From positions 58,218,001 to 58,282,000 of the forward strand of contig NC_092354.1 of NCBI RefSeq assembly GCF_963676685.1: 64,000 bases of DNA. Reading direction: 5' to 3'. This DNA is from Mytilus edulis. Taxonomy: Eukaryota. The notes beneath the pieces are model-generated. The model ran no database searches, had not been told where the DNA came from, and saw nothing but the letters and a program-made list of their open reading frames with translations. The position numbers and the translations under genes are program-made. Positions 1 to 64,000 of the stretch are shown piece by piece; position 1 is the first letter of the stretch; the number at the start of each line of letters is the position of its first letter.

Positions 1-1035
1 TTTTTAAATGAATGCTTAGTGATGTTGAATGATCACAACAAAAGAATGTGCATTACCATGGTAGCCTAACATTTCATTTTCAGAAATTTAAAGAAGAAAC
101 TTAAAAAATCCAATTTGGTATTCCTTCAAAATGCACCGATAAAATCCTTGAAATTAACATAATACAGAGTTCTCATCTACTAGTTTTTATATGCCAAAAA
201 TCAGATATTTGTTATTTCAAATAAGAAAAATAATACATCTTGGTCATATGGTCATACAGAAATTTGATAGGAAAAATATATAGGAGTGCAAAATTCTACC
301 AGAGTTATTTCCCTTAGTACAACTGTTTCGTTGTTTATGTTGAAAATGAAAATAGTTTTTGAAGCAGACACACGAAATTGTTTGCAATTTTAACACAATC
401 TGCACTACAGATGAGTGTTCTGACGATGTAACTGATATCAACATATATGACAAATATATAATTGAAACTGAATATGGTCTTTTGCCAAATAATTGTACTG
501 ATTTTGATATTTGTTCAACCCATTTAACCAAATATTGAAAAGAAGATCGGATTTGAGAAATAGAAAAGTATGTCAGCTACCTTCTTTGATAAGTGCACAT
601 CCTCCAGTAGCATCACATTCTTTTGTCGGTACTAAAAAGCCAAAGCCTATACGCAATACCACCATCAATGATGTAGAGAAGATTCAGAAGTGTTATGGCC
701 TCACACTTCCTATTGGAACACGTAAGTTAAATAAATCTAAATTATATGTGACTGTTTATTTTATTTTTCAATTGCCTGGTAGTTAACAGTTGTTTGATAT
801 TGTTTTGCATTTATTCAACACTTGTTGATATCATGGAGTGGTGTCATGTTATTGATTATCCGTACTGCTCTGTTAGTTTGGATATTTATGCATGTTTTTT
901 TCTTAATGATCCTTTATGACCTGTTTAAATTTATACTTTAAATTAAATAAACCCATGATTTGTATCTCGCCTAGTCAAAAAGCGACTCATACGTATCCTG
1001 TTGCCAGCATTGGTGGCATACGTTGTGATTTGATC

Positions 1036-1297
1036 TAGTTTATTTGTGAACCACTAGCATAATGCCACTAAATACATAATAAATGTAGTTTATTTGTGAA
1101 CCACTAGCATAATGCCACTAAATACATAATAAATGTAGTTTATTTGTGAACCACTAGCATAATGCCACTAAATACATAATAAATGTAGTTTATTTGTGAA
1201 CCACTAGCATAATGCCACTAAATACATAATAAATGTAGTTTATTTGTGAACCACTAGCATAATGCCACTAAATACATAATAAATGTAGTTTATTTGT
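1036..1297. repeat. Minisatellite, 50-bp unit, ~5.2 identical copies
   Basis: Unit tagtttatttgtgaaccactagcataatgccactaaatacataataaatg starts at 1036, 1086, 1136, 1186, 1236, plus a partial copy. Confidence 0.97.
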
Positions 1298-1774
1298 TAT
1301 GTTATATACCTTCACATTTATTTAAAATAATTTCAGATTCATCTTTCAAAAGGAAGAGAAATAGCAGATCAGTCATCAGTGACAAAAAGATTATTCATTT
1401 ACAGAAGTCGTTTTCAACCAACTTTAAAGTTTTTATTAGAACGACCGAGAGTTGCAATTGATGATAACCCGGAGATTGGTGGACATTGACAGAAGAAAGG
1501 AAGATAAAGCTATTCAATGTAAACCAATGCCAATAAGATGGAAATATGCATAGACCGTTGTCTTAATGATGACAAATAATTTTAAATATGACATTAGAAC
1601 AGTATGCTTTATGTTTTACATGCAAAGCAAAAGGTAATTTCACTGATTGACAGACTTTTGTAGAAGCTTCATTTGGTGAAGTACGGTAACCTTGGCAACC
1701 GAAACTCTGTTTATCAATATTATAAAGCTCAAAAAAAAATTCAAATATTAAATAAAAAATCAGCACAAAAAAGT

Positions 1775-2290
1775 ATATAGATCTTCCGATTAATATAAAT
1801 TACAAAGTGCGAAATTTCATGCGCTTATGATAAAAACATTTTTTAAGATACAGTGGGATATGTGAAATCACTCCTTTTCCCCCTTTTTTTTTACAAAAAA
1901 CTCAATAACTCTTTAATAAAATATTGAATCATAAACAAAACGTATCCAGGTCTTCAGATTACAAGTGTGCAATTTTTCCCGAAAATCATAACTAGGTTTT
2001 TTGAGATACGGCGCGAAAGGTGAAAAAAAACTTTAAAAAAACAACTTAATAAATCTAAAATAAATATTTGAATCATCACCAACAGATAGACAGATCTTTA
2101 AATTAATATAGCTAAGAAGTATGCGAAATTTCATGCAATAATGAAAAAAAGTTTTGAGATACGGCGCGAAATGTGAAAAAACACCACCCCTGTTTTAGTT
2201 ACACAGTCCCTCAATTTAAATATATGTTTCCCCGACATATTTCGTACGATAACACATGAATGGAATATTTGTTAAAAATAAACATCAAAA
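1775..2290. repeat. Diverged ~150-bp tandem repeat belonging to an interspersed family
   Basis: Motif 'gtgcgaaatttcatgc...ttttgagatacggcgcga...tgtgaaaaaa' recurs about 3 times; the same family occurs at ~12820-13030 and ~22470-22680. Confidence 0.6.
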
Positions 2291-2843
2291 CATGTTAGAA
2301 AGATTGTGATTACACGGACATTATTGAATACATCCTGTATATCGATTGTAATGAAATCAGTCAACATAAACCTGTAACATCTGTTGTCATGGTTATCTTT
2401 CAAAAATATATTTAAAATCATATTTCCTGGAATTCTAATAAATAGATTTCACGTCTTTTTCATCGATCTTAAAAGTTATATCGTAGCATATATTTTCTGG
2501 GCGATATCTTTTTGAGCTCAATTTATTTGCACCAACGCTTCTTCTGCGCCACTTCATTTTAAAACTATCGGTATCATTTGCGCCAATAAAATAAAACATA
2601 TAACTACGCCAAATTTATTTATTTGTTTTTATTTATATATATCAACTAAATGATTGACTCCTCAATTTTCCGGATTTGGTACTAGTTGCTTACTTACTGG
2701 CTGTATTAAAGTAATTTAAATACAAAAAAAACATACTGAATTAAAACGTTCACTCATGGCTATTTATTTTAGGTATTTTGGACATACAGCTCTTCAGCGA
2801 TTTCGGTACTTAAACGTCTTCGGATTTCAAATGTTTGGCTTTG

Positions 2844-2887
2844 AGTGTACCTGATGAAGATAAATCCAGAAAAGCGCGTCGGACGCA
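2844..2887 (+). ncRNA. Type I minimal hammerhead ribozyme (second family, somewhat degenerate)
   Basis: gtgtac-CTGATGA-agataaatcca-GAAA-agcgcg-TC-ggacgc; core intact, stems imperfect. Confidence 0.6.
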
Positions 2888-3867
2888 AGAAAATATTAAA
2901 CGTTTTGTTTTCAATATATTTACAGTTAAAACTGTAATATGTCTATGTTCATCATTAAACAGAGTCCCTCGTAGACATATATTGCACTCGCAAGCTCGTG
3001 CAATATAAAATTCTACTCGGGACAATAATCCCCAATATTTATGTAATAACCCTATATTATTGTATATCAACAATATATTTCATAATTATAAACACACCAA
3101 AATTTAGCTTGATATCATTTTAACTAGTGGACGTACAGCTCCACATAAGTGCCATCTTTACGCTCACAGAACAGTATCATTTGAAATAATTGGAACACCT
3201 TCTGCCGTCTGTGACCCTCACTGATAGTCAAGACAGTTAAGAAACTCCGCAATGTATAAGACAAATCAAGTGTATCCCCTTATGAACAATACTTATTCAA
3301 AACATCATAATTAAACCTAACATAATGGTGAGTGAAAACCCCATACGTAAAAAAACAAGTGATCAAAATATAACACACGATAACAACAACGCATATTCCT
3401 GACGATGTTAAATGTTCTACGATGCAGGATTGTCTACAATCATATGGCAGTACTGATATACAATTCTTTTGTTAAGAAATAACAGGACAGTAAATGAAGA
3501 GTTTAGCACGTCGGTTGTCTAAGCTGACAACAGCAACACTTAAACTACAGTACAATACTGAAATGCCTTGAATGAACTGTATCATTCAATTTTGTATTTC
3601 TATTTTTTAGTTATTGTCATTTCACTTTACGTTCCGCTAAATAGATGACGTCCTCTAATTAGATAATTAATAGTTTGGTGACAACGTTGAACCCATTTAT
3701 TATATCGAATTTGAAATAAAGGATACAACAATCTCTGGGACAAGTTTGCAATTCCGCTAAGTGCAGAAGTTGTCACCTTAATTTTTGGAGTTAAGTCAAA
3801 ATGATGTTGATAACTTGGTTGGTATTGGTTCCCTGATATTTGTCCTAAAAATTTTTGGCTCTATCAC

Positions 3868-4400
3868 CACTGTTGAAAAAGATTTTTCCTCAAGGGGATT
3901 TTTTTTCCTCAAGGGAAACAAATTTCCCTTCGGGAATTTGCTGCATAAGTATTTCCTTTGAGGAAAATCTATTTACTTAGAGGAAATTATATTTCCTGAG
4001 AGGAAATTCTATTTCCTTAGAGGAAATTATTTTTCCTTTGAGGAAATTTGCGGCTTCACATTTTCCTCTGAGGAAATTCTTTTTCCTTTGAAGAAATTTG
4101 CGGCTTCACATTTTCCTTTGAAGAAATTCTATTTCCTTTGAGGAAATTTGCGGCTTCAAATTTTCCTTTGAGGAAATACTTTTTTCTGTGAGAAAATTTG
4201 CAGCTTCAAATTTTCCTTTGAGGAAATACTTTTTCCTGTGAGGAAATTTTTTGACAAACACTTTTCCTTGAGGGAAAATTCCAGACAACAAATTTCCTCT
4301 AAGGAAGTCATTGTTCTTCAAATTTCCTTTAAGGAAATTTCTGAACATCAAATTTCCCTTAAGGAAATGTTTTCCCCTATTGTTTCCTCTACAGAAATTT
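3868..4400 (+). mobile_element. CACTA/EnSpm-like terminus with a subterminal array of ~20-bp palindromic repeats
   Basis: Begins CACTGttgaaaaa at 3868, followed by ~20 copies of tttcc(t/c)nnnaggaaa(tt); the array is certain, the superfamily is inferred. Confidence 0.5.
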
Positions 4401-4659
4401 CATAACAGTACAAACAGTATAAATATATTTTTTCCTAGACTGAATTATTGATACAAAAGATAATTAAAACTTTAATACAAGTTTTCATGGTGAGTATTAC
4501 ATATACAAAAACAAAAGACTGACTGTTTAACATGTTTAAGACAACACATTAATAATCAAAACGCTATGAATATCATACCATTTGTGATGTTATTAATATT
4601 GTGCTCATATTTGTACATTAAATAACCATTAAATAAACACTTTTCATGTTAAATTAACT

Positions 4660-6290
4660 TGTCTTCTGTTTCAGCTGCTGTGTACAATTATTCGACCCCC
4701 TACATAACAGTTCAGTGCATGAATAATTCCATCCACAAGACATCTTCCTTCAATTGGTTGAATAAATTTTAGCAACTTGTTCTTCAAACATCTTCTCTGT
4801 ATATTTGATATGATGGAGCCATGTACATTTGTACATGAATGGATAAAGCAGGTGTTTATTTCGACAACAAACATGACAAAGATACTATTTTTTTTCTTAG
4901 TTTCTCCATAATCCATCAGTGAATATGTAGGTTGTTACATTTTATACAATTGTGTTCTTGTGCATCTTTGATAGTACTCCATTTTGTTTATAGCAATTTT
5001 GTAGAATTTTTTCTATTTCTTTTTCCAGAAAAACACACAGTTCATTTCACATTAATTAGTCCAATTAGCACATTATGTAGAAAAGTATTAACAATTAAGT
5101 TTCCTCTGCAGTATAGACCTGCAGGACCTGTTGATGATCATAAAAACCAAGATATCTGGATCTATAAATACACAAAATAAAAAAAGAATGTTATAAATGG
5201 AGGTAGCAATATAAATTAGCTTATTTTATCATATTTTAATGAACATTTTGAGAAACTTTCATTTAATATTCTTACTTATGAGTTCTCTTATTTCAGTGCT
5301 TTGTGTCCAAGATTTAATATTCGTTAATTAGTGTCTTGCAGTGATATTTTATGTTGAGACACTTCCAATAGTTGTTATAGAATGTTCATATGTTGTGTTA
5401 TTTGAACCACTGTCCTTTAGTATGGTAAGGTTGAGTGCTCACAGACATGATTTTTTTTTATTAATTGTTATTGACTTTGAACATGTTGAACTAAATTGGA
5501 TTGTTTAAATCTTTTCATGTTGGGATCTTTATTGGCTGACCTATAAAGGAAGTGTTTTCTCATTATGGAAGGCCGGCCCATCATTGGCCTTTAATTTCTT
5601 GCATCCACTTCATTGAACTCTGGTGGATAACTCACTCGTGTACCATACCACATCTTCTTATTTTTATACGAGTCATCATTCAAAGGCAATTACTTTTACT
5701 ACTGTAATTCAGAAATTATCAAGAGGTTTTTTAGTAATGCGAATAATGTGACTGGGTGAGTATCGCAAAAATAAGGACTCATATTTTGATAACAGAAACA
5801 TATAATATATAGATCTTTATGCAGATTTATGTTGTAATCACAATAAGTTGTTCATTCGTGAAAAATCACAATAATAAATGCAAGCAATAATTTCTGAATT
5901 TACAGTATATAGAAGTGGTCTTACCATTTAGGCCTTGTTGTATTCTGTTTATCTTGTTTTTCAGCTCATTCCTATTGTAACTGTTTATATTTTTCTTTAT
6001 TTTTCTATTTTTTTTTGTCCTAAATATAAAAATGGTAAAAACTATTATTAAACATCAGTATGTGTTTTTCTCTAAATACAATAATATTTAAAAAGAATGG
6101 AATATTTGTGCTATTTCATTTCACAGACTTTTTGCCAGTCACCACTTTCAAAGACTTTCACCCTGGTCAATAGTTTAAAAACAAACATTCACTTTTTCTT
6201 CGTGTTCGTACTAATTTTTCATTGGACAACAAAGACATGATTCAACTATTCTTCTATGATTTGTTCGCTTGACTACGTTAAACTCTGAAA
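4660..6290 (-). pseudogene. Degraded multi-exon coding relic, probably the internal gene of the adjacent transposon
   Basis: Minus-strand frame ~4660-5160 reads as protein with stops (YLCHVCCRNKHLLYPFMYKCTWLHHIKY...); further exon-like blocks with splice signals at ~5925-6020 and ~6130-6285. Confidence 0.3.
5702..5905. mobile_element. MITE with TIRs and TA target duplication (Tc1/mariner-like)
   Basis: ta|ctgtaattcagaaattat ... ataatttctgaatttacag|ta. Confidence 0.8.
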
Positions 6291-6367
6291 TATTGTTCAC
6301 AGGGTAATCTGTATGTGTATCACGCGTCAACATTTCAAATTAATATATATTACTTACAGAAGCAATT

Positions 6368-7310
6368 CAACAAGAGGCTCTCAAGAGCTTGAAGAGCTCA
6401 CCTGAATTTCTTTGAATCAATCTTCCATTTGTGATCGTTTTACTCCTATGTTCCATTTTAGCCATGTAACTATAAAGTTACTATGTGTCTTGACGTAAAA
6501 GGAAATAAAATACAAACTTCATGCTAGTTACTCTGAAACTCATTCAGTCCAAGTTTGGATGCAATACATTCCGCACTGTCAAAGGAGAAGATTCTTTGGA
6601 GTATTAGGCAAACTACACATTATTTATGTATGTGCCTGTCCCAAGTCAGGAGCCTGTAATTCAGTGGTTGTCGTTTGTTTATGTGTTATATATTTGTTTT
6701 TCGTTCATTTTTTGTCATAAATAAGGCCGTTAGTTTTCTCGTTTGAATTGTTTTACATTGTCTTATCGGGGCCTATTATAGCTGACTATGCGGTATGAGC
6801 TTTGCTCATTGTTGAAGGCCGTACGGTGACCTATAGTTGTTAATGTCTGTGTCATTTTGGTCTTTTGTGGATAGTTGTCTCATTGGCAATCATACCACAT
6901 CTTCTTTTTTTATAGATGAACAAATTGTGAAAAATTGTCTTTAAAAGGCAATAACTCCTTATGGGGTCAATTGACAATTTTGGTTGTATTAATATCATAT
7001 TTGTAGTCCTTACTTTGCTAATTATATTTGCTGTTTACAGTATATCTTTATCAGAGATAGAATTCAAAATAATAACCAATAAAAATACTACGCATGGTTC
7101 AGCTTGATACGACCGTACAGGTTGAATCCTGAACAGTTGGGGCAAGTATGGACACAACATTCAAGCTTGATACAGCTCTGAGTTTTAAATTTGGATTGTT
7201 ATTCAATAGTTGACACAGAATGAATTTGGTCTAAGTACTTAAAAATTTTAAATTGACAATTAACCTCTAATATGGTCCAATACTCAAAATCTTAATACAT
7301 GGTTAGTCTA
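6368..7310. mobile_element. Degraded Helentron/pearl-like repeat fragments with a nested interspersed repeat (~6620-6915)
   Basis: 5' end 'gaggctctcaagagc...gctcacctg' resembles 40789; core matches 41030-41150; 7085-7220 is an inverted match to 62045-62180. Confidence 0.55.
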
Positions 7311-7375
7311 GAGTTGTTTTATTAGCACTAAAACAACATCTTCTGATTGATATTTAGGTCATGCAATATTTAGTT

Positions 7376-7640
7376 TTGCAAAAGAGGGACAAAAGATACC
7401 AGAGGGACGGTCAAACTCATAGATTGAAAATAAACTGACAACGCCATGGCTAAACATAAAAAGACAAACAGAAAAAAATAGTACAGAAGACACATCATAG
7501 ACAAAACTATGGACTAAGTAACACAAACCCCACCAGAAACTGGGGGTCATATCATGTGCTCCAGAAGGGTAAGCAGATGCTGCTCCACATGTTGCACCCG
7601 TCGTATTGCTTATGTAATTACAAATCCGGTACAGAGTCGG
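7376..7640 (-). repeat. Abundant interspersed repeat resembling the 3' region of Penelope-like elements
   Basis: Shares 'gggtaagcagat' and 'aaactgacaacgccatggctaaa' blocks with 28565-28760 and 47690-48090, and inverted with 44915-45050, which directly follows RT sequence. Confidence 0.6.
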
Positions 7641-8181
7641 TTTTGAAATATGTACTTATTGTTGACAGCTTGGCGACTTGTTTTTGTAATTATATGAAGC
7701 AAAATTAGAACAAACACTTTTCAAATGCTTTTCATCTCATTCAACCAAATGAATTTGAACTGAACATATAGCAAAAACTAGAAATATAAAAACCAAAACA
7801 GAAAATGGGGTATGTAGAGGCAACTGTATTTTACAGATGTTCAAAAGTCATAAACCGATTGAGAGAAAACAAATCCAGTTTACACATTGCCAATGTGACA
7901 ACTCTCCATTAGAGACCAGATGAAACAGAAAATCTATCATGTGCGCAGTTGTTTTTTTGCATTAGGCAATGTATTACGTTTATATAATGTCATTTAAGTA
8001 CAAATGTGTCTGCACTGGATGCAGGTTTAATGTGTATTGAAACATTTATTCAGCTGATCATTTCCAATGTTTCAACGCTCTCAAATGTTTTCTGTAATTT
8101 TTCAATCATTTAAGCATTTTGGAAGATACACTTTATGCACATAAGAACCTATCCTATTCTTTTCAAATATACAAACACGTT

Positions 8182-10010
8182 TTATATATACACATTTTTA
8201 ATAATGCAATTTTGGAGAAGGTAACCCGTAAAATAGCCCCAATCGCCACTTATAGTTTGCGATCCTCGGCCTGGATAATGACGCACTTTGACAACATCTC
8301 CCTTGTGCAGATATATTACGGCATTCATCGATCCTGCATTTGCTCCACCGCTTGGTGCATGTCCTTTCGATATTTCGCTGCTGTTCTTTACAATTTGAAG
8401 ATGTAAAGATGTACCTGTCTGTAGAAATGTACAGGCAAAGAAGTATATTCCATCAAAGGGTGCTGTGAAATGACCCGTGTGTTGGTTATATGCTTTACCA
8501 ATATTGGTTATCACGTGATCAAAAATTACAGTCTGTGTCGAACCAAGGGTTACTTGTGGAGTCAATCGTGCATGAAAGGCAACTTTATTGGAAGGAATCG
8601 CTGAACCTGCTATTTTAAAAAAATTAAAAAATCAACGGTTGTATCCACTTCTGATGCATACATGTCTTATTCACATCAAGTCTAAATTAAAAAAAAAATT
8701 CATACTTGTAAATGTATTTAGATGTATGTCTTCTTTTATGAATTATAATTATGTGATATTTGCTCTACTCTTGAATTGTTTTTATATATTTCAATTTTAT
8801 TGGAATATGTCCTATATCTAAATTTATATAATGTATTTTTCACAATAAATTCTTTTGTTACACATTATTTAAAAAATTACAACTGGGAATTTTATTGTGA
8901 AAACTTAAATTTGGTCAGTCTTTCAAAAATCACATTCTCAATATTGTTTAGTGACTGAAAACTGTATGCATAACTATTTGTTTTACTTCTATAAAACATT
9001 TAACTTACTCTCTCCAAGAAGTCTGTTGGTTCTCTGAAGAGTATCAATTGCTTCTATTACTGCTGCTTTTGCTTTACCTACAAAATATACAATAAACTCA
9101 TGATAGATACCAGGATTGCAATTTTGTATTGGCGCCAGACGCTCGTTTAGTCTATAAAAGACTCATCAGTGACGCTCAAATCGAATAATTTTGAAAAGTC
9201 CAAATCAAGTACGACGTAAGAGCTTTGATGACTTAAATTCAGAAAAAGTTTATCCACATCCCATCCAGCTAGAGGTTAGATTAGATTATTGTGAATACAA
9301 TATACTTGATCTGTACCATTTATAATTCAGACCTGTTGCAAAATAAATAAAATGTTTCAGAGCTATGACCATCAAAGATGAGTGATGTAGCAGGATGAAA
9401 TTCCAATTAAACATGTTAGCAAAACAAATTAAATAGTCGTTATGTTCAAACAGTGAGTAAATAATTAATCTTTAACCAGAAAAACATCTTTCAAATCACA
9501 TTATTATGTAATATGGACGATTACGATTTTGCGCTTAATAATTTAAGAAGAACTCATACGTTATATGTAAGATAAGATAAGACAATTTATTTTAAGTCGG
9601 GTTATATAAAATACTACAAACATAAGCTCTGTAGAGCTTTTGCCGACTTTAATAACAATAACAACACATAAAATATTAAGACACATAAGACAGATACAGC
9701 ATACACAATAGACAATATAAAGACAGCTATATTGTATAAGCAAAGGTCATATATATAAATCAAGCACAAGCAGGTAAAGCACTACACTAGATTATAAGCA
9801 CATGCACAGCAGACAAATAAATAAGATGAGCTATTTCTAAAAGTCAGGCCCATTGTCGTCATATTGACATGAAAAACACGTATATCATTATTATGTAGAG
9901 AAACGCAGCTTGGACTACTTACCAATTTTTCGGCAACAGTCATCTCCACCATAAACATATGTAATACTTATGCATGTTATAAACAATAGGCTAATAAAAA
10001 TATACTTCAT
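8182..10010 (-). CDS. Secreted C1q-domain-containing protein (C1qDC), copy 1, 193 aa, three exons
   Basis: complement(join(8182..8606,9009..9077,9923..10010)); all introns GT-AG, phase 1; signal peptide MKYIFISLLFITCISITYVYG, DDCCRKI, short helix GKAKAAVIEAIDTLQRTNRLLGES, gC1q motifs VAFHA..VIFDHVITNIGKAYNQHTGHFTAPFDGIYFF..LHKGDVV..FTGYLL; AATAAA at 8050-8045. Confidence 0.93.
9131..9177 (-). ncRNA. Type I hammerhead ribozyme with mutated core (GAAA to TAAA), in intron 1 of C1qDC copy 1
   Basis: Minus strand reads gagcgtca-CTGATGA-gtct tttat agac-TAAA-cgagcg-TC-tggcgcc. Confidence 0.75.
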
Positions 10011-10529
10011 TTTTGCTTTAAAAATTATTTCCGTATTAACAAACTGGTCGGTATGACATGAATCTTTAACAATGTGGTAAAGTGCTATTTCATTACCTTA
10101 CATATTATCATGAAGTTATTAGATACCATAATGATCATATTGCGTGCTAACAAATGACAATACAACCAATACAATAAAAAAGTGCACGTTAGATTTTTAG
10201 ATTGCAACATTTATTGACCAGTATTTGTATGCTGTATATGTCAGATGGTCAAAAGTAAAATCACAAAAATCCTAAACTCCGAGGAAAATTCAAGGGGTAG
10301 TATTGCTGGTTGATTATCCAGCGGCACAAATTACAATCTAAGGTGCCCTATATCTGCCATGGAGAAACTGAGTTGACATAATTAATCTCGATAAGTCATC
10401 AACATTTTTTTGACGATTTCTATCTCCACTATTTATCTACATAACTGGTAAAGATAATCCGTTATCGTATACTTTGTATACTAAACAAAGAATAGTGGTG
10501 ATAGGAGTTTAATGTATTTTTCGTATTTT

Positions 10530-10830
10530 GCTGATAGACATCGTATCAATTTCAAATACTTTTTCAGATGTATCTTCATTTAAAGCAGGTGTACCTCAAG
10601 GGTCAGTTTTTGATCTTATATTATTCTTAATATTAATTAATGATTTGCCTTTATGTAATCCTAATCAAAATACAGATCTTATTGCTGATAATAGCACTAT
10701 TTCGGTAATTGGGATAACCAAATGGTATATAAGTCAGACACTCAAATATTTGTCATTGGTTTGATGAAAACAAGTGTTATTTAATGTGTAAAAAACTAAG
10801 ACAATGTGAATAGGTTCAAAAAGTGTGGTG
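10530..10830 (+). mobile_element. Degraded non-LTR (CR1/L2-like) reverse transcriptase fragment
   Basis: GVPQGSVFDLILFLILINDLP...LIADNST matches the LINE RT motif GVPQGSxLGPxLFxIYINDL...FADD. Confidence 0.75.
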
Positions 10831-10989
10831 AAGAGGACATACTTCTTTAATCGAAAACATGTAATCATTTAAATATCATATAAATCTATATTCATTGGTT
10901 TTAATTGTAATAGTGTACTCTACTTTACCCAAAAGCACAATTATTTTATTTATTTAGAAATAAAAAAACAACATAATCTATGATTACAG

Positions 10990-11100
10990 ATAAAGTACTA
11001 GACCCGATTCGTAATATTGACTGTTGGCCAGTGTGTTTGATCTTCTGTCCAAATGGAAAAGTTATGGACGCACGTGCTTGTCCAACATGCCAATATACAT
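10990..11100 (+). pseudogene. Orphan antistasin-like domain exon (phase 1-1)
   Basis: ttacag|...|gtaagt, 111 bp; (D)KVLDPIRNIDCWPVCLIFCPNGKVMDARACPTCQYT fits the antistasin pattern C-x3-C-x3-CPxG-x3-D-x2-GC-x2-C-x-C with G>A and the last C>Y. Confidence 0.65.
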
Positions 11101-13069
11101 GTAAGTTATATATGTTAAAAAAATGTTTCTGCTACAAATCACGAGGCATTGTTTTATTTGTACATGCCATGCTGTCCATCAAGGGTCCTTGATCGGAATA
11201 GTATTATATTCTTATTCTTATTCAATATATGAAGTTATAGTTATGAGCTAACTAATTGGATGAACACATGCATGTTTTCATTATAAGTGCTCCTAGAAAT
11301 CATACATATTACACAAAATGTTACAGAATGTTGTAAAGTTATAAAATAAAGTGCACACGCACTAGCTTAAACACAATCTTCCAATAATAAATTCTTTTAT
11401 ATGTTCTCATTTTAATAATAAGATTACAACATGTTTGTACTAGTATTTCATTATGTAACATGGTTTTGCATCCATTTGATGAGTCCTTTTCATCTAATTT
11501 TTATAGTGTGTTCTAAGGTTCCGCTGTTACATAAGTACCGACAAATATGAGCAGAATTAACCGCTCACAAACATGTTTAACCCCGTCACTTTTTTTGTTA
11601 GAGTATGCAAGCCTGTAGTTCAGTAGTTGTCAGTGTTTCATGTCTCTCGTATTTCTTTTCATAACTTTATTTTTGAACAATTAGGCCTTTCGTTTTCTTA
11701 AGAATTTTGAATTGTTTCATAGAAAATGTGACAAGATTATAGGACAGGTTGACAATTTAAAATATAGAGAACAGATGTCAGTTAAGAGTTTTTAGTCTAA
11801 ATTTTGATTTAGTATTTGCATTTGTACATACTGATAACTGAAAACTTAATTACACATCTCATTATATAATCTCCGGGTACCTTTTATGTAACGGAACCTT
11901 CTAACTCTTTCCCGGGGGAGGGGTCTTCACATTTGGTATTTGTTTCGGTTCATGTTCCATCTTTTTTCTGTGAAGTGCATGGTTTAGGAACTTTTTATTG
12001 TGTCGTAATTATTTTTCTTTTTTGGCACTGATGTTACCTGTTTTTAATTCGAACTTTGATTTATCGCCTTGATATTTTTTATTTCTTCTTTTGTTTGTGA
12101 AATTGCTACAAAGATTGCATGTCAGCTTAAACTTGAAACTGCTAAAGGTTCCTAAACGATATGTTTTATGTGTGCAGTAATCCTTGATACTATCGATAAC
12201 TGTGGCATATGACATATCTCTGCGATTGAGAACTATTTTAACCACAGGCAGTAATATGTCAGGATATCAAAATGTTGTTCATACTTCCAAACTGTCTACA
12301 GATTTTCTGAATATTAACAAAAAAGGAGATGTCCTGTTTAAGCTAGTAATATAACAACGTACATGTACATTGTAACGACAAATAAACATTACAAAAATAA
12401 ATATCATAACACATTAATTAATGAACACATCAAATATTTCATACTAACAAATAATTTGAGAATAAAGACATGAAAACAAAAGGAAACTTTTTGAAGCGAA
12501 TCAATGGATTTTAATCGAGTGCATCCTTTTACAGTATAAATACGACACAAACACACCGAATAGCTAGTGGAATTCTATGCGCAAATTTTGTTCTTGTGGA
12601 CATAACTTAAATAAGTGTGTGTGTTTTTCATAATAAAGCGTGGGATCTTAATATATTATCCAAGTTTACGAAAAGGATGTCAGCTGCACAATGGTAAGTA
12701 TAGATTTGAAACTTATTCTTATATTCTTTCGTTAAAATCCATTGAATCGTTATTGATAACAAAACATAACAGTAAATATTCATCAAGATCATTCGATTAT
12801 TGTCATTACATGTATATATAAAGAATCATTATGAAAAAAATATACAGATCTTATTATAATATAACTGACAAGTGTGCGAAAGTTCATGCAATCATCATAA
12901 ATAGTTTTTGAGATACGGCGCGACATGTGAAAAAACACCACCCCTGTTTTAGTTACAAAGTCCCGTAACTCAATTTAAATAAATGTTTCCCCGATATATT
13001 TCGTAAGATAACACATGCATGGAATATGTTTATTAAAAAATTAACATTTAATCGTGTAAAAAGGCTGTT

Positions 13070-13440
13070 AAATACAAGAAAACATCGCAACTGCCACAGA
13101 CTCCGTCATTTTAAAGGAAAACCTCTCGTCATACTTCCATCCGGAGACCGGTGACACAGTAATGATGTAAAGAACATCCTTGTTTTTTTTATTCTGCACC
13201 AACCACAATTTCAAACTTGTATGTTTTTTCTTCGGTTCTGTTGATCACAACTTGTACAGCACCTGCACTTGATGACTTAAAACAAAAGGTTGTGTACACT
13301 CATTACCTGTTTGATCATGCGTTGCAGATATTTCCCTAATTCTGCTTTCATTCTCGTATATGTACATGGCCATCAGTGCTAGAACAATAGCATTACAGAA
13401 CAAAATTACATGTCTTTCAACAGATTTCTTCAAAACAAAT
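13070..13440 (-). pseudogene. Degraded gene fragment with N-terminal hydrophobic anchor (type II membrane-like); paralog at ~22730-23130
   Basis: VILFCNAIVLALMAMYIY followed by a polar stem; frameshifts and stops differ between the two copies. Confidence 0.3.
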
Positions 13441-14399
13441 TCTAGTGTTGAGGATATTTAAAACCTAATATGGTGTGTATTTCGTTGTCTACAACTATAC
13501 ACAACAAATAATCAAAGGAGGAAATCATTATTTTAAATAATCAGTCGGGTAAAACGGGTAGAGTTTATTCTACATTTAAACCTAGCGTGTACCGATTGAT
13601 AATTAAAGATTGGTTGTCGCTGTAAAACGGCAATGATTTGAATGTAAAATTATCGATTAGAGGTTTTTTTAATAACTGTGGGGGTTTTCCTTATATATTT
13701 GGCTTCAAGCTCCATAGAAGTCCAAACACACTTCTGGTACCGGTTGTGTTATCATTACCACTGGGTCGATTCTTTTCTGTTACAGCCCGATGTTAAATCC
13801 AGCTCAGTGTGTAGTAGTTCTGATTTGGCATGCAAATACTGATATCGTTTTTATTGACATTCGCTTCTTAACAAAATTGAAACGGTTTTAACTAGCTGAT
13901 AATATCTTCCCCATGCAAAGCTCTGATTCATTGTCATTGAATTTTGCTCTATTTTAGATTATGTTGGATTTGATCAGCTCTTTAACGTCTACATTAGTTT
14001 TGTATTTGATTTATACATTTTTTTGCCTCTAGGGTCCACGAACACAGATTAATTGTCGACTTGCTCATCGGGTGCAGTTTAATTGAAAAATGTACACTTT
14101 TAAATTGACAAAAAATATTTTTTGAGATTTTGTTCTTTCCGCGAAAATAAGCGGACATCTACACCCTGCTTAAATAATCCGCTATTGTGTCATAGTTTTT
14201 AATTTGTCATGGAGAACTGGTGACGACAGATTTATTGCAAGAAGATGGATATACTACTATAAAAGGACAACAAATGTTACTTTGTCCACGAAAACCAACT
14301 GTCTATGATTATCTTTTCAGTTTTTAAAAATAATAAACATTATTTGTTATTTTTATACTTAGCAGTCAGGTGAGACGGTTAGTGTAATATTAATCAAGA

Positions 14400-14560
14400 T
14401 TTCAAAAAGACAAGAAAAACTTCGATTAGAAATGAGTACATTTACGCCGGTAATAGAAAGGAAACATCGTATTGATCATAACAAATCCTTTTCACCACTA
14501 GCTGCTTGTTTGTGTGATATCTCGGTGCTGTTGTAAACACTTAAAGATGTAACTGATCTC
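14400..14560 (-). pseudogene. Decayed C1q exon relic
   Basis: ccactagctgcttgtttgtgtgatatctcggtgctgttgtaaacacttaaagatgtaa aligns with ccagatgctgcgtgccctcgtgatatctcgctgatgttttttaccatttgaagatgtaa of copy 3 (LHLQMVKNISEISRGHAASG). Confidence 0.6.
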
Positions 14561-15810
14561 CAACGCATCGACTATGTATAAATGCATGTGTGTGGACATT
14601 TTGTTTCCAAGCATTTTTTTCTCCTAGCTACATATTAATGCAAGATATTTGAAGAATTAAACAAATATCAAGTATTAATGACAAAAATATTTACAAAAAA
14701 ACCGAGGTACAACTAGTGTGTACGGCAATGACCGAAAAACGCTGTATGCTTTCCAAATGTTTTACATACAATCTGCAAAATTTGTTGAATAAGACAAAAA
14801 ATGACTCTCACTTGACCATCACATTAACTAAAAAATAAGTTCCTATTCACAAGGAGTTACAATGATCTGAATTGTTAAGCACGTCAAACAATTTATCGAT
14901 TAAACCGCTTACTGATTCAAAGACCCTGTGTTACCTTTCACTTTATTTTTGTCATGTTTTAAAATCCTGGATTTCAATGCGAGTTCTGTTGTTCATAGAC
15001 ATATTTTGTGTGCTGTATTGTTAAGTGTTGGTTTGTGCTTGATTTGGCTTTTCGCTGAGGTCTCTCTTTTTATCCTACTTTAGGTAACTGTAAAAACAAT
15101 AGACTACTTTGAGACTGGAAAGTAAAATGTTCACATTTGAAATATCAAAAAATAAAGTTAAAAAACTTCATGTAAATTTAGTCGGAGTTACTACTGTCAT
15201 CAATGAGAAATCTGAGTACCGGTGCGTTAAAGAGGGTGTGTATCACAGTTAAGCGATATAGATAAAATATCCGGCTATTTATCCAAAAAATAATATTCAA
15301 AACTAATCTATTTACTTAAAAATATATGATAAATTATGTCTTTAAATGCTACTATTTAGTCCTACATTCCTTTATTAATCGCATATAATCGTGTATGCGT
15401 TGCTGTAATCCTTGTGTACTCATGCAATACTCTACTTACAATACTTTGTACCACTGCATACTGTCATCCCAATTCTGTAAAAATCAAAACAACTACTAGA
15501 AACTCTTTGGCATTTATAGTAAAACCTCTTCTAACAATTCAATGTATCAAAGCATAATCTGAGTTCGATAACACTTTATCGACATCGTTCCATGCATTTT
15601 TTTTGCCTAAGATGCATTTTCTGACACCCTGTTACCACGACATCAAAAATGTGCTCATGTAAAAAATAAAAATACAAAAATGTTGAAATCAACACTGAAA
15701 ACGCCAATAAACATCAAGCTATTATACCTTATAATATTAATACTTTCAACAATTTAGAAAAGAAAAAAAACACACACGTGAGTGTTACCAAGGTTTAAAA
15801 AAAAAACACT

Positions 15811-16102
15811 TAAGGAATGACTTTCATAATTTTTCTGTCTATGAAGAAATAACATAAAAAGTTTGGTGCACACAGAATAACGCGTGTACCGGGTTATTAA
15901 ACAGTGTGCACCACATTTTTTATGTTATTTCGAATAGACAGAAACATTTTACAGTCATTTCTTATAATTTAAATCTTGATTCCATTTTAAACCGTAGAAA
16001 AACATGAAAAAACGTTGAAGACGTCACGGTCACTATGTCTGTCGGCTGATAACAAAATAACGTCAGCCAATCAGGAGACGCATTACATCCAAAATTAAAT
16101 TA
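15811..16102. mobile_element. Non-autonomous Crypton-like element with terminal hairpin
   Basis: ~150-bp imperfect hairpin 15811-15965; absent from the paralogous site at ~26163 (aaacactaggttatg). Confidence 0.75.
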
Positions 16103-16103
16103 T

Positions 16104-16560
16104 TAGGTTATGTTGGTTTCAATATAGAATTATGCATTGTATATTGGCGACAAATGGTGTATTCTTTAAAATGAACCTTGTTAATTGTAATGTGTGTACA
16201 CTTTCTAAGAAGAGGCAGAAACTATAGAAAACTTACTTTGGGGTTTTCATTTTGTGGCGCACATTTTGCACAATCTAAATTTATGGATTTTTGATATAAT
16301 TCATATCGAAATTCCACTAGAATTGAATATTTTCAATTTTGGGTCTATGAATATTATAAATTGAATTTTATTTAAAATAAAGTTATATGATCAAGTATTT
16401 TATTTGCAGATGCGAAATGCAGGACCTCATGTAAAAGGACTTCAAAATTACATAAAAGAAAACTTGATTTTAGAGAAACATAGTTACTCAAAACATTCGA
16501 ATGTGGAAGAATACAACTCGTACTGGAACTCTTGTGCTAAGGTGATTGTTTTAATTTAAA
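16104..16560 (+). mobile_element. Degraded L1/Tx1-like LINE ORF2 C-terminal (zf-RVT) fragment; paralog ~26165-26680
   Basis: LCWFQYRIMHCILATNGVFFKMNLVNCNVCT..EAETIENLLWG resembles the zf-RVT consensus FQYKILHRILxTN...CxxC...ETIEHLFWxC. Confidence 0.6.
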
Positions 16561-16849
16561 TGAGGTAAATACATATACATATGTGTGTATATGAGTATTT
16601 GAAAGTATTTGTATACTGGTATACAATAAAAATAAATATATTTTGATACCTATAAGTTTTTGCAGAAAAAAATAAACTAGAAAATTTAAAAAAAAAAAAA
16701 CAACACAAAACTACAAGGAAAATTCAAAACGGAATGTCTCGTATCAAATTGCAGAACCAAAATTATAAACGAATGAAAAACAACTGTCATATTTGCCTTT
16801 CCTTACTTTGATCAGACATTTCCTTATGCAACAAATGTCGAAATGCATT

Positions 16850-17214
16850 TAAGAATTGAATGCTGCTTTTTGTAAATTTATTGGGGTGTAAAAGCGTTAA
16901 CCGAAGTACATTTTGTATGAAGCGCGGAAGCGCTTCATACTAAAAATGTGCGCACGGTCACGCTTTTACAACCATATAAAGTTACAAAAAGAAGCATTCA
17001 ATACTTATAACTACATTTTTTTAGCTAGAATCATGAAAACACGATTTTTATCAAGTTTTCATTTAATTTACCTGTGCACTTTATTGTGGGGCCTCGTGTC
17101 ATCATGAATGATAAATGTTATTGTCTAATACAATTGTTTCAGGAATAGCACGTGATGTGCAGTTAGCCAATCAGAATAACGTATTATAATGAAACATACA
17201 TCTAATGTAATTAT
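16850..17214. mobile_element. Non-autonomous Crypton-like element with terminal hairpin (second family)
   Basis: Hairpin ~16850-17008 centred on gaagcgc-ggaa-gcgcttc; empty site at ~27276-27285 (gcatttagtt). Confidence 0.8.
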
Positions 17215-18364
17215 TTAGTTATAAAATGATGACATGCATCATGTTTATGTTTATGATAATATAACGGATTTACTTCAAATGTGATTTGCATGATATTTCT
17301 TATAATAAAGACCTTTACTAAATACAAGTCGGTGTGCAATTCTTCCAGAAATAGTTTGAGGCCATTACTATCCTGTGTATCGAAACGACTTCCCTCTAAG
17401 TGAAAATATTTCGTTAATATTAGCCATTTTCCTTGTTTGACCGAGTATTAATCAAGCGATATTGCTACCTTTAATAGTTTCTTGTAGAAGCGAGCATATT
17501 TTAATCGATGTATTTTCATGTTGGATGGTGCAAGTTTGTTTAGTTTGTACTCACATAAAAAGGGATGATGCTAATAAAGTACCCAGCTGATACAAAATTT
17601 TTGTTGTGGTGATGTATAAGTTACCTCCCACGTGCACTCTGTCTTATCTTAAGTGTCATTCTCTGTAATTCATGGGACTGTTCACATCAATGTCACAGAT
17701 TTTAAATATCTTTTTCAATATCAAGCCAATATGATGCCCTGATAACAAAAATAACTTTCATTTTTGTTTTGGAGGTTTCTGTTGCCATGGTTACAGGGAC
17801 CATATATATAAGCCCAGTATCAGAGTAGCAAAATCTCAAAATACATAATTTTTCAACTTTCATTATTTTTAACAAATATACATTTTTAGCCTAAATCATA
17901 AGTATACTGAACAAATAAAGGTCTGGAATAACACAATAAAGTAAATAGACATTGACTTGAATTCATTAAAAAAATTAAAACTTGTATATAAAAAGTGCCG
18001 ATTTTGCATTTTTTTCAAAATGCTGAAAAAGGCATTTGGATACATTTTTAGCTGTTACAGGTAAAACATGTACTCGAGATGCGACTATGACAAAAGAATT
18101 GGCATTAACAAAAGAGATTAACAGGAAACTTGAAAACAGTTTTATTTTGCAGCTAGATGTCACATAATATTTATTCTTAGTTAGGTCTGGAAGTTCTAAG
18201 AAACTTGATTATACAACACGGTCTGTGTCTAGAATGAAACTATTTTTTGTGACGCTAAATGAAACTTACAAAACCTTTGAATAGACTTATTAAGAAGGGA
18301 TATAATTACGATACTGTTGTCAAGTCATTAAAGATTGCATATTTTGGCGTTAATATTGAGTCAC

Positions 18365-19029
18365 TGATAAGGTCTTTGCATCGGAACTAAACACATTTAT
18401 TCTAAAAACAGTTGTTGGTATGACACGGGTTATGTTCTTCTCATATATGTTATGATGGTATGATACTAAACCCCTAACGGGAAGGATTGTGCCTGATGTT
18501 CATATGATGAAATCTTAATCTTTCAGTCAGTTTAATTGAAGTCTGGAGCTGGCATGTCAGTTAACTGCTAGTAGTCTGTTGTTATTTATGTATTATTGTC
18601 ATTTTGTTTATTTTCTTTGGTTACTTCTTCTGACATCAGACTCGGATTTCTCTTGAACTGAGTTTTAATGTGCGTATTGTTATGCGTTTACTTAACTACA
18701 TTGGTTAGAGGTATAGGGGGAGGGTTGAGATCTCACAAACATGTTTAACCCCGCCGCATTTTTGCGCCTGTCCCAAGTCAGGAGCCTCTGGCCTTTGTTA
18801 GTCTTGTATTATTTTAATTTTAGTTTCTTGTGTACAATTTGGAAATTAGTATGGCGTTCATTATCACTGGACCAGTATATATTTGTTAAGGGGCCAGCTG
18901 AAGGACGCCTCCGGGTGCGGGAATTTCTCGCTACATTGAAGACCTGTTGGTGACCCTCTGCTGTTGTTTTTTATTTGGTCGGGTTGTTGTCTCTTTGACA
19001 CATTCCCCATTTCCATTCTCAATTTTATT
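18365..19029 (+). repeat. Abundant interspersed retroelement-type repeat
   Basis: Shares 'catgtttaacccc' and 'cctgtcccaagtcaggagcct' blocks with 6630-6660, 11570-11590 and 28290-28345. Confidence 0.55.
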
Positions 19030-19211
19030 ATCAATACTATGGTCATTTTATATAATTTCCTGTTACAAAACTTTGAATTTTTCAAACAACTAAGAATTTT
19101 CTTATCACAGGAATAAATTACCTTAGCCGTATTTGGCACAACCTTTTGGAATTTTGGGTCCTCAATGCTCTTCAACTTTATACTTAATTATCTTGATAAT
19201 ATTTTTGATCT

Positions 19212-19257
19212 GAGCGTCACTGATGAGTCTTATGAAGACGAAACGTGCGTCTGGCGT
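19212..19257 (+). ncRNA. Type I minimal hammerhead ribozyme
   Basis: gcgtca-CTGATGA-gtct tatga agac-GAAA-cgtgcg-TC-tggcgt; predicted cleavage after C19251. Confidence 0.88.
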
Positions 19258-19567
19258 ATTAAATTATAATCCTGGTACCTTTGATAACTTTTTACACCAA
19301 TGGGTCGATGCCACTGCTAGTGGATGTTTCGTCCCCGAGAGTATCACCAGTCCAGTAGTCAGCACTTCGGTGTTAACATGAATATCAATTATAGGGTAAT
19401 TTTATATAAATTTCCTGTTACAAAACTTTTAATTTTTCAAAAAACTAAGAATTTTCTTATCACAGGAATAAATTACCTTAGCCGTATTTGGCACAACCTT
19501 TTGGAATTTTGGGTCCTCAATGCTTTTCAACTTTGAACTTGTTTGTCTTGATAACTATTTTGATCTT

Positions 19568-19612
19568 AGCGTCACTGATGAGTTTTATGAAGACGAAACG
19601 CGCGTCTGGCGT
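19568..19612 (+). ncRNA. Type I minimal hammerhead ribozyme
   Basis: gcgtca-CTGATGA-gttt tatga agac-GAAA-cgcgcg-TC-tggcgt; palindromic stem III; predicted cleavage after C19606. Confidence 0.88.
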
Positions 19613-20923
19613 ATTAAAAAAAAATAATCCTTGTACCTTTGATAGCTATTTACACCACTGGGTCGATGAAACTGCTGGTGGATGTTTCGTCCCCGAGGTT
19701 ATTACCAGCCCAATAGTCAGCACTTCGGTGTTGAGATGAATATCAATTATATGGTCATTTTATATAAATTTCCTGTTACAAAAAGTTTAAAAGGCCAAAA
19801 AAGTACGAAGTTGAAAACAGTACTGTGGTCTTGTAGGTGTTCTTTTTTTCTCTTTTGAGTTGTTTTGCACTGGTCATGATGGCGCCCGTTGTGGCTTCAA
19901 GTAGTTTTGGCAATACGTTTAAGAAAAGAAATGACATGGAAAAATTGAAACAAGATAAAAAAAAATCGAACTGCATGAGTATACATGTATTTGGACATAT
20001 TGGTAAATTTTAAATAACAAATTTATAAACACCTTTTATCATGTTTATTGAGTTTATAAATCTATATTATTAAAATTAGATGAATAAATTGAATGAGTGG
20101 CTTAATATTTATTTAGTTGTCTATCTGAATTCTATTATTGGCACTCTCACCCATGGTGACATTTGTAACCACATGGAACGTCAGATATTTTATATTTACC
20201 AGTTATGTTCATGCATGTTCCTTTGTATCTGCATTTCATGAACATCTTGTTTGTATTCCAGCATCATGCACTAACATGTTTTCCAATGAGTATTTTCAAT
20301 GTTGCATCTCTTAAGTTCTTTGTCACTATATCATAACAGTACTTTAATTATAAATTATATGTTACTCACATGATAGTTGATACCCGATTACGGTCAACAA
20401 AATCATTTAAACGTCATATAAACATTCGATAATAGAAATATACATTGTGAACACATAGTCAACTTTAAATCCAAGTTTGAAAAACCAAGTCTTCATACAA
20501 ATATATTAAGGTATATCGTGTTTTTCTAAAGCAGGGATATCATGATTTAGTTTCTCAGATGTGATTTATTCCGTTTAATAAAATATTTGTTGTAATATCC
20601 AGTTTTATATAGTTATTCAATTTATCCAGTTAATGTATCAGTCAAGTTCGACAAATGTCTTCTTTTCAACCGTTGTGTGTTGATTTATGCATTCAATCAA
20701 GTTTTTTTATAGAATCTAAAAAATCGATATGTTCTTGCCAGTAAATTTTGTGGTTAATGGGATTTTAAATATTTATCTCTCAAAGGTTTCTGTTTTTGTT
20801 TGAAAATAATAATTGAATTTTTGAGCGTTTCTGGGGAAACATTCTATATACACACATATGTCGCTGCTATACATATCAAATATACAAAGAACATTCTCTA
20901 TAAACATTTTTAATAATGAAATA

Positions 20924-21321
20924 TTAGAGAAGATAACCCGTAAAGTAGCTCCAATCGCCATGTATAGTTTGCGATCCTTGGCCAGGATAAAGACGCACAC
21001 TGACAACATCTCCCTTGTTCAAATATATTACTGCGTTCATCGATCCAGACGCTGCTTCACCACTTCGTGCATGCCCTTTTGATATATCGCTGCTGTTCTG
21101 AACCATTTGAAGATGTAGACGTGTACTTCCGTCCTGTAGAAATGTACAGGCAAAGAAGTACATTCCATTAAAGGGTGCTGTGAAATGACCAGTATGTTGG
21201 TTATATGCTTTACCAGCATTGGTTATCACGTGGTCAAAAATAACAGTCTGTAACGAACCAAGGGTTGTAGAATGTACCAATTTTGCATGAAATGCAACTT
21301 TACTGGAAGGGATCGGTGAAC
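20924..21321 (-). CDS. C1q-domain terminal exon, copy 2 (intact ORF, no cognate upstream exons found)
   Basis: Acceptor gtagcag|GT at 21321, phase 1 as in the paralogs; SPIPSSKVAFHAKLVHSTTLGSLQTVIFDHV...YFTGYLL*. Confidence 0.85.
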
Positions 21322-21635
21322 CTGCTACCAACAAAAAAAAATCACTAATATAGTGTTATTAAATGGTTGTTTCTGTATTGCTGCTGTTATAGATACGAGG
21401 TTAGCTGTTTTGGATCCGAGACTCGAAGAATCGAGAGGAAATACAGTTAATCGAATATCTTTGAAAGGGCGAATACAGAAACAGCCTTTTCATTACACTT
21501 TTATTAAATAATCTTAATTCTTCAATTAAATAAAGCAACTTACATGGAGTTGAGGAAGTTACAGAAATTCCTTTTTGAACTTGTCTTTTCACATGTGTGA
21601 TAGATTTACATTTTCAGTTGTATTCTTTGATTTCT

Positions 21636-22047
21636 CGTATTTGGCACAACATTATGAAATTTTGGAGACTCAATGCTCATCAACTTGGTACTTGTTTGTC
21701 TTGATAATTTTTTGATCTGACCGTCACTTATGAGTCTTATGAAGACGAAACGCGCGTCTGGCGTATAAAATTATAGTCCTTGTACCTTTGATAACTACTT
21801 ACACCACTGGGTCGATGACACTGCTGGTGAACGTTTCGTCCCCGAGGTTATCACCAGCCCAGTAGTCACATTTCGATGTTTACATGAATATCAATTATAT
21901 GGTCATTTTATATAAATTTCCTGTTAGAAAACTTTGAATTTTTCGAAAAACTAAGGAATTTCTTATCCTAGGAAAAGTTTACTTTAGCCGTATTTGGCAC
22001 AACTTTTTCGAATTTTTGGTCCTCCATGCTCTTCAACTTTGTACTTG
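21636..22047 (+). mobile_element. Retrozyme-like repeat (~1.1 unit) with a core-mutated hammerhead at 21721-21764
   Basis: Same family as 19030-19785; core reads CTTATGA instead of CTGATGA. Confidence 0.8.
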
Positions 22048-24539
22048 AAGTTACCGGGACCGATATTATAAAATAGCTAGATAAAGAAGATCTATGACTA
22101 AAAGTTTCAAGAGTCAATTCTAATGTTATTATCTAATAGTCACAATTTTATATGATAGTATAAAATCAGCGATACTTTACAAAATAAACTAAAAAAACAA
22201 ATGAAATATAAATCAAAAAAGACAATAAAACCACCAATAAATAAAAAGCTGCACCACGAGCGTCTTTTGAAATTAACATAATGTTTTTAGAATAGAAAGG
22301 GGGTTGTACAGGAAGTCATGCGAAGTATATTCTGTCTCATTTTTTATTCCTGTTAAATTGGAAATGCATATAAGAGACAGAAAAAGAAATTGCTCACAAC
22401 ATGCTTTATATGGTGTTTTTTTTTTACCAAAAATCTCAATACAAATTCAATAACTTAATAATAATATAAAGAATCATTATGAAAAAAATATACAGATCTT
22501 ATTATAATATAACTGACAAGTGTGCGAAAGTTCATGCAATAATCATAAATAGTTTTTGAGATACGGCGCGACATGTGAAAAAACACCACCCCTGTTTTAG
22601 TTACAAAGTCCCGTAACTCAATTTAAATAAATGTTTCCCCGACATATGTCGTAAAATAACACATGAAAGGAAAATGTTTATTAAAAAATTAACATTAAAT
22701 CGTGTTAAAGGCTGTTAAATACAAGAAAACATCGCAACTGCCACAGACTCTGACATTTTAAAGGAAAACCTCTGTTCAAACCAGAGACACAGTGATGATG
22801 TAAAGAACATCCTTGTTTTTATCCTGAACCAACCACAATTTCAAACTTGTTTATATTTTTTTTCCGGTTTTGTTGATCACAACTTGTACAGCACCTGTTC
22901 TTGATGACACAGCATCAACGTGATGGTATTTTTTACGAAAGAAAAGGAAGAAGTAAATGCAAAGTCTTAAAACATAGGTTTAATAGCACAATAGGTTGTG
23001 TACACTCATTACCTGTTTGATCATGCGATGTAGATATTTCCCTAATTCTTCTTTCATTCTCGTATATGTACATGGCCATCAGTGCTAGAAGAATAGCATT
23101 ACAGAACAAAATTACATAATCCATGTCTTTGAACGGATTTTTTCAAAACAAATTCTAGTGTTGAGGATATTTAAAACACAATATGGTGTGTATTTCGTTG
23201 ACTACAACTATACACAACACATAATCAAAGGAGGAAATCAGTATTCAAAATAATCAGTCAGTTAAAACAGGTAGAGTTCATTCTACATTTAAACCTAGCG
23301 TGTATCGATTGATAATTAAAAATTGGTTGTCGCAATGATTAGAATGTAAAATTATCGATTAGAGTTTTTTCTTATAACTGTGTTTTTTTTCCTTATATAT
23401 TTGGCCTCGAGCGCCATAGAAGTCCAAACGCACTTCTGGTACCGGTTGCGTTATCATTACCACTGGGTTGATTCTTTTCTGTTACAGCCCGATGTTAAAT
23501 TCAGCTCAGTATGTAGTAGTTCTGATTTGGCATGCACATACTGATATCGTTTTTATTGACATTCGCCTCTCAACAAAATTGAAACGGTTTTAATTAGGTG
23601 ATATTATCTTCCCCATGCAAAGCTCTGATTCATTTTCATTGCATGTTGCTCTATTTTAGATCATGTTGGATTTGATCAGCTCTTCAACGTCTACATTAGT
23701 TTTGTATTTGATTTATATATTTTTTTGCCTCGAGGGGACCACGAAGACAGATTAATTGTCGACTTGCTCATCGGGTGCAGTTTAATTGAAACATATTCAC
23801 TTTTAAATTGACAAAAAATATTTTTTGAGATTTTGTTCTTTCCGTGAAAATAATCGAACATCTACACCCTGCGAAAATAATCCGCTATACGGTATTTGTA
23901 TGTACATATGCAAGATGTCAGATGCTTGCCCCGGGAAGCTTATTAGAACCTTTATTTTTATTTTCGATCAATTTATCAATTTACAGTATACAATAGAACA
24001 GGAAAAGATCTAGGCTTAAAATAACGGTATACTAGGTAACAAAGATTTACTGTATAAAAGAATGATCATCGAAAGATAGTTATCGCTGACGAATAATTGA
24101 TAATCAATATGCATTTGGTGATTAAAATTCACATCTTTAACTTTACTTGAAGCATTTCGTTTTTTAATTGAGATATATATGTTGTGTGCATTGCAATGCT
24201 AGGATACAATGCTGCGATATCTTTTTGTATCGTGTAACTTTATCGTGTTGTCATGGTTGCTTCGAGATTCAAAAGAAACTTACCGTACAAGGTTTATACA
24301 TGTACAGTTGACTATTACGATTGAAACACCTATTATGTCATAGTTTTTAATTTGTCATGGAGAACTGGTGACGACAGATTTATTGCAAAAAGATGCCTAT
24401 ACTACTAAAAAGGACAACAAATGTTACTTTGTCCACGAAAACCAACTGTCTATGATTATCTTTTCAGTTTTTAAAAATAATATACATTATTTGTTATTTT
24501 TATACTTAGCAGTCAGGTGAGACGGTTAGTGTAATATTA

Positions 24540-24700
24540 ATCAAGGTTTCAAAAAGACAAGAAAAACTTCGATTAGAAATGAGTACATTTACGCCGGTGA
24601 TAGAAAGGAAACATCGTATTGATCATAACAAGTCCTTTTCACCACTAGCTGCTTGTCTGTGTGATATCTCGGTGCTGTTGTAAACACTTAAAGATCTAAC
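24540..24700 (-). pseudogene. Decayed C1q exon relic (duplicate of 14400-14560)
   Basis: Same alignment to the LHLQMVxNxSEIS region of the C1q exons. Confidence 0.55.
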
Positions 24701-25897
24701 TGATCTCCAACGCCTCGACTATGTATATATGCATGTGTGTGGACATTTTGTTTCCAAGCATTTTTTTCTCCTAGCTACATATTAATGCAAGATATTTGAA
24801 GAATTAAACAAATATCAAGTATTAATGACAAACATATTTACAAAAAAACCGAGGTACAACTAGTGTGTACGACAATGACCGAAAAACGCTGTATGCTTTC
24901 CAAATGTTTTACATACAATCTGCAAAATTTGTTGAATAAGACAAAAAATGACTCTCACTTGACCATCACATTAACTAAAAAATAAGTTCCTATTCACAAG
25001 GAGTTACAATGATCTGAATTGTTAAGAACGTCAAACAATTTATCGATTAAACTGCTTACTGATCCAAAGCGCCTGTGTTACCTTTCACTTTATTTTTGTC
25101 ATGTTTTAAAATCCTGGATTTCAATGCGAGTTATGTTGTTCATAGACATATTTTGTGTGCTGTATTGTTTAGTGTTGGTTTGTGCTTGATATGGCTTTTC
25201 GTTGAGTTCTCTCTTTTTATCCTACTTTAGGTTACTGTAAAAACAATAGACTACTTTGAGACTGGAAAGTAAAATGTTCACATTTGAAATATCAAAAAAT
25301 AAAGTTAAAAAACTTCATGTAAATTTAGTCGGAGTTACTACTGTCATCAATGAGAAATCTGAGTACCGGTGCGATAAAGAGGGTTTGCATCAAAGTTAAG
25401 CGATACGGATAAAACAGCTGGCTATTTATAAAAAAAAATAATATTCAAAACTACTGTATTTACTTAAAAATATTATGTCTTTAAATGCTACTACTTAGTC
25501 CTACATTTCTTTATCAATCGCGTCTAATCGTGTATGCGTTGCGGTATTCCTTGTGTACTCATGCAATACTCGACTTACAATACCACTGTATACTATCATC
25601 CAAATTCTGTAAAAATCAAAACAACTACTACGAACTCTTTGGCATTTATAGTCAAACCTCTTCTAACAATTCAATGTATCAAATCATAATCTGAGTTTGT
25701 TAACACTTTATCGACATCGTTACATGTATTGTTTTGCTTAAGATGTATTTTCTGATATCCTGTTACCGCGACATCGAAAATGTGCTCATGAAAAAAATAA
25801 AAATACAAAAATGTTGAAATCAACACTGAAAACACCAATAAACCTCAAGCTATTATACCTTATAATATTAATACTTTCAACAAATTAAAAAAAAACA

Positions 25898-26163
25898 ACA
25901 CGTGGGTGTGACCAAGGTTAAAAAAACATACACGTGGGTGTTACCAAGGTTTAAAAAAACATACACGTGGGTGTTACCAAGGTTTAAAAAAAAACTTACA
26001 CGGGGGTGCTACCAAGGTTTAAAAAAACATACATGTGGGTGTTACCAAGGTTTAAAAAAACTTACACGGGGGTGCGACCAAGGTTTAAAAAAACATACAT
26101 GTGGGTGTTACCAAAGTTTAAAAAAAACATACACGTGGGTGTTACCAAGGTTTAAAAAAACAC
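25898..26163. repeat. Minisatellite, ~33-bp unit, 8 copies
   Basis: Unit acacgtgggtgttaccaaggtttaaaaaaacat; single copy at the paralogous site 15774-15810. Confidence 0.92.
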
Positions 26164-26737
26164 TAGGTTATGTTGGTTTCAATATAGAAGTATGCAAGTT
26201 GTACACTTTCAAGGAAGAGGCAGAAACTATAGAAAAGTTACTTAAGGGTTTTCAAATTGTAGCGCACATTTTGCACAATCTAAATTTATGGATTTTTCAT
26301 ATAATTCATATTGAAATTCCACTAGAATTGAATATTGTCATTTTTGGGTCTATGAATATTATAAATTGACTTTTATTAAAAATAAAGTTATATGATAAAG
26401 TATTTCATTTGCAGATGCGAAATGCAGGACCTCATGTAAAAGGAAGGTGATTACGTTCATGTAATTATCTATCTGCTTGCTATATATATATATATATATA
26501 TATATCTTAACTGTTTATCTAGTTATATGTGTTTATAATTTTGTAGTTTGTTATAAAGCTGTATAAAAGAAAACTTGATTTTAGAGAAATATAGTTACTC
26601 AAAACATTCAAATGAGGAAGAATATAACTCGTACTGGAACTCTTGGGTAAAGGTGACTGTTTTAATCTAAATGAGGTAAATGAATATACATATTTGTGTA
26701 TACGAGTATTTGAAAGTATTTGTAAACTGTTATACCA

Positions 26738-27062
26738 ATAATTACATTAAATGTATGTTTCACTATAATACGTTATTCTGATTGGCTAACTGTACATCAC
26801 GTGTTATTCCTTAAGCAGTTGTATCACACAATAAAACTTTTCATTCATGATGACACGAGGTCCCACAATAAAGTGCAAAGGTAAATGAAATAATAACTTG
26901 ATAAAAGGCGTGTTTTCATGATCCTATAGGTAAAAATGTAATCATAAGTATTGAATGCTTTTTTTTTTGTAACTTTATAGGGGTGTAAAAGCGTTGACCG
27001 AAGTACATTTTGTATGAAGCGCGGAACCAATAAATTTACAAAAAAAGAACATTCAATTCTTA
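26738..27062. mobile_element. Non-autonomous Crypton-like element, same family as 16850-17214, opposite orientation, partial hairpin-arm deletion
   Basis: Reverse-complement match to 16850-17214; empty site at ~16624-16635 (caataaaaat). Confidence 0.8.
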
Positions 27063-28705
27063 TAAAAATAAATATATTTTGATACCTGTAAATTTCTGCA
27101 GAAAAAAATAAATTAGAAAAATAAAAAACAACAAAACAAAACTACAAGAAAAATTCAAAACGGAATGTCCCCTATCAAATTGCAGAACCAAAATTATAAA
27201 CGAATGAAAAACAACTGTTACATTTTCCTTTCCTTACTTTGATCAGACATTTCCTTATGCAACAAATGTCGAAATGCATTTAGTTACAAAATGATGACAT
27301 GCATCATGTTTATGTTTATGATATGAATCATGGTAATATAAAGGACGTACTTCAAATGTGATTTGCATGATATTTCTTATAATAAAGACCTTTACTAAAT
27401 ACAGGTCGGTGTGCAATTCTTCCAGAAATAGTTTGAGGCCATTAATATCCTACATATCGAAACGACTTCTCTCTAAGTGAAAATATTCCGTTAATAATAG
27501 CCATCTTCCTTGTTTCATCGAGTATTAAATCAACAGATATTGCTACCTTTACTAGTTTCTTGTAGAAGCGAGCATATTTTAATCGATGTATGTTCATGTT
27601 GGATGGTGCAAGTTTGTTTAGTTTGTACTCACATAAAAAGGGATGATGCTAATAAAGTACCCAGCTGATACAATTTTTTTGTTGTGGTGATGTATAAGTT
27701 ACCTCCCACGTGCACTCTGTCTTATCTTAAGTATATTGATTGGATATGCCTCTTTCAACAGAGTTTTAGTTTGTTCTTATGCTGAACTGTAACACCAAGC
27801 TTCAAACCACAACGATTTCCCTTTGTTCGTGGTCTAGGAATATAGTTTCCAATAATTATATGGGCTTTGTCTTCCTAAGTATTCTGTCTACTGTTTTATT
27901 TAAAATATTTACTATGTAAATGGTCCTATCAGCTGCATAAATATTAAAAAATATAAAACATGTGGAAAAAAATTATTGTTGAAAGTGAAAGTAGTGATTT
28001 GGCCAAAATGAAAGTAAAAAAGAAATAGCCGTCGTCATTTATTCAAGATTCAAATCCTACCATGTTATTGGGCTCTCAAAAAGAAAAAGCTCGGATGGAT
28101 TGTCCTGGAATACTTATATTTTTTTAGAATAATAATAGTCTAAAAGAAATAATTTATTTCATGTTTAAAGCGGTGCAAATTATTTTAATTTAATAATTTT
28201 TACGAAAAATGCATTGTAGCCAAGGGAGAGAAAAATTGTTGTCTCAGGCCCCCACTGTCCCATGTCAAAGGAGGATTAGTTCCTTCAAACGTGTTTAAAC
28301 CTGTAACACTTTGAATGTGCCAGTCATAAATAAGGGGCCTGTAATTCAGTTGTTGTGATCTGTTGCCGTGTAACATACATGTTTTTGTTTTTCGTTCGTT
28401 AGTTTATACTAATACAATTTGGAGTTAGCTCCTTGGTGAAGGGCGTATGGTGACCTACAGTTGGTAATTTTTGTACCATTTGGTCTCTTATGTAGAGATT
28501 TTTTATAGGCAATCATTTCCCATATTTTTTTATATTAACACAGTTGTACGTTTCCACAACAGAGTTGCGAAAGATAGCAGAGGGACAGTCAAACTTATAA
28601 ATCGAAACTAAACTGACGACGCCAAGGCTAAAAAAGAAAAAGATAGACAACCAATAGTCCACAAAATACAACATAGAAAATAAGGACTAAGAGACATGAA
28701 CCCAA

Positions 28706-29138
28706 TCAACATATGTGGCTGTTCGTAGATGCTCATGAAGGGTAAGCAGATCCTGTCTCGCCAACTTTTTTTCAGAGCATATACTAAAACATAATTTTAT
28801 TGTATTTTGATAATGCATTAGTCGACGTTGCTGTTTTCTTTATAAATTGTATATTTTAGTTTTCGAACGAGTCAGTATTGATGAAGTATGTTGTACTGTT
28901 CAATAAAATCGCGTACTTTCTTCAACATATGTGGCTGTTCGTAGATGCTCATGAAGGGTAAGCAGATCCTGTCTCGCCAACTTTTTTTCAGAGCATATAC
29001 TAAAACATAATTTTATTGTATTTTGATAATGCATTAGTCGACGTTGCTGTTTTCTTTATAAATTGTATATTTTAGTTTTCGAACGAGTCAGTATTGATGA
29101 AGTATGTTGTACTGTTCAATAAAATCGCGTACTTTCTT
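28706..29138. repeat. 216-bp tandem duplication, apparently identical copies
   Basis: 28706-28921 repeated at 28922-29138. Confidence 0.93.
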
Positions 29139-29441
29139 GTCAGATTACGCTTTGTATGTATTGTTGAAATGTTCTTATGTTAAAAATGTTAAAAATAGTT
29201 CTTATGTTAAAAATAGTTGAAATTTTGGAAGAAACATATATATTCAAAACTAATATGAACACGACAATAGATCCAAAACCCTGTTGAAATTTTCTGTTAT
29301 TTAGTTCCTTTACTTAAACACATTGTAGTATCTCATGAACATTACAATAGATACATATACACGTCAAACTTTACAACTGTATTTATATCAAATAAACAAA
29401 AAAGTTTTTTGTTAAAAATTTTAATAGTGAATTTTTAGTTT

Positions 29442-30888
29442 TTAGATACGGTAACCCGTGAAGAAGCTCCAATCGCCATGTATTATTTCTGGTCCAAATC
29501 CAGGAAAATGACGCACTTTGACAATATCTTCCTTGTGCAGATATACAATTGCATTCATTGCCCCTGTCTGCGATCCGCCACCAGATGCTGCGTGCCCTCG
29601 TGATATCTCGCTGATGTTTTTTACCATTTGAAGATGTAATACAGTTGCATTATATGGTCTAAGAAATGTACAGGCAAAGAAGTAAATTCCATCATAGGGT
29701 GCTGTGAAATGACCCGTATGTTTGTTATAGGCTTGACCAATATTGGTAATCAACTGATCAAAAATTACTGTCTGTCTTGAGCCGAGGGTTATATACGGTT
29801 TCAATCTTGCATGAAATGCAACTTCAATGGAAGAGATTGGAGAACCTGCTTTTATAATTAAAAGGAAAAAGAAAACAATCAATGTTTGTACAATCTATGT
29901 AATCAATTATTGAACTAAACTACATGACTTAGTGGTTGTTAACAGCTTGTTTCACGATGTTTAGTTTTCCTTATGTTTGAGTTGCTGTGTTATCTATATG
30001 TCTGTTGTTAAAATCGGTGGAACGTTTTGTATTTCTACGTCAGTAACTACTGATGATTATCGAATACTTCCATTTACGTATTCTTACTTAAAGACTAAAA
30101 TGATTTACTAGTCTAAATGAATAAATTCCATTTAAAATTATGAAATTTAGACTGAGTATAGATTTATATAGCAGGATACACTTCAAGATGATGCTTATCC
30201 TGTTGTCGCACACTGTTTCGTTTGTTTTGATATTTTTATTTACAAACGCTTTACCGAAGAATTTTATGGAATTGACTTTCAAGCTGCTTGTTCTATCAAT
30301 AATCATATTTTGCTGATTGCTGTGAACATTGCTTGTGTTCTCTTTATATTTTTTTATAAAAAAAATCATCTTGCTAAAACTTACTCTCTCCAAGCAGTCT
30401 GTTGGTTCTCTGCAGTGTATTAATTGCCCCTAATAATGCTGCCTTAGATTTACCTAAAATAAGATGATTTTTACAACATTTGTGTGTAAACTTTCATACC
30501 TGGCCTCTACAATTGAAGCTTCTAATACAATATATTTGTAATATTACTTTGAACTCTTAGTCAGCATCAACCCTTAATCAATGAAACCAGGATATGGAAT
30601 CGTTATAGGAGAAGCCAATAGTACAAAGACATGTACAGGTCATAAAAACCAGTTTCAAACGCACAATGTTCAATCAAAAAATAAATATGTTACTTTTGAC
30701 AAGATACTTTTCTATCAACCTAAGAAATAATTTAAAACTTATGTTGTAGACTACAGATGGCATTTCTTTGATTTTAAAATGAAAAAAATCAAACAAGTCA
30801 AGTACATACCAATATTTCGGCAACAGTCCTTCTCACCATAAACAAGCAAAATTGTACCGAACAGTATGTTAATATATAGGTTTCTCAT
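29442..30888 (-). CDS. Secreted C1q-domain-containing protein (C1qDC), copy 3, 183 aa, three exons
   Basis: complement(join(29442..29845,30385..30453,30810..30888)); GT-AG phase 1 introns; MRNLYINILFGTILLVYG-EKDCCRNI-GKSKAALLGAINTLQRTNRLLGES, then gC1q VAFHARL...TGHFTAPYDGIYFF...FFTGYRI*. Confidence 0.93.
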
Positions 30889-31575
30889 TTTGGTCCTGAG
30901 AAGTATTTTTTATAAATGAATCGGTATGTAAAATATCAAACTTTAACAAAAAACTAACATTTGATTTCGTTTAGCAGTGATTACTAAAATAATAACATAG
31001 AGTCATTTGATATTATAATGATAGTATTGCGTGCAACTAAAAACTTTCCATCCTATTCACCAATCAATAGATTCGTTTAACCTATTTGGAAAGCTGTACA
31101 TTTTGAAAAACAGTATACAACAATACCGAGCTCCAAGCTAAACTGATGATAGTCACTTTGGAGACTACTTGAAAGATATTTGATAATCATCCAGCGACAC
31201 ATATTACACTCATTTTTGACACTGGAACATGCACATTTTACATTAATATATTGAGCTTTATTTCAAACTATGATATTACCCTCATGAACAGATAGTTTCG
31301 AGCAGCGACGCAGTCACAAAATAGCACATGCAAATAAGAAAAGAACAAAACACAAAATATTTGGGAAAACATAATGATATGAAATATTTTAGTCATGCTT
31401 CTGATTAATATCATATTCTGTCTTTTAATCAAGAAAACGTTGGGTTTGTTTTGTATTTCAGTGACATCTTGTTAGGTACCTTAAACTTGGTATACTAAAC
31501 CTGATTGAGTGCTGCCGCTAATGGACCTTTGGTTTAGAAACTTTATTTACAGTATATTATAGACAACTATATATA

Positions 31576-31778
31576 TGAGGGTTTGGATGGGGTTAAATGA
31601 TTAAAGAGTAATGCCCTTAAAAAATGAAGATTAGAGAATAATGGGCCAAAAAATAGAAGATTAGAGAAAAAAAGGGTTAATTTTTGGAAGATTAGAGACA
31701 AAGGGGTTAATTTTTTAAAGATTAGAGAAAAAAGCGGTGAAAATCAAATGTTTACAGACCCCCTCATCCAGACCCTCA
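31576..31778. mobile_element. MITE with TIRs in a TA-repeat site, internal ~31-bp repeats
   Basis: tata|tgagggtttggatggggt ... accccctcatccagaccctca|tata; internal aagattagaga motif x4-5. Confidence 0.8.
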
Positions 31779-34700
31779 TATATAATAAAACACGATATGC
31801 TAAGTCAATAACTAAATAAAAGAAGATTTGCATTCACCCTAACTTAACACAAGTGTAAATGGGAACATCTTATTCTGTCTTTAAATGTTTAATAGTTATG
31901 AAGCAAGTCATGTTTATACTTTGGCTTGTCCCAGACATTATTCAAATAATTACAGATCAACGATAGTAAAATCAACGTTCCCTGGTTTCGAAACGTAGAC
32001 GTTATATATCTCAGAAATGCATAAATTAAATTGATTCATTATTGTTTGCAAATAGTGTTTGGTAATTATGCCATTCATGTTCAGTATCATCATTAAACAA
32101 GTACTAGAAGTTATTCAAAAATGTAAATACCCTGATGAAGGAAAGGTTGTTATGTTTTCCATAGGGTAGATAAATATATGTTGGACATTGGAAACAGAGT
32201 TTGTCTTGGAACAAACCACATTCAAATTTTTGAGTTCGTCAGCAAGCATAATACGCGGCACTGGTAGAACAAGCGATATCGGAATTGACCTAACATTCCA
32301 ACGGGAAATAGATGCGTAAACTAGCATTCCACAGAGTAAATTGATAACCCTAGGCCTGTCCAGAGGGATAAAGTATAAATAACCATAACGTTATACCTAA
32401 GTAACTGCTAGATTTCAAACTTGATATTAAGGTTAGTCAATAGTTGAGGTGCAAGTGGGTTTGTAATATTTTAGTTAATCTCCATTTACCTGAAATTAAG
32501 GCAAAGACATAGTCGATATCTGTTAATCTTCTTACTGATATGAGCTGTTTAGACCCGTCAAGACCGTGTCAGACCAAAACAGATCAAATCTCAAAATAAA
32601 CTTTCAAAATTGTCAGACCCTGTTCAGATCCGTTCAGTATGCTGGTATGATACTATGAGTTACGCCCCTTCTGCTTGATTAGTGCATTTTAGATTAATTA
32701 TATATTTATTAGGAGTTAAAGTACTATATCTCTCGAATAAATAATTATAAAAAAAGTTGATAATTAAAAGATTAAATCCTCTGTTGATTCTTTATTGATG
32801 GTGTTGTTTTGTTGAGGAGCTTATAAAATTATTCGTCTATTTATGTTGCTTATCTTTTAATAAATGTTATTTTATTTATTTATATAAAATGTTAAATGTA
32901 AGGACGTATGTTAATCGTATACACAAAAAAATGTTTGCCATATATTTAACCTTAACATGTTGTGAACCCTTTGTGAAAAAATGTTTCGTATTTGAAAATT
33001 AGAAACGGAAAAATCTTAAACGTTACCACAAAAAAAAAGGAGATGTGGTATAATTGCCAATTAGACAATCCACAGAAATGAAGCGGAAGCAAATTAACAC
33101 ATGCGTATTTTTGTTTTATGGGTAGTTATGTCAACTTATCGATGGGTGTGTAAATGGCAACACTCCTTTTGCGCCATTTATTTTTGGCGGAATCGTATAT
33201 TTTATTTTTGGCGCAATTGATACCATGTAATTTTAAAACAGGTGGCGCAAACGTAGCATTAGAGAAAAAAAGTTGTGGCGCAAAAGGACGCATTTTTGGC
33301 GCAAACGGATCTCTCCCGTGTAAATAATGTTGTGATTACCTAAATATTGACACCTGTGTGTTACATCACTTTGCAAAAGTTTTGATGTAAAGTATATTTA
33401 CATGCATGTTGATTTTAGCAGCACGAATTTATATTGGTTTATAATACAATGCAAATTAAGATCGATTAACAGGTGAAACTTCTGATCTGTGTTTTAAAGA
33501 ATAGGTACAAATATATGTTTACTGTCGAATATGGTAGTCACATTTATATTTGCATTGGATATCACTTCTTTCCAAAATTCAGTACTCACAATAACATTTC
33601 TTGTGGATGTATTTTCGTATTTTTCTTGGAAAACGTCTTTTTGTGAATTTATTCAGCAACAAATTAAACTGGCTATCTTTTTTTTTGAATACCATACAAC
33701 ATTTGTTTTTTAAACGGAATGTCGTATTTCCTTCCCCTCTTATTTCAAGGGAAATCGACAATTTGTTTAATCCCTCTCCCCTTTTTCCTCCGGTCCAGGA
33801 ATATGAGTTGGCATTAATAAATAATAAAATGCTTTTTTCACAAGATCTACTTTGGAGCAGAATCTCGGACTTATACCTTTCTCTAAAAGCCCAAGCATAC
33901 AGTTCTCAAATTTGTGTATTTTGTTGTCTGAATTACCATGTACATGCATGAGGATAATAATAGGTCACCATTTGTAAAGATATCATATGAAGATGTTTCA
34001 CGGATATCATGGATATAAGAATAATGTGCAAAAAAGTAAACCTGGAAGCGAGGTAAAAAATATGGATAAAAGAATATACAGAGGTGATGAAATATAAAGA
34101 ACATATTGATTGATTGTTCTTGTTTTTAACATCCAGTGGCAAATATTTGATTCATTTAAGGCAGACAAATATTTAGTAGAAAGATAAATGGTAAAAACAT
34201 AAAAGATATAGAAATATAGAAATGATGATCTGAACTCCCTTCCCCTCAAAATAACCTCACACGTATAGTTGCATATATACATTTCTAATAAAAAAAATCT
34301 GGATTCGCCTCTATAGTACATGTATATGGCTTTTCAGTTAAAATGCTTGAGTTCAATGACATTATAATTAAAGCTAGTGAATTAGTCTAAATGTCCGTAC
34401 AATGTATAGTAATATTTCTTTTCATGACTTGTTTATTCCTAAATATAAGCCTTTTCTATTTTTATCTGACAAGTCCACACAAGAATTTGCATTAGTCTAG
34501 AAAGTTCGCTATAGTATTCCATCAATGTTTTAGTGCAGGTGTGAGAGCTTAGACTAGTTAGTGCACCAAATCAGCCTAGGTGGTTTTTAGACGTACCGGC
34601 AAGTCCCTGGCCTACAATACCACAACCATCCTTTTGATGATCAATTTGTTACCTTGCTAGGACTATCATTGTTATTAATGTTATTATTTTATTTTTACGC

Positions 34701-36929
34701 TGTCTTGATTTGTAATTAGTTATTTTTAAAAGTATAATATAGTGTCTTGTAAGTCATTTTTGGGCAGGATATTGTTTGTTGTAGAGTGTATGAATAATTT
34801 GTATTGTAATCAATTTATATTTCATTATAAAAAAAAACTAAACTATGTGGACCGTATGTCATCGAATACAAGACAGCTGATTGGATAAATATGATAGGTT
34901 GTTACGCCTACATTGATACTGATATCCAATCGAATACCAGCAGACACCTGTCAGTAAAAACAAATTGCAAGCGCGGATAAATTAGAGATTGATTTGTGGA
35001 TTCGATATTTGAAAAATAAGTTAGATAGCCACTATTCGTTTACTCTTTTTCAGGTGAATTTCAATAACTGTTTTTTTTTTTTCACTCTCTTAATATATTA
35101 AACAGAAAGGTATTTAAATTGAGCGTACAACATGTAACGGAATTTTACATGCATTTTATCAGAGACATATAATACATGTATTATATGTCTCTGATTTTAT
35201 ATAGCGACTTGTGTTTTCCGGAACGTCCTATTTTCAACATTTCACAGACCTCTGAAAAAGTTAGATCATACAGGTTTCATCTACCATGTGAATAAAAACA
35301 TTATCAAATTATATTTGTAGATTATAAAAGATTATTTTTTTTTTATATCTGTACTTAATAATCTGAAATAAAATAAAACATATTTCTCTCTGCCTGAATG
35401 CAACCGTAAACAAATTTTCATACCTTATTTAGATTAGTTACTTTATAGAAACTCATTTCCTTGGATGGTAGTACACGCCAGTATTTTGTCCTTTAAAGTT
35501 ATTCTGCCTGTTTAATAAAGTAACTAATCTAAGTGGTCATCGATGTGTAATATTTGACACTGGACATTATTTTTAGAGCAATGCAATACATATAATGTAT
35601 ACTATCAATCAAAATTAAAGAATTTTGAATGTAACAATATGGTACAAATCCATTTGGTTTACTGAATTTTTATATATTTTATTTTATCTAAATGTAAATG
35701 TTGTAAACTGCTCCCGGTTAATATAAATAAGAAGATGTGGTATGTGTGTCAAAGAAACAACTCTCCACCATTCAAGTCACATGGTATAATTAAATAAGAG
35801 GTCAACAGTACGGCCTCAACACGGAGCTTTGGCCCTCATCGAACAGCAAGCTATAACGGTCCCTAAAATGACTAGTGTAAAACAATAAAAATGGAAAACA
35901 AAGTCTAATCTATAAATAAAGTCATTTTGCTACGTTATTTTATAGCTTTTTGGTCAATTCCGAAATAGCAAGTAAGCGTCTCACTGCTTTTCAAAATGAG
36001 TAGTAACACTGGTGCTTCAAAAAATCTGATACGAAACAGAAATATAAACCGTATATTAGATTTTATCAATCGTGTCTTAAATAACGTTGGTTGATATTTT
36101 TCTATGATATGATTTACTTTTGTATTTAGTTCGGGCTAAAAAAAAATGACGAAAAAAAAAAAATTCAAGAGAGACAGTTATCGACATCGGTCTTTATATG
36201 TATATAATGGTCAATAAGAAACTGTAAAATATGATTATATAATTGTTGCATTTATTTAAAAAAAAAAAATAATGTTTTATTTGTAAATGTAATAATTTAA
36301 CCCGGTTTAACCTTATACATTTTATATAAAAGATAAAACATGGAACTTCATTCATTATACGTCCAGTGACACGAATTGGTAATTATTTAGGTAGTTTGTG
36401 ATCATCCGTTTCGGTTGACTGCTTAAATAATCCGTTTATTAAAAGATAAATAACTTTCACCAAGCATCTGTCATCTGTGTAGAATTTTAAAATATAAAGT
36501 AAATTATATACTTAAAATATACGTTTCTTGACCAAATATAGATAAGAACTATTACTCTACATTAGAAACATATAATGTTTAAAAACATCTTTAAATGAGA
36601 TATATTTAATACTGATCATTATATCTTTAGAGGCGGAATGCATACATACAGGACTACTTTATGTCAGACTGCAAAGTTTTTATGACAGATTTTCCGGTTA
36701 CAACAATTAATCTTTTCTCATATAACCAATGAAATGTTAAAAATTCTATCTGAAATAAGTGAATTGTTTTTAAAGTTTGCATACTTTATTTAATGAAATA
36801 GATATACAGTCATATTAAAAGACCACAAAAGAATATCATCCAAGATATAGAGATTATATTCATAAAGGGGAAGTAACCCCTCATAAAAACAGATAAAGTG
36901 TCGCCCGTTTTATTCAAAATATTTAAAAT

Positions 36930-37176
36930 CTTAACACAACTGAACACGATCTTACAGCAACTAAACAGGTGAACGTGATTTAATCAAGTCTTATTTGAAT
37001 GCTAGATGAGTCTGTCTTGTTTATCTTGACACGACTGATCTGACTGAACACAATATATCTTAACAGAGTCTGAGTGTCTAAACAGGTCTTAACGTTTTTC
37101 TCTAGCGGTAAATTAAGTCAATTGAGACTTGATCAGACCAAAATCACCGTTTCAGACTTAAATCTGGCTACTAGTG
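36930..37176 (-). mobile_element. CACTA-like terminus truncating the Gypsy gag
   Basis: Minus strand starts CACTAgtagccagattt at 37176 with cagac/gtctg subterminal motifs; similar motifs at 32400-32640 may mark the other end. Confidence 0.4.
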
Positions 37177-37179
37177 TTA

Positions 37180-38520
37180 ATACTGCGAGATTGGAGGTTG
37201 GATACCCTGGCTTCCTAATACATATATACATCCGGGAGGTTCCTAAAGGCCCTGATTGCCAAAGACAACAAATGATCATCCCAGTCAACAAGGGACTCCT
37301 CGGAGGCTTGCCGGGTATTGTTGAACTGGACCTGGGCAGTCTCAGGAAGCGCCTTAAAACCAAACCGCATGTTCAGTTTTTCAACTAGCTCCCTGTAACT
37401 CACCTCCCCGTCTCTTTCCGTAATGAGGACATAGTGTTCACTTGCCTTCAACTCAAGGCACCAGCACAGCTGATCTTTGCACTCTTGTGGTCCCCACTCA
37501 AAAACCTCTGTATACCTTGAATATTTCGTGAATAAAGCTAGCAGGTTGCCCTTCCCTTTATACTTGATGTTTCTTAGGGCATTTCTCACTTTGAAGGCAT
37601 TGACGGAATTGCGTTTTGACCCGTCTCGGCTGTCAGGTCCCATCGTAATTTCCCTAGGCCTATCCTCATATGTTACTGGGTAAGCCTGCTGCTCATAACT
37701 TTCCCTAGCGGTGACCCCTTGTGGGGGTACCGGTGTATACCCTTGTTTATACCTACCCTGGGTTTGCCCATACCATCTCCATAGGTACAGGCTAGGTACA
37801 GGCTGGGGTCTGACTGGTGTCCTCGCCCCTATTGACTTGCCACTTGCCACTTGCCTTGCCCTCCCTTATGTCCATAATTTGCTCCTCAGTACTAATGCCT
37901 ATACCTGGGAGCTGGAGCAACTCTTGAAAACTGCATGTGTTTATGTTTACAACCGACATGTTTGATCGTAAACTATAACAAATGCTTCCCTTCAACGATT
38001 AATTATGAAAAAAAAACAATTAATCAACACACAATGCTTCTTGTATCCCGTCCTTCTGGTCTGCGGTTAGCGGAAGTAAACAAAACAATAACAATTCGAC
38101 TGATAACCCGTCCTTCTGGTCTGCAGTTAACAGATGAAAACAAAACAATAACCAGTCGACTGGTAACCCGTCCGTCTAGTTTGCGGTAACCGGAAGAACA
38201 AACAGAAAAACAAAAGCGACTGCTATCATGTCCCCTATGAGTCTACAGATAAAAACGGTGCTGATTAACGGTGACTGGTACCTAGCTGTCCCTTATGGGT
38301 CAAGCAAGGCCACCTGTTGATCTGTCGTCTACTGCCACAATCTTAATTTCAAACTACCGTGAAGTATTCTTCCTGAAATGAGTTATTCCCTCTCTGTAAT
38401 AACTCAAAACACCCTTTTCATTACTCTATTACAAATGACCGTCAACCACCGGCGCGGCAAAATCATAAAAAAAATATTCCTTAAAAGCTGGAACTGCCCG
38501 CTAATTGATCGTGGTGCCAA
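37180..38520 (-). mobile_element. Degraded Ty3/Gypsy-like LTR retrotransposon 5' UTR and gag fragment with N-terminal HhH motif
   Basis: MSVVNINTCSFQELLQLPGIGISTEEQIMDIRE (from ~37960), then capsid-like KYKGKGNLLALFTKYSRYTEVFEW..LCWCL..YRELVEKLNMRFG..VQFNNTRQASEESLVDW; three ~60-bp repeats at 38040-38200. Confidence 0.7.
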
Positions 38521-40583
38521 AAAATATCTACTAGGTAACATCTAAATATCGATAGATACCTTGGATGGTCGGTCCTGTGTCAGAAACGGTCGGATTGCTA
38601 TTCAGTATTATGTATGTCGTTTGTAGCCATTAGTTCATTACCGGAAAAGGCTGATTTCTAAGTAGAAGATCGGGACATCTCTAGATTGTCTATCGGATGA
38701 CCTAAAACTAACCCTACGAATACTACTGAAGAATTATCATCACTACTGTTACTTGTATTACAAAATGTAGTCCTTTTAATGCCTTTTCGAGTCATAATTT
38801 GGCATAAAAATCACACTTGTATTGTCATTTCAAGATAACTACTGTCTACAATTGAGTCAAATATGCGAAATCACCGCAAAGAAGAGATCGAATCACATTT
38901 TCTAAAAATTTAGATATTTTTTATACTTGAAAAGATTAATTTATTTACATGAAAACATTCCCAAATACAGTTCATACATTTGTCTTATTGATATATTGCA
39001 AGCTGTTATGTTTGGTTTTTATTTCTCACTTTCACATATTTTTCATGTTATAAGTTTTTTCGTAAAACATATTATAAGAACATAAAACTTCAACATTTTG
39101 ATATATTACAAGCTGTTCTTGTTATTTTTAACATTTGACATATTTTCCATTTGATCAAGTTATGCGTCAATCTCATTATTTTAACATTAACCTTCATCAT
39201 GTTGGCATACTGTATTTTATGAAGTTGAGTGTAGGAGTGGAAAATTTAAGCGGAGATTTGGGGTTAAATTTTTGATTGAGGTTTTGGTGCGAATTTGGGT
39301 AGTTAGATTTGACATTTTGGAGTATATAGTATATTATTTCATCACTTGTACAATGTTAGGACGATGATTGTTTTGTCAATTTTGTACACGTATTCATTAC
39401 AAATTTAAAATTCTTATATAAAAAAAATTATGTTCACAGATGATCAAAATAATTACTTGATAATGTTTTTTTTTAAATATAGAATATGCACCTCTCATGA
39501 GTTCACCTTAGAGGAAGTGACATTTGAACTATTGCCACCATTTTCCGTTCGTCATCTGTAAACTTGATTAATATTAATGTCTTATCCTCTGACAACACTA
39601 GATCAAATGATATATGCTTTAAAAATTATTAATCATTTAAAAAATCTTAACCTCCAAATTCACCAGGCAAATCAGAACCAAAATTACCTGATGTTTATAA
39701 AAATAATTATAAATGTCAAACTCTTAGATATACATCGTTATATAAGGAAATTTGCACTTGAATATGTATGTAAAATACGATACCATATTATAGGGCTTGC
39801 GTTGCTTATTTTATTTTCTTGATAGAGAGTTGCTGGTTGCAATGACGCTGTTTTACCAAGGGTTTCGAATGGTAGAGCTAAATGTATCACTTTGAAAGTT
39901 TTGCGGAACCTGTGTCTTGTTTTAATAGGTCGTGGTCTTTAGATTTATAAAATAGCTTTCCGTAACATATTCAAGTCCGATCATGATAGTTCAATGAAGT
40001 AATTTTGAATTTTGAATTTTAAATCATCCTTCTCGACTTTCGTATAATAGACCTCCAAACAAAATGGGATGCTCAGATCCTCGAGCCCGGTAGGCTTGTT
40101 ATTTCACTGATCATTGAACTTTTACTTACTTAAATACGGTCAACAACGTAAGAAAAGTAAATGTACACGAATAATGCATTACCATAAAATTCCCCTACCA
40201 TGGACGAGTCTAGATGGGATTAAACTTAAATGATAGTTAACAGACAGATATATACAATTAACAGTTATCTAATTGCATCGAAATAGACCGATTAATTTGC
40301 AGAACACCATTAAATTATCAAAGTATTATATAGCTTTAAATTTACACAAAAGGGTGATTGTATAAGGAGTAAAATTAAAGTTTCATATTCCAACTTCTCA
40401 AATAATTGATTTTTATGTTCTAAATGAGTAAATTAATCCCTTACAGGCCTAATTTAAAACTGCATAATGGCAATTCTGCACTAAAACTTTTTGCTTAAAA
40501 TATTTTATGATTTTAATCAGTCAGTAATCATGAAATATAATCGAATAGATCAGACAAAGGCATATAAAACAGTGTGTATATAA

Positions 40584-42735
40584 AAATAAGAAGATGTGAT
40601 ATGAGTGCAAATGAGACTGAGACAACTCTCCATCCTAGTCGCTATGTGTAAAAAGTGAACCTAAAAGGTCAAAGTACGCCATTCAACACGGAGTCTTGGC
40701 TAACACCGAACAGCAAGCTATAAACGGCCCCAAAATGACTATTGTAAAACAATTCAAACAGGAAAACCACGGTCTAATCTATATAAAACTAGAGGCTCTA
40801 AAGAGCCTTTGTCGCTCACCTTGGTCTTGTGCATATTAAATAATGGACACAGATAAATTCATGACATAATTGTGTTTTGGTGATAGTGATGTGTTTGTAG
40901 ATATTACTTTACTGAACATTCTTGTTGCTACAAATATCTTTATCTATAATGAACTTGGCCCAGTAATTACAGTGGAAAATATTTTCTACAAATTTACAAA
41001 AATTTATGACAAATGTTAAAAATTAGCTATAAAGGGCAATAACTCCTTAAGGGGTCAATTGACTATTTTGGTCATGTTGACTTACTTGTAGATCTTATTT
41101 TGCTGAACGTTATTGCTGTATACTGTTTATCTCTATCTATAATAATATTCAAGATAGTGACAAAAAACGGCAAAATTTCCTTAAAATTACCAATTCAGGA
41201 CAGTAACCTATCAACAGAATGTCCAATTCATCTGAAAATTTCAGGGCAGATAGATCTTGACCTGATAAACAATTAAACCCTGTCAGATTTTCTCTTAATG
41301 CTTCGGTTTTTGAGTTATAAGCCAAAAACTGCATTTTACCCCTATGTTCTATTATTAGCCGTAGCACTTTTTGGTTGATTGGCCAGGTCACGCCACACAT
41401 TTTTTAAACAAATTACCCCAATGATGATTGTGGCAAAGCTTAGTTTAATTTGGCCCAGTAGTTTCAGAGAAGAAGATTTTTGTAAAAGATTACTAAGATT
41501 TACCAAAAAATGGTTAAAAATTTACTATAAAGGGCAATAACTCCTTAGGGGGTCAACTGACCATTTTGGTCATGCTGACTTATTTGTAAATCTTACTTTG
41601 CTGAACATTATTGCTGTTTACCGTTTATCTCTATCTATAATAATATTCAAGATAATAACCAAAAACAGCAAAATTTCCTTAAAATTACCTATTCAGGGGC
41701 AGCAACCCAACAACAGGTTGTCCGATTCATCTGAAAATTTCAGGACAGGTAGATCTTGACCTGATAAACACTTTTACCGCATGTCAGATTTGCTCTAAAT
41801 GCTTTGGTTTTTGAGTTATAAGCCAAAAACTGCATTTTACCCCTATGTTCTATTTTTAGCCATGGCGGCCATCTTGGTTGGTTGGCCGGGTCACGCCACA
41901 CATTTTTTAAACTAAATATCCCAAAGATGATTGTGGCCAAGTTTGGATTAATTTGGCCCAGTAGTTTCAGAGGAGAAGATTTTTGTAAAAGATTACTAAG
42001 ATTTACGAAAAATGGTTAAAAATTGACTATAAAGGTCAATAACTCCTAAAGGGGTCAACTGACCATTTTGGTCATGTTGACTTATTTGTAAATCTTACTT
42101 TGCTGAACATTATTGCTGTTTACAGTTTATCTCTATCTATAATAATATTCAAGATAATAGCCAAAAACAGCAAAAATTCCCTAAAATTACCAGTTCAGGG
42201 GCAGCAACCCAATAACGGGTTGTCGGATTCATCTGAAAATTTGAGGGCAGATAGATTTTGACCTGATAAACAATTTTACTCCATGTCAGATTTGCTCTAA
42301 ATGCTTTGGTTTTTGAGTTATAAGCCAAAAACTGCATTTTACCCCTATGTTCTATTTTTAGCAATGGCGGCCATCTTGGTTGGTTAGCCGGGTCATGCCA
42401 CACATTTTTTAAACTAGATACCCCAATGATGATTGTGGCCAAGTTTGGTTTAATTTGGCCCAGTAGTTTCAGAGGAGAAGATTTTTGTAAAAGTTAACGA
42501 CGACGGACGACGACGGACGACGACGGACGACGGACGACGACGACGACGACGGACGACGGACGACGACGACGACGACGACGACGGACGCCGGACGCCAAGT
42601 GATGGGAAAAGCTCACTTGGCCCTTCGGGCCAGGTGAGCTAAAAAACGAGAAACGAGAAACACTTATGAAACACATCAACAAACTACAACCACTAAACAT
42701 GCTCCTGACTTACGACAGGTGCATACAAATGCAGC
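40584..42735. repeat. Interspersed repeat host split by a nested insertion (40584-40788 and 42641-42735)
   Basis: Rejoined halves match the reverse complement of 6620-6915; the left half matches 35725-35915. Confidence 0.7.
40789..42640. mobile_element. Non-autonomous Helentron-associated (HINE/DINE-1/pearl-like) element
   Basis: 5' hairpin gaggctctaaagagcct plus gctcacct; about three ~500-bp internal tandem repeats (41027, 41526, 42027); (GAC/GACG)n microsatellite 42498-42595; terminal hairpin agctcacttggcccttcgggccaggtgagct; inserted in an A/T tract without a clear TSD. Confidence 0.85.
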
Positions 42736-43234
42736 AGTTTAAAATGTTTATGTGTGCGAATGTCAACAAAATACAAAGATCTTATTACAACATTTATAAG
42801 ATAACCTTTATTAATAAGTTCATCTATTAGGAACACCCCTCTTTTGAGGGTAATATGGGTAAAAAGTCATTTAACTTTGTACAAACTACAAAAATAAACA
42901 TTTAAGCTTGCATGATTATCGAGTGATTTAAATAAAATATTTACATTATAAGAACGTACAAGATCTTGTCTTCGTGTACTGTTTACACTGAATATTTTAT
43001 GAAGTTAATTGATTGTTGTTTACGTTACTTCTAGTGGCAAAATTTTCATGCATGTTCTTGACCAAAACACTTAATTTTTTTAATACAATAGGTAAGTCTG
43101 CAATAGGAGGTCGATTGTCAGGTCGGATGGGAAACTTATAATGCAACTGTATTCCAAGAAACTGTATTGTGTTTTGTACTTGAGTTATTTTGATGTGATA
43201 TTCTATAATACCTATCGCCTGTGTGGTCTTGTGT

Positions 43235-43475
43235 GTCTTGTGAGTGTGTTTGCCTCGAGCGCGGGAGGTTGTTGGTACGAACTCCAGCCGGTCAAACACT
43301 TACGTTGAAATTGACATTTTCTGTATAAATGCTACGCACGAGGCATTAAGGAAAAAGGGAAAAGACTGTTCGGATAGGAGTCGGACATATTTCGAGGTAA
43401 AATTAATTTTTTACCTGCGAACTGTTACTATGTGAACTAATATATACAACATTGAGCTTCTCGATCTAGTACACA
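43235..43475 (+). mobile_element. Degraded tRNA-derived SINE
   Basis: tRNA-like head with a degenerate B box (ggtacgaactcc) followed by a SINE-like body. Confidence 0.4.
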
Positions 43476-44399
43476 GACAAAAGAGTATTTATACTTAATT
43501 AACATGTTCTCCTCCTGAATATAAATTCAGTGACGGATGGACGATAAGCAGCCATCTATTGTCATTATTTGTTTTACTTTTACTATATATAGTGGTTCCT
43601 TTTTTTTGTACTGGTTTTTATTACACTGTCTTAGATTTCCATTGATCGAGATTAAAAAAAGAGAAAGGTGTTTTTTTTCAAACACAAAAGGTCCTTGTCC
43701 CCGTTGGGATATCTTTGACGGTATATAATGGGGCGATTTTTTGAGCTTCATATTCTGTATATGCATCTTTCTATATGAAAGACTGTACATGTATGTTGAC
43801 GCTAAATGTTTTGATTTGTCTATGACGTTGAGTTGCAGTCTCATTAAAGTATACCCTAATCTCCTTTTATTCAAACCATAAAGATAGACTTACTTAGTAT
43901 AGAAATATTGACATTTCTGGACTTCTTCCGATCGACGTCAAACTTTGCTTAAGGGGGCGTCCGTCTGACTCTACGGATATATACATACGCAGCTTCGTCC
44001 AGTCGTAATGGAGACGTCGTTTTACAAATGCCTCGTGTAACGAGGGTTTCACGCTCTCTTAACGTCAAAGAATCATTTAAATAACACTGTATTACTGTGT
44101 AGCCACCACCGGATAAAGGTACCCCCGAAGCGGTGTAGAAACTAATGTGAAGTTAGGTAAGGTAATGATATCGTCCGAGGTATCTTAGATTATTATTGTG
44201 TGTTTAATAACAATGAAAAATGCACGAAAAGTCTTCCAATGAAGCTTTTGCAGTTGACCTAATAACATCCTCTGCAAATAGGATTCATTTTGCTTGTCTT
44301 TGTTTCGATAACACGTCGATTTATTGTCAATATCAGGAAATAAAATTTTATGATATTTGAAAAGGGTAAACAAATGCTTTAAGGAATATATAAGGTTGA

Positions 44400-45060
44400 T
44401 ACAGTAAAAATATGTAGAAAGTTGAAGACATGTAAAAAAAGTTTATCCTCGTTCAATATTCGAATGAATACTGTTTGCTTCACGCCCATCGAACTTGAGA
44501 TAAAGGATAAAACAGATACAGTTAAGTTGTTCTCATATTTTGACTTTCATCAAGAAATATTGACTATGGGGTTGGTTTAAAATTAAAACTTTACAACAAA
44601 AGAGATGATTGCTGCTTTCCTATTGTGACCTTTCGATTTCTATGTAGAAACATTCCAACAGAGCCTGCATACGGAGTATATATCTTCCAGTTGATACGAT
44701 ATTCCAGAGTTTATAGTTCCTATCATACTTTCCTTGATAGAGGTTTGCAGCTCATCAGGAAGCTATTAAACTAAGAGTTCCAAGTGGTGAAGTTGAAAAC
44801 ATTCCTTCGTAAATTTTACGGACGCCATCACAAGTTGGTTGACCGTTGTGTAGTAACTGTTTCACAAATGACAACGGACATGTTTCAGTTGTCGTAACTA
44901 AAACATCCTGAGCAACACGACGGGTGTTACATTTATAACAGGATCTGCTTACCGTTCCGGAGCACCTGATATCATCCCAGGTATCGGTGGGGTTCTTGTT
45001 GCTCAGTCTTTTGTTTTGCATGTTGTGTTTTGTGTACAGTTGTTTGTATGTAGGTTTTTT
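44400..45060 (+). mobile_element. Degraded Penelope-like RT C-terminal fragment and 3' region
   Basis: ELEIKDKTDT..FPIVTFRFLCRNIPTEPAYGVYIFQLIRYSR, homologous to 47280-47500 and 59925-60040. Confidence 0.7.
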
Positions 45061-45663
45061 TCACATTACTACATAAAATATTATTTGTTTTATCAAATAT
45101 GACGAAACATTAATATCATGGAAGATTGAATACCTTTTCCGAACGACTGCGATCACCACCAGTTTTAGGAAGACAAATGAGGATTCATACATAACAATGT
45201 AGGTTTTTCTGAACTGTTTGTCTGTCTGACTTTAAATTTTCACTTTGATCATGGTGTTATCCGTGTTTCTGTTTTACATGCAATTGAAAATAAACCCCTG
45301 TTATCTATCTGAGAATAATAAAAAAAAATCTTTTTCAAGTTACTGCATATAAAATTCTACTATTGGTGAAGTTCTTTCCTTCCTACCTATTTGAAATATA
45401 TATTTATAACAAAACAAAGTCGCCTAAACATTTAAGACATTTTCGTTGGCTTATTTGTATGTTGCAACTAACAAATAGATACTGTAAAACTATCACTTTA
45501 TAATAGCTTAGGAAACCATCGAAAAATATAAGCCTCAGTAAATGTTTACTTACATTTGACAATGTAATTATTGATTTATCTGTATATACATGTATTAACA
45601 TAATATTTTTTATTATAAATAGAAGCATACTACATACTACAATCAGTTAATACGAATTTCAAA

Positions 45664-46482
45664 ATGAATTTGCGATGTTCACAAGTTTTGGCTTTGGCTT
45701 TGTGTTTGTGCATGTTGTTTCTAACTTTGTTAAATCACTTCTTACACTTGCTCCCTGGTTATTTGATTAACGTTAAAGAACAATTTGGAAACACACCATA
45801 TGTGCCTCGGATACTACATTTCATATCAGTTGAACCGTTTTTGAAAGATAACGATACGATTTTAGAAGATGTGAAAAGTATAATTGATGAGTGGAAAAGT
45901 ATACACGTAAACTATCAAGTTATAGTGTGGACAAGCAGTAAGATAAAGCATAAGTTTTCAAAACTAGCAAACCTTTTAAAGAAAATACCAAATCCATCAT
46001 GGATATCTGATATTGTACGTTTTAAAGTTTCGTACGAGTATGGAGGTTTGTATTTAGACACGGATATACGGGCCATTAGATCAGTTGAACCTTTGTTAAG
46101 ACAGTTTAAATCAGGATTCGTAGTTTGTGAACAACCAAGAATAAACAATTTATTGATGGAAGTGCCTTGTGATGCGATAGGCACTGCCGTTATTACTTCC
46201 AACAAAAACAGTATATTGATGAAAAGACTATTTGAAAAAAGTGTAAGAGTAACTCAGAAATATTTACATTCTATAGAACCTAATAGATTGTCTTCTTTCT
46301 ATCGACGTACAATAATAACAGGTCTGTTGACAAATGTTAATAAAAAGTCAGATATTCCAGTCATCGGTTCTATTACATTTTATCCTTGTGATTGGAGTGA
46401 TCGATCAAAATGTGTCTATGAACAGTTTACAAATGGCAGTAAAAACATTTATGCAATGCACCAGTGGAGGAAACGATGGTAA
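45664..46482 (+). CDS. Intronless GT32-family (OCH1/Gly_transf_sug-like) DXD glycosyltransferase, type II membrane protein, 272 aa
   Basis: N-terminal TM segment; VPRILHF; W-x3-H-x-NY-x4-W; SDIVRF..YEYGGLYLDTDI; C-terminal FYP..W and YAMHQWRKRW; start context aaaATGa. Confidence 0.88.
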   Translation: MNLRCSQVLALALCLCMLFLTLLNHFLHLLPGYLINVKEQFGNTPYVPRILHFISVEPFLKDNDTILEDVKSIIDEWKSIHVNYQVIVWTSSKIKHKFSKLANLLKKIPNPSWISDIVRFKVSYEYGGLYLDTDIRAIRSVEPLLRQFKSGFVVCEQPRINNLLMEVPCDAIGTAVITSNKNSILMKRLFEKSVRVTQKYLHSIEPNRLSSFYRRTIITGLLTNVNKKSDIPVIGSITFYPCDWSDRSKCVYEQFTNGSKNIYAMHQWRKRW

Positions 46483-46759
46483 AACGCCTGACTGTTCTTG
46501 AATTAAAAAGTATAAAATCAGATATCATTCCGTTTTTTCTTGTGGCTACATTTTTGTATATGCACATGCATTAGTTTGCTTTTTTTATAGAAACATTGCT
46601 ACAGTGTTTAATTAAAAAAAAATGTTGAAAATTACTTCCGAAATGACAATTTTAAAAGTTTCTAAAATTTTGTGCGCATGACATTACAAATGACGAAAAT
46701 GAAAATAAAAAGCCGTTTAGCTTGGCTTGATAGCATACGACAGATAAAATACTAATGAA

Positions 46760-47670
46760 CTTGAGGGCATTTTCAAATGTCGATCTTTCTCTAAAATCTT
46801 ATTCTATCAAAACCTTTGATTTTTCAACCATTTATAACACCATTACCCATGTAAAATTGAAAAATCGTCTAAAAGAAATATTCCACAATGCTTATTCAGT
46901 TAAAAATGATAGCATAATCTACAACTCTATTTCGTTCGATACCATACAGCGTATTTTGTAAAAAGAAAAAGACAAAGCAAGAGGAGCAAGTGATCATAAT
47001 GCAGGAGTTTCTTATTTTTCTTATTTCAACATATTTTTTGAATAAGGAGGTAGAATCTTTCAACAAATTGTCGACATTCCTATGGGAAAGAACTGTGCGC
47101 CTCTCTTTACCGATCTCTTCTTATTTTTATATCAGTCGATAATCTTTAAGACAAAGAAAAGACAAGAAGATCAAAACAGCCAGATCATTAAATTTTCAGT
47201 TCAGATATATTGATAATGTACATTTCATTAACAATCCAAATTTTTCTGATTGGGTCCCATTAATATATTCTCAGAAATAGAAAATAAAGAAACAATAGAT
47301 AAGGCTTCCTCCGCCTAATGCTAGGCGTATACCTCGAATTCGACATAAATGGTCATCTCATATCCAGACTATATGACAAACGAGATGATTTTAATTTTGA
47401 TTTATCAATTTCCCTCACCTTAACAGCAATATACCAACTTCACTTGTGTATGGATTATACATTTCCCAACTAATTCGGTATTCAAGAACTTACAGCTGCC
47501 ATTCAGACTTTATAAAACGTCACCAGTGTCCGATCTGAAAGTTGATGAACCAGGATTTTGTCAAAGAAAGTCTCGTCCTTTTTCTAAAAAAAGTTCATCG
47601 GAAGATACTAAGACCTTGTTAATAAACATTCCGTATCAACTTCACAAATAATACATGATGGTCTTGAAAG
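46760..47670 (+). mobile_element. Degraded Penelope-like reverse transcriptase fragment
   Basis: SIKTFDFSTIYNTITHVKLK, IPMGKNCAPL, FRYIDNV; colinear with 59440-60040; many lesions. Confidence 0.85.
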
Positions 47671-48817
47671 TACATATTATAGGTACTGAAAGATAGGCAA
47701 AGGATACCAAAAGGACTTTTAAACTAATGTTCGGTGGAAGCCAAGGCTCCGTATTGAATGTCATACTTTGACCTATCAGTGTTAACGTTTTATACATTGG
47801 GACTTGAATGGAGAGTTGTCTAACTGGCACCCATACCATATCTTCTTGTTTATATACTAAGTCGAAAATAAACTGACAAAGTCATGGCTAAAAAAAAAAA
47901 AAAAAAAAAATACAGACAAACAACTGTACACAAAATACGACATAGAAACCCAAGCCTAAGACTAAGCATCACAAACCCCACTAAAATTGGGGGTAGTCTC
48001 AGGTGTTCCGAAAGGGTAAGCAGATACCGCTTCACATGTGACAACCGTTATGTTGTTCGTATTAGCACAAACTAGGTGTGCAGTCTAATTCAAATTAAAG
48101 AACATTAAAACACGTAGTTAAGATGAGTAGCAGCGGCCCATCCCTTTCCCTCCGAATTTGACTTTCACGAATAAGACTTGTCACCGAGTTTGTGATTTGA
48201 CAGCCTTTATATTTTGATATATAAAGTAAACAAATACGTGGGGAATGGCCCTATCCCTTTCTTTACAAGTTTCAAATCAGTATTTAATGAGCAGTCTTAA
48301 AAATTAATTTAGACCTTCAATTGCATCTTTATGAACTGAATACCGACACAATTATTGTATTGACATAAATTTTGATATAAGACGAACTGGACATAATGCT
48401 TCATTCTTATAAAAAAAAAACTTACAATCATTTGCCGAACAAAAACAAGTAAAGAAAGAACTAGTCCTTTCTTTTCTTTTTTTGGCGATTACCTGATCAC
48501 TTAAAATTTTGTCTACTAAATGATATAAATTTTTAAAAGCATCTTAAATTCACAAACAACTTTCATTTCCGTCAAATTATTGCTTTTGAGCGACAAGTAT
48601 GCTAAATTTCAAAATAGAGGCTGAAAAAAGGAACGTGTTGTTTTTTTACATAAACATTTTGTGTTTTAGTAAACAAACATTTACCTTTTCAAACTTCAAA
48701 CAAAAAATGCAAAAAAGTGTTGCTTGTACTTTATTGCCTATATCTGTATATTTTATAGTTAAATATATATATATATATAAGATTGTTGGGTTGATGTTTA
48801 GACGAGTTGTATACTAT

Positions 48818-51800
48818 GGTATTATTGCGTAACAATTTTCATATTGGCTTAGTTATAGGTCCGAGGGTACCATATTGGCCTGAGGCGAAGCCGAAGGCCA
48901 ATATGGCTGCCCGAGGACCTATAACTAAGCCAATATGAAAATTGTTACGCAATGATACCTTTATTAATTAACCAGTCCAATATGAACTCTAGCCGGGCCA
49001 ATATGAAGATTGAAAATAGTGTGAAAATCTGACATTCAGGACTTCAATAGTAGTGATTTGAATATGTATCAATGAAAATTGAGGATTTTAATCAAAACAA
49101 TAAAATAGTAACAATTTTATTAAATAATCAACAGTAAATAAACACAACAAGTAAAAAACATGTTTTTATCTAGTTTTCAGATTAAAGCTCTTGGCTGCAG
49201 TTTATAGTATTCTTTCTTTCCCCTGAGTATATGTTAATATTGAAAACACCACCTGTTATAGTTGCACCTGCAAACATGGCCATTGGGTTGTCATGTTTGT
49301 TAGCAGTTTGATTATTTGTATTTGATACATTTGCATTTAAATTATTATGAACTAATGTATTTGAGTTTGAAAGTTCACAAGGTTCCTCTGAATCTGATGT
49401 CGTCTGTAAATCTGAGTTCGGCAACATGACCTTAGATATTGTGTGAGAAGCTTGTTGCTGTTGTTCAATAGACGGTACTGAATAATGAGTTAAGGTACTA
49501 ATGCCTTTCCAGCCTCCTAATTGAGCAACTTCATTGGCAGGTCTACCATTTTGAAGTAGTGTGGTAGCAAAAGTTTTACGTCCCGAATGATTAACCTTTC
49601 TTCCTTGAAGATCTCCTTTTTCTGCCATATTTTTTACCATTTTACCTAATTTATCTTTGCCTATGGTTTGGCGAGTGTACCATATTTCCTCATGTTTATT
49701 ATCTAAAGGCCTCAAATAAAATCTATGTTCATCAGTTAATGTGTCTTAAGGTCTATGCCGTTTGTATTCCTTGTAAACATGAATAGGGCAATTACTTCCT
49801 CCTTCCCCGAAAATCTTTGGCGTAATATCCCGGAAATCCCTGCTTTTTGCTCCACTACGGGTTTTGGTGCTTCTTTCTGAAAAAAGTATGCTTATGTCAA
49901 TATTTAAAGAAGAATTATCCTTCCTGTCTGTACAAAACTTTCACTTTTATATAACAAAAAACATGTATTGCATAGTAAATAATATTTTGTTAAATATAAA
50001 ACAATGGTTAATATCCTTAAAAGCACAAATTACCAACTTTTGTCAGGACTGTTGTACATGTACATCCATTATCCACAGAAGTATATATTCTGTGATTTCT
50101 AAAAGATTTAAAATATCAACTATTTAAATGATGGAAATCATAACATAATCTCACCATTAAATTCCAAATACTCCTTTCCATCAGATGTAGCTTTTAACTT
50201 GACATCTCCCCATGTCATGTTAACATGGTCTTGTCGACCTCGTACATTTGTCGTAGACCAAAGTATGTTGCATTATTTAAAAACACAGCATTCAGTAATG
50301 CATCAGGGTTTTCTGGAAAAAAAAAAGAACTTAACTAAAATACATGTATCTTAATGTAAATATCCAACTTAAAATAGTATTTAAAGGACAAATACTGTAT
50401 CAAAATGCAAAAGACCTCTGGAGACACTCTCATTGTTCAAGACCTTATGTGTATTTTAAACATTTTTTATTACAACCATTTAATAATCAGGGATGGATAG
50501 AGGGCGACAAGGAAATAAAATAATTTGTTTGCCACAAGGTTAGAAAAATGTTTAATTAAAAGTTACTGACTGACACGCTGGAATACAACATTTTTTTTTA
50601 AACTTACGTGTTCCAATAACGCCTTTCTCCCTCAAGATTTGGATTTCCTCAGTCGTCAAAGGTTCAGCTCTGTTTGGCTTACTGCCCTTGCCCAATGACT
50701 TTAATGCCTTTCGCTTCGCTTCTAATACCCGTCTTGTGTGGTTGAACTCAGGATCCTTTTTAATACTGAAACATTAAAGAAAAGATATGCATAATATCTG
50801 ACATGTAATTTTTGTATGTACATGTTTTATACTTATAGCAAAGAGAAACCAAGGAATATTCATTGTACACAAGCTTAAGATCATCAAAACCACATTGACC
50901 CAGATGATATATATAGTTTTTACCAAAAAAAATGACACAAGGCTAAAATTAAAATATTGGCACTGAATATTCGAGTCATAATGCTTGACAGAATAATGCA
51001 AAGGCTATCATGCTATATCAAGACAAGGGAGTTACATGTCTCACAGATATCAAATAATCTACATGAAAATAATCGTACCTTATACTACTTTTTGAGTCCT
51101 TCAAATGTCTATCCAAGCTGTTGAACATAGAGGATAAAGAGTCAGGCTCATATTCGTCACCATTTTTCTTCAGGACTCCAAGAAAAAATCTTGATAACAG
51201 ACTGTCCAAGTCTTTGGCAGGTATTTCCACTGAATCACGCATTTCTCCAACAGATATGAAAAAATCCAGCATCACTTTCAAGTCACTCTTTGTTTTAGTT
51301 TTTGTGTTCTTGTTAACACTTAAAGCTAGAAAAGAGTCAGTGTCTTCATCAGTGACAGAGCGAAACCTCTTGCTACTCGAGCTATTTTCTTTGTCTGATT
51401 CGTCAATCTCATGATTCTGTGCATTTTCAATGTCCTGCAGAATTTCATTTGGGAAGTTGAAATTCGCTGAATCAACTTCTTCCAGAATCAAATTTCCTTC
51501 CCCATTGACATCTGCGAGATTTCTCTTGATGTACTCTGCCTCCCTATTAGATAAATCGTCGTAGTGAAAATAGTCTTCAACTAACGCATCCATCGCATCA
51601 TCTATATTTTTTATAGAGCTATTGCTCCATCGTTTTGTTGTCATTTTCTCCTGTCAGACGACACTAGCCGTAGTTCTCTAGAGTTATCGGGATTTCAACC
51701 GATTAGTCTAGAGCTAATCGAATATGCTAATATTGGGCTTGCTAAACCCGGGCCAATCCGTATTGGCCTTATAGGACAAAATTATCGATTTGGCAGTTTT

Positions 51801-51839
51801 ACTCGTATTTAGTCAAATAAGCTCCAGTTAATTAATAAA
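48818..51839 (-). mobile_element. Crypton-type tyrosine-recombinase DNA transposon, near full length
   Basis: 142-bp terminal hairpin 48818-48959, 13-bp inverted repeat 48960-48972/51827-51839, internal spliced YR gene. Confidence 0.85.
49182..51644 (-). pseudogene. Crypton tyrosine recombinase (DUF3504/KCTD1-QRICH1-ZMYM-like), four exons, two lesions
   Basis: Exons 51644-51079, 50765-50608, 50312-50155, 49876-49182 (GT-AG); motifs KKNGDEYEPDSL, LEAKRKALKSLGKG, FGLRG, ERSTKTR, CPIHVY, NHSGRKT, GGWK, THYS; 11-bp insertion at 50240-50250 and TAA at 49748-49746. Confidence 0.9.
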
Positions 51840-53551
51840 ACATCAGAATCTGACTGACGAAGGATATCTGTTATCCGAAATATTTATGAATAATTACATT
51901 TATAGTTCCTTTTTATATCATTGGTGTTGTTATGTACACTTTTTAGGCGTTTATATATATATTGCAATGTTTTCTTAGTCATTGGTTTCTGTTGTTGTAT
52001 CTGATGTTTCCCACTATTTTCTCTTCTTAATCTAGCATGGTAGTATAATATTTGTAATTCTCTTTGTCCTTTATATATATGGAATAATTATGTAGTGTGC
52101 ATATCCCCCTAGTCTACTAATTTGTTTTAGTCATCACCTTTGTAGAATTATTTTCCCGTTTCAGTTTTGAAACAAATTCCATCACAAAAGTGCATTTTAA
52201 TGTACAATGTGCAACTATAAATTTAAAGTTAACACCGTATTTGTTTAGAAATAGAAATCTTTAATGGTGCCATCATAGAAATATGACACTCTTGGTATAA
52301 ATTCGTTTCAAAACAGAAACTGGAAGATATTCCTGCAGAGGTGATGACTCATACGAAAAAAACAATACACTGGGGAATATCCCCACTGCACAATCTATTT
52401 GTGGAGATTTTTTCCCAAGCTCTATTTCTGTATTGTTCTCTGATGCCGTCATCATATAAATGTATATAACAGGCCACAACTATGGGGGGAAAGTTATTAT
52501 TTCATTTGAACTACTTTACAGTGACCGCGAGTACTTTCAGATTGGTACTTTGTAGTTAATATTGTTTTACAGTAGTTTATATACTTTTTACGAATTTGAT
52601 GAGTCCAGCCATTTCAAACTAATTTTAACAACTTTACAATATCATTATTGATATAATTTATCTGGAAACGACATTAAAAAAAAACCTGTAAAAAACCTAT
52701 TAGTGTTTTTCTATTTTACCGAATGAACAGATTTGTTTTAAACATTGTACAACAGCTGTGTTAATGAGTTTAAAAAAAAACATCGGCGAACAACCTTTTA
52801 ATTTCGGCTTTTGTTTATGATTATATCTTTTTGAACGTCGATTCTACTGAATGCTCCAAATATAGTTGAGATGACCTAATGGCTAAAAGATGACACTTAA
52901 AATTAAGATGAGGTACTAATGCTAATGAGGCAACTCTCCACCAAATGACATAGAAGTTAACAAATATTGATCACCGTACAACAATGAGCAAAATCTATAC
53001 CGATAGTAAGCTATAAAAGGCCCCGAAATAACCATAATAGGGACAAATAACGAAAGTTCATCACATAAACGAATCCCAGAAGTAAACACTCTCGGGTTTA
53101 CAAAAGAAGTTTGACCTTTTTTTTTTAAATCTATTGTAAATGCAAATAATGAACTCTCCAACCTCTAAGCAGATTTAACATGTTTTATTAATTTGAGTCC
53201 GATTGCTACAATAACTATAATTTCAACACCCTCCACTCAGTTTTATATGTTTTCAAAAACTGGCAGTCGAAAGTATCTTCAACGAATGAAAAACAGAAGT
53301 ATCGCAATATGAGCAAATGTAACAAAACACAATACCATCATTAAAATAGTGTAAATCTCATTCTTTTAATTGGTTTTATGTGAGTATAATATTCTTTAAG
53401 CTAATAAAAAGTAGATGAGCTCAATAGTGTATAACTTCATTCAATCAATTAAAATGAATTCGCAAAAAAAGGGTACATTTATGATATGATCTATACGATA
53501 TCAAGACATTTAAATCATTAGCACAAGGAAACATGTAAACGTCCACATTGC

Positions 53552-54783
53552 AGGATCACGTGCCAAATGTCTACACATGAACCATTATGAAAGTAGAGGA
53601 TACAGACAAATGTCTACACATGAAACATTATGAAAGTAGAGGATACAGACAAATGTCTACACATGAACCATTATAATAGTAGAGGATACAGACAAATGTC
53701 TACACATGAACCATTATGAAAGTAGAGGATACAGACAAATGTCTACACATGAACCATTATGAAAGTAGAGGATACAGACAAATGTCTACACATGAACCAT
53801 TATAATAGTAGAGGATACAGACAAATGTCTACACATGAACCATTATAATAGTAGAGGATACAGACAAATGTCTACACATGAACCATTATGAAAGTAGAGG
53901 ATACAGACAAATGTCTACACATGAACCATTATGAAAGTAGAGGATACAGACAAATGTCTACACATGAACCATTATGAAAGTAGAGGATACAGACAAATGT
54001 CTACACATGAACCATTATAATAGTAAAGGATACAGACAAATGTCTACACATGAAACATTATGAAAGTAGAGGATACAGACAAATGTCTACACATGGACCA
54101 TTATGAAAGTAGAGGATACAGACAAATGTCTACACATGAACCATTATAATAGTAGAGGATACAGACAAATGTCTACACATGAACCATTATGAAAGTAGAG
54201 GATCACGTGCCAAATGTCTACACATGAACCATTATGAAAGTAAAGGATACAGACAAATGTCTACACATGAACCATTATGAAAGTAGAGGATACAGACAAA
54301 TGTCTACACATGAACCATTATGAAAGTAGAGGATACAGACAAATGTCTACACATGAACCATTATGAAAGTAGAGGATACAGACAAATGTCTACACATGAA
54401 CCATTATAATAGTAGAGGATCACGTGCCAAATGTCTACACATCAACCATTATGAAAGTAGAGGATACAGACAAATGTCTACACATGAACCATTATGAAAG
54501 TAGAGGATACAGACAAATGTCTACACATGAACCATTATTAAAGTAGAGGATACAGACAAATGTCTACACATGAACCATTATGAAAGTAGAGGATACAGAC
54601 AAATGTCTACACATGAACCATTATGAAAGTAGAGGATACAGACAAATGTCTACACATGAACCATTATGAAAGTAGAGGATACAGACAAATGTCTACACAT
54701 GAACCATTATGAAAGTAGAGGATACAGACAAATGTCTACACATGAACCATTATGAAAGTAGAGGATACAGACAAATGTCTACA
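53552..54783. repeat. Minisatellite, 43-bp unit, ~28 copies
   Basis: Unit caaatgtctacacatgaaccattatgaaagtagaggatacaga, highly homogeneous. Confidence 0.98.
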
Positions 54784-55104
54784 AAACGTTAATAATCTTA
54801 TATCTCCATCAAAAACTTCACAGTACAAATAGTATTGTCCGATTTGAATAATTACTAAACAAATTTTGCAATAGCTTTTTAACGAGTTATCTATAAATTT
54901 AAATTCGGGCTGTAAAAACGTTGGTTAATTCTTATTTCAATTCGTGCAAATCAGTGCTTAAGGGAATAATGTACGTTTTATATTGATGTACTTTCGATTG
55001 AAAGCTTCTGTTTGTTAAAAAAAAACTATTTATATCGATAACTACATACATTGCCGACCATTGGGGACAAACACAATAAGATTATTTTGTCATGTTGTTG
55101 TTAA

Positions 55105-55277
55105 TATAACGTACGTAAGTTAACATATGAACATATATTCACATTTAGACTTTAGTTAACATTTGTACTTTAATTTAACGTATGAACTTAAGTTAACATA
55201 TGAACTTTATTTAACGTATGAACTTTAGTTAACATATGAACTTTACTTAACGTATGCACTCTAGTTAACATATGTTC
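55105..55277. repeat. Short degenerate ~18-20-bp tandem repeat
   Basis: ttaac(a/g)tatgaacttta repeated about 7 times. Confidence 0.75.
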
Positions 55278-55535
55278 TTATTTCTTTTAATGTTGTACGT
55301 GTATTGGAATTTTTCATACATAAGTATTCATACATCTTGAAATTAACGATATTCTAAATTCAGAGCCAAGTTGCACTGTTTGCAAACATTTGTAAGAAAA
55401 TATTTCAAAAATTTATATTATTTTATAGCAATGTTTTAACAGATGTTTTGCAAATCTTTCAACAGATTACTTTAAACTTTGACAGGAAAAATTCAAATAC
55501 TTATTTTAATATAACTTTCATAATATATTATTAGC

Positions 55536-55690
55536 NNNNNNNNNNNNNNNNNNNNNNNNNNNNNNNNNNNNNNNNNNNNNNNNNNNNNNNNNNNNNNNNN
55601 NNNNNNNNNNNNNNNNNNNNNNNNNNNNNNNNNNNNNNNNNNNNNNNNNNNNNNNNNNNNNNNNNNNNNNNNNNNNNNNNNNNNNNNNNN
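55536..55690. other. Assembly gap (155 N)
   Basis: Run of n characters. Confidence 1.
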
Positions 55691-55779
55691 GCACATGTTT
55701 TGATAGCTTAATTAATACTGATTATAAATATACATGGTTTCTTAATACGTTTGTTCAAATGAGGGAGATAGGTAGGTAC

Positions 55780-58125
55780 TTCCGGTTTACAAAATTTCAC
55801 TATCGGTTTCATTGAATTCAACCATACTTCAAACTGATTCCCAAAAATAAAGTGCTAGTAATTTTCACTTGAAACTAATGTTAACATTGCTACTTCCGCT
55901 TTACAAAAGGTAACTTCCGGTACATGTTCTTTAAGGTCATGTCTAAAACTCATTTTAAACACCTCATATACCAATAAGAACACAAAAGGTCAAAATCTAG
56001 AACGTCAAATTTACATTTGACATTGACATCAATTTCAAGATCATTAACCAAGAGCCTTAAATCAAAAGAGCATAGGTCCCTTTTATAAATTGTTAATGAC
56101 TTATATCACCATACAGCTTATTCAATCTATAAGAGGAGAGAAAACTCTCATTAAATGTCAACGTACCCTTGCAACCAAAATTTAGGGGTAACAACATGTC
56201 GCAGCTAACAAAATAGTAAAAATATTTTGTCGCTTTCTTAAACGGTTTCTGTTAAATGAAAAAAAGCTAAATCAAAATTTAAAATATGACCTTAATATTT
56301 ACCTCATTTTCATTATGATGGACCAAGAACCTCAAATCAGAAGACCCTAGGTCTCTATGACTTCAGGTTTGTGAGTTTCTATAACATTTCACATATGTTA
56401 CATAAAGAAGGGGTAATAACTTTCGTATAGAGTCTATTGAACGATTCGGTCAAATAACGGTACATTCTGAAGATATAACGAGCAATTTGGAAAAATAAAT
56501 TTGTCGCTTTCTTTTCCGGTTGTGAAGGAAAAGTCATAGCAAGAAAAACAGTGTTCGGTTAAACAGGGTCAGTTTCAAAAGCGTATACACTGTACGATAT
56601 ATAAACCAAAAATCTAAGCGACATCTTTTGAAACATCAATACAGCGCAAGAAAAAAATAAGGCAGAGGAAGAAATAAAAAAAAATTAAATTAAAAACCAA
56701 TTGTTCAGAAAACTATTGAAGGTCTTTCCACCCCAAATAGACATATATAGACAGGAAAATATACTATCTTGGTTTAAAGTGTATACTCTGGTCTCAAATA
56801 ATAGCTTAAATTATACTGATTTCGAAAATATATGTTTTTTATATACTTTTGCTTGAAATAAAAGAGATAAGTAGCTACCTCCAGTAAAACAAAAATTACT
56901 CCCGGTTACATTTGAACCTTACTTCACAATGATTCCAAAAATAGAAAGTTCTAGTAAATTATACATGAAAATAATGTAAAAATGGCGGCTATTTCCAGTT
57001 TACAAAAGGTCACTATCGGTTGACCTCCTTTTAGGGCATACATCTGTAACCTAATGTAAAAGACTCATTGACTTTATCTTGAACCATCAAAAAGTTAGAG
57101 CAAAGGTAAAAATCTGGAACGTCAAATCAAACTTACCTTGACCTCAATTTCAAGGTCATAAAACAAGGGACCCTAGGTCTTCACTATATACTGTTAATGA
57201 GTTATATCACCATACGTCTCATTTAAAATATAAGAGAGAAGAAAACTTCCATTTAATGTCTACGTACCCTTTGAAACAAAAATTATGTGTTACAACATGT
57301 CTCTACTAACAATTCTGTAAAAAATATTTTGTCGATATCTTATACGATTTCTGAAAATTAGTTATAACAAGCCAAACTCAGAATTTAGAACATGACCTAG
57401 ACCAAGCTCCTCAAATCAAAAGACCCAAAGTCTATCTTATGGTTTATGAATACATTTCACTTATATCAAATACAGAAGGGGAAATAACTCTCATATGGGA
57501 TCTCTATACCGCTTCGTTCAAAATTAATCAAAACATCCTGAGGATATAACGAGCAATTTGAAAAAAATAAATTTGTCGGTTTCTTATACGGTTGCAAAGT
57601 ATTATAAATAACAAGAAAACAGTATTCGGGGAGATAACTCTTACATGGAAAAGTAATCGGTTAAGCGGTGTTAGTTTCAAAAGCGTATAAACTGTTCGAT
57701 ATTATATATCAAATACCTATGCGACCTCTTGCAAAACAACCAAACAGCCAAGGAAAAAAATTAGGCGGAATAAAATATAAAATAATTAAAACCCAATTGT
57801 TCAGGGAACCATTAAAGGTCTTTCCACCCGAAACGATATATTTTGATATAAAAAATAATAAATTCTGGTTTGAAATGTCATTTTCAGTGCCAAGTGATAG
57901 CTTGTTCGCTGATTTAAAAGAAAATATATGGGTTCTATACACTTTTGATTGGAATAAGGGAGATAATTGGTTACTTCCGGTTTGAAAAATGTCACTTCCA
58001 GTATCATTTGTTAGTTATATTGACACTGATTCCAAAAATATATGGTTCTATTTACTTTTACATTAAATAAGTAAAAAAAATAGCTAACTCCGGTTTAAAA
58101 AACATTACCATCGGCCTAATGTAAA
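55780..58125. repeat. Diverged ~1.1-kb tandem repeat (two units plus shorter 'acttccggttt' subrepeats)
   Basis: Anchors ttacaaaaggt at 55901/57000 and ggtctttccaccc at 56721/57817. Confidence 0.75.
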
Positions 58126-58134
58126 AAAGTCTTC

Positions 58135-60043
58135 CAAATCTAGATCACCCTCTGTGAGCTTTGATGACCTTCTTTCACATCTTCATCATCCACTAGGGTT
58201 ACATTACATCGAACTATTCTCTTTTCACTGCCAGTTAATTTTCTTACACGTTTGAGAGATTATGCACTTGACAAAGGAGGCACCAATACATGTTCTGCAA
58301 TATACAGACTAGTCAGTATTATTTGTGATGTAGCTCTTTTCCGTCTTTTCAAACCAGTAAGAACGGAACCTTTACACGAGGAAAAGAGGAAATTCCTTCC
58401 TGTTGATTTTGCCAATAGAGGAATTGATGCGATCAATATCTGCAACGTTCTACATCACAAGGAGGTAACATCTAAAATTCCTATATATTTTCAAAATCAG
58501 TCTGTTCCTATTGTATCCTACAGTTACACCAAAACCATTGCATCTAAAATATTTAACTATAAACAAGCATTGCAGGACCTTGACTTAGAACAATACACAA
58601 AAAATCCTCCGACATGTGACTATTCCCAATCGCCTTATAATTACAGCCCCTCTGGTCATGTTATAAATGGGGATCTAAACATAATTCAACATGAAAATCT
58701 CCGAAAGGTGATTTCTTATGGTCCTAAGTTTAGAGAACCCCAACACATCAATTAGAACCAAAACTTCAAAATAATTATGATTTTCATTGAGGACTACACC
58801 AGAGCATGGGCTTAGCGAGAAGAAGTTGAACTGAACACTTTGTCAGAATGGGTTAGAACTATCAGGTTTCTGATAAAACGTCGCATTCACAAGTTGAAAA
58901 ACTGTGTGAACGATCGACCAAAGTCTGTTTTCAGAGACAATGAGGCCATGAAATGTCTATCATCTCTTCATGATAAGTTTGTTGTTGTTCCTGCGGACAA
59001 AGCTTCAAATAATATTGTCTTTGTATGTAAATCGTATTACTACGAATGTCTTGTAAAAAAATTAGGTATAAAGGAGCAATCAGGTTATCCCACATACAAA
59101 GCCATATCATTTGACAAGGATGAGATTTTAGCAAATCATAAGTTCTTCATGGCTTCAATAAACATTACATTAACACCAAATCGGAGGACTTACCTTGTTT
59201 GTATTGGATACCAAAGCTTCAAAAAATTCCGTACAAACAACGGTATATTGCTGGCTCATCTTCATGTTACACAAAAGAATTGTCCATTAGATTGACTAAA
59301 ATTTTGTCCGCAGTGAAAAAGGGTCTTCAGAAATATTGTGAAACTGTTTACTCGCGTAGTGCTATTAACCATATGTGGATTCTTAAAAATTCTAAAGAAC
59401 TTCTAGACAATTTTAAATCTCGGTCTTTTTCTGAAATTAGTTCTATCAAAACTTTTGATTTTTCAACCCTGTATACCACCATTCCCCATGTGAAATTGAA
59501 AAATCACCTTACAGAAATAATCCACAATGCCTTTCAACATAAAAATGGTAGCATACGCTATAAATTTATTACTTTGGGATTTCATAAGACATATTTCGTT
59601 CATAGTGACAAACAAAAAGGTAAAACATGCTACACAGAAGAACAAGTGGTCAGTATGCTGGAGTTTCTTATCGACAACATATTTGTTGAGTTTGGAGGTA
59701 GACTTTTCCAACAAATTGTCGGCATTCCTATGGGAACAAACTGCGCCTCTTCTTGCCGACCTCTTCTTATTTTCTTATGAATCGGAGTTCCTCCAGACAC
59801 TTGTCAAAACAAGAGGATCAAAGAAGCCAGATTATTTAATTTCACTTTCAGATATATTGATGATGTTCTTTCCATAAACAATCCGAACTTTTCTGATTGG
59901 GTTCCATTAATATATCCCCCAGAACTAGAGATTGAAGAAACAACAGACACGGCTTCCTCCGCCTCGTTTTCATAGTTATATCTTGAATTTGACTTACACA
60001 GTCATCTCAGTACCAGAATCTATGACAAACGAGACGAGTTTCA
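58135..60043 (+). mobile_element. Penelope-like retroelement ORF (RT), truncated and frameshifted
   Basis: GPKFREP, VVVPADKASNN, YWIPKLQKIPYKQRYI, SIKTFDFSTLYTTIPH, GIPMGTNCA, FRYIDDVL. Confidence 0.9.
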
Positions 60044-60866
60044 TAGCACCATTTTATTTTAATTTAGTCTTTTTATAAAATGTTTTTTTAAATTTGAGGA
60101 TACATGGTTGAATTAATTTTAAAAGCTTGTAAACAGGAAAAAAAGTGTTGAGAAATTTGTTTACTTTTACTATTCCAGCTTTGTGCAGTACTACTGATGG
60201 TCATTTTTTTTAAAAACAATGAAATGTTATGTGAAATTTTGCTGGTTTACTGGACAGCATAAAACTTTATTCATATGAAGTATTTCTTTATTTGAATATG
60301 TTGACACAAATAAATTATGCACACTTAAAAAAAATACTCAAATTTAACAAAGACTGATATCATAAATATAGGAAAACAATGGTGGTATTAATTTTAGTAA
60401 TAATACAATAGTAAACATGGTAAAGTTAAATATATACATTGAAATTTTGACAATTTTCATTATTGACTTATAGTTCTTTATAGATTGAAAATTTGCACTT
60501 TATGTTGTTTTTATACAATTTACTAATGAATTGTTAAGCCGATGCTTTTATCATGTTTATTAATTTTGATATGCTCTTACCATGGTCACTGCATTACAAA
60601 ATTTTGATTCATTTAAATATCAATATATATTTAATTTTCTGTTTAGGAGTTATGGTACTTTATAAATATGAAAATAGGCATAGAATGTTGAAGGTCATAA
60701 ACGCCTGAAAACGCGAAACTCAATTTGATGTTATTTAAACTTTACAACTTAATTTTTGTTACATTTTAATGTATTACAATGTACCTTAAAATTTGTCATA
60801 AATGTACAACATGTACATAGACAGATAAAAAATTTAATAAAGAAAAGTGATGAGTAGGAATAGTTA

Positions 60867-62190
60867 ATTTTCGGACATAACTTTAGTTTAAGTGAACGGA
60901 TCTGTATGAATTTTCGGACATAACTTTAGTTTAAGTGAATGGATCTGTATGAAATTTAATCTGAAGGATGGAAACTTGAAAAGGAAAGTTGGGGTTTATG
61001 GTCCCAACAGTTTAGGAATTAAGGTCCTAAAAAGGGGCCCATATAAGCATTTTATAGGTTTTTTTAGACAATAACTTGTTTGTAAGTTAATGGATCTTTC
61101 TGAAATTGAACCACAAGGTTCCATACTAAAAAAGGAAGTTTGGGATTGATTTTGAGAGTTATGGCCTTAACTTTTTTAGGAATTAGGGGACAAAACCAAT
61201 ACTTTTCTATTTCTTTGTATAAATTGCTTATTTTTTTTACTAATTTCAACAGGGTTTTATTCTTGAATTCTTGGGGTTCTTTAATATGCTGAATCTTACC
61301 ATGTATTATATTTTTGGATTTTGGGCCCCAATTTTAAATTGGTCCACATTGAGGTCCAAAGGGTACAAAATTAAACGTTGTTTGATTTTAATAAAAATTG
61401 AATTATTGGGGTTCTGTGATATGCCCAATCTAACTCTGTATTTAGATTTTTAATTTTTGGTACCGTTTTTAAATTGGTCTACATTATGATCCATAGGGTT
61501 CAAAATTAAACTTACAGGTGTAGTTTGATTTCCTTAAAAATTGAATTCTTGGTGTACTTTGATATGCCGAATTTACATTGTAACTGTTGAAATTAAATTT
61601 TTAATTTTGAGTCTGGTTTCTAAATTGGTTTACATTAAGGTTGAAAGGGTCAAATATTAAACTTAGTGTGATTTAACAAAAATTGATTTCTTGGTGTTCT
61701 TTGATATTCTGAATCTAAACATGTATTTAGATTTTTGATTATTGGCCCAGAAGATTGTCTAATTTGGGGTACAAAGTTAAACTTTGTTTGATTTCAACAA
61801 AAATTGAGTTCTTTGGGTTCTTTGATATGCTGAATCTCACCACGTATTTACATTTTGATGTTTGGGTCCCGTTATGAAGTTGGTTCCTTATTGAGGTTAA
61901 AAGGGTACAAAAGCGAACTTTTGTTTGATTTATGAAAAATTGAATTATTGGGTGTTTTTGATATGCTGAATATAACCATGTATTTAGATTTTGGATATTG
62001 GACCATAATAGGAAAATTTAAAAGTTTTCAGTTCTTAGACCACATTTATTCTGTGTCAGAAACCTATGCTGAGTCAATTATTTAATCACAATCCAAATTA
62101 AGAGTTGTATCAAGCTTGAATGTTGTGTCCGTACTTGCACCTTCTGTTCAGGGTACCACCTCTGCGGTTGTATTAAGCTGCGCCCTGGGG
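60867..62190. mobile_element. Helitron/Helentron-associated repeat with internal ~120-bp tandem array
   Basis: About six copies of 'aattgaattcttggggttctttgatatgctgaatct...tatttagattttt' at 61260-62000; its end matches 7085-7220 inverted; 43-bp duplication at 60867-60952. Confidence 0.6.
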
Positions 62191-62311
62191 AGTATTTTAT
62201 TATAGGAATATTGCCATGATGATTTTCCCCATATATATGCATTTTTGGGGAAAACTTGGGGGAATAAAAAAAATGTATACAACAAAAATTATCAGCAAGA
62301 CCATTTAAAAT

Positions 62312-62475
62312 CATTGGCGGATCCAGGGGGGGGGGGGGGGTTCCGGCGGTTGGAACCCCCCTTTTTTTGGCCGATCAATGCATTTGAATGGGGACATATA
62401 GTTGGAACCCCCCCCCCCCCCTTTTGTCCTGGGTTGAGACCCCCCCCCCTTTTAAAATGGCTGGATCCTCCCCTG
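62312..62475. mobile_element. GC-rich MITE with ~15-bp TIRs
   Basis: aaaat|cattggcggatccag ... ctggatcctcccctg|aaaat; apparent 5-bp TSD. Confidence 0.8.
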
Positions 62476-64000
62476 AAAATAATTTGTATGCCCCATTATG
62501 TTTTTTGGACTGTGCGTTTGTTTGTCCATCTGTTCCGCTTTAGGTTAAAGGTTTGGTCATGGTAGTTTTAGATGAAATTGTATTGCAATCAACCTGAAAC
62601 TTAGAACACAAGTTCCCTATGATATGATCTTTTTAATTTTAATGCCAAATTGGAGTTTTGATTTTAATTTCACGGTCCACTGAACTGCAGAACATAGAAA
62701 AATGATAACTTGTGCGAGTGGGGAATCTGTATACTATGGACACTTGTTAAGTCATAAATTACATTTTAGATTTATACTATGCTATGAAGATTTGAGAGTG
62801 GACATTCGTTTGCCTTTGTTGAACGTGCAAATTTATATATTTAGGTGTGTGACACAGTTTGTTAAGAGCCTCAAATCAATTCCTCACCCATGAACAGTTT
62901 AAGTTTGAAGTATTGGTTTGTCCCTTCATCGGCATCCGTTTTGCAAATTAGTTTTACTCACTGTTTTTGTCATTCGTGAAGATATTGATTTGTTGTTTGT
63001 TTTTTTATTTTATCATTGCAAGTTACAAAGAAGTTTGAATTTTGTTCCAGTCTAATGATTTTGGGCAGAGTTATGGTCCTTTGACTTTTGAAAATTCACT
63101 AAAATAATCAGTTTTCCTTACCTTTTTTGTCATTCTTGAATATATGGATTTGATAATTAGTATATAACTTTATCATAACAAGTACATGTAACAGTTCAAG
63201 TTTAAATTTTGATTTTGTCTGATAATTTTGTGCAGAGTAATGGTTGTTGGGCTTAGAAAATTATCTGAAATAATCAGTTTTAAACACTTTTTTTTGTCAT
63301 GCTTAAATACATTAACTTGATATTTGTTATAATGTTTACAATGACAAGTTATAAATTAAGTTACAATTTTGTTTTAATACAATGATTTTTTTAAATGGTA
63401 GGGGATTTTGCATTGCCATGCAATGGCCATGCAATACTCACAGAATGCCTGTTGTACGCCCGTTTACGGGACGTACAGTCAGGGGCACTACTTGTACAAG
63501 TTATTTTTATTTACTTGAAGAAGTCAAAAAAAAATATACACATATATTAAAGTAAATAAATAATGTTTGAATAATCTTCCCTTAATTTTCTTTAAAATTT
63601 ACTTGTATAAGTAAATTTTTCTTACAATCACACAAAAGTTATTAAGTTTTGAGATGTAAATTCATGCCTTTCATGATTTTTCCCAGGCTGCTGATTTTTT
63701 TTATTAGAGTTCAATGTTTCATCTTATTAATTTAACGAAGAAACTGATTGCGCAACGATCTTAAGTATTTGGGCAAGGCCTTCAAAAATTGCTCCTTGGG
63801 GGCTTGTAAATGTTCTGAAGATAACAGACAAATGGGATTTTAATTGTCCATGAAATTACACTTAAATGATTAGTAAAGACATCTGCAAAGGGCAGATAAT
63901 TTAAAATTCCATTAGAGCAAAGAAATCATAAGAATTCAATAAGGAAGATAGGATGACTTTTTTACTTCTACAAGAAAAAAAATCAGAATGTTTAAGGGAC

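Follow-up and report, generated by a model that had tools for sequence, protein, structure and literature searches.

The window, by which we mean the whole 64,000-nucleotide stretch of Mytilus edulis DNA analysed here (assembly GCF_963676685.1, contig NC_092354.1, positions 58,218,001 to 58,282,000 of the forward strand), contains two short gene-less elements, termed E1 and E2, and a longer recombinase-coding element with the same layout, termed the window Crypton (Table 1). E1 and E2 lie in a block at ca. 12.8–17.7 kb that is duplicated at 22.5–27.7 kb with 90–94% identity. One copy of this block carries a 33-bp minisatellite of eight units (25889–26162) adjoining the empty E1 site, while the other copy has one unit. 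Elsewhere, the window contains three tandemly duplicated exons on the minus strand (8182–8631, 20924–21355, and 29442–29894) that presumably belong to C1q-domain genes, a 287-residue frame on the plus strand (45619–46482) that we take to be glycosyltransferase-like, and a broken reverse-transcriptase frame (58168–59780, plus strand), which we assume derives from a Penelope-like element.

Table 1. Mobile elements, their structural parts and empty insertion sites, in window coordinates.
Feature	Position	Strand	Remarks
E1	15810–16103	+	294-bp copy of a gene-less family (typical copies ca. 305 bp), TTAAG...TTAT
E1 terminal hairpin	15812–15963	+	first two T unpaired
E1 internal inverted copy of right end	15964–15974	+	directly after hairpin
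E1 CCAAT-type motif	16064–16074	+	37 bp inside right end
E1 right end	16093–16103	+	pairs with 15964–15974
E2	16849–17214	+	366-bp copy of a second gene-less family, TTAAG...TTAT
E2 terminal hairpin	16851–17006	+	
E2 internal inverted copy of right end	17007–17017	+	one mismatch in window copy
E2 CCAAT-type motif	17164–17174	+	
E2 right end	17204–17214	+	
Empty E1 site in duplicated block	26160–26169		insertion point between 26163 and 26164
E2b, independent older E2 copy (86%)	26738–27061	-	hairpin partly deleted (internal), no TT at left end; its site empty near 16625
Empty E2 site	27274–27285		insertion point between 27279 and 27280, gap 0
Window Crypton, CryptonA-type element, same layout	48815–51838	-	hairpin 48818–48959, internal copy to ca. 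48972, far end 51826–51838; four-exon tyrosine recombinase gene, minus strand

Both short elements had been recognized in a sequence-only reading of the window; alignment of flanks shifted their boundaries from 15811–16102 and 16850–17214 to the positions in Table 1 and established that both families start with TTAAG and finish with TTAT. No terminal inverted repeats were found when copies were compared. The species' own genome (1.37 Gb) yielded 1,631 first-look candidates for the E1 family and 3,462 for the E2 family, and the 40 scored in each case were full length (88–100% and 97–100%, respectively). The E1 and E2 copy sets used below consist of the 30 top-scoring copies among thousands, with a few incidental additions, and are thereby biased toward intact left ends, whereas score selection hardly affects the window Crypton set. 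The description of E1 and E2 as unrelated holds for their interiors, which share no significant likeness, but not for the ends, the internal copy, and the CCAAT region, which are alike; a global alignment of the two scored 20, whereas doublet shuffles averaged −40 (sd 14) and none of 300 scored higher. The older copy E2b is inserted ca. 220 bp from the paralogous E2 site. At another locus (L091, 350–1450), three different E2 copies follow one another head to tail, each having inserted at the right end of a neighbour. Since these tandem copies differ from one another (84–97%), we read them as serial insertions and rejected a concatemer.

The hairpins of E1 and E2 are each ca. 155 nt long, and an 11-nt inverted copy of the far end follows directly. 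Terminal hairpins of about 150 bp and internal complements of the joined ends had been proposed from the letters of the window, and both were borne out: folding z-scores reached −9.3 (E1) and −12.0 (E2) relative to dinucleotide shuffles, and 10 of the 11 internal letters match the far end. Random genomic 11-mers matched as well in 16 (E1) and 10 (E2) of 20,000 draws; when the AT-rich end itself was shuffled, the counts were 707 and 82 of 20,000. Across the families, at least 20 of the 23 junction letters are kept internally in 29/32 E1 and 36/37 E2 copies. As the elements start with TTAAG, their joined ends have two T beyond the internal copy, which appear as a 2-nt bulge in the predicted folded circle. 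Circular folds of the hairpin-first strand close the junction with this bulge in 25/32 E1 and 31/37 E2 copies; those of the opposite strand close it in 23/32 and 31/37. The strand preference is weak (energy gap 2.6 kcal/mol for E1, 5.3 kcal/mol for E2) and counts against a single-strand reading, as do linear folds, in which the right end pairs internally only in 13/32 E1 and 23/37 E2 copies. The linear fold of the window's own E2 did not pair its right end with the internal copy. E2b, without the TT, speaks against a bulged junction. That families unrelated in sequence nevertheless retain the combination of hairpin and internal copy suggests a putative function for it. Hairpin loops, for example at 48885–48900 in the window and at loci L190, L201, and L239, contain recurring GCGAAGC-like words and G·A-rich internal loops.

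Both empty sites that the sequence-only reading had located in the duplicated block were confirmed, whereas its suggestion of insertion at a duplicated A/T core was not: the empty sites instead show blunt insertion with nothing duplicated. A fixed target site duplication was absent, with 0–2 nt of flank duplication in 28/32 E1 and 36/37 E2 copies. We compared filled with paralogous empty sites for 4 E1, 7 E2 (tandem self-junctions excluded), and 3 Crypton insertions, and a script returned a gap of 0 in 1, 5, and 3 of these, respectively. The 5/14 comparisons with another gap count against blunt insertion. They include the E1 site of the window, which was scored −3 within an A run and is gap 0 by eye; the four others, off by −6 to +6, involve diverged paralogues or local deletion. 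The right flank equals the empty-site sequence in gap-0 cases. E1 is missing, at the same position each time, from contigs of four DNA sequencing runs, and E2 from one contig.

With one duplicate site dropped, the landing sites follow the pattern Y-A-N ^ W-N5, N-T-R, i.e., a six-base spacer after the insertion point. T occupies position +8 in 29/32 E1, 32/36 E2, and 13/16 window Crypton family sites (background 0.35; p 8e-11, 1e-11, and 2e-4), A occupies −2 in 30/32, 33/36, and 14/16, and a purine +9 in 27/32, 30/36, and 15/16. The target spacer is free save for A or T at +1 (30/32, 34/36, and 16/16). T at +8 recurs in 20/24 sites of 12 further recombinase-coding families, a set limited to ends confirmed by homology between copies, with a right end ending in AA and two confirmed loci dropped. 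Positions −3/−2 and +8/+9 are thus symmetric (A−2/T+8, Y−3/R+9) around six bases, which fits the definition of tyrosine-recombinase sites as two inverted binding domains around a 6–8 bp spacer (PMC4792948). The landing sites have tyrosine-recombinase geometry with a non-homologous spacer, against which counts that E1's own left end has A rather than T at +8. The first five letters of the element are fixed in 29/32 E1, 35/37 E2, and 16/16 Crypton copies; full repeats of them in the right flank are confined to two tandem junctions and one further site. A non-tandem E2 flank (L055) that starts with TTAAG counts against the single-exchange reading. Because donor and target spacers are unlike and yet show no mixing of coupling sequences, the pattern is unlike the footprint that two staggered exchanges would leave. 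The right-end TTAT resembles the left flank Y-A-T, a direct repeat of 3–4 letters that is shorter than the 4–6 described for Cryptons (PMC3212892).

The product of the window Crypton matches PF00589 and, more weakly, DUF3504 and QRICH1. Its family comprises ca. 16 copies, full or deleted, that are near-identical and agree in their ends, and its three introns are spliced in RNA contigs (all three in one study, two in another); it is a young, expressed family. Relative to RNA and DNA contigs, the window copy has insertions of 11 bp near 50240 and 1 bp near 50591 and is therefore probably frameshifted. The residues R, K, H, R, H, and Y are invariant in 12/12 aligned recombinase proteins. A predicted recombinase model (pLDDT 78.7) matched Cre best (Z 19.2, rmsd 5.3, 298 aligned), followed in order by XerA, QRICH1, XerH, and integron integrase (Z 14.3, rmsd 6.2, 265 aligned; model residues 217–232 unresolved). 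No circle joint of the window Crypton was detected in four runs, mostly contigs; contig-level runs and genomic tandem copies cannot separate circles.

Among recombinase loci, a strict score for hairpin plus internal copy was passed by 37/141, compared to 12/141 decoys, a modest signal at the level of a single locus. Of these loci, 119 fall into 35 multi-copy families, whose ends were defined by homology rather than hand-curated per family; both structural ends coincide with homology ends in 26/48 structure-positive loci of such families, and end and internal copy change together from one family to another. A motif-free structural scan was too noisy for family counts.

A CCAAT-type motif, previously assigned to E1, E2, and the window Crypton alike, is present in both short elements (in E2 as TAGCCAATCAG), but it is not common to the window Crypton, inside which there is no CCAATCAG. 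CCAATC lies ca. 40 bp inside the 5′ end (within 70 bp) in 12/12 loci of families 16, 23, and 25 and in 0/107 others. The motif of E1 has the same position as in this one clade of recombinase-coding elements, where it is located 5′ of the gene, and is likely a promoter remnant. Families 16, 23, 25, and 19 group with locus L229 at a local support of 0.93 in a tree of ca. 95-residue fragments (38 rows, one per family), and family 19 has the left end TTAAG. The right ends of E1 and E2 rank the CCAAT-bearing group first among 243 end regions, with best z-scores of 5.7 and 3.7; a z of ca. 3 among 243 regions is weak singly and counts against this assignment. Likeness to a single end of E1 or E2 was found in L229, L318, and families 16, 19, and 25. 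The hairpin end of L229 matches 15 of E1's first 16 letters, a match as good as which occurs at 1/400,000 random positions (7,301 tested). This recombinase element (L229, 5300–6910) with its E1-like left end is cut off upstream by an LTR retroelement.

The end sequences suggest an affinity of E1 and E2 with the CCAAT-bearing CryptonA clade, and not with the window Crypton, and the partner enzyme likely belongs to that clade. The window Crypton is an improbable partner, since its end words differ and it has no CCAAT motif. BLAST of E1 and E2 against 161 recombinase loci, a sample of several hundred candidates (140 loci of ca. 9.7 kb, the window element, and 20 loci of 3.7 kb), revealed no autonomous element that has the two ends of E1 or those of E2. 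Strong matches at L155, L237, L231/232, L279, L292, L306, and L215 were whole or cut-off short copies inserted nearby, and that at L316/L317 (2279–2499) was an E1 variant with a shortened hairpin in an intron of the recombinase gene; all were rejected as partners. Two independent links, the target geometry common with recombinase elements and the end likeness to one CryptonA clade, support the initial assignment of E1 and E2 to non-autonomous Crypton families, and we are highly confident that they are non-autonomous CryptonA elements.

For their movement, we lean toward a mechanism in which E1 and E2 would be transferred as a folded single strand by one strand exchange. Its basis is the observed ends, blunt insertion, target symmetry, and a layout and target rule common to many recombinase-coding elements. 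Tyrosine recombinases cut at the edge of the spacer and leave a free 5′ end on the spacer side. In the predicted fold, the internal copy would pair across the joined ends and leave the TT bulge, which would build a recombination site with a bulged spacer. The enzyme would then cut at the left edge of the 6-bp spacer, on the strand that starts with the hairpin, and with a cut at this edge the hairpin-first strand would be the donor and the exchanged strand. One strand exchange with a double-stranded target would follow, a second exchange being impossible, and replication would resolve the junction, as described for attC (PMC8946536). To excise, the element would take this step backwards on extruded or lagging-strand DNA; a single-stranded circle would be released, and replication would then leave one daughter filled and the other empty. 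No circle or single-stranded form was observed; this counts against the scheme, as does the absence of an element with both ends of E1 or E2 from the 161 recombinase loci. More generally, we propose, with a probability of about 0.55, that animal CryptonA elements are self-encoded eukaryotic single-strand recombination systems that splint their own ends into a bulged recombinase site, use a single exchange to insert the hairpin-first strand into nearly any Y-A-N-N6-N-T-R site, with no need for homology of the spacers, and provide a fold that thousands of gene-less copies exploit.

The main competing explanation accepts E1 and E2 as non-autonomous Cryptons but has them use the classical route, i.e., excision of a double-stranded circle and two strand exchanges, with the hairpin and internal copy providing accessory sites for binding, a signal for replication, or a terminator. 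A classical double-stranded circle is the published proposal for Cryptons (PMC3212892), the target geometry would suit any tyrosine recombinase, the predicted fold most resembles that of Cre, a classical enzyme, and an end copied internally in inverted orientation also amounts to a binding site in double-stranded DNA. Yet the ends are unmixed despite the unlike 6-bp spacers, and the internal copy spans both ends in junction order, with two letters missing exactly in the spacer, which would be needless in a plain binding site. We consider the classical route unlikely, while taking it seriously. Considerably less probable is that a rolling-circle HUH enzyme moves E1 and E2 as non-autonomous Helitron2 (Helentron) elements. 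They fit the Helitron2 definition in outline, namely no target site duplication and short asymmetric inverted repeats of 8–15 bp, the subterminal one directly before a terminal hairpin (PMC3627910), but these repeats (11–12 bp here) are the only one of four Helitron2 end features found. The subterminal repeat lies ca. 155 bp from the end instead of 20–30 bp, the hairpin being far longer; no 5′ hairpin covers the other repeat (none in E1; −2.6 kcal/mol, z 0.25 in E2); and the 5′ base is A, not T, when the element is oriented so that its hairpin is 3′. The symmetric target and the end sequences common with recombinase-coding relatives also differ from Helitron2.

An internal region complementary to both ends, a tyrosine recombinase, and no target site duplication are features of DIRS elements with ITRs and ICRs (PMC8969392) as well. 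E1 and E2 could accordingly be short retro-elements that borrow a DIRS reverse transcriptase and recombinase, transcribed from the CCAAT motif and with the internal copy as a DIRS-type ICR splinting the cDNA into a circle. We regard this as more doubtful still: E1 and E2 have no ITRs and no reverse transcriptase, their ends had no match in 30 PF00589 loci with 1.5-kb flanks, and Cryptons of the same layout have retained their introns in dispersed copies that are nearly identical. Size and copy number would agree with ordinary DDE MITEs or fold-back elements, but this least credible of the alternatives is contradicted by missing terminal inverted repeats, the 0–2 nt flank duplications noted above, and gap-0 empty sites.

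The closest described systems share parts of this picture. CryptonA elements and their non-autonomous derivatives (Kojima and Jurka 2011, PMC3212892) have recombinase-only partners with DUF3504/QRICH1 likeness, no terminal inverted repeats, no target site duplication, abundant gene-less derivatives, and a short likeness between one end and the target. In the available text of that paper, however, animal Cryptons are without terminal repeats and a circle model is cited, in contrast to the long terminal hairpin, bulged internal junction copy, and defined symmetric target described here. Integron cassettes (attC x attI; PMC8946536, PMC4792948) resemble E1 and E2 in a predicted folded single-strand site with unpaired letters, in the single exchange with replicative resolution that we infer here, and in insertion at the end of earlier copies, which creates head-to-tail stacks. 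E1 and E2 differ from them in being eukaryotic, in assembling the site from both ends and an internal splint, and in their dispersed targets; an adaptation of the enzyme to single-stranded DNA, as in IntI, is hypothetical here. CTXphi, integrated by XerCD, likewise uses a folded single strand that imitates a double-stranded recombinase site, but relies on an enzyme of its host, integrates at a single fixed site, and lacks extrahelical bases (PMC4792948).

In the literature searched, we found no description of this layout in Cryptons; Repbase Reports, subscription journals, and supplements lay outside its coverage, and Additional file 1 of PMC3212892, in which the termini of elements are listed, may affect the novelty. 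The word "hairpin" does not occur in the available text of the Glomhopper paper (PMC13465315), and that of a curation guide (PMC8969392) names only short direct repeats for Cryptons. The way animal Cryptons move has so far been without demonstration, and the defining paper, in its available text, found no terminal repeats (PMC3212892). Our results suggest that Cryptons likely integrate as a single folded DNA strand, in the manner of bacterial integron cassettes. With the ends defined exactly, a rule for the target, a prediction of the donor strand, and expressed enzymes that are catalytically complete by their residues, Crypton movement becomes directly testable. If the proposal is true, structure-guided single-strand recombination, so far described for integrons and CTXphi, would be common in animal genomes, the layout would offer a way to recognize and classify many unclassified repeats without target site duplications, and the enzymes would include a candidate recombinase for the insertion of single-stranded DNA that needs no homology of the spacers.

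Several recombinase loci depart from the common arrangement. At L184, L186, L206, L221, L234, and their relatives, the hairpin is 5′ of the gene, the reverse of most families. Recombinase genes at L233, L197, and L276 have a hairpin on each side and appear to be head-to-tail stacks of related elements. Chimeric 0.85-kb derivatives (L082, L078–L081) carry the ends of the window Crypton around the body of another hairpin element, and at L082 the insertion adjoins that element's internal copy, which serves as the target.

Follow-up and report, generated by a model that had tools for sequence, protein, structure and literature searches.

Penelope-like elements (PLEs) have been proposed as partners of retrozymes mainly since hammerhead ribozymes occur in both. 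In mussels, about 5,000 hammerheads were reported within repeats of 350-390 bp (Cervera and de la Pena 2020, PMC7229834). According to the accessible part of that paper, the repeats give rise to abundant circular RNAs, which are ligated by RtcB, and mussels also carry hammerhead-bearing PLEs. A review of 2020, in the part available, states that animal retrozymes hold no conserved motif from which an autonomous partner could be deduced (PMC7761336). For Poseidon PAc of Anolis, priming was described in the available text to require RNA lying 3' of the start site (PMC11167929).

We analyzed a stretch of 64,000 nucleotides of Mytilus edulis (hereafter the window), in which tandem hammerheads had been predicted. 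The features on which the analysis rests are as follows.

18261 to 19028, + strand: young Naiad family 1 fragment, 5'-truncated, 768 nt, directly 5' of the retrozyme array (98-99% identical to 39 other scored copies).
19029 to 19785, + strand: retrozyme array of about 2.1 units (BLAST of the unit against the window, repeats, family search).
19214 to 19257, + strand: hammerhead 1, type I, intact core, predicted cut after 19251 (RF00163, constrained fold).
19289 to 19292, + strand: usual end of family copies, +38 to +41 after the cut, internal in the window copy (ends of 66/74 and 68/77 loci, RNA read ends).
19299 to 19356, + strand: structured motif of unit 1, 11/13 stem pairs kept (homology to the Naiad 5' region).
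19569 to 19612, + strand: hammerhead 2, type I, intact core, weakened stem II, predicted cut after 19606 (RF00163, constrained fold).
19657 to 19714, + strand: structured motif of unit 2, 11/13 stem pairs kept (homology to the Naiad 5' region).
19780 to 19815, - strand: inverted piece of another retrozyme variant at the array break (inverted repeat; 36/37 nt against the opposite strand of locus L223).
21636 to 22047, + strand: separate older partial retrozyme copy (Rfam, BLAST).
58098 to 60044, + strand: truncated, broken Naiad family 2 relic without the 5' motif (94-96% to four full-length copies; tblastn).

The array begins with a partial unit (unit positions 132-355), followed by a full unit (19252-19606) and then by unit positions 1 to about 176, where its 3' side stops and the 36-nt inverted piece follows; the normal 3' end of the family is lost. 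The GC content is 34.5% over 19001-20000, and open reading frames across the array do not exceed 70 amino acids. Among 29 units compared, the window unit was the most diverged, its nearest neighbor being 91% identical, while most others reached at least 94%. The adjacent Naiad fragment comprises the last 42 codons and the 3' terminal repeat of an element whose relatives have the reverse transcriptase (RT) frame upstream. Judged by sequence divergence, it probably came in after the retrozyme array, because it is 98-99% identical to its relatives compared with 91% for the retrozyme unit. The older copy downstream contains a third hammerhead, absent from the original prediction, at 21721-21764 with a mutated core (CUUAUGA). 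The locus is thus an old, rearranged and decayed copy of a high-copy non-LTR retrozyme and is not special within its family.

The window contains several other elements. An older, degenerate fragment of another retrozyme variant lies at 9138-9250 (- strand); its hammerhead is damaged, and it has the 3' end particular to that variant. A C1q-domain coding exon was found at 20924-21340 (-) (Pfam PF00386, E 1.6e-6), on the strand opposite to the array and about 1.1 kb away from it, with paralogues near 8215-8448 (-) and 29445-29687 (-); on sequence evidence, the three copies suggest a C1q-domain gene cluster. Very homogeneous tandem arrays are present at 1036-1297 (50 nt x5.2, 100%), 28706-29138 (216 nt x2, 100%) and 53564-54783 (43 nt x28, 95%).

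The two predicted type I hammerheads on the + strand were recovered, each with CUGAUGA and GAAA. Their GUC triplets end at 19251 and 19606, respectively, so that the distance from cut to cut is 355 nt as predicted. The Rfam search proposed for them (Hammerhead_1, RF00163) scored both at about 30 bits (hammerhead 1, 30.3 bits, E 9.6e-5; hammerhead 2, 30.1 bits, E 1.1e-4), but below the gathering score of 34, and a default Rfam scan of the window is blank for this reason. Each of the two has a stem I of 6 bp, a stem II of 5 bp and a stem III of 2 bp with a tetraloop. The predicted palindrome of stem III is perfect in hammerhead 2, but hammerhead 1 carries a G-U wobble version. Assignment to the minimal PLE type, in which helix III is absent or reduced, had to be dropped, since all three hammerhead copies possess a stem III, 2 bp long and closed by a tetraloop. 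In hammerhead 2, a C-to-U change weakens stem II (constrained fold, -2.9 versus -5.5 kcal/mol). The predicted probability of the hammerhead fold was near zero, alike in the window locus and in young copies; equilibrium folding does not tell live from dead retrozyme copies. From the modeled pairing, dimer cleavage at the window locus is possible. It would not be needed, because one cloned genomic copy of the published mussel repeat cleaved on its own, at about 0.1/min according to the available text (PMC7229834).

Next, we considered the family across the genome (1.37 Gb in 14 chromosome-sized contigs). Searching with the 355-nt unit yielded 8,799 candidates at first look, and the best among the 40 scored was 92% identical. 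A 23-nt pattern taken from just past the cut had 9,605 exact matches (control, 0), so the family has at least 9,605 copies; a 37-nt hammerhead pattern had 285 exact matches (control, 0). The copies are dispersed and range from monomers to multimers, with lengths from 32 nt to more than 4 kb. Among the fetched loci, 61 distinct units with an intact core measured 346-366 nt, apart from two of 388 nt, and one locus (L149) contained at least 12 hammerheads spaced at exactly 355 nt. The hammerhead-bearing tandem units, their size and their copy number bear out the predicted assignment to non-LTR retrozymes of the mussel size class. The class is already known, and the family is probably the published mussel retrozyme family.

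Transcription was examined in RNA runs from other individuals, taken by species label; the part of each run covered was about 6%. In four RNA runs, reads of the family were abundant at 88% identity. The three stranded runs favored the sense strand by a factor of roughly 2-15, depending on the bin, whereas the adjacent Naiad fragment displayed no such bias. Reads spanned the ribozyme junction without a dip, a pattern in which short reads from a circle and from a tandem transcript look alike. When identity to the window locus was set to 98%, the depth over the unit body was 0-2, compared with about 300-2200 (sense strand) in most bins at 88%, while the conserved bin 19260-19295 retained a depth of 4-18 (two RNA runs in both cases). 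The window locus is probably silent or nearly so.

The original prediction had presented the locus as a notable source of a 355-nt circle, and two readings of the locus itself have to be weighed at this point. If the window copy were an active source of the circle, its two hammerheads would cleave as a dimer. Consistent with this, neither catalytic core is damaged, pairing between the two stem III segments is possible with a predicted energy of -12.8 kcal/mol, and exact pieces of the locus with its 3' flank occur in one DNA run. However, beside the depth of 0-2 at 98% identity, the family reads found at 88% identity differ from the window letter at near 100% in dozens of positions, and the most diverged of the 29 units sits in an array disrupted at both ends. 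Activity of this copy is therefore quite unlikely, and the claim of a notable source was not borne out for a locus that is old, rearranged and almost without matching reads. It could also be proposed that the Naiad fragment and the array were inserted together, in a single event by template switching. The 3' end of the Naiad fragment meets the 5' end of the array exactly and in the same orientation, and retrozyme sequence is absent upstream of the fragment. Such a joint insertion is nevertheless very improbable, given the unequal ages of the two parts (nearest relative, 99% for the Naiad fragment versus 91% for the retrozyme) and the lack of a same-strand retrozyme directly after any of the 29 other ends of Naiad family 1.

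We then turned to the ends of the family copies, using two samples of loci. The first was picked by the hammerhead pattern, leaving out one edge locus and two duplicates. Its 3' ends fell at +35 to +51 past the cut in 68/76 non-edge loci, or 66/74 without duplicates. The second consisted of fresh loci picked by the downstream pattern, leaving out three overlapping loci, four duplicates and two unfetched places; 3' ends were at +39 to +49 in 71/81 of these loci (68/77 without duplicates), the anchor of this sample fixing only the lower bound of the position. The 5' ends were scattered over the whole unit in both samples. One 3' end combined with random 5' ends is the footprint of target-primed reverse transcription, and we infer that 19289-19292 corresponds to the start of reverse transcription. 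Loose RNA read ends were also found at 19289 (+38), with 423-468 reads per run in three runs, the reads coming from many genomic copies.

The extent of copying upstream of this end bears on the template. The cut site was passed by more than 10 nt in 61/68 insertions, and 17/68 reached more than one unit beyond it; these insertion lengths are lower bounds, since some 5' limits in the second sample are internal deletions. Since a linear cut monomer primed at +41 could be copied for no more than about 41 nt, the templates were for the most part circles or multimers left uncut. At the cut itself lay six 5' ends, compared with 2.5 expected (P 0.04; L286, with an internal deletion, was left out), which hints weakly at cut templates in some cases. 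An accumulation of 5' ends shortly before one full turn was spotted post hoc in the first sample (9/74) and then set as a test for the second; it was not seen there (0/77), and we rejected it as a sign of a circle. No clear excess of target-site duplications was found at 66 loci, where matches of at least 8 nt occurred at 3/66 compared with 3.5% in mismatched pairs, with a slight excess at 7 nt. Pieces on the opposite strand were present in 9/77 loci, about two of them next to the 5' end, and also at L024 and L028. The junction T/ATT was rejected as a target preference common with Naiad family 1, because both elements run on with ATT internally and Naiad family 2 ends at a different T-tract; the letters of the junction probably belong to the element and serve in priming.

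RT relics at 44.4, 46.8 and 58.1 kb had been named as candidate mobilizers. They exist and are Penelope-like, but all are Naiad-type and broken: the first two correspond to RT fragments at 44577-44840 and 46746-47689 (both +), the second being about 79% identical to Naiad family 2. The nearness of dead relics is irrelevant for a helper acting in trans, and intact copies were found elsewhere. An open frame of 1053 amino acids with GIY-YIG, CxC, DKA and RT motifs was present in three of the four fetched copies of Naiad family 2, and the fourth had one internal stop in the frame; a Pfam search with the Naiad protein gave no informative hit. One full-length copy has identical terminal repeats of 554 nt. 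A pattern from the terminal repeat had 1,585 exact matches, and 30/30 sampled ends stopped at one T-tract. A hammerhead core was not found by regular expression in the four full-length loci. Since Naiads lack a hammerhead, the hammerhead is not the link to the helper.

In Naiad family 1, the long frame was broken at the same place past the DKA motif in 4/4 copies (L150, L151, L153 and L154). In L153, the break codon is TGA, and reading it as selenocysteine gives a frame of 905 amino acids. Selenocysteine read-through is described for some Naiads. The 3' part of the Naiad fragment in the window (18390-19028) may hold a candidate SECIS element. Three near-identical copies of this family lie head to tail with a spacing of 3,873-3,874 nt (L164-L166, G000:C8:3785020-3792917), and Naiad RNA may have been copied there as a circle or by tandem read-through.

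What the retrozyme and Naiad family 2 have in common is a stem-loop of 58 nt at unit positions +48 to +105, directly after the fixed 3' end. In full-length copies of Naiad family 2, the T-tract is followed by a homologous motif, and the distance from the fixed end to a common heptamer, GUCGAUG, is 11 nt in both elements. The alignment of the motif reached a local score of 41, compared with a maximum of 28 among 1000 shuffles and 404 window tiles (BLAST E 7e-5). The rest of the retrozyme unit gave no other match to Naiad family 2, and the two Naiad terminal repeats tested had no similarity to the unit. A gapped pattern of the motif had 26 hits in the genome, 25 of them in Naiad family 2, and a GIY-YIG motif lay downstream in 20/25. 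According to the pair count, which took in 42 retrozyme and 16 Naiad variants (with anchors in a script, as MAFFT misplaced the Naiad insert), all 13 pairs of the two stems are kept in both elements, although the stem register was set by eye on the very sequences counted, and the search pattern itself prescribed two of the 13 pairs. Three pairs showed double and three single changes, all the double ones stemming from a single comparison of two lineages. The older copy downstream of the array has the motif at 21806-21863 with 13/13 pairs. Near 19706 (unit 2) and 21855, the second stem has a common compensatory change from C-G to A-U; this change speaks for the stem and, judged from the alignment, points to an older subfamily. 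With Rfam, neither twister nor HDV-like ribozymes were matched at E up to 10 in 18900-22200; the motif is therefore not a recognised ribozyme. Downstream of the fixed end of Naiad family 1, there is a fold of loose similarity whose sequence gives no significant match. Naiad family 2 is thus a candidate helper, and another Naiad may act in its place.

Two explanations of the family as a whole compete with a Naiad helper. The repeat might be a satellite amplified at the DNA level, the hammerheads and the motif being passengers. Long near-identical arrays do exist, and local growth through unequal crossover is discussed for retrozymes in the available text of Li et al. (10.64898/2026.07.22.740005). 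Thousands of dispersed copies with one 3' end and random 5' ends argue against this explanation so strongly that it is hardly credible; for dispersal it is largely refuted, although some array growth may still come from DNA-level amplification. The other explanation is that the family derived from, and is mobilized by, a hammerhead-bearing PLE of the Poseidon, Neptune, Nematis or Hydra clade, in which case the motif would be common to several clades or only ancestral. In Xenopus, homology to known repeats was found for 24 of 57 retrozyme families, and these repeats are almost all PLEs, matched at their terminal repeats, as far as the available part of that study goes (10.64898/2026.07.22.740005). 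Internal priming has been shown for a Poseidon element (PMC11167929, available part), and hammerhead-bearing PLEs are reported in mussels (PMC7229834, available part). On the other side, the sole significant match found for the unit, in a comparison covering Naiads only, was the Naiad motif, whose position relative to the fixed end agrees as well. We regard a hammerhead-bearing helper as doubtful, though still to be reckoned with.

With a probability of roughly two in three, we favor the reading that the locus is an old, rearranged retrozyme whose family is copied by the RT of a hammerhead-free Naiad, which recognizes the RNA motif common to both. The predicted role of Penelope-like RTs as likely mobilizers gains support from this, and the relic at 58.1 kb belongs to the very Naiad family that has the motif. 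Under a Naiad helper, tandem arrays would be transcribed on the sense strand, as the RNA reads indicate for the family only. Hammerheads would release monomers of 355 nt, which a host ligase of the RtcB type would circularize, as described for the mussel family in the available text of PMC7229834. The Naiad EN-RT protein would bind the 58-nt motif at +48 to +105, as its homology and position suggest. AT-rich DNA would be nicked, and priming would take place at about +41, within a short T-rich stretch immediately 5' of the motif; the end itself is fixed in the insertions, and priming there is proposed by analogy with the Poseidon work (PMC11167929, available part). Copying would then proceed backward across the hammerhead junction, on a circle or an uncut multimer, and stop at random, sometimes after several units, as seen in the shapes of the insertions. 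Later, the window copy would have been joined by the Naiad fragment on the 5' side and have been deprived of its normal 3' end.

We also lean, by a little, toward a broader view, in which mussel-type retrozymes are circular-RNA parasites of hammerhead-free Naiads and took from them only the RT-loading signal, the structured motif just 3' of the priming site. The hammerhead would serve to form a circle, by which a unit that can be copied comes to lie upstream of the signal. If so, no cis signal of a Naiad would have been defined before this motif, which could act as a portable tag for internally primed rolling insertion of any circular RNA. The element class is known and the window copy is a fossil, so the significance lies in the helper. 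The open question of the helper is reduced to an experiment with one protein and one RNA, from which the binding and priming sites of a Naiad RT would also be learned. In the literature searched, with most subscription journals and the supplement of the 2020 paper outside that search, a link between retrozymes and Naiads was not found; the link is testable and apparently new as far as this literature goes.

Compared with the non-LTR retrozymes of Mytilus galloprovincialis, as described in the available part of PMC7229834, the family has in common a type I hammerhead with a short helix III, tandem units of 350-390 nt (here 346-366 and 388 nt), thousands of copies, low GC, no coding frame and abundant RNA. 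The likeness lies in size and anatomy, the window locus being a decayed copy, and that part of the paper gives no fixed 3' end, cis motif or named helper. Li, Clavereau and Pollet (2026, 10.64898/2026.07.22.740005) also proposed retrozymes as non-autonomous partners of PLEs. Their proposal concerns frogs and is based on co-occurrence and terminal-repeat homology, and the available text contains no mollusc, insertion ends, motif or Naiad link. Poseidon PAc of Anolis (Frangieh et al. 2024, PMC11167929, available part) resembles the retrozyme in having an internal RT start downstream of the hammerhead and AT-rich targets; it differs in belonging to another clade and in having two start sites that yield a tail of 30-40 nt, whereas the retrozyme has one narrow end. 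Naiads, as far as the available part of Craig et al. (2021, PMC8557442) describes them, likewise combine a fixed 3' end with truncated 5' ends, and their junctions are AT-rich and lack a clear duplication of the target. They encode an EN-RT and are without canonical hammerheads, whereas the retrozyme is non-coding and has only this motif in common with them; the motif of Naiad family 2 has an extra internal hairpin of 23 nt. In both elements here, the structured motif stands directly after the fixed end, and it points to the PLE clade without hammerheads.

Follow-up and report, generated by a model that had tools for sequence, protein, structure and literature searches.

Anatomy of the element and its recombinase gene

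We analyzed a 64,000-nucleotide stretch of the Mytilus edulis genome (assembly GCF_963676685.1, contig NC_092354.1, positions 58,218,001 to 58,282,000 of the forward strand), hereafter called the window, in whose numbering all positions are given. The window contains one slightly broken copy of a young Crypton family, called F1 here, that has at least 14 near-full copies. As summarized in Table 1, this copy consists of a long palindrome at the left end that is followed by an inverse copy of the right end, a tyrosine-recombinase gene on the minus strand, and a short right terminus.

Table 1. Features of the F1 Crypton copy in the window
Feature	Position	Strand	Description
F1 copy	48815-51838	.	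3,024 bp; ends TATGG...TTAATTAATAA
Terminal trinucleotide	48815-48817	+	TAT; part of the element, at the inferred crossover point, absent from the inner complement
Palindrome (arms a and a')	48818-48959	+	142 nt, imperfect; outer arms 48818-48867 and 48910-48959 (50 nt, 94% complementary), inner arms 48870-48886 and 48890-48906; predicted helices separated by 2x2 GA/GA loops, mini-hairpin at the apex
Apex	48885-48891	+	GCGAAGC; 2-bp stem with a GAA triloop
t'	48961-48972	+	TTATTAATTAAC; exact inverse of the right terminal 12-mer; T48960 lies between a' and t'
t	51827-51838	+	GTTAATTAATAA; right terminal 12-mer
8-mer repeats	48840-49005	.	Six copies of CCAATATG/CATATTGG; starts 48840 and 48871 (inverted), 48898, 48930, 48977 and 48998 (direct); probably recombinase binding motifs
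TATTGG motifs	51731 and 51761		Related to the 8-mer; near the right end
Tyrosine-recombinase gene	49182-51644	-	Four exons: 51644-51079, 50765-50608, 50312-50155 and 49876-49182; stop at 49748, 11-nt insertion at about 50240

Spliced RNA contigs from one run (X18) skip 49877-50154 and 50766-51078, which shows transcription and splicing of the gene, while the remaining intron (50313-50607) is inferred from contig ends and GT..AG borders. The two lesions listed in Table 1 were read as differences from the run consensus. The open frame of the last exon is 187 aa in this copy, whereas among the other 14 full last-exon hits it is 252 aa in 11, 237 aa in 2 and 236 aa in 1. In profile searches made with the exons taken separately, PF00589 scored 32.7 bits against a cut-off of 27.1 on exon 4, and the residues H43, R46 and Y78 (HxxR and Y) are invariant in 18 aligned relatives. 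A GLRGRQ motif was also read by eye in exon 3 of an intact copy. For the N-terminal QRICH1/DUF3504-type region of the CryptonA subgroup, PF25561 scored 25.5 bits, below its cut-off of 30.8. Only the four recombinase exons are supported in the 3-kb element, with no open reading frame for a reverse transcriptase, RNase H or another transposase, and there are no terminal inverted repeats. Six of the eight occurrences of the 8-mer in the whole 64-kb window lie within or just beyond the palindrome.

Ends, target sites and the predicted circle joint

We next fixed the ends of the element by comparing copies. When 48700-52000 was used as the query, other copies matched query positions 112-3140 at 97-99%. 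An empty site present in the satellite units of locus L007 reads ...catat^agatt..., where ^ marks the insertion point, and a second paralogous site was obtained by comparing loci L009 and L020. The TAT trinucleotide is present in 16 of 16 insertions and absent from the empty site, Logan contigs (records 7, 17 and 27) end at 51838, and there is no target-site duplication. The target logo over the 16 insertions is A12/16 T15/16 A14/16 n ^, which resembles the element's own ...ATAA end, and one site has a 5-nt AATAA microhomology. The window copy itself cannot fix the ends, as its right flank (51840-51940) is a piece of another high-copy repeat that the left flank does not continue, and the contigs from runs X1 and X8 that skip the element also skip that piece.

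A preliminary description, made from the sequence alone, had placed the element at 48818-51839, with a 142-bp hairpin capped by GCGAAGC and followed directly by the perfect inverse of the right end, and had stated that the reverse complement of 48948-48972 equals the right end joined to the left end. What it described is present in the sequence and its observation is confirmed, with three corrections. Specifically, the 13-mer 48960-48972 is 100% complementary to 51827-51839, but the reverse complement of 48948-48972 differs from the joined ends at one base (C against T, a T·G pair in the hairpin). In addition, the element starts 3 nt further left, at 48815, and ends 1 nt earlier, at 51838 (...AATAA), with base 51839 belonging to the target. 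The real joint is therefore ...TTAATTAATAA/TATGGTATT... (the slash marking the joint), and the inner complement lacks the TAT.

The joined ends look like a classic recombinase core, with inverted half-sites around a 6-8-nt spacer as read from the family sequences. In contrast, the spacer of the inner copy is only 4-5 nt and the inner copy lacks the TAT(A/G)G crossover motif, indicating that it is more likely a complement than a third recombination site. No body or apex inversion appears among the copies, so the inner copy is not used as an inversion site. Contigs from four runs gave splice joints and an empty allele but no go-back joint, although contigs cannot show absence, and no circle, head-to-tail F1 joint or single-stranded form was seen.

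A terminal palindrome and a right-end complement recur in diverged families

Folded as DNA, 48805-48985 gives -66.8 kcal/mol against -16.0 +/- 2.7 for 200 shuffles (z = -18.7), and 0 of the shuffles fold as well. We asked whether this structure extends beyond F1. A palindrome of 109-183 nt lies 3' of the recombinase gene in 10 of 13 diverged loci, in 6 of 12 further loci and in 3 of 7 metagenome contigs, and is thus missing in 3 of 13 and 6 of 12 of the loci. The preliminary description had named loss of conservation or co-variation of the junction complement as grounds for rejecting its reading. We found that t' abuts the hairpin and is the exact inverse of the family's own right end in six families whose end sequences differ: F1 (12 nt), F2 (AGTTGGTTAATAAA), F3 (AAGTATATGATAAAA), F4 (AAATATGTGATAAA), F5 (AAGTTGGTTAATAA) and F6 (23 nt). 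The complement is kept and co-varies with the right end in these families, so the reading passes this test. In F1, F2 and F4 the match ends where homology between copies ends. The other families start TATAG or TATATG, and the true joint always carries 2-4 extra bases, TAT(A), that the inner copy lacks. The right-end complement was not found in four single-copy loci (L056, L062, L067 and L086) within the DNA examined, where the copies may be truncated or longer. A natural head-to-tail F3 joint, at locus L078, has t-TAT-a and is predicted to fold as one hairpin, with 13 bp of t:t', a loop at TAT and then a:a' (-60.8 kcal/mol, z = -16.9).

The palindrome arms also co-vary. The arms are 82-92% self-complementary while 5' arms of different families are only 42-87% alike, apart from the close pair F3/L078 at 95%. 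In an alignment of 6 related sequences, 10 of 62 pairs show compensatory changes. The apex design (GA loop, 3-5-bp stem, 3-4-nt loop, GA loop) recurs in other families but with other loop sequences (AAC, AGC, GCA, GGA or 4-nt loops), so GCGAAGC is specific to F1 and was rejected as a conserved signal.

Non-autonomous derivatives exist, including one 370-bp family with this layout that has very many copies in this genome. We also considered a 196-bp derivative at locus L024 (hairpin, t' and 38 bp of the right end) as a minimal mobile unit, but it is unique in the genome and we draw no conclusion from it.

Hairpin mismatches are strongly one-sided

We then counted the mismatches in 12 hairpins on the strand antisense to the gene. 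They comprise R·R 61 and G·T 23 against Y·Y 12 and A·C 4 (binomial p of 5e-9 for R·R against Y·Y and 3e-4 for G·T against A·C). The antisense strand is predicted to fold better in 11 of 12 hairpins and equally in 1, and the C-GA-G/C-GA-G loops are kept even in L086, whose arms are unrelated in sequence. This points to selection on a single-strand fold. However, the counts are not independent, as the families share descent and the GA loops are homologous, the computed energy gap between strands is small (0-8.5 kcal/mol out of about 65), and G·U pairs and tandem GA mismatches would also suit an RNA fold.

Discussion

The window copy belongs to a Crypton, a DNA transposon moved by its own tyrosine recombinase. 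In this mussel clade the two ends, once joined, form a classic recombinase core, which in F1 has the half-sites AATTAATA and TATTATTG around the spacer A/TATGG. On the strand antisense to the gene, the palindrome (a:a') and the adjoining t', which pairs with the right end t, would rebuild that core as a duplex within a single strand, with both half-sites fully paired and the crossover bases TAT(A) looped out. We propose that this fold is the working substrate, which brings the two ends together for recombinase-catalyzed excision or circle closure and presents the joint for integration next to ATAn targets. It would work like the DIRS internal complementary region and like the folded single-strand sites of integrons (attC) or CTX phage. 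While the anatomy, ends, target, conservation and co-variation across families, strand-biased mismatches, and transcription and splicing of the gene are established by our analysis, it is inferred that DNA rather than RNA folds, that the recombinase acts on the fold, that circles or single-stranded DNA arise, and what the chemistry is. As the joined ends form a complete double-strand core on their own, a fold is not strictly needed, and we regard this model as about as likely as not. The interpretation in the preliminary description, that a single strand could fold so that both termini are splinted as by a DIRS internal complementary region, or that the element carries a third recombination site, is partly supported. 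The Crypton assignment and the internal complement of the circle joint hold and the single-strand idea gains support from the one-sided mismatches, but the match to the joint is not exact and a third site is unlikely.

A tentative alternative is that only double-stranded DNA is used. In this view the excised circle recombines through its joint core, the palindrome is a symmetric array of recombinase binding motifs (CCAATATG and similar) that builds a nucleoprotein complex, and the inner a'-t' is an uncleavable look-alike site used for architecture or regulation. This is the accepted model for Cryptons, the half-site layout fits the usual site layout quoted in PMC3212892, and the 8-mers are repeated on both arms and beyond t'. 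It does not explain, however, why mismatches are G·T and purine·purine on one strand, why the GA dinucleotides keep the same strand on both arms, which breaks the symmetry expected of inverted binding sites, or why t' must be base-for-base complementary to t over 12-23 nt in families with different sequences. It is unlikely that the hairpin serves something other than recombination, such as an origin or priming signal for second-strand synthesis or for replication of an extrachromosomal copy, a transcribed RNA hairpin (a small-RNA precursor or regulatory RNA), or an insulator or terminator behind the gene. The hairpin does lie 3' of the gene, beyond the transcript end at about 49104, G·U pairs and tandem GA are also typical of RNA structure, and an Rfam search gave only sub-threshold generic miRNA-hairpin matches. 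However, the RNA contigs of run X18 (one run only) give no depth over 48748-48995, and this reading does not explain the exact abutting complement of the far end or why the palindrome starts 3 nt from the terminus in every family. Finally, although the 13-mers look like short terminal inverted repeats, a neighboring foldback insertion beside an element bounded by the 13-bp pair is refuted by the empty site, which shows that the hairpin moves with the element, by the 16 insertions that all start with TAT plus the hairpin, and by recurrence of the layout in six families.

The closest known elements are Crypton DNA transposons, possibly CryptonA-like (Goodwin et al. 2003; Kojima & Jurka 2011, PMC3212892). 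Shared features are a single intron-bearing tyrosine-recombinase gene, the lack of a reverse transcriptase, no target duplication but only microhomology with the target, non-autonomous derivatives, and the left end TATGG, a motif reported at CryptonS termini (PMC3212892). A 2022 curation guide calls a short direct repeat the only distinguishing feature (PMC8969392), whereas here there is a conserved 110-180-nt terminal palindrome plus a complement of the far end. We found no description of this design in print, although Additional file 1 of PMC3212892, which lists Crypton termini, may bear on the statement that animal Cryptons lack terminal repeats.

The internal complementary region of DIRS retrotransposons (the Cappello model, tested in PMC7192593) is likewise complementary to both element ends placed side by side, that is, to the circle joint. 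In DIRS-1 this region is essential, the intermediates are single-stranded DNA, a junction trinucleotide is also discussed, and the enzyme class is the same. The Crypton differs in having no reverse transcriptase, RNA intermediate or inverted terminal repeats, in that the complement of the left end is directly contiguous with that end as a hairpin, in that the right-end part is only 12-23 nt against 55 nt in DIRS-1, and in that nothing has to be rebuilt by synthesis. It is therefore not a DIRS element and would only work like one in this respect.

A third comparison is with the folded single-strand sites of bacterial tyrosine recombinases, integron attC and CTX phage attP(+) (see PMC3053210 and PMC8946536). 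There, too, an imperfect palindrome rebuilds two paired half-sites when one strand folds, the central region is unpaired or has looped-out bases at the crossover, there is strand bias, and the junction switches at a single point. For the Crypton this resemblance rests on in silico folding, half-sites read from sequence, and mismatch counts that are not phylogenetically independent. The Crypton is a eukaryotic nuclear transposon, its stem is far longer and modular with GA/GA loops, and the fold would join two distant ends.

A bolder reading, which is possible but doubtful on present evidence, is that this clade of animal Cryptons, and the abundant short hairpin elements that copy its layout, transposes through a folded single-stranded DNA intermediate in which the recombinase would cut and rejoin one strand on a self-templated joint, an ICR-like splint or an attC-like site. 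If true, that would be the first single-strand pathway for a eukaryotic tyrosine-recombinase transposon, and it would also suggest that the DIRS internal complementary region descends from a Crypton-type end structure.

How Cryptons move has never been shown, and the texts we consulted describe them as having no end structure beyond a few repeated bases (PMC3212892, PMC8969392, PMC13465315). A conserved, co-varying terminal hairpin that mirrors the circle joint gives a diagnostic for finding Crypton ends and their non-autonomous offspring, and a minimal set of cis elements for building a transposition assay. It also gives a concrete, testable single-strand mechanism that would link eukaryotic Cryptons with DIRS elements and with bacterial integron and CTX-type recombination.

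The predicted terminal fold and its relation to the element ends

We first examined whether the features assigned to this element in the preliminary description are present in the sequence. The observation held: the left-end palindrome, the perfect inverse of the right end that follows it and the apex GCGAAGC are all found in the sequence (see table). The one exception is that the reverse complement of 48948-48972, which had been described as equal to the right end joined to the left end, differs from it by one base, which is a T·G pair in the stem. When folded in silico as single-stranded DNA, 48805-48985 gives -66.8 kcal/mol as compared to -16.0 +/- 2.7 for 200 shuffles (z = -18.7).

Features of the Crypton copy and of the other loci discussed. 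Single coordinates and ranges are window positions unless a genome (G000) contig is named.
Feature	Position	Strand	Remarks
Element	48815-51838		TAT belongs to the element; 51839 belongs to the target
Palindrome, outer arms (a, a')	48818-48867 and 48910-48959		50 nt, 94% complementary
Palindrome, inner pair	48870-48886 / 48890-48906
Apex GCGAAGC	48885-48891
13-mer abutting the palindrome	48960-48972		perfectly inverse to 51827-51839
Repeated motif CCAATATG	48840-49005		6 of the 8 occurrences in the whole window
RNA contig coverage	49104-51662	minus	one PacBio transcriptome run
Spliced-out segments	49877-50154 and 50766-51078	minus	from RNA contigs
Third intron	50313-50607		inferred
Stop	49748		relative to the consensus of three DNA runs
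11-nt insertion	near 50240		relative to the consensus of three DNA runs
Missing 10 nt (AATACGGAAA)	51754		present in all three DNA runs
(TA)n run	48766-48780		short, just upstream of the insertion; contigs seem to be cut there
Piece of unrelated repeat	51840-51940		abuts the right end of the Crypton
Short hairpin elements	16846-17217 and 15805-16105		first about 370 bp
Three head-to-tail copies of the first short element	G000:C1:101830662-101831749
Locus L007	G000:C4:48460579-48466617		F1 copy in a tandem repeat (satellite)
Locus L024	G000:C9:12909561-12912743, 673-868	reverse	196-bp deletion derivative
Locus L078	G000:C5:76517900-76519337, 863-1037		head-to-tail joint of two F3 copies

The element is a Crypton with many related copies

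A search of the 1.37-Gb genome (14 large contigs) with 48700-52000 gave 71 matches. Fourteen of these are near-full copies at 97-99% identity, two more are copies interrupted by insertions, and there are also about 850-bp non-autonomous derivatives that keep about 170 bp of each end. With the exons searched separately, the last exon matches Pfam Phage_integrase (32.7 bits, cut-off 27.1), while the first exon matches the QRICH1 domain below threshold. HxxR and the tyrosine are invariant in 18 aligned relatives. The window copy is itself broken by a stop and by an 11-nt insertion, and its last-exon frame is open for 187 aa, as compared to 252 aa in 11 of the other 14 full last-exon hits, 237 aa in 2 and 236 aa in 1. 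This copy also lacks 10 nt near its right end; with them, the right subterminal region holds a small palindrome, GGCCAATACGG-AAAAA-TCCGTATTGGCC.

We next determined the true ends by comparing 16 distinct insertions of this family (F1). In these the constant sequence begins with TATGG and ends with ...TTAATTAATAA, with the next base being A in 6 and T in 10. The F1 copy at locus L007 sits in a tandem repeat whose neighboring units, about 220 and 450 bp apart, give the empty site ...gaagtcatat^agattg..., while the filled site is ...catat^TATGG...AATAA^agattg (^ marks the junction). The element therefore occupies 48815-51838, rather than the 48818-51839 of the preliminary description, and there is no duplication of the target. 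A second paralogous site (locus L009 against L020) reads ...gcaataa^attc..., which is a 5-nt AATAA microhomology with the right end of the element. The four bases to the left of insertions are A in 12/16, T in 15/16, A in 14/16 and then any base, which resembles the element's own terminal ATAA. In the three DNA runs, the listed contigs that cover the right end also stop at 51838. The piece of repeat that abuts this end is unrelated and of very high copy number (summed contig depth above 300,000 in run X1), with other copies of that repeat continuing leftwards with different sequence. Contigs of two other runs that lack the Crypton also lack this piece (in X1 with a joint of 48813 to 51941, and in X8), so the two may have arrived together, or the site was rearranged.

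The layout is conserved and co-varies among families

Conservation and co-variation of the junction complement had been proposed as a test of the preliminary description, and we addressed this with a protein search of the genome using the last exon, which found 151 matches. Among 13 loci of other families with 42-66% identity, 10 have a palindrome of 109-183 nt just 3' of the gene, one has only a 41-nt palindrome and two have none. Among 12 further loci (33-45% identity), 6 have one within 1.4 kb. Outside this genome the evidence rests on metagenome contigs of unknown origin, where 3 of 7 have a palindrome, one of them cut by the contig end.

Where the other end could be reached, the segment abutting the hairpin is the exact inverse of that family's own right end, although several families rest on only one or two copies. 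Specifically, in F2 (three copies, L058, L060 and L061, about 3.96 kb) this segment is AGTTGGTTAATAAA, ending where the copies stop being alike, with a fourth copy, L063, lacking the right end. In F3 (L066) it is AAGTATATGATAAAA, in F4 (L082/L083, which are 94.8% alike) it is AAATATGTGATAAA, in F5 (L057) it is AAGTTGGTTAATAA, and in F6 (metagenome contig L093) it is 23 nt long. In contrast, no convincing match was found in the DNA examined for the single copies L056, L062, L067 and L086.

Additional support comes from changes within the hairpins. A related non-autonomous family (F1b, about 80% alike) shows paired changes in the first 12 stem positions. An alignment of six related hairpins gives 62 consensus pairs, of which ten have compensatory double changes, and the one-sided changes that keep a pair go to G·U; a few cells are broken, including two C·A. 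Across 12 hairpins the arms are 82-92% self-complementary, while the 5' arms of different families are 42-87% alike, apart from the close pair F3/L078 at 95%.

Locus L024 contains a unique 196-bp deletion derivative made of TAT + hairpin + t' (the inverse of the right end) + the last 38 bp of the right end, which is inserted in the interior of a non-autonomous element. Further on, a right end is followed directly by the inverted hairpin of an L062-like element, a nested or recombined arrangement. Two short elements in the window also repeat the layout of a few bases, then a hairpin of about 155 nt, then the inverse of the far end. The first of these is very abundant, with 6,190 first-look candidates for the combined query and 40 scored copies at 96-98% spanning query 1087-1458, and it also occurs as three head-to-tail copies. 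Its 11-mer next to the hairpin matches the right end at 10 of 11 positions. These two are probably non-autonomous relatives moved by such recombinases.

The joint and its internal complement are not identical

Every family starts with TAT(A/G)G or TATATG, and the inner complement lacks 2-4 of these bases. Locus L078 provides a natural head-to-tail joint of F3, ...GATAAG-TAT-AGATTATT..., with the right-end region of a second copy lying upstream. It folds in silico as one hairpin with 13 bp of t:t' (the right end and its inverse), a small loop at TAT, and then the arms a:a', at -60.8 kcal/mol (z = -16.9). As read by eye, each joint has inverted half-sites around a 6-8-nt spacer that holds the crossover. 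In F1 this is AATTAATA [A^TATGG] TATTATTG, in F2 it is GGTTAATA [AA^TATAG] TATTAATG, and in F4 it is GTGATAA [A^TATAGA] TTATTAC. That is the usual layout of tyrosine-recombinase sites (PMC3212892). The inner copy has the same half-sites but a spacer of 4-5 nt and no TAT(A/G)G, and we take it to be a complement rather than a third crossover site. In line with this, no copy shows an inverted body or apex. TATGG is also the terminal motif reported for CryptonS (PMC3212892).

Non-Watson-Crick oppositions are biased to one strand

We then counted the non-Watson-Crick oppositions in 12 hairpins, read on the strand antisense to the gene, which are R·R 61, G·T 23, Y·Y 12 and A·C 4. The binomial p is 5e-9 for R·R against Y·Y and 3e-4 for G·T against A·C, although these events are not independent because the families share descent. 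Most R·R cases are 2x2 loops of the form C-GA-G opposite C-GA-G, placed between helices of about 17-45 bp and on both sides of a mini-hairpin apex, and they persist in L086, whose arm sequence is unrelated. That strand folds better in 11 of the 12 hairpins and equally in 1. Tandem sheared G·A in a Y-GA-R context and GNA triloops are stable DNA motifs. Inverted protein-binding sites would instead put TC on the second arm, and a palindrome kept only as duplex has no reason to favor G·T over A·C.

Comparison with known elements and a proposed mechanism

Kojima and Jurka wrote that they found no terminal repeats in animal Cryptons (PMC3212892), and a 2022 curation guide (PMC8969392) names a short direct repeat as the only feature. 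The words hairpin, palindrome, stem-loop and circular have no occurrence in a 2026 CryptonA paper. Full-text literature searches on Crypton hairpins, palindromes, single-stranded forms and internal complementary regions, and on Cryptons of Mytilus or bivalves, listed no description of this layout, with subscription journals, Repbase Reports and supplements outside their reach. In DIRS-1 the 88-nt internal complementary region is complementary to both ends side by side and is essential, with intermediates that are single-stranded cDNA (PMC7192593). The Crypton segment has the same geometry, and it differs in having no reverse transcription and in having the left-end complement contiguous with that end as a hairpin.

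The interpretation in the preliminary description, that a single strand could fold so that both termini are splinted or that a third recombination site is present, is partly supported; the first alternative is our best reading, while the second is not favored. The ends, the target, the co-varying layout and the one-sided oppositions are read from the sequence, whereas folding of one strand in the cell and any action of the recombinase on it are inferred, and nothing here shows a circle or single-stranded DNA. The main rival, which we regard as possible but less likely, is ordinary double-strand recombination at the joint, with the palindrome acting as an array of binding motifs such as the repeated CCAATATG. 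The sharp single switch point at both junctions, with TAT always at the left and AATAA always at the right, fits one strand exchange finished by replication, although it also fits a very short overlap. In our best reading, which we hold to be about as likely as not, one strand folds and the pairings a:a' and t:t' rebuild the joint core as a duplex with TAT looped out, and the recombinase would use this fold to bring the ends together and to integrate next to ATAn.
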